Source of the DNA: Escherichia coli
Lineage (GTDB): Bacteria > Pseudomonadota > Gammaproteobacteria > Enterobacterales > Enterobacteriaceae
DNA: 64,000 nucleotides
Assembly (NCBI RefSeq): GCF_017348835.2
Contig: NZ_CP071375.1
Reading direction: 5' to 3' (one strand)
Of this stretch, positions 1 to 64,000 are shown in pieces. The translations under genes and the position numbers were made by a program. A model generated the notes under the pieces. It made no database searches. It had not been told where the DNA came from and saw nothing but the letters and a program-made list of their open reading frames with translations. Position 1 is the first letter of the stretch, and every line of letters starts with the position of its first letter.

Positions 1-11420: not shown

Positions 11421-12091
11421 CGTTAAATCAGATATCTTATCGCTGGCCTGGCGCTGCAACGGATTGTCTTTGCGACATTTCTCTGCAACTCAAACAAGGT
11501 GAATGGTTGGCGCTGACCGGTGACAATGGCGCAGGGAAATCGACGCTGTTACGAGTAATGGCAGGTCTTCTTACGCCCACAGCCGGTACGGTTATGCTGC
11601 AACAACAGGCGATGAAAAACCTGAAAAACCGCCAGCGCGCGGCAAAGATTGGCGTACTGTTTCAGGAAGCGGAAAACCAACTTTTTCACAGCACCGTCGC
11701 TGACGAGATCGCATTTGGTTTGAAACTGCAAAAATGCCCGGCGGATGAAATCACTCAACGTACCCATGCTGCCCTGCAATGTTGTCAGTTAGCAGACACT
11801 GCCAGCGCGCACCCGTTGGATCTGCATAGTGCGCAGCGACGGATGGTCGCCGTCGCCTGCCTGGAAGCACTCTCTCCGCCACTATTGCTGCTGGACGAGC
11901 CGAGTCGGGATTTTGACGAAAATTGGTTGAGCGTGTTTGAAAGCTGGCTGGAGAAGTGCCGCCAGCGAGGCACGAGCGTCGTAGCAATCAGTCATGACGC
12001 CGCATTTACCCGGCGTCATTTCTCTCGTGTGGTGCGACTGGAAGATGGTCTAATCAGGAACGTTAATCCACCAGAAGATATTCACCCGTAG
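11414..12091 (+). CDS. ABC ATPase, ECF A' component
   Basis: Walker A GDNGAGKST, Walker B LLLLDEP; start set at internal Met of ORF 11381..12091. Confidence 0.65.
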   Translation: MLTLNQISYRWPGAATDCLCDISLQLKQGEWLALTGDNGAGKSTLLRVMAGLLTPTAGTVMLQQQAMKNLKNRQRAAKIGVLFQEAENQLFHSTVADEIAFGLKLQKCPADEITQRTHAALQCCQLADTASAHPLDLHSAQRRMVAVACLEALSPPLLLLDEPSRDFDENWLSVFESWLEKCRQRGTSVVAISHDAAFTRRHFSRVVRLEDGLIRNVNPPEDIHP

Positions 12092-12776
12092 CGGTCATCA
12101 TTAAGGTCAAATTTGCAGGCAGACTCTCTTCCAGCACCCGGCGAACATTCGGCCCGTCGGTACGGTCATAAAAAGCTTCTGCGTCTGCCAGCGATACCCC
12201 TCCCGCCAGCTTGCGCCCTACCAGTCGTTCCCGCAACGCAGTAGCTGGCGCGTTGATAAAGATCGAGAAATCACAAAATTGCGCAAGCTGGCACCACTTC
12301 TCGTCGTCCAGCAACAACCAGTTTCCTTCGACGATGACGAGTGGTGCGGTAACGTGCAACGCATCTTCAACAGGATCATGCTTTTGTCGATCGTACTGCG
12401 GCCACGTACAATCCCCTTCCACGACATGGCGCAGATTTTCCGCCAGTTTCGCAACGTCAAATGTCTCTGGTGCGCCTTTGAAGGGGCGCAATTGATGCGC
12501 ATCCAGCCAGCTATTGTAATGGTGAAAACCATCCATCGGGAGCGTCTGAATAGCGGGCAGTTCCGGGTCTTGTTGCGCGAGATATTCCCAGAATGTGGTT
12601 AGGGTAGATTTACCCGTCCCCGGCGGAGCGCAAAGAAAAACCACCGTACGCCGCTGCGGATTTACCGTCTGTAAGGCCGCCAGCATACGCAGCAACGGTT
12701 TATGCACGCGTTTAATCTCTTCATCATGGTACTGCGCTTGCACGTTCAGCCCATTCACCGTTAATTCAATTTTCAC
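12063..12776 (-). CDS. yggC: YggC, P-loop kinase-like protein
   Basis: 237-aa ORF with P-loop PPGTGKST; synteny with yggD/yggF. Confidence 0.85.
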   Translation of the reverse strand: MKIELTVNGLNVQAQYHDEEIKRVHKPLLRMLAALQTVNPQRRTVVFLCAPPGTGKSTLTTFWEYLAQQDPELPAIQTLPMDGFHHYNSWLDAHQLRPFKGAPETFDVAKLAENLRHVVEGDCTWPQYDRQKHDPVEDALHVTAPLVIVEGNWLLLDDEKWCQLAQFCDFSIFINAPATALRERLVGRKLAGGVSLADAEAFYDRTDGPNVRRVLEESLPANLTLMMTATGEYLLVD

Positions 12777-12915
12777 GGCGTTAATTCCTTTAAGGTGGTC
12801 GTTACTGCCAGCGTCAGCGCCGTTTTGACCATTCCGCTAAAACGCGCATCTGACCAGACGGCGAAATCGGCGAACTTCATCGCTTTCAACGCGTCATAGA
12901 GCGTCGCATTGCAGG

Positions 12916-13281
12916 TTATGCTATGACGTTGCTGATAAAATCCCAGGTCATGTCATCGGCAAATCCGGGCGTTTCATCCTGTTCGTTCAGGTAATGCCAG
13001 AACTGGGAAAAATGCGTGATATCGGCGTACAGCCATTTATCCATTTTCCCCAGCGCATAAATCAAACGCAGTGCAACATCAATGTCGTCAAGCGGGCCGC
13101 TTTGGGCGAGTAACGGCTTCACTGCATATTCGACGATCTCTTCATCGTTATCGACAAACAGCGACGGCAGAAACTGGCGTATCCCCTGGAGCAAAATAGA
13201 ATGCGCAGTTTTCATAAATGAAAATAAATTGTCCTGTGCATCCAGTTGCTCAAGCACATCATCTTCTGTCAGCGTCGCCAT
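12916..13281 (-). CDS. yggD: YggD, MtlR-like protein (annotated fumE in some databases)
   Basis: 121-aa ORF between yggC and yggF; synteny. Confidence 0.7.
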   Translation of the reverse strand: MATLTEDDVLEQLDAQDNLFSFMKTAHSILLQGIRQFLPSLFVDNDEEIVEYAVKPLLAQSGPLDDIDVALRLIYALGKMDKWLYADITHFSQFWHYLNEQDETPGFADDMTWDFISNVIA

Positions 13282-13302
13282 TGGTCTTCCGATAGATCAC
13301 CA

Positions 13303-14268
13303 TCAATGCAGGGAGTCTATTATATTACACGTTTGGTCCGCGCCGCCGATCAGTAATGTCTGCGTCCGCACCCCATTCGCCGTCTGTTGGATACCGTTCA
13401 CCAACTCGCCGCCCGTGACGCCCGTAGCGCTAAAGAGGATATCGTTCCCCCTTACCAGTTCATCGAGCGAGTACACACGGTTAACGTCAACGCCCATTGC
13501 CTTGCAACGCTTGCGCTCCTGCTCTGCAATCTGCCGATTTTCCGTGTAATCCCCTTTGGCCTGACAAAAGTCAATCAGCTCGGCCTGCATATTCCCGCCT
13601 AATGCTTTAACGGCACAGGCAGAAATCACGCCTTCCGGCGCGCCGCCGATGGTGTACATCACATCGTAAGGATTATCCTGCCAGCAGGTCAGCACGCTGG
13701 CGGCGACATCGCCATCCGGCAGGGCAAAAACCTTCACGCCCAGCTGTGTTGCTTCTTCAATCGCGGCACTCAGACGCGGTTTATCCAGCGTAACCATGCG
13801 CAGCTTGTCCAGCGGTTTACCTAACGCCCGCGCCACGTTACGCAAGTTGTCCGCCAGAGGCAAAGACAGATCAATCGCCCCGGCAGCCAGTCGATTAACA
13901 ACCAGCTTTTTCATATACATATCGGGCGCATGTAACAGGCTATCTCGAGGGGCGAAAGCCATGACCGCCAGCGCATTGCTCTGCCCCATCGCCACCATTC
14001 GCGTGCCTTCGATCGGGTCAACCGCGATATCGACTTCTGGCCCATCGCCTTTGCCCACCTCTTCGCCAATCCACAGCATCGGCGCATGGTCAATTTCTCC
14101 TTCGCCGATAACCACTCGTCCACGAAAAGCGACGTCGTTTAATGCCTGGCGCATCGCGGTGACCGCCAGGCTATCAATTTTATTTTTGTCGCCACATCCG
14201 GTTTGCGGCCAGGCAGCCAACGCTGCCTGTTCCGTAACGCGAAATAATGGCCACGCCAGGGACATCAT
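13303..14268 (-). CDS. yggF: Fructose-1,6-bisphosphatase class II (GlpX paralog)
   Basis: 321-aa ORF, GlpX-family sequence, synteny. Confidence 0.85.
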   Translation of the reverse strand: MMSLAWPLFRVTEQAALAAWPQTGCGDKNKIDSLAVTAMRQALNDVAFRGRVVIGEGEIDHAPMLWIGEEVGKGDGPEVDIAVDPIEGTRMVAMGQSNALAVMAFAPRDSLLHAPDMYMKKLVVNRLAAGAIDLSLPLADNLRNVARALGKPLDKLRMVTLDKPRLSAAIEEATQLGVKVFALPDGDVAASVLTCWQDNPYDVMYTIGGAPEGVISACAVKALGGNMQAELIDFCQAKGDYTENRQIAEQERKRCKAMGVDVNRVYSLDELVRGNDILFSATGVTGGELVNGIQQTANGVRTQTLLIGGADQTCNIIDSLH

Positions 14269-15542
14269 TGCGCGGCCTCCCCGATATCAACGCCAAATTG
14301 TGCCAGCAGATATTTCTCGGCCTGTTCATTCCAGATGCCGTGCGTTTCCTCAACCAGCCGCGCCAACTCTTTAAACAGCGGATCGGTTTTGCCTTTTTCG
14401 GCAAAATCGGCAATGGCAGTGAGCGGCATGGTCACGCCGTTATAAATGAGTTTTTTACCGCCAGGGATATCCGGCAGATTGAGCACGGTTTCTGGCACCG
14501 CATCCAGGCCACCGATATGGGTCACCATAAACGACGGCTGTAACTGCCCAGTGGCGCTAAGGGCAATCGCCTCTTTCATGTCGTCCGTTGAACCGCCGGA
14601 TGTACCGACGACGTGCGTGCTGTTGTAATGAACGTTGTAGAAATTAAACGGCACTTTGAAGTTTTTATCCGTCGGCCCGGCAAAGAAGTTCAGACAGCCA
14701 TCTTCCGCCAGTAATTCATCAGCCATCTCAACGACAGCAGGCACCGCCGCATAAACAAAAATGTCATCGAACCCGGCATCTCCTGTTAGTCCCCGCAGCA
14801 TCTGTACCGGATCGCTCATCCCTTTGGTATTCACATACACCAGCTCAATGCCTTTACTGGCCGCCAGTTCCACCGGCAGCAGCTTCTGTACCTGCGCCAG
14901 ACGTTTGTCGTCGATATCGACCACCACCACCCGCGACGGTTGTATGCCGCCGTTAATGGCGTAATCGATAGCGCCAATGCCCATCGGACCTGCACACGCC
15001 AGCAGTGCAATATTGCCGCCAGGTTTGACGCCCATGCGATGCTCATAAACATATTGCGTGGTGTGATAATTGGCATGATAAGCACCAATAATGCAGCACA
15101 TAGGCTCTGCCAGCGACGCCGCAGCAAAATAAGAGCCGTGATACGGTAATACGCAGCCCAAATTAATGGCGATTTCGGGAATAATCATATAAGTGGCATT
15201 GCCGCCAAAATATTCGTAGCTGTAGCCCGCTGAATATCCGCTTGGTAACCCCATCGCCGGTTGCAATACAAAACGCTGGCCTTTTTTATATTTGCCAGTG
15301 AGATTTTTACCCACTTCGACAATAACCCCGGCACATTCATGCCCGGTAATGACCGGATGATTTTCTAAATCGTCGGGTACGCGTTTATGTTCACTACCGA
15401 GTAACGCCGCTTTCCAGGTGGATAAACAGACGCTGTCAGAAATCACACTCACCAGTAATTCATTATCGGTAATTTCTGGCAGTTCAAATTCGCGCAGACG
15501 GACATCCCGCTTGCCATAAATAGCAGCAACTTTGGTTTTCAT
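14265..15542 (-). CDS. yggP: Zinc-type alcohol dehydrogenase family protein
   Basis: 425-aa ORF with MDR-family motifs (GHECAGVIVEVG); synteny. Confidence 0.8.
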   Translation of the reverse strand: MKTKVAAIYGKRDVRLREFELPEITDNELLVSVISDSVCLSTWKAALLGSEHKRVPDDLENHPVITGHECAGVIVEVGKNLTGKYKKGQRFVLQPAMGLPSGYSAGYSYEYFGGNATYMIIPEIAINLGCVLPYHGSYFAAASLAEPMCCIIGAYHANYHTTQYVYEHRMGVKPGGNIALLACAGPMGIGAIDYAINGGIQPSRVVVVDIDDKRLAQVQKLLPVELAASKGIELVYVNTKGMSDPVQMLRGLTGDAGFDDIFVYAAVPAVVEMADELLAEDGCLNFFAGPTDKNFKVPFNFYNVHYNSTHVVGTSGGSTDDMKEAIALSATGQLQPSFMVTHIGGLDAVPETVLNLPDIPGGKKLIYNGVTMPLTAIADFAEKGKTDPLFKELARLVEETHGIWNEQAEKYLLAQFGVDIGEAAQ

Positions 15543-15556
15543 TTTTACCTCTGTAA

Positions 15557-16945
15557 TCAGTGTTTATGTTCGGCGGTTAATTGATTAAATAAAGTGTCGA
15601 GTTTTGGATCGCCAATATAGTTATTAATCAATATCAGTGGTTTATCCGTCACACGTTTCACGCGCCCTTCCAGACTGGCATGAGTAACGACGATATCCGC
15701 ATCCGCAGGCACGTTTTCTATGGCGTAATGTTTTACTTCAATTGCCAGCCCCGCTTTTTCCAGGCGTTTACGGAAGGTGGTCGCGCCCATCGCACTGGAG
15801 CCCATCCCCGCATCGCAAACAAAGGCGATACGCTTAACCCTGCTTAACGAGAATGCACCCTCTTGTTTCATCGCCTTAACCGCATTGGCTGACTGAGCAA
15901 ACTCATCTTCGCTCTCCGTTTCCACCGTTTTTTCCATCTTCAGTATCAGCGAAGTGATAGCAAAGGACACCAGGGTACCTACCGTAACACCGGCAATTGT
16001 CGCCAGGAACGAACATTTCGGCGTCAGCGCCAGGTAAGCAAAGATAGACCCCGGACTTGGGCCAGCCACCAGACCACCGTCCAGTAAGTTAAACATCCAG
16101 GTGCCAGACATACCGCCCGCAATCATGGCAATAATAGTCAGCGGCTTCATCAGCACATATGGGAAATACAGTTCGTGGATCCCACCGAGGAAGTGAATAA
16201 TCATCGCCCCGGGCGCAGAACGTTTACTCATCCCTTTACCAAACAAGGTAAACGCCAGCAGCAGCCCCAGGCCCGGACCTGGGTTAGAGGCCACCATAAA
16301 GAAGATGGATTTACCGTTAACCGAAGCCTGTTGCATTCCCAGCGGATAATAGACGCCCTGATCGATCGCATTATTAAGGAAAAGCACTTTCGCCGGTTCA
16401 TTGATGACTGACAGCAGAGGCAGATAACCCGCATGTACCAGCGCCTCAATACACTCTTTGACGAAAGTATTGGCAATTAACACCGCCGGGCCGATCACTT
16501 CAAAACCCAGCAGACAAAGGAGCATCCCCGCGATACCTAATGAGAAGTTATTGATAACCATCTCAAAACCGGCAGGTATGCGTTTTTCCAGTGCCTTATC
16601 AACATATTTTATGACCAGCCCACCGAGCGGCCCCATAATCATTGAGCCAAGGAACATCGGGATCTCTGCGCCGACGATCACACCAATAGTACCTATTCCG
16701 CCCATGACCGCGCCGCGTTTACCGCCGACCAGATGACCACCGGTAGAACCAATCATCACGGGCAATAAATAGGTAATCATCGGGCCGACAATTTTGGCGA
16801 AATGTTCGTTAGGCAGCCAACCGGTGGGAATAAATAACGCAGTAATAAAACCCCAGGCAATAAAAGCACCAATATTGGGGATGACCATTGCAGTCAAAAA
16901 GCCCCCAAAAGCCTGGACCTTTGCACGAGCAGACTTGTTTTCCAT
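15557..16945 (-). CDS. cmtA: PTS mannitol-type EIICB, cryptic
   Basis: 462-aa polytopic ORF with C-terminal EIIB-like domain; synteny with cmtB. Confidence 0.85.
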   Translation of the reverse strand: MENKSARAKVQAFGGFLTAMVIPNIGAFIAWGFITALFIPTGWLPNEHFAKIVGPMITYLLPVMIGSTGGHLVGGKRGAVMGGIGTIGVIVGAEIPMFLGSMIMGPLGGLVIKYVDKALEKRIPAGFEMVINNFSLGIAGMLLCLLGFEVIGPAVLIANTFVKECIEALVHAGYLPLLSVINEPAKVLFLNNAIDQGVYYPLGMQQASVNGKSIFFMVASNPGPGLGLLLAFTLFGKGMSKRSAPGAMIIHFLGGIHELYFPYVLMKPLTIIAMIAGGMSGTWMFNLLDGGLVAGPSPGSIFAYLALTPKCSFLATIAGVTVGTLVSFAITSLILKMEKTVETESEDEFAQSANAVKAMKQEGAFSLSRVKRIAFVCDAGMGSSAMGATTFRKRLEKAGLAIEVKHYAIENVPADADIVVTHASLEGRVKRVTDKPLILINNYIGDPKLDTLFNQLTAEHKH

Positions 16946-16972
16946 AATATTATCCTGTAGAGGAGAGAGTAA

Positions 16973-17416
16973 TTATCCGCGGCTGATAATGTCCGCTAAT
17001 TGTTTTTCTGATGATGCTGTTAAGAGTTGTTCGAGTATTTTTTCTTCGCACAGTAATTCACTTAACGCCTGAATAGCGCCAATGTGCGAATCGGCATCGG
17101 CAGCAGAGAGTCCGATGAGTAATTTAATTGGTTCGTCATTCCCCGGAAAATAAACACCTTGTTCAAGTAATGTCAAAGACATCCCGGTTTTAAGCGCCCC
17201 ACATTCCGGTCGCGCATGAGGCATTGCCACGCCTGGTGCGAGAATATAATAAGGGCCATTGTTAATGGTGGAATCTTTAATTGCCTGAATGTAATTCTCG
17301 CTGATATAGTTTTTATCCAGCAATGATACCATCGAGAAATCGATAGCTTCCTGCCAATCTTTTGCTGAATGTATAACTGAGATTGATGATTGTGGAAAAT
17401 AATCACTAAGCCGCAT
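16973..17416 (-). CDS. cmtB: PTS mannitol-type EIIA, cryptic
   Basis: 147-aa ORF with EIIA-Mtl-like motif (LAPGVAMPHARPE). Confidence 0.85.
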   Translation of the reverse strand: MRLSDYFPQSSISVIHSAKDWQEAIDFSMVSLLDKNYISENYIQAIKDSTINNGPYYILAPGVAMPHARPECGALKTGMSLTLLEQGVYFPGNDEPIKLLIGLSAADADSHIGAIQALSELLCEEKILEQLLTASSEKQLADIISRG

Positions 17417-17690
17417 AAATTATCCTTATTTTATTTTTAGGGTACCGTCCGGCGGTAAAAATAAAATACTCGTGCGGTTTAATGAAAGCAATTGAGCAGG
17501 GAAACCGGTGTTTTGAAAACAGTGAATTATTAATTTCTTATATAACATTGAGTTATAGATATAACAACAAATGTCAACACGCATATCGTGATGCATATTA
17601 CATAATTGATATTTATTGCATATAAATATTTGTGATCTACAACACGCTTTATCTATTGCTTGTCCGAAAACGGACATGTCAAGGTAATAA

Positions 17691-17716
17691 AAAAGGTCGC
17701 CGAAGCGACCTTTTTA
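17691..17716. terminator. Bidirectional rho-independent terminator downstream of tktA
   Basis: ggtcgc-cgaa-gcgacc hairpin flanked by A-run and T-run. Confidence 0.6.
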
Positions 17717-17729
17717 CCCAAAATGCTAA

Positions 17730-19721
17730 TTACAGCAGTTCTTTTGCTTTCGCAACAACGTTGTCAACGGTGAAGCCGAACTCTTCAAAGAGTTGCTCTG
17801 CCGGAGCAGATTCACCGAAGGTGGTCATACCGACGATAGCACCGTTCAGGCCAACATACTTGTACCAGTAGTCAGCAATACCCGCTTCCACCGCAACGCG
17901 TGCAGTAACCGCTTTCGGCAGGACAGACTCACGGTAAGCCGCGTCCTGCTTGTCGAATGCGTCGGTAGACGGCATGGAAACCACGCGCGCTTTCACGCCT
18001 TCGGCAGTCAGTTTTTCGTATGCAGCGACAGCCAGTTCAACTTCAGAACCAGTAGCGATGAAGATCAGTTCCGGCTGGCCGGCACAGTCTTTCAGCACAT
18101 AACCACCGCGCGCGATGTTTGCCAGTTGCTCTTCAGTACGCTCCTGCTGCGCCAGGTTCTGACGGGAGAGGATCAGCGCGGTCGGACCGTCCTGACGCTC
18201 AACACCGTATTTCCACGCTACTGCGGATTCAACCTGGTCACACGGACGCCATGTCGACATGTTCGGGGTCACGCGCAGAGAAGCCACTTGCTCTACCGGC
18301 TGGTGAGTCGGGCCATCTTCGCCCAGACCGATGGAGTCGTGGGTGTAAACCATCACCTGACGTTGTTTCATCAGCGCAGCCATACGTACGGCGTTACGTG
18401 CGTATTCCACAAACATCAGGAAGGTGGAGGTGTACGGCAGGAAACCACCGTGCAGGGAGATACCGTTAGCAATCGCGGTCATACCGAACTCGCGAACACC
18501 GTAATGGATGTAGTTACCCGCAGCATCTTCGTTGATTGCTTTAGAACCAGACCACAGAGTCAGGTTAGACGGTGCCAGGTCAGCAGAGCCGCCGAGGAAT
18601 TCCGGCAACAGCGGGCCGAACGCTTCAATAGCATTCTGAGACGCTTTACGGCTGGCGATTTTCGCCGGATTAGCCTGCAGTTTAGCAATGAACTCTTTCG
18701 CTTTCGCGTCGAAATCAGACGGCATTTCGCCTTTCATACGGCGGGTAAATTCAGCGGCTTCCTGCGGATAAGCTTTGGCGTAAGCAGCGAATTTCTCGTT
18801 CCATGCGGATTCTTTCGCCTGGCCTGCTTCTTTCGCATCCCACTGCGCATAGATTTCAGACGGGATTTCGAACGGCGCGTATTTCCAGCCCAGCTGTTCG
18901 CGGGTCAGGGCAATTTCAGCGTCGCCCAGCGGCGCACCGTGGGAGTCGTGGGTACCGGCTTTGTTCGGGGAACCGAAACCGATGATGGTTTTGCACATCA
19001 GCAGGGACGGTTTGTCAGTCACTGCACGCGCTTCTTCAACTGCGCGTTTGATAGATGTCGCGTCATGGCCGTCGATGTCGCGAATAACGTGCCAGCCGTA
19101 AGCCTCGAAACGCATTGCGGTGTCGTCGGTGAACCAGCCTTCAACGTGACCATCGATAGAAATACCGTTGTCATCGTAGAATGCAATCAGTTTACCCAGC
19201 TTCAGCGTACCCGCCAGAGAGCAAACTTCGTGGGAGATGCCTTCCATCATGCAGCCGTCGCCCATGAAGGCGTAGGTGTAGTGGTCGACAATGTCGTGGC
19301 CCGGACGGTTAAACTGCGCCGCCAGCGTTTTTTCTGCAATCGCCATACCGACTGCGTTGGCAATACCCTGACCCAGCGGACCGGTGGTGGTTTCCACACC
19401 AGCGGTGTAACCCACTTCCGGGTGGCCCGGAGTTTTAGAGTGCAGCTGACGGAAGTTTTTCAGTTCTTCCATCGGCAGATCGTAACCGGTGAGGTGCAGC
19501 AGGCTGTAGATCAGCATGGAGCCGTGGCCGTTGGACAGCACGAAGCGGTCACGGTCAGCCCAGGACGGATTCTGCGGGTTGTGTTTCAGGAAATCACGCC
19601 ACAGGACTTCGGCAATGTCAGCCATACCCATAGGGGCACCCGGATGACCGGATTTGGCTTTCTGTACTGCGTCCATGCTCAGCGCACGAATAGCATTGGC
19701 AAGCTCTTTACGTGAGGACAT
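17730..19721 (-). CDS. tktA: Transketolase 1
   Basis: ORF 17730..19751 trimmed to [32 protein letters not shown]... (663 aa). Confidence 0.95.
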
Positions 19722-19998
19722 TTTGACTCCAGATCGGATGATGAAGGGCACGCCCTTAACGACTTGACGACAGCGCGTTTTGGGCTACGCCGGAAAATTT
19801 GCCAACAATTTACCGCAAGCCGCGCGTCATGTACATGGAACATCCTTTTGCCGCTTCAGAAATCTCTGGATCATGCTCGCATGTTGCGCAATCTACTCGC
19901 CCGTCCGCTGCGCTTTTCCTTATACTGAGACTGAGCGTCGGTTCACCTGCAAACGGCGCATTTTTAGAATAATCCTGACCTTGTGCGGAAGAAAAAAC

Positions 19999-20757
19999 AT
20001 GAAAATTCGCGCCTTATTGGTAGCAATGAGCGTGGCAACGGTACTGACTGGTTGCCAGAATATGGACTCCAACGGACTGCTCTCATCAGGAGCGGAAGCT
20101 TTTCAGGCTTACAGTTTGAGTGATGCGCAGGTGAAAACCCTGAGCGATCAGGCATGTCAGGAGATGGACAGCAAGGCGACGATTGCGCCAGCCAATAGCG
20201 AATACGCTAAACGTCTGACAACTATTGCCAATGCGCTAGGCAACAATATCAACGGTCAGCCGGTGAATTACAAAGTGTATATGGCGAAGGATGTGAACGC
20301 CTTTGCAATGGCTAACGGCTGTATCCGCGTCTATAGCGGGCTGATGGATATGATGACGGATAACGAAGTCGAAGCGGTGATCGGTCACGAAATGGGGCAC
20401 GTGGCGTTAGGCCATGTGAAGAAAGGGATGCAGGTGGCACTTGGTACAAATGCCGTGCGAGTAGCTGCGGCCTCTGCGGGCGGGATTGTCGGAAGTTTAT
20501 CTCAATCACAACTTGGTGATCTGGGCGAGAAATTAGTCAATTCGCAATTCTCCCAGCGCCAGGAAGCAGAAGCCGATGATTATTCTTACGATCTTCTGCG
20601 CCAACGCGGCATCAGTCCGGCAGGTCTTGCCACCAGCTTTGAAAAACTGGCAAAACTGGAAGAAGGTCGCCAAAGCTCAATGTTTGACGACCATCCAGCA
20701 TCCGCCGAACGCGCCCAGCATATTCGCGATCGCATGAGCGCGGATGGGATTAAGTAA
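19999..20757 (+). CDS. loiP: Metalloprotease LoiP (YggG), M48 family
   Basis: ORF 19780..20757 trimmed to MKIRALLVAMSVATVLTGCQ (lipobox); HEMGH zinc motif. Confidence 0.85.
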   Translation: MKIRALLVAMSVATVLTGCQNMDSNGLLSSGAEAFQAYSLSDAQVKTLSDQACQEMDSKATIAPANSEYAKRLTTIANALGNNINGQPVNYKVYMAKDVNAFAMANGCIRVYSGLMDMMTDNEVEAVIGHEMGHVALGHVKKGMQVALGTNAVRVAAASAGGIVGSLSQSQLGDLGEKLVNSQFSQRQEAEADDYSYDLLRQRGISPAGLATSFEKLAKLEEGRQSSMFDDHPASAERAQHIRDRMSADGIK

Positions 20758-20764
20758 AGCCTGG

Positions 20765-20950
<186 letters not shown>

Positions 20951-20962
20951 CGCATCTGGTGC

Positions 20963-21883
20963 TTACTCGCCCTTTTTCGCCGCCTGAATATACAGCATCT
21001 CCAACGCCAGCGTCGCTGCTGCCAGAGCGGTGATTTCCGACTGATCGTATGCCGGAGCCACTTCCACTACGTCCATCCCAACGATGTTGAGATCTTTCAG
21101 GCCGCGTACCAGTTTAATGGCGCGATCGGAGGTCAGACCGCCAATTACCGGCGTACCGGTTCCCGGCGCAAATGCAGGATCCAGGCAGTCGATATCAAAG
21201 GTCAGGTAAACCGGCATATCACCCACAATTTGTTTCACCTGGGCGATAACGTCATCCACGCTGCGATCGTTCACCTGGCAGGCGTCCAGCACGGTAAAGC
21301 CGTTGTCTTTATCAAATTCGGTACGAATACCAATCTGCACGGAATGATTCGGGTCGATCAGACCTTCTTTCGGCGCGGTATAGAACATGGTGCCGTGGTC
21401 AAATTCACAACCGTTAGCGTAGGTATCGGTGTGGGCATCAAAGTGTACCAGCGCCATTTTGCCGAAATGCTTCGCATGTGCACGCAGCAGCGGCAACGTA
21501 ACAAAGTGGTCACCACCGAAGGAGAGCATACGCTTACCGGCAGCCAGCAGCTTCTCGGCGTGTGCCTGCAGTTTTTCGCTCATCTCACGGGCATCGCCGA
21601 AGGCATATACCAGATCGCCGCAGTCCACCACGTTCAGACGCTCGCGCATGTCGAAATTCCACGGGAAGCGGTTGTGTTCCCAGGCCAGGTTAGTCGAAAC
21701 CTGGCGAATCGCCGCCGGGCCGTGACGACCACCGGCACGGCCAGAGGTGGCCATGTCGAACGGCACGCCGGTGATCACCCAGTCGGCATCGCTGTCATAC
21801 GGCTGGAAGTTCATCGGCAGGCGTAAAAAACCAAAGGCGTTGGAAACCAGTGAGTTATCGTATTGATGACCTAAGGTGCTCAT
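20963..21883 (-). CDS. speB: Agmatinase
   Basis: 306-aa [29 protein letters not shown]..., arginase-family motifs. Confidence 0.95.
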
Positions 21884-22018
21884 GGATGGACTCCTATTAC
21901 AAAGTCGATATAAAAAAACCCTTCCGCGTCGTTAGGCCCGACGAGGAAGGGTTGGATTTGCGAAACACAAGTTTGTGCTAATTATCGCCTTAAATGGGCG
22001 AGGCATCAAGCGAGGTTG

Positions 22019-22750
22019 CTATTTCCGACACGGTGGCGGCGCATAGCCATTGTTGTCCGCCGGAAACGCTTGTCCAGAGCACGGCGGCAGCGCGTTTTGC
22101 GCCTGGCCTTGTAATTCAAAGGCGGCAAAGCCGATTACACCGGTATTACGCACATCGCCTTGCGCCGAATTGGCTGCGTAGGAATCAGCAACGTTGGCGA
22201 ACTGAAAAGCCGCTTCGGTATGTTTATCTTTGCGGAATCCTTTAATCGCTAACGAATCTCCGGCATTCACAATATAGCCGTTGTTATTCAGCGAACCTTG
22301 CTTGCCGTTCAGCACATCCAGGCCATCAACCGTAGCAACGATCTCGTAGTTGGTGTTACGACTGTAATTACGAACATATAATTGATAATTCATTCCGACT
22401 CTGGCATGGACAATATAGCGTGGTTCATTATTTGATGAATCATAAACCCGCGTAATAGGTAGAGAATTAAAATTACCATCGCGAATAGCATATTCCAGTT
22501 CGTTAATACGAATGCTATAAACGCGGTCGTAGCCGGAAGGAACATTAGTCGAATAACTAATAACGATCATCTCTGCAGGATCGCGCCAGGCTCGTTCAGC
22601 AGATACGCCCTGAACCGATGAGTGCACATCCCCACCCCAGGCGGTGCCGACATTGCCCGATGCACTGCTATTATACTGCGCATTACTGGAACAACCGGCC
22701 AGCAGCACGACTAATGCTATCAACGCGCTACGTACTTTCCATTTTTTCAT
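22019..22750 (-). CDS. Putative lipoprotein, accessory
   Basis: 243-aa ORF; signal peptide plus lipobox LLAGCSS; Asn/Ser/Tyr-rich; sits between speB and speA. Confidence 0.55.
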   Translation of the reverse strand: MKKWKVRSALIALVVLLAGCSSNAQYNSSASGNVGTAWGGDVHSSVQGVSAERAWRDPAEMIVISYSTNVPSGYDRVYSIRINELEYAIRDGNFNSLPITRVYDSSNNEPRYIVHARVGMNYQLYVRNYSRNTNYEIVATVDGLDVLNGKQGSLNNNGYIVNAGDSLAIKGFRKDKHTEAAFQFANVADSYAANSAQGDVRNTGVIGFAAFELQGQAQNALPPCSGQAFPADNNGYAPPPCRK

Positions 22751-22895
22751 AACCGTTCCCTCTGCATTTAATTAATGCAGCGATTGTAGGGAGATTATTT
22801 AATAAGAAAAGCAGCTAGATTATTTTTAAGAATATATAAAAAGAAAGCGGGCCGATTTACGTAAATAAATCGACCCGCCAGCAGAATAATCTCAA

Positions 22896-35659: not shown

Positions 35660-36253
35660 ATGCAAAAAGTTGTCCTCGCAACCGGCAATGCCGGTAAAGT
35701 GCGTGAGCTGGCGTCGCTGCTTAGCGACTTCGGTCTTGATATCGTAGCTCAAACGGAGCTTGGCGTTGATTCCGCCGAAGAAACCGGCCAGACCTTTATC
35801 GAAAACGCGATTCTGAAAGCGCGCCATGCGGCAAAAGTGACCGGTTTACCGGCAATTGCCGACGACTCTGGTCTGGCGGTAGATGTGCTTGGCGGCGCGC
35901 CGGGAATTTACTCCGCGCGTTATTCCGGTGAAGACGCGACCGATCAAAAGAATCTGCAAAAACTGCTGGAAACACTGAAAGACGTACCGGACGACCAACG
36001 TCAGGCGCGTTTCCACTGCGTGCTGGTGTATCTGCGTCACGCGGAAGATCCGACCCCGCTGGTGTGCCATGGCAGCTGGCCGGGTGTGATTACTCGCGAA
36101 CCGGCGGGCACTGGTGGCTTTGGTTATGATCCAATCTTCTTCGTACCTTCCGAAGGGAAAACCGCTGCCGAACTGACCCGCGAAGAAAAGAGCGCCATTT
36201 CCCACCGTGGTCAGGCATTGAAACTGCTGCTGGACGCTTTACGTAATGGTTAA
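35660..36253 (+). CDS. rdgB: dITP/XTP pyrophosphatase
   Basis: 197-aa [24 protein letters not shown]..., Ham1/Maf-like family. Confidence 0.9.
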
Positions 36254-37382
36254 ATTACCGCCGCTGAGTCTCTACATTCACATCCCGTGGTGTGTGCAGA
36301 AATGCCCGTACTGCGATTTCAACTCTCACGCGTTGAAAGGAGAAGTGCCGCACGACGATTATGTTCAGCATCTGCTTTGCGATCTGGACAATGATGTGGC
36401 TTACGCTCAGGGCCGTGAAGTAAAGACAATCTTTATTGGCGGTGGTACGCCGAGCCTGCTTTCCGGCCCGGCGATGCAAACGCTGCTGGACGGCGTGCGT
36501 GCGCGTTTGCCGCTGGCAGCGGATGCAGAAATTACTATGGAAGCGAACCCAGGCACGGTAGAAGCGGATCGCTTTGTCGATTATCAGCGTGCTGGTGTGA
36601 ACCGCATCTCTATTGGTGTGCAGAGTTTTAGCGAAGAAAAGCTGAAACGACTTGGGCGTATTCATGGCCCGCAAGAAGCGAAACGAGCGGCAAAGCTGGC
36701 GAGCGGTTTAGGGTTACGTAGCTTTAACCTTGATTTGATGCATGGACTACCGGATCAATCACTGGAAGAGGCGCTTGGCGATCTACGCCAGGCCATTGAA
36801 CTGAATCCGCCGCATCTTTCCTGGTATCAACTGACCATCGAACCCAATACGCTGTTTGGTTCGCGACCACCGGTGCTGCCGGACGATGACGCGCTGTGGG
36901 ATATTTTCGAACAGGGGCATCAGTTATTAACCGCAGCGGGTTATCAGCAATATGAAACTTCCGCTTACGCCAAACCCGGTTATCAGTGCCAGCACAATCT
37001 TAACTACTGGCGATTTGGTGACTACATCGGTATTGGCTGCGGCGCGCACGGCAAAGTGACCTTCCCTGATGGGCGCATTCTGCGTACCACCAAAACGCGT
37101 CATCCGCGTGGTTTTATGCAGGGAAGGTATCTGGAAAGCCAGCGTGATGTCGAAGCTGCAGATAAGCCGTTTGAGTTCTTTATGAATCGCTTCCGTCTGC
37201 TGGAGGCCGCGCCGCGCGTGGAGTTTAGCCAGTATACTGGCCTTTCAGAAGAGGTTATTCGCCCTCAGTTAGACGAGGCTATCGCTCAGGGTTATCTCAC
37301 AGAATGTGCGGATTACTGGCAGATAACGGAACATGGGAAGTTGTTTTTAAATTCGCTGCTGGAGCTTTTTCTGGCGGAGTAA
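36246..37382 (+). CDS. hemW: Radical-SAM heme chaperone HemW (YggW)
   Basis: 378-aa ORF with CxxxCxxC radical-SAM motif ([10 protein letters not shown]). Confidence 0.9.
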
Positions 37383-37384
37383 AT

Positions 37385-37610
37385 TTGTATTGCCGGATGC
37401 GGCGTGAACGCCTTATCCAGCCTACATGTGGCAACGGTTGTAGGTCTGATAAGACGCGCAAGCGTCGCATCAGACGTTGATTGCCGGATGCGGCGTGAGC
37501 ACCTCAGCCGACATGTGGCAGCTGTTGTAGGTCTGATAAGACGCGCTAGCGTCGCATCAGACGTTGATTGCCGGATGCGGGGTCAACGCCGCATCCTGCT
37601 ACAAATCGTG
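37385..37610. repeat. REP/BIME cluster, at least four units
   Basis: Repeated gccggatgcggcgtgaacgccttatcc / gtaggtctgataagacgcg... palindromes. Confidence 0.85.
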
Positions 37611-37624
37611 CGCTATATCAAAAC

Positions 37625-38632
37625 TTACTTAATCACCCCATTGCGCCGCAGTTGTTCGGTATCTTTTTTCCAGCGTTCATTAGCCTGGTTGATATCGTCA
37701 ATTTTCATCAAAATCACGACTTTTTTACTGTTTATTTCTGAAACTTTCATCGTTAAAGGATATTGCCCTTTTTCGAGCGTTATCCAGTCATCCTGCAATT
37801 TACGGCTAAGTTTTTGTGATTGCAGAAAAGTCTGTCGCCGTTGTTCGTTGATATCGAAATCTCGCTTCTGCTGAATCGGCACTTCATAACACTCTTCACT
37901 CTGTTTATGACATGCCGCAATCGCCGGTTGATAAACCTCTTTGTCATATTTAACCGCGAACGCCTCGCTATCATTCTGTTTATTAAACTCATCACGCTGT
38001 TGGTGAATTTTTTTAAAGGCGTCTTCGCGGGTCATTTGCTTACCGTTTGCATCTTTTCCCCAATATGCATCCGCTGCTTTCTGCGCCGCCACCATTTGCT
38101 TATCAAGCGCTTTCACTTCCTTTTCCAGCGCAGGAATCGAGTTCTTCTGGGTATTCAACGCAGACTCAAGCTGACTAAAGCGATAATTGAAATCTTCGCT
38201 ATTCACGATCAGATATTTATTATTCGTTTTGATATCGTCGACCACCCGCCCACGATCGCTGGCTGCCGCCTGAAAAGAGTAAAAGTTCACCGACCAGCCA
38301 GACGCGGGCGTTCCTTTACTGGTTAACATCGCCGAGAATTTTACCGGCTTATCTTTCGTCCAGGTCTGTTCGAGCAGTTCGTAATCTGCCAACTGACCGA
38401 CCCAGGTATAGAGATCGTCACTGGAAGAGACATCGCCTTCCGCTGACCAGGTGGCCTGATTACCCTTAGCATCAAGATTTTTTAAGGTGATGGCATCAAG
38501 CTTGAGAATGCCGTGATACTGCTTTTTGAATTGATCTTTTAAGATATTTTCAGTTGGCGGTTCGCCATCTGCCCAGGCATTACCAGTCATCAACATAAGC
38601 AGCGCCGTGCCAACAATCCATTGCTTTTTCAC
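37625..38632 (-). CDS. yggM: YggM periplasmic protein
   Basis: 335-aa ORF with signal peptide; synteny beside ansB. Confidence 0.8.
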   Translation of the reverse strand: MKKQWIVGTALLMLMTGNAWADGEPPTENILKDQFKKQYHGILKLDAITLKNLDAKGNQATWSAEGDVSSSDDLYTWVGQLADYELLEQTWTKDKPVKFSAMLTSKGTPASGWSVNFYSFQAAASDRGRVVDDIKTNNKYLIVNSEDFNYRFSQLESALNTQKNSIPALEKEVKALDKQMVAAQKAADAYWGKDANGKQMTREDAFKKIHQQRDEFNKQNDSEAFAVKYDKEVYQPAIAACHKQSEECYEVPIQQKRDFDINEQRRQTFLQSQKLSRKLQDDWITLEKGQYPLTMKVSEINSKKVVILMKIDDINQANERWKKDTEQLRRNGVIK

Positions 38633-38748
38633 CCGAAAACCCTCGCGCGGAATAATTTATTCCGGTGATTATCATCAGGGTAATAAAAATTGGCAATGGA
38701 CGTAAGTCTGAAGTGAAAAAGCCCCGGCACGATACCGGGGCGAGGTGG

Positions 38749-39795
38749 TTAGTACTGATTGAAGATCTGCTGGATCTGCTGCGGATCTTTGGTTTGCGTC
38801 AGAGCCAGTTGCAGCAGAACGCGCGCTTTTTGCGGGTTCAGCGTGCCAGAGGCGACGAAGCCGTATTTCGCATCATCCACTTCGGCATCCTGAGTGGTAG
38901 CGCCCGTGGGTACGCGGGAAGAACGCACGACTGCAGTGCCGTTTTTCGCGGCGGTCGCCAGAGTGTCAAACACGGATTTATACAGGTTGCCGTTACCCAC
39001 ACCAGCGCTCACGATGCCATCATAGCCCGCATCTACCAGGGCTTTAGCCGGAAGATCGGATGCGTTAGCGTAGTTATAAACAATGCCGACTTTCGGCAGT
39101 TCATTCAGCTTAGAGACATCGAATGGCGTGTCGCTGGTGTGCTTACGTGCCGGGGTACGCTGGTAGTCAATCTTACCGTTGTGAATGTAACCCAGAGGAC
39201 CGTAGTTAACAGACTTGAAGGTCGCTACGTCGGTGGTGTTGGTTTTGGTGACGTCACGGCCATCAAGCACGGTGTCGTTCATCACTACCAACACGCCACG
39301 GTTGGCGGAGGCTTTATCAGCTGCGGTCACTACCGCGTTATACAGGTTGAATGGACCGTCTGCGCTCATAGACGTGGACGGGCGCATTGCGCCGACCATC
39401 ACCACCGGTTTGTCGCATTTCACCGTCAGGTCGAGGAAGTAAGCGGTTTCTTCCATCGTGTCGGTACCGTGGGTAATGACGAAGCCGTCGGTCTTATCGC
39501 AGTCGGTGTTAATTTTTTTCGCCAGTGTCAGCCAGACATTATCGTTCATGTCCTGGGAGCCGATATTCACTACCTGCTCGCCTTTAACGTTCGCAATGTC
39601 CTTCAGTTGCGGCACCGCATTAACCAGATTTTCTACGCCAACTTTACCCGCTGTGTAGTTAGATTTGGTTGCGGAGTCACCACCACCGGCAATGGTCCCG
39701 CCGGTTGCTAAAATGGTGATATTGGGTAATGCCAATGCTGCACCACTAAAACCCATAACCAGTGCGGCAAGTGCCGTCTTTTTGAAAAACTCCAT
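38749..39795 (-). CDS. ansB: L-asparaginase 2 (periplasmic)
   Basis: 348-aa ORF; signal peptide and TGGTIAG active-site motif. Confidence 0.95.
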   Translation of the reverse strand: MEFFKKTALAALVMGFSGAALALPNITILATGGTIAGGGDSATKSNYTAGKVGVENLVNAVPQLKDIANVKGEQVVNIGSQDMNDNVWLTLAKKINTDCDKTDGFVITHGTDTMEETAYFLDLTVKCDKPVVMVGAMRPSTSMSADGPFNLYNAVVTAADKASANRGVLVVMNDTVLDGRDVTKTNTTDVATFKSVNYGPLGYIHNGKIDYQRTPARKHTSDTPFDVSKLNELPKVGIVYNYANASDLPAKALVDAGYDGIVSAGVGNGNLYKSVFDTLATAAKNGTAVVRSSRVPTGATTQDAEVDDAKYGFVASGTLNPQKARVLLQLALTQTKDPQQIQQIFNQY

Positions 39796-39970
39796 TTCAT
39801 TCCTCCAGTTACGTGAACGCTACGCATTATCCCTTAGCTTTGTATGGGAAATTTGACGTTAAACAATTTACAACGTGAATATATTTTGGAGATCTACAAA
39901 GTTAGAGGCAGGTAACAAAACGAAGAATTAAACGGCATAAAAAAGTATTATGCCGTCTTAAAATAGAGGA

Positions 39971-40690
39971 TTATTTTAAATTCCCGACCAGGGCTTTGCG
40001 GCTATCTTCCAGAGTCACAACGCGGCTACAAACATCTTTGCCAAACTGCTGGAAATCTTTTTCCTGCTTTTTCCACTCGGTTTGGATTGAGGATTGCAGA
40101 CCGCCCAGACTTCCCAGCACATTCTGTAATGGGTTGCCGCCGCTTTTCAGCACCGCTTTCGCGCCCATTTCATTAATGCTGTCCTGTAAAATTCCGCCCA
40201 TTGCCTGATTCACTAATTGCTGGCCTTCGGCGCGAACCTGATCAATGGCTTTATAGTGGAACGTCAGGCCATCGCTGCGCGTTTCGATAATGCGATTCAT
40301 CTGTTCTTTCAGCTGCGCATCAAGTTTGGTCAGACGGCTGCGCATTTTGCTGCTTTCGCCCATCTCCTGAACAATAATTTTATCCAGCGCAATACGGGCT
40401 TTCTCGACGCGGCTTTTCGCGCCTTCATCAATCCACGGCAGGGTGCTACGTAGTTCAGCCTGATAATCCTTCGCCTGCTCGCGCTGGGCGGCATTCAGGG
40501 AATATTGCTTACCGTTATACATCACGTTGCCGTCTGGCGTGATCACCAGATTGCCGTTTTCGCCCTTCACCTGCACGGTTTGCGGGCTGACAATCACATC
40601 GTCACGCGGCGTGACGCTGCACTGGTAGTCGGCGTGAGCGGTCATTGCCGTCACTGAAAGTGCTGCCGCCAGCAGCATTTTGCGCATCAT
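39971..40690 (-). CDS. yggN: YggN periplasmic protein
   Basis: 239-aa ORF with signal peptide; synteny. Confidence 0.8.
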   Translation of the reverse strand: MMRKMLLAAALSVTAMTAHADYQCSVTPRDDVIVSPQTVQVKGENGNLVITPDGNVMYNGKQYSLNAAQREQAKDYQAELRSTLPWIDEGAKSRVEKARIALDKIIVQEMGESSKMRSRLTKLDAQLKEQMNRIIETRSDGLTFHYKAIDQVRAEGQQLVNQAMGGILQDSINEMGAKAVLKSGGNPLQNVLGSLGGLQSSIQTEWKKQEKDFQQFGKDVCSRVVTLEDSRKALVGNLK

Positions 40691-40744
40691 AGTCTTCCCT
40701 CAAGAACAAATCAGGCCAGCATTTGCTGGCCCCAGATTGATAAC

Positions 40745-40860
40745 AAAGTACGCATTTTCCATGCCGGATGCGGCGTAAACGCCTTATCCCGCCTACTCGA
40801 TCGTGCATCTTTGTAGGCATGATAAGCGTAGCGCATCAGGCAGTTTTGCATTTGTCATCG
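40745..40860. repeat. REP palindromic units
   Basis: gccggatgcggcgtaaacgccttatcc ... gtaggcatgataagcgtagcgcatcaggc. Confidence 0.8.
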
Positions 40861-40873
40861 CCCGTATGCTTTG

Positions 40874-41200
40874 TTAGTCCCACCAAACATCGAAAAGTTC
40901 GCTGGTGCGTACCTCATCCAGTTTGCGCTCTTCCAGCCACTTACGCACAATCGCCTGATGCTCTTCGGTACATTTGCCGATTTCCTGCATGCAGATCAGA
41001 CCTTCCCAGGCCAGATAACCGCTGCCGTCAAAGGCCAGTTTGTTCGGTTCGATAACCTCGTTAATAAAGTCATCAACGGTTTTATCAATCTGTTCTTCCG
41101 ATGTACCTTCCGGGAATCGCCATGCCACCGAAAATCCTAATTCCTGGAATTCGTCGATGTGCATTTTTTTACGCAGACGACGGCTACGGTTCTTTGCCAT
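40874..41200 (-). CDS. yggL: YggL (DUF469)
   Basis: ORF 40874..41230 trimmed to [18 protein letters not shown]... (108 aa). Confidence 0.85.
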   Translation of the reverse strand: MAKNRSRRLRKKMHIDEFQELGFSVAWRFPEGTSEEQIDKTVDDFINEVIEPNKLAFDGSGYLAWEGLICMQEIGKCTEEHQAIVRKWLEERKLDEVRTSELFDVWWD

Positions 41201-41919
41201 TATTTCACCCTCTCGAACATTAAGTCCCATACTCCGTGACCAAGACGATGACCACGTTGTTCAAATTTCGTCACCGGACGTGATGCCGGACGCGGTACGT
41301 AATCATTGCTCTCTGACAGGTTTTTATAACCGTCAATAGAAGACATCACTTCAAGCATATGTTCCGCATAAGGTTCCCAGTCGGTCGCCATATGGAATAC
41401 GCCCCCCAGCTGCAGTTTGCTTTTTACCAGTTCGGCAAACGGCACCTGAACGATACGGCGTTTATTATGGCGCGCTTTGTGCCACGGGTCAGGGAAAAAG
41501 AGCTGCACCATGCGCAATGAATTGTCAGGAATCATTTTATGCAGCACTTCAACCGCATCGTGACACATCACGCGCAGGTTGCTTAAGCCCTCTTCATGCG
41601 CAGAAGCCAGGCACGCACCAACGCCCGGTGAATGCACTTCAATGCCGAGGAAGTCCTGCTCGGGGCGATCTTTAGCCATTGCCACCAGCGACGCCCCCAT
41701 GCCAAAACCAATCTCAAGCGTCACCGGCGCTTCACGGCCAAAAAGCGCGGGGAAATCCAGCATATCTTCGCTGAACTCAACGCCCATCACCGGCCAGTAG
41801 TTTTCCAGCGCATGTTCCTGGCCTTTGGTCAGTCGCCCCTGGCGGCGCACAAAACTACGGATACGGCGCAGTGGGCGGCCGTTTTCATCAAATTCCGGTG
41901 AGATGACGTCGTTTTTCAT
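41200..41919 (-). CDS. trmB: tRNA (guanine46-N7)-methyltransferase
   Basis: 239-aa [37 protein letters not shown]... Confidence 0.9.
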
Positions 41920-42079
41920 AAAGATTTAGTCGCTTGTGAAAGTGTTCTGAAAACGGGCATTATCCAAAGTTAGTTGCCGGATGCAAGCATGATAAGGCCG
42001 TGGCTGCGGAAAGTTCCGGTTTACACCCTGCCGTCGCTGTGCTGCAATCTGGCCCCCAACAACAGTGAATTCGGTGACC

Positions 42080-43132
42080 ATGCAAGCGTCGCAATTTTCA
42101 GCCCAGGTTCTGGACTGGTACGATAAATACGGGCGAAAAACTCTGCCCTGGCAAATTGACAAGACGCCCTACAAAGTATGGCTCTCAGAAGTGATGTTGC
42201 AACAAACTCAGGTTGCGACCGTTATCCCCTATTTTGAACGCTTTATGGCGCGCTTCCCGACGGTGACCGATCTCGCCAATGCGCCGCTCGACGAAGTTCT
42301 CCACTTGTGGACCGGGCTTGGCTATTACGCCCGCGCGCGCAATCTGCATAAAGCGGCACAACAAGTGGCGACCTTACACGGCGGTAAATTCCCGGAAACC
42401 TTTGAGGAAGTTGCAGCACTGCCGGGCGTCGGGCGTTCCACCGCAGGCGCGATTCTCTCGCTTTCTCTGGGTAAGCACTTTCCGATTCTCGACGGTAACG
42501 TCAAACGGGTGCTGGCGCGCTGCTATGCTGTAAGCGGCTGGCCAGGGAAAAAAGAGGTCGAGAATAAATTATGGAGTTTAAGCGAGCAGGTGACGCCCGC
42601 GGTCGGCGTGGAACGGTTTAATCAGGCGATGATGGATTTGGGCGCGATGATTTGCACGCGTTCGAAGCCGAAATGTTCGCTCTGTCCGCTACAAAACGGA
42701 TGTATTGCCGCCACCAACAATAGCTGGTCGCTTTATCCGGGCAAAAAACCGAAACAGACGCTGCCGGAGCGCACCGGCTACTTTTTGCTGTTACAGCACG
42801 AAGATGAAGTATTGCTGGCGCAGCGTCCGCCGAGCGGATTGTGGGGCGGTTTATACTGTTTCCCGCAGTTTGCCGACGAAGAAAGTTTGCGGCAGTGGCT
42901 GGCGCAACGGCAGATTGCTGCCGATAACCTGACGCAGCTGACAGCGTTTCGGCATACCTTCAGCCATTTCCACTTAGATATTGTGCCTATGTGGCTTCCC
43001 GTGTCGTCATTCACCGGCTGCATGGATGAAGGCAATGCGCTCTGGTATAACTTAGCGCAACCGCCGTCAGTTGGCCTGGCGGCTCCCGTGGAGCGTTTGT
43101 TACAGCAGTTACGCACTGGCGCGCCGGTTTAG
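42080..43132 (+). CDS. mutY: Adenine DNA glycosylase
   Basis: ORF 42065..43132 trimmed to [25 protein letters not shown]...; Cys ligands [17 protein letters not shown]. Confidence 0.95.
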
Positions 43133-43156
43133 CGCGTGAGTCGATAAAGAGGATGA

Positions 43157-43435
<279 letters not shown>

Positions 43436-43472
43436 AAACAGTGCCGGAGCACGCCTCCGGCAGCTTGCATAA

Positions 43473-44579
<1,107 letters not shown>

Positions 44580-44780
44580 TTCCATTAACCGCCCCTGACG
44601 ATGCTCAGGGGCAAAAATGTTATCCACATCACAATTTCGTTTTGCAAATTGGGAATGTTTGCAATTATTTGCCACAGGTAACAAAAAACCAGTCCGCGAA
44701 ATTGATAGAATCCCATCATCTCGCACGGTCAAATGTGCTTTTTCAAACACTCATCCGCATCACGATGTGAGGAAATTAAC

Positions 44781-46037
44781 ATGAATCTTAAGCTGCAGCT
44801 GAAAATCCTCTCTTTTCTGCAGTTCTGTCTGTGGGGAAGTTGGCTGACGACCCTCGGTTCCTATATGTTTGTTACCCTGAAGTTTGACGGTGCTTCTATT
44901 GGCGCAGTTTATAGCTCACTGGGTATCGCCGCGGTCTTTATGCCTGCGCTGCTGGGGATTGTGGCCGACAAATGGTTAAGTGCGAAATGGGTATATGCCA
45001 TTTGCCACACCATTGGCGCTATCACGCTGTTCATGGCGGCACAGGTCACGACGCCGGAGGCGATGTTCCTTGTGATATTGATTAACTCGTTTGCTTATAT
45101 GCCAACGCTTGGGTTAATCAACACCATCTCTTACTATCGCCTGCAAAATGCCGGGATGGATATCGTTACTGACTTCCCGCCAATCCGTATCTGGGGCACC
45201 ATCGGCTTTATCATGGCAATGTGGGTGGTGAGCCTGTCTGGCTTCGAATTAAGCCACATGCAGCTGTATATTGGCGCAGCTCTTTCCGCCGTTCTGGTTC
45301 TGTTTACCCTGACTCTGCCGCATATTCCGGTTGCTAAACAGCAAGCGAATCAGAGCTGGACAACCCTGCTGGGCCTCGATGCATTCGCGCTGTTTAAAAA
45401 CAAGCGTATGGCAATCTTCTTCATCTTCTCAATGCTGCTGGGCGCGGAACTGCAGATTACCAACATGTTCGGTAATACCTTCCTGCACAGCTTCGACAAA
45501 GATCCGATGTTTGCCAGCAGCTTCATCGTGCAGCATGCGTCAATCATCATGTCGATTTCGCAGATCTCTGAAACCCTGTTCATTCTGACCATCCCGTTCT
45601 TCTTAAGCCGCTACGGTATTAAGAACGTAATGATGATCAGTATTGTGGCGTGGATCCTGCGTTTTGCGCTGTTTGCTTACGGCGACCCGACTCCGTTCGG
45701 CACCGTACTGCTGGTTCTGTCGATGATTGTTTACGGCTGTGCGTTCGACTTCTTCAACATCTCTGGTTCGGTGTTTGTCGAAAAAGAAGTTAGCCCGGCA
45801 ATTCGCGCCAGTGCACAAGGGATGTTCCTGATGATGACTAACGGCTTCGGCTGTATCCTCGGCGGCATCGTGAGCGGTAAAGTGGTTGAGATGTACACCC
45901 AAAACGGCATTACCGACTGGCAGACCGTATGGTTGATTTTCGCTGGTTACTCCGTGGTTCTGGCCTTCGCGTTCATGGCGATGTTCAAATATAAACACGT
46001 TCGTGTCCCGACAGGTACACAAACGGTTAGCCACTAA
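44781..46037 (+). CDS. nupG: Nucleoside:H+ symporter
   Basis: ORF 44733..46037 trimmed to MNLKLQLKILSFLQFCLWGSWLTTLGSYMF... (418 aa). Confidence 0.9.
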   Translation: MNLKLQLKILSFLQFCLWGSWLTTLGSYMFVTLKFDGASIGAVYSSLGIAAVFMPALLGIVADKWLSAKWVYAICHTIGAITLFMAAQVTTPEAMFLVILINSFAYMPTLGLINTISYYRLQNAGMDIVTDFPPIRIWGTIGFIMAMWVVSLSGFELSHMQLYIGAALSAVLVLFTLTLPHIPVAKQQANQSWTTLLGLDAFALFKNKRMAIFFIFSMLLGAELQITNMFGNTFLHSFDKDPMFASSFIVQHASIIMSISQISETLFILTIPFFLSRYGIKNVMMISIVAWILRFALFAYGDPTPFGTVLLVLSMIVYGCAFDFFNISGSVFVEKEVSPAIRASAQGMFLMMTNGFGCILGGIVSGKVVEMYTQNGITDWQTVWLIFAGYSVVLAFAFMAMFKYKHVRVPTGTQTVSH

Positions 46038-46049
46038 TTACGCAAAGAA

Positions 46050-46084
46050 AAACGGGTCGCCAGAAGGTGACCCGTTTTTTTTAT
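46050..46084. terminator. Bidirectional rho-independent terminator between nupG and speC
   Basis: cgggtcgcc-agaa-ggtgacccg hairpin flanked by A-run and T-run. Confidence 0.7.
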
Positions 46085-46086
46085 TC

Positions 46087-48222
46087 TTACTTCAACACAT
46101 AACCGTACAACCGTTTCATGCCATCCGCATCGGTTTCGCTATAAACACCTTGCAGCTCCGGCGAAAATCCCGGCAACAAATTCACCCCTTCTTCCAGTGC
46201 AAGGAAATAACGTTGAACCGCCCCACCCCAGACTTCCCCGGGTACCACGCAAAGCACGCCAGGTGGATAAGGCAACGCCCCTTCTGCCGCAATTCGCCCT
46301 TCGGCATCACGAATCCGCACCAACTCCACGTCACCGCGAATATAAGCGCTATGCGCATCCTGGGGGTTCATCACCACTGACGGGAAACTCTGCTTGCGGA
46401 ACATCGCTTTTTGTAGGTCTTTGACGTCGAAACTGACATACAGATCGTGCATCTCCTGACACAACTGGCGCAGGGTGTAGTCGCGATAGCGCACCGGATA
46501 TTTGTTATAAACGCTCGGCAACACCTCAGCCAGCGGCGAGTCATCCTCAATATGCTGTTCAAATTGCGCCAGCATCGCCACCAGTTGTGCCAGCTTCTCG
46601 TAGCTTTCCGCCGGAGTTAATAAGAACAGAATGGAGTTGAGATCGCACTTCTCCGGCACAATGCCGTTCTCACGCAGATAGTGCGCCAGAATCGTCGCCG
46701 GAACGCCAAAGTCGCTATATTCGCCGGTTTCGGCATCGATACCTGGTGTAGTGAGTAACAGCTTGCACGGATCAACAAAATACTGATCCGCGGCATATCC
46801 TTCAAAGCCGTGCCACTTCGCCCCCGGCTCAAAACTGAAAAAACGGCGGTCGCTGGCTAACACTGATGTCGGATAATCCTGCCACAATTTGCCATCAACA
46901 ACGGGCGGGATAAACGGGCGGAACAGCTTACAGCGCGCAAGAATAGCCTTGCGCGACTCAATACCCAACTCAACGCACTCAGCCCACAGCCGACGCCCAC
47001 TCTCCCCTTCATGAATTTTGGCGTTAACATCCAGTGCAGCAAACAGCGGATAGAAAGGGCTGGTAGAAGCATGGAGCATAAAGGCGTTATTCAACCGCTT
47101 ATGCGGGCAAAAACGCGCCTGTCCGCGGATATGGTTATCTTTTTTATGGATCTGCGACGTCTGTGAGAATCCAGCCTGCTGTTTGTGCACCGACTGGGTC
47201 ACAAAAATCCCCGGATCGTTTTCGTTAAGTTCTAACAGCAGCGGCGAGCTATCCGCCATCATCGGGATAAATTGTTCATAACCGACCCACGCGGAATCAA
47301 ACAGAATGTAATCACACAGATGCCCAACGGTATCGATCACCTGACGGGCGTTATAGACAGTGCCGTCATAGGTTCCCAGCTGAATAATCGCCAGGCGAAA
47401 CGGGCGCGGCAACTCAGCTTTTTCTGGCGCAACGTCGCGAATTTGCTGGCGCAGATACTCTTCATTAAAACAGTGCGCATCAATACCGCCAATGAAACCA
47501 AACGGGTTGCGTGAAGCTTCCAGATAGACCGGCGTCGCCCCCGCCTGAATCAGCGCGCCGTGATGATTCGACTTATGGTTGTTACGGTCGAAGAGCACCA
47601 GATCGCCACGCGTTAATAGCGCATTCGTCACCACTTTATTCGCTGCCGATGTGCCGTTCAGTACAAAATAGGTTTTATCGGCATGAAAGACTTTGGCTGC
47701 GAATTTCTGCGCATCTTTCGCCGATCCTTCATGAATAAGCAGATCGCCCAATTTTACGTCAGCATTACACATATCGGCGCGAAAGACGTTCTCACCAAAG
47801 AAATCGTAAAAATGGCGTCCGGCAGGATGCTTTTTAAAAAACGCACCATGTTGATGCCCAGGGCAAGCAAAGGTGCTGTTGCCCATCTCAACGTACTGCG
47901 TCAGCGTGTCATAAAACGGTGGCAGCAAATTCTCTTCATACTGACAGGCTGCGGATTCCAGCTCCAGCCACTGCTGCTCGTTGCCGTTGATTACCGCCGT
48001 AACGCCCGCAGGTAATTCAACAGCATGTTCGGAGTACAAAAACACCGGTAGATGAAAACCGGTGCGCTTAAGCAACGCAAGAATGCCACTGCGACTATCC
48101 GCAGCGGTAATGACGACTGCCGCGACGTCCGTAAAATCAGTATCTCCCAACGCCACCACGCGACGATGAGAAGAAAGTCGGGATACCAGTTCACTACTGG
48201 CGGCAATATTCATTGATTTCAT
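46087..48222 (-). CDS. speC: Ornithine decarboxylase, constitutive
   Basis: ORF 46087..48282 trimmed to MKSMNIAASSELVSRLSSHRRVVALGDTDF... (711 aa). Confidence 0.9.
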   Translation of the reverse strand: MKSMNIAASSELVSRLSSHRRVVALGDTDFTDVAAVVITAADSRSGILALLKRTGFHLPVFLYSEHAVELPAGVTAVINGNEQQWLELESAACQYEENLLPPFYDTLTQYVEMGNSTFACPGHQHGAFFKKHPAGRHFYDFFGENVFRADMCNADVKLGDLLIHEGSAKDAQKFAAKVFHADKTYFVLNGTSAANKVVTNALLTRGDLVLFDRNNHKSNHHGALIQAGATPVYLEASRNPFGFIGGIDAHCFNEEYLRQQIRDVAPEKAELPRPFRLAIIQLGTYDGTVYNARQVIDTVGHLCDYILFDSAWVGYEQFIPMMADSSPLLLELNENDPGIFVTQSVHKQQAGFSQTSQIHKKDNHIRGQARFCPHKRLNNAFMLHASTSPFYPLFAALDVNAKIHEGESGRRLWAECVELGIESRKAILARCKLFRPFIPPVVDGKLWQDYPTSVLASDRRFFSFEPGAKWHGFEGYAADQYFVDPCKLLLTTPGIDAETGEYSDFGVPATILAHYLRENGIVPEKCDLNSILFLLTPAESYEKLAQLVAMLAQFEQHIEDDSPLAEVLPSVYNKYPVRYRDYTLRQLCQEMHDLYVSFDVKDLQKAMFRKQSFPSVVMNPQDAHSAYIRGDVELVRIRDAEGRIAAEGALPYPPGVLCVVPGEVWGGAVQRYFLALEEGVNLLPGFSPELQGVYSETDADGMKRLYGYVLK

Positions 48223-48598
48223 AAGCGCAAACCCGTTTCGGGGAAGTAAGAATACCGGACAAGGTGGAAAACCCTGCCCCATGAGATATGGGTCAAACTG
48301 GTCACCAGCTCCGACCGCCAGACATCAGTAAAAGCAGAAACGCTCTGATTTTACTGTTGTCCTGCAGTGAGCGTGCGTTAACTTCACCGCATGAGCAGTA
48401 ACATAGAAAGGGAAACGTTTCGCGCGAAACGACGATAAGCGAGAGAATGTAAGGAGATGGCGTGCATCGGGCAAACTCCGTACAGAGAGGAGAAAATTCG
48501 CGCAATCATGGCACCTTTCGCTAAAGCGTGCAAGCCAGGACTTTGCGAACAAACAAGCCATCGACGGCACCAAACGGTCATAATAAGAAAATCAGACA

Positions 48599-64000: not shown

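What the first reader, a model, noticed from the sequence alone, without database searches (positions are those of the whole stretch)
22019..22750. Lipoprotein gene between speB and speA
speA and speB are separated here by about 1 kb containing a 243-aa lipoprotein gene (lipobox LLAGCSS) with low-complexity Asn/Ser/Tyr-rich sequence. I do not recall a gene at this position in K-12.
Basis: partly seen in the sequence, partly recalled or inferred. Interest (0 to 1): 0.4.

Follow-up and report, generated by a model that had tools for sequence, protein, structure and literature searches.

The report
Uncharacterised lipoprotein gene that K-12 lost
The gene between speA and speB is a real, conserved outer-membrane lipoprotein gene of unknown function that most E. 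coli and related enterobacteria carry at this spot but K-12 has lost, so it is ordinary and already annotated, just unstudied.

Summary
A 243-aa ORF (22019-22750, minus strand) with a canonical lipoprotein signal peptide (LLAGC, Cys20) fills a 1012-bp speA-speB interval.

It is not a strain-specific insertion. 3550 of 5426 complete E. coli genomes carry the interval. 1867 genomes, including K-12, BL21-type and HS, have a 137-bp interval without it. Orthologues sit directly after speA in all Escherichia species tested and in Citrobacter, Kluyvera, Klebsiella, Kosakonia, Phytobacter and Salmonella. The gene is therefore ancestral and K-12 is the exception. dN/dS is 0.06-0.16.

It is its own transcription unit: a terminator follows speA, and the speB promoter and a hairpin lie downstream.

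Best reading: a Lol-sorted outer-membrane lipoprotein with a tethered beta-sandwich binding domain, dispensable in the laboratory. Function is inferred, not shown.

"Low-complexity" is wrong. The protein is Asn/Ser/Tyr-rich but predicted to be ordered.

The parts
22019..22750 (-). [not shown]
   Evidence: ORF. RefSeq CDS at the same place in O157, UTI89 and IAI1. dN/dS 0.06-0.16. 58-sequence alignment with 30 invariant columns.
22691..22750 (-). Signal peptide and lipobox (residues 1-20, MKKWKVRSALIALVVLLAG|C). Cys20 is the predicted lipidated first residue of the mature protein. Ser at +2 and +3 implies default Lol sorting to the outer membrane.
   Evidence: Sequence. Cys20 invariant. The only NCBIfam/PHROG hits are weak matches to the signal peptides of other lipoproteins. 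The +2 rule is established knowledge; localisation is inferred.
22836..22879 (-). Intrinsic terminator directly after the speA stop: 15-bp stem GGCGGGTCGATTTA/TAAATCGGCCCGC plus a T-run. It separates speA from the lipoprotein gene and is missing in K-12.
   Evidence: Terminator scan. Inverted repeat I4. RNA fold. The stem is conserved across genera.
22751..22835 (-). The lipoprotein gene's own AT-rich (34.5% GC) upstream region. It holds a -10-like TACAAT (22783-22788), a palindrome or 5'-UTR hairpin CTGCATTAATTAAATGCAG (22762-22780) and an RBS (22754-22763).
   Evidence: Sequence. Conserved in Escherichia species; TACAAT/TACTAT-like element in other genera. Hairpin in the fold. Promoter assignment is inferred; the consensus scan did not call it.
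21981..22009 (-). speB promoter-like element TTGATG-17 nt-GATAAT, starting 10 nt after the lipoprotein stop codon.
   Evidence: Promoter scan. The CTTGAA/GATAAT hexamers and their spacing are conserved in all genera examined and in K-12. Function is inferred.
21912..21953 (-). 14-bp hairpin plus U7. It serves as the terminator behind the lipoprotein gene and lies in the speB leader, between the speB promoter-like element and the speB ATG at 21883.
   Evidence: Fold -33.9 kcal/mol, z -4.6. Inverted repeat I2. Consensus structure in 12 sequences with 2 covarying pairs and an invariant inner stem-loop. Identical in K-12.
21961..22895 (.). The 935-bp segment that distinguishes gene-bearing E. coli from K-12-type E. 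coli. K-12 has 60 bp here.
   Evidence: Pairwise alignments. 3550 genomes carry the long form and 1865-1867 carry the K-12 form.

Best explanation
The ORF is a functional, vertically inherited gene for a lipoprotein of an undescribed family. It is processed at LLAG|C20. Because residues +2 and +3 are Ser, it is predicted to be sorted by Lol to the outer membrane. The mature 24-kDa protein has a short flexible tether (14 residues here, up to more than 100 in relatives). This is followed by an all-beta sandwich-type domain (residues 33-215) with a conserved polar patch (T36, W38, R53, Y66, Y122, N128, E136, D142, R173, Y191). The protein ends in a conserved Pro-rich tail (AFPAD...YAPPP). I infer that it binds an envelope ligand or partner rather than catalysing a reaction, and that it is not part of polyamine synthesis.

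The gene is a separate transcription unit inserted between the speA terminator and the speB promoter. It was present in the ancestor of Enterobacteriaceae at this position. It has been lost or inactivated repeatedly: in the K-12/BL21/HS-type allele carried by a third of E. coli genomes, in other genera, and by IS1 or IS5 insertion in single lineages.

Shown here: the gene is real, it has a lipobox, it is conserved, it is under purifying selection, it is syntenic across genera, it is absent from K-12, and it matches no described family or solved fold. Inferred: lipidation, outer-membrane location, a binding role and dispensability.
For: ORF and lipobox. Invariant Cys and strongly conserved motifs LGTxWGE, YEIVATVDGLDV, EGFRK and YAPPP. 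dN/dS 0.06-0.16. AF2 model with pLDDT 82 and pTM 0.79, all-beta.

The order speA-gene-speB holds in Citrobacter, Kluyvera, Klebsiella spallanzanii, Kosakonia, Phytobacter, Enterobacter sp., Intestinirhabdus and all Escherichia species. In Salmonella the order is speA-gene followed by a GntR-regulator gene cluster.

3550 of 5426 E. coli genomes carry the interval. The K-12-type junction occurs in 1865-1867 genomes. HS lacks the gene and IAI1 has it.

A terminator lies between speA and the gene, and a promoter-like element plus hairpin lie after it. IS insertions occur in the gene. Tether length is variable and module order is permuted in relatives.

Against: Gene neighbourhoods of distant homologues are heterogeneous and give no functional partner. 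The AFDB structure libraries were unavailable.
Confidence: 0.7

Rival explanations
1. The gene is a recently acquired strain-specific insertion (a small genomic islet) in non-K-12 E. coli, and K-12 shows the ancestral state.
For: K-12 lacks the gene. The gene's GC content (48.6%, GC3 46.7%) is lower than that of speA and speB (54-56%, GC3 61-65%). Unidentified enterobacterial contigs whose speA is about 85% identical to E. coli speA also show the compact speA-speB arrangement.
Against: The gene sits at the same position in all Escherichia species and in at least eight other genera. Protein identities fall with phylogenetic distance, from 98% to 75% to 53%. There are no flanking direct repeats, integrase or tRNA. 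The signal, terminator and promoter architecture is conserved across genera.
Confidence: 0.03
2. The lipoprotein works with the polyamine pathway, for example as an envelope partner of SpeA or SpeB or of agmatine/putrescine traffic. This would explain its fixed place between speA and speB.
For: Linkage to speA is conserved across Enterobacteriaceae. A 41%-identical paralogue in Trabulsiella lies next to ynfC-speG-ynfB. An O157 proteome table labels SpeA as periplasmic.
Against: Terminators on both sides make the gene a separate transcription unit. Homologues elsewhere sit inside the his operon, or next to metJ, thrS, mltG or ahcY, with no polyamine genes nearby. By established knowledge, K-12, which lacks the gene, makes putrescine normally through SpeA and SpeB. 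A third of E. coli genomes have lost it.
Confidence: 0.1
3. The ORF is a decaying or non-functional remnant that annotation pipelines keep calling.
For: It has been lost in K-12-type strains and hit by IS1 and IS5 in several lineages. It has no known family.
Against: dN/dS is 0.06-0.16 with dS up to saturation. All 11 orthologues tested are intact and exactly 243 codons long. There are 30 invariant columns across Proteobacteria. The structure model is confident.
Confidence: 0.02
4. Sub-question on origin: the K-12 allele arose by a simple in-place 875-bp deletion, not by replacement with a foreign or very old allele.
For: Flanks are 98-100% identical to gene-bearing strains. The end of speA (GGTTATAC) and the end of the lipoprotein gene (GGCTATGC) share a weak microhomology.
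Against: The 57 nt that K-12 retains between the speA stop and the hairpin are only 66% identical to the corresponding stretch of gene-bearing E. coli. That is genus-level divergence: E. albertii versus E. coli is 90%, and Citrobacter versus E. coli is 72-74%. K-12-specific SNPs are about 3.5 times denser in the last 490 nt of speA. A second, diverged K-12-type allele exists in O121:H19 and UTAK-6.
Confidence: 0.35

Closest known systems
[not shown]
   Different: Nothing differs; these are the same entity. None has a studied function. The library holds no text on these tags.
K-12 speA-speB (speAB) locus
   Same: The speA and speB coding sequences, the speB promoter hexamers and the leader hairpin are the same.
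   Different: K-12 lacks the 935-bp segment holding the speA terminator, the lipoprotein gene and its promoter, and has 60 diverged bp instead. In K-12 nothing separates speA from the speB promoter and leader. The textbook operon layout is therefore the derived form (inference).
MATH/TRAF-C and Ig-like beta-sandwich domains (SPOP, USP7, de novo Ig)
   Same: These are the best structural matches of the model: 8-stranded antiparallel sandwiches aligned over about 90 residues.
Tethered outer-membrane lipoproteins that act through a globular domain on a flexible linker (such as LpoB; recalled from memory)
   Same: The layout is the same: lipobox, a disordered linker of variable length, then a compact domain.
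   Different: No sequence or fold similarity was detected, and there is no evidence of a peptidoglycan-synthase or any other partner. This is an analogy only.

Membership tests
Bacterial lipoprotein (Lgt/LspA/Lnt substrates) | N-terminal signal peptide with a basic n-region and a hydrophobic h-region | tested here: met
   MKKWKVRSALIALVVLLAG: four basic residues, then 12 hydrophobic residues.
Bacterial lipoprotein (Lgt/LspA/Lnt substrates) | Lipobox [LVI][ASTVI][GAS]C with a conserved Cys | tested here: met
   L17-A18-G19-C20. Cys is invariant in 58 homologues from alpha-, beta- and gamma-proteobacteria.
Bacterial lipoprotein (Lgt/LspA/Lnt substrates) | Actual diacylglyceryl modification and signal peptidase II cleavage | not testable with these tools
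   This needs globomycin or palmitate-labelling experiments.
Outer-membrane (Lol-sorted) lipoprotein | No Asp at +2 (no Lol-avoidance signal) | tested here: met
   The mature N-terminus is C-S-S. Localisation itself is inferred from the +2 rule.
Any described protein family (Pfam-A, NCBIfam, PADLOC, PHROGs) | Profile match at or near the curated cut-off | tested here: not met
   Pfam gave 0 hits for the query and for 10 distant members, apart from noise. NCBIfam gave only signal-peptide noise, far below the cut-offs, and 0 hits for 10 relatives. PADLOC gave 0 hits. PHROGs gave E >= 0.015.
[not shown]
   [not shown]
speAB polyamine operon member | Co-transcription with speA or speB (no intervening terminator) | tested here: not met
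   A strong terminator follows speA, and a promoter-like element plus hairpin lie before speB. This is sequence-level evidence only.
speAB polyamine operon member | Linkage to polyamine genes wherever the family occurs | tested here: not met
   Linkage is conserved only within Enterobacteriaceae. Elsewhere the gene sits in the his operon or next to metJ, thrS, mltG or ahcY.
Horizontally acquired islet / mobile element cargo | Flanking repeats, integrase, transposase or tRNA, and a patchy non-phylogenetic distribution | tested here: not met
   No flanking repeats or mobility genes. Synteny matches phylogeny. The 'plasmid' hits are mislabelled chromosomes or chromids, and phage hits are only partial domains in jumbo rhizobiophages. 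GC is modestly lower than in the flanks.

The most novel reading that the evidence does not exclude
The protein is the E. coli representative of a large lipoprotein or secreted-protein domain family. The family has about 4200 clusters at 50% identity, is mainly proteobacterial, and has copies in jumbo phages. It has never been described: it matches no Pfam, NCBIfam or PDB relative. Its beta fold may have no solved counterpart. It may have escaped study because K-12 carries a replacement allele lacking it. If the domain has a specific envelope role, or a real link to SpeA/SpeB, then K-12 physiology is missing that component, and the textbook speAB operon layout is a derived state.
Probability: 0.35. 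Interest if true: 0.45.

Novelty: already known. Interest (0 to 1): 0.25.

Why it matters
The practical value is modest. This is a reminder that K-12 is not the species: two thirds of E. coli genomes, including EHEC, UPEC and Nissle, encode a conserved envelope lipoprotein inside the speA-speB locus that K-12 lacks. In those strains speA has its own terminator, so the K-12 'speAB operon' picture does not transfer directly.

The family is large and has no described domain or solved structure. That makes it a reasonable target for structural genomics or Tn-seq mining. Nothing here points to a new kind of system.

Tried and rejected
- **Profile searches.** Pfam, NCBIfam, PADLOC and PHROGs searches of the query and of distant relatives gave nothing usable.
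- **Guilt by association.** Eighty genomic loci showed no conserved partner outside Enterobacteriaceae. The 115-aa secreted neighbour in Variovorax is restricted to the Variovorax and Xenophilus loci.
- **Literature.** Searches by locus tags and phrases found nothing on the gene. The 1992 speB paper is not held.
- **Rfam** found no family in the interval.
- **Deletion mechanism.** No direct repeats flank the indel.
- **Donor of the K-12 spacer.** It has no second copy in E. coli. No close match exists among the sampled genera or in a metagenome pattern scan.
- **Rejected readings.** I considered and rejected an island insertion, a spurious ORF, and a defence or phage gene.

Full report
**Observation**

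The window is E. coli; the interval is 100% identical to strain PE164. On the minus strand the gene order is speA (22896-24872), a 243-aa ORF (22019-22750), then speB (20963-21883). The ORF starts at an ATG preceded by GAGGGA.

It encodes MKKWKVRSALIALVVLLAG|CSS. This is a textbook lipoprotein signal peptide whose Cys is invariant in 58 homologues. The speA-speB interval is 1012 bp.

The 'low-complexity' label is not correct. Asn, Ser and Tyr are enriched (9.9%, 9.1% and 5.8%), but local entropy is normal. Residues 33-215 are predicted as ordered beta structure with high confidence.

**Is it a real gene?**

Yes. Pairwise dN/dS is 0.06-0.16 against E. coli O157, UTI89 and IAI1, three other Escherichia lineages, Salmonella and Citrobacter. 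Synonymous divergence runs up to saturation. All 11 orthologues tested are exactly 243 codons long.

The alignment shows blocks of near-invariant sequence: LGTxWGE, YEIVATVDGLDVLNGKPGS, IEGFRK, AAFRF, GVIG and AFPAD...YAPPP.

**Distribution in E. coli**

- Megablast of the interval finds it in full in 3550 of 5426 complete genomes.
- The K-12 junction is found in full in 1865 genomes, nearly all at 100% identity.
- The K-12-specific 65-nt spacer occurs once each in 1867 genomes and nowhere else.
- K-12 (J53, JM109, W3110), the BL21-type strain Nico21(DE3) and the commensal HS lack the gene.
- O157, O145, O111:H8, IAI1, UTI89, Nissle and ATCC 25922 have it.
- A slightly diverged K-12-type allele occurs in 77 genomes, including O121:H19 and UTAK-6. 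The gene-less allele is therefore not confined to one clone.
- A handful of strains carry insertions in the gene. AQ15 has IS1B and 23CRST038 has IS1 with a rearrangement. A 174-aa variant represented by 448 sequences ends at an insertion-sequence terminus that I recognise from memory as IS5.

**Ancestry**

Orthologues (53-75% identical) lie immediately downstream of speA, and upstream of speB, in these taxa:
- Citrobacter freundii, C. gillenii, C. portucalensis and Citrobacter sp. FP75
- Kluyvera and Klebsiella spallanzanii
- Kosakonia, Phytobacter, Intestinirhabdus and Enterobacter sp. BIGb0383
- every Escherichia species or clade sampled, including E. albertii and E. whittamii

In Salmonella the gene follows speA and is itself followed by a cluster comprising a GntR-family regulator gene and three dehydrogenase genes. 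Protein identity falls with phylogenetic distance.

The gene was therefore at this site in the ancestor of the family, and K-12 shows a loss. Other enterobacterial contigs, whose speA is about 85% identical to that of E. coli, also have a compact gene-less interval. This indicates independent losses. No repeats, mobility genes or tRNA flank the segment.

**Local anatomy, read along the minus strand**

1. The speA stop is followed by a strong intrinsic terminator (22879-22846 plus a T-run).
2. Next comes an AT-rich region with a TACAAT -10-like hexamer, a 19-nt palindrome or 5'-UTR hairpin, the RBS and the ATG.
3. Ten nt after the stop codon lies TTGATG-17-GATAAT. Its hexamers and spacing are conserved in all genera and in K-12.
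4. A 14-bp hairpin with U7 follows (21953-21912). It is conserved almost base for base across genera, with two covarying pairs.
5. The speB ATG comes last.

The lipoprotein gene is thus an independent unit between two terminators. This is inferred from sequence; no transcript data are available.

In K-12 the speA terminator, the lipoprotein gene and its promoter are all missing. speA therefore runs directly into the speB promoter and leader.

**An unexplained detail**

The roughly 57 nt that K-12 keeps between the speA stop and the hairpin are only 66% identical to the homologous stretch of gene-bearing E. coli. That divergence is as great as between genera: E. coli versus E. albertii is 90%, and versus Citrobacter 72-74%. 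The flanks, by contrast, are 98-100% identical.

K-12-specific SNPs are also denser in the last 490 nt of speA. A short allelic replacement from an unsampled relative that had already lost the gene fits better than a simple deletion. No donor was found.

**What the protein is**

It matches no described family:
- Pfam, NCBIfam, PADLOC and PHROGs gave nothing beyond signal-peptide noise, both for the query and for distant members.
- A profile search of PDB sequences gave no hit even at E = 10.

Yet the family is large. A profile search of 1.84 billion representatives finds 4219 proteins at E <= 1e-3 and 550 at E <= 1e-30.

Named members come from Enterobacterales, Orbaceae, Pseudomonas aeruginosa PA7, Neisseria, Kingella, Burkholderia, Ralstonia, Comamonadaceae, Paracoccus and others. 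The core (residues ~90-220) also occurs in jumbo rhizobiophages.

Relatives differ mainly in the length of the Ala/Pro-rich tether after the Cys. One has the two modules in permuted order.

The AlphaFold2 model (pLDDT 82, pTM 0.79) is all-beta, with about 15 strands over residues 33-215. The tether and the C-terminal tail are modelled with lower confidence.

**Function**

Gene context gives no help outside Enterobacteriaceae. In Variovorax the homologue sits inside the his operon. In Providencia it lies after metJ, in Gilliamella between thrS and recO, and in Neisseria next to mltG. A Trabulsiella paralogue lies beside speG. With the speA/speB linkage this is suggestive, but it is outweighed by the other contexts and by the separate transcription unit.

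My best-supported reading is an outer-membrane-anchored lipoprotein (Ser at +2). A beta-sandwich domain is held on a flexible tether and presents a conserved polar face (W38, R53, Y122, N128, E136, D142, R173, Y191) plus a Pro-rich tail to some envelope ligand or partner. It is dispensable in laboratory conditions, as natural losses show. Only the sequence-level statements are shown; the rest is inference.

**Comparison and verdict**

Noticed in passing
window 21912-22009 (minus strand), between the lipoprotein stop and the speB ATG: A conserved promoter-like element (TTGATG-17-GATAAT) is followed by a small palindrome and then a 14-bp hairpin plus U7, all upstream of the speB start. The inner stem-loop CGUCGGGCCUAACGACG is invariant in 12 enterobacterial sequences, two outer pairs covary, and there is no Rfam match. 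The layout (promoter, about 30 nt, terminator) looks like an attenuator or a small-RNA unit in the speB leader. One paper lists speB as repressed by PurR (PMC1905917), and the palindrome is weakly PurR-box-like.
   Followed up: partly
K-12 locus L001 3078-3137, compared with window 21961-22018: The K-12 spacer between the speA stop and the hairpin is only 66% identical to the homologous stretch of gene-bearing E. coli. That is genus-level divergence inside otherwise 98-100% identical flanks. No donor and no second copy were found.
   Followed up: partly
window 20963-21883 (speB): The window strain's speB differs from K-12 at 45 of 921 nt and from O157 at 36 of 921 nt, against about 1.6% in speA. 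This suggests a local recombination tract in this strain.
   Followed up: no
L124 (strain AQ15), L003 (23CRST038), L123 (SRR7873474 contig): There are independent insertion-sequence disruptions of the lipoprotein gene. AQ15 has IS1B mid-gene. 23CRST038 has IS1 with loss of the 5' part and a rearrangement. A third insertion lies after codon 167, at a TTAG site, with the end GGAAGGTGCGAACAAGTCCCTGATA (IS5 by my memory). It gives a 174-aa product represented by 448 database sequences.
   Followed up: partly
L119/L120 (E. coli IAI1), L003: A D-glucosaminate PTS island (dagF, dgaE, four PTS subunit genes and dagR) lies between loiP and speB in IAI1, and dagR sits directly upstream of speB in 23CRST038. 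It is absent from the window and from K-12. This is a second presence/absence polymorphism at the same locus.
   Followed up: no
L010/L036 (Trabulsiella guamensis): A second, 41%-identical family member lies between a DUF1161 (ynfD-like) gene and ynfC-speG-ynfB, next to the spermidine acetyltransferase gene.
   Followed up: no
L008/L009 and about 20 other Variovorax/Xenophilus loci: The homologue is embedded in the histidine operon (hisG-hisD-X-hisC-hisB-hisH-hisA). It is followed 6 nt later by a 115-aa secreted protein found only in the Variovorax and Xenophilus loci.
   Followed up: partly
phage records PV764938.1, MN988519.1, MF403008.1: Jumbo rhizobiophages (Phosso, RHph_I1_18, Atu_ph07) encode hypothetical proteins 32-37% identical to residues ~90-220 of the lipoprotein. 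The best BFVD structural hit is an unnamed 241-aa viral protein (E 1e-5, 28% identity).
   Followed up: no
L022 ('Chryseobacterium sp. 18061'), L082 ('Mycobacterium sp. KBS0706'): These assemblies carry proteobacterial-type copies. L022 has the same neighbouring genes as Citrobacter sp. 18056 (L023). The organism labels look like contamination or misnaming. The L022/L023 copy (63% identical) is not next to speA or speB.
   Followed up: no
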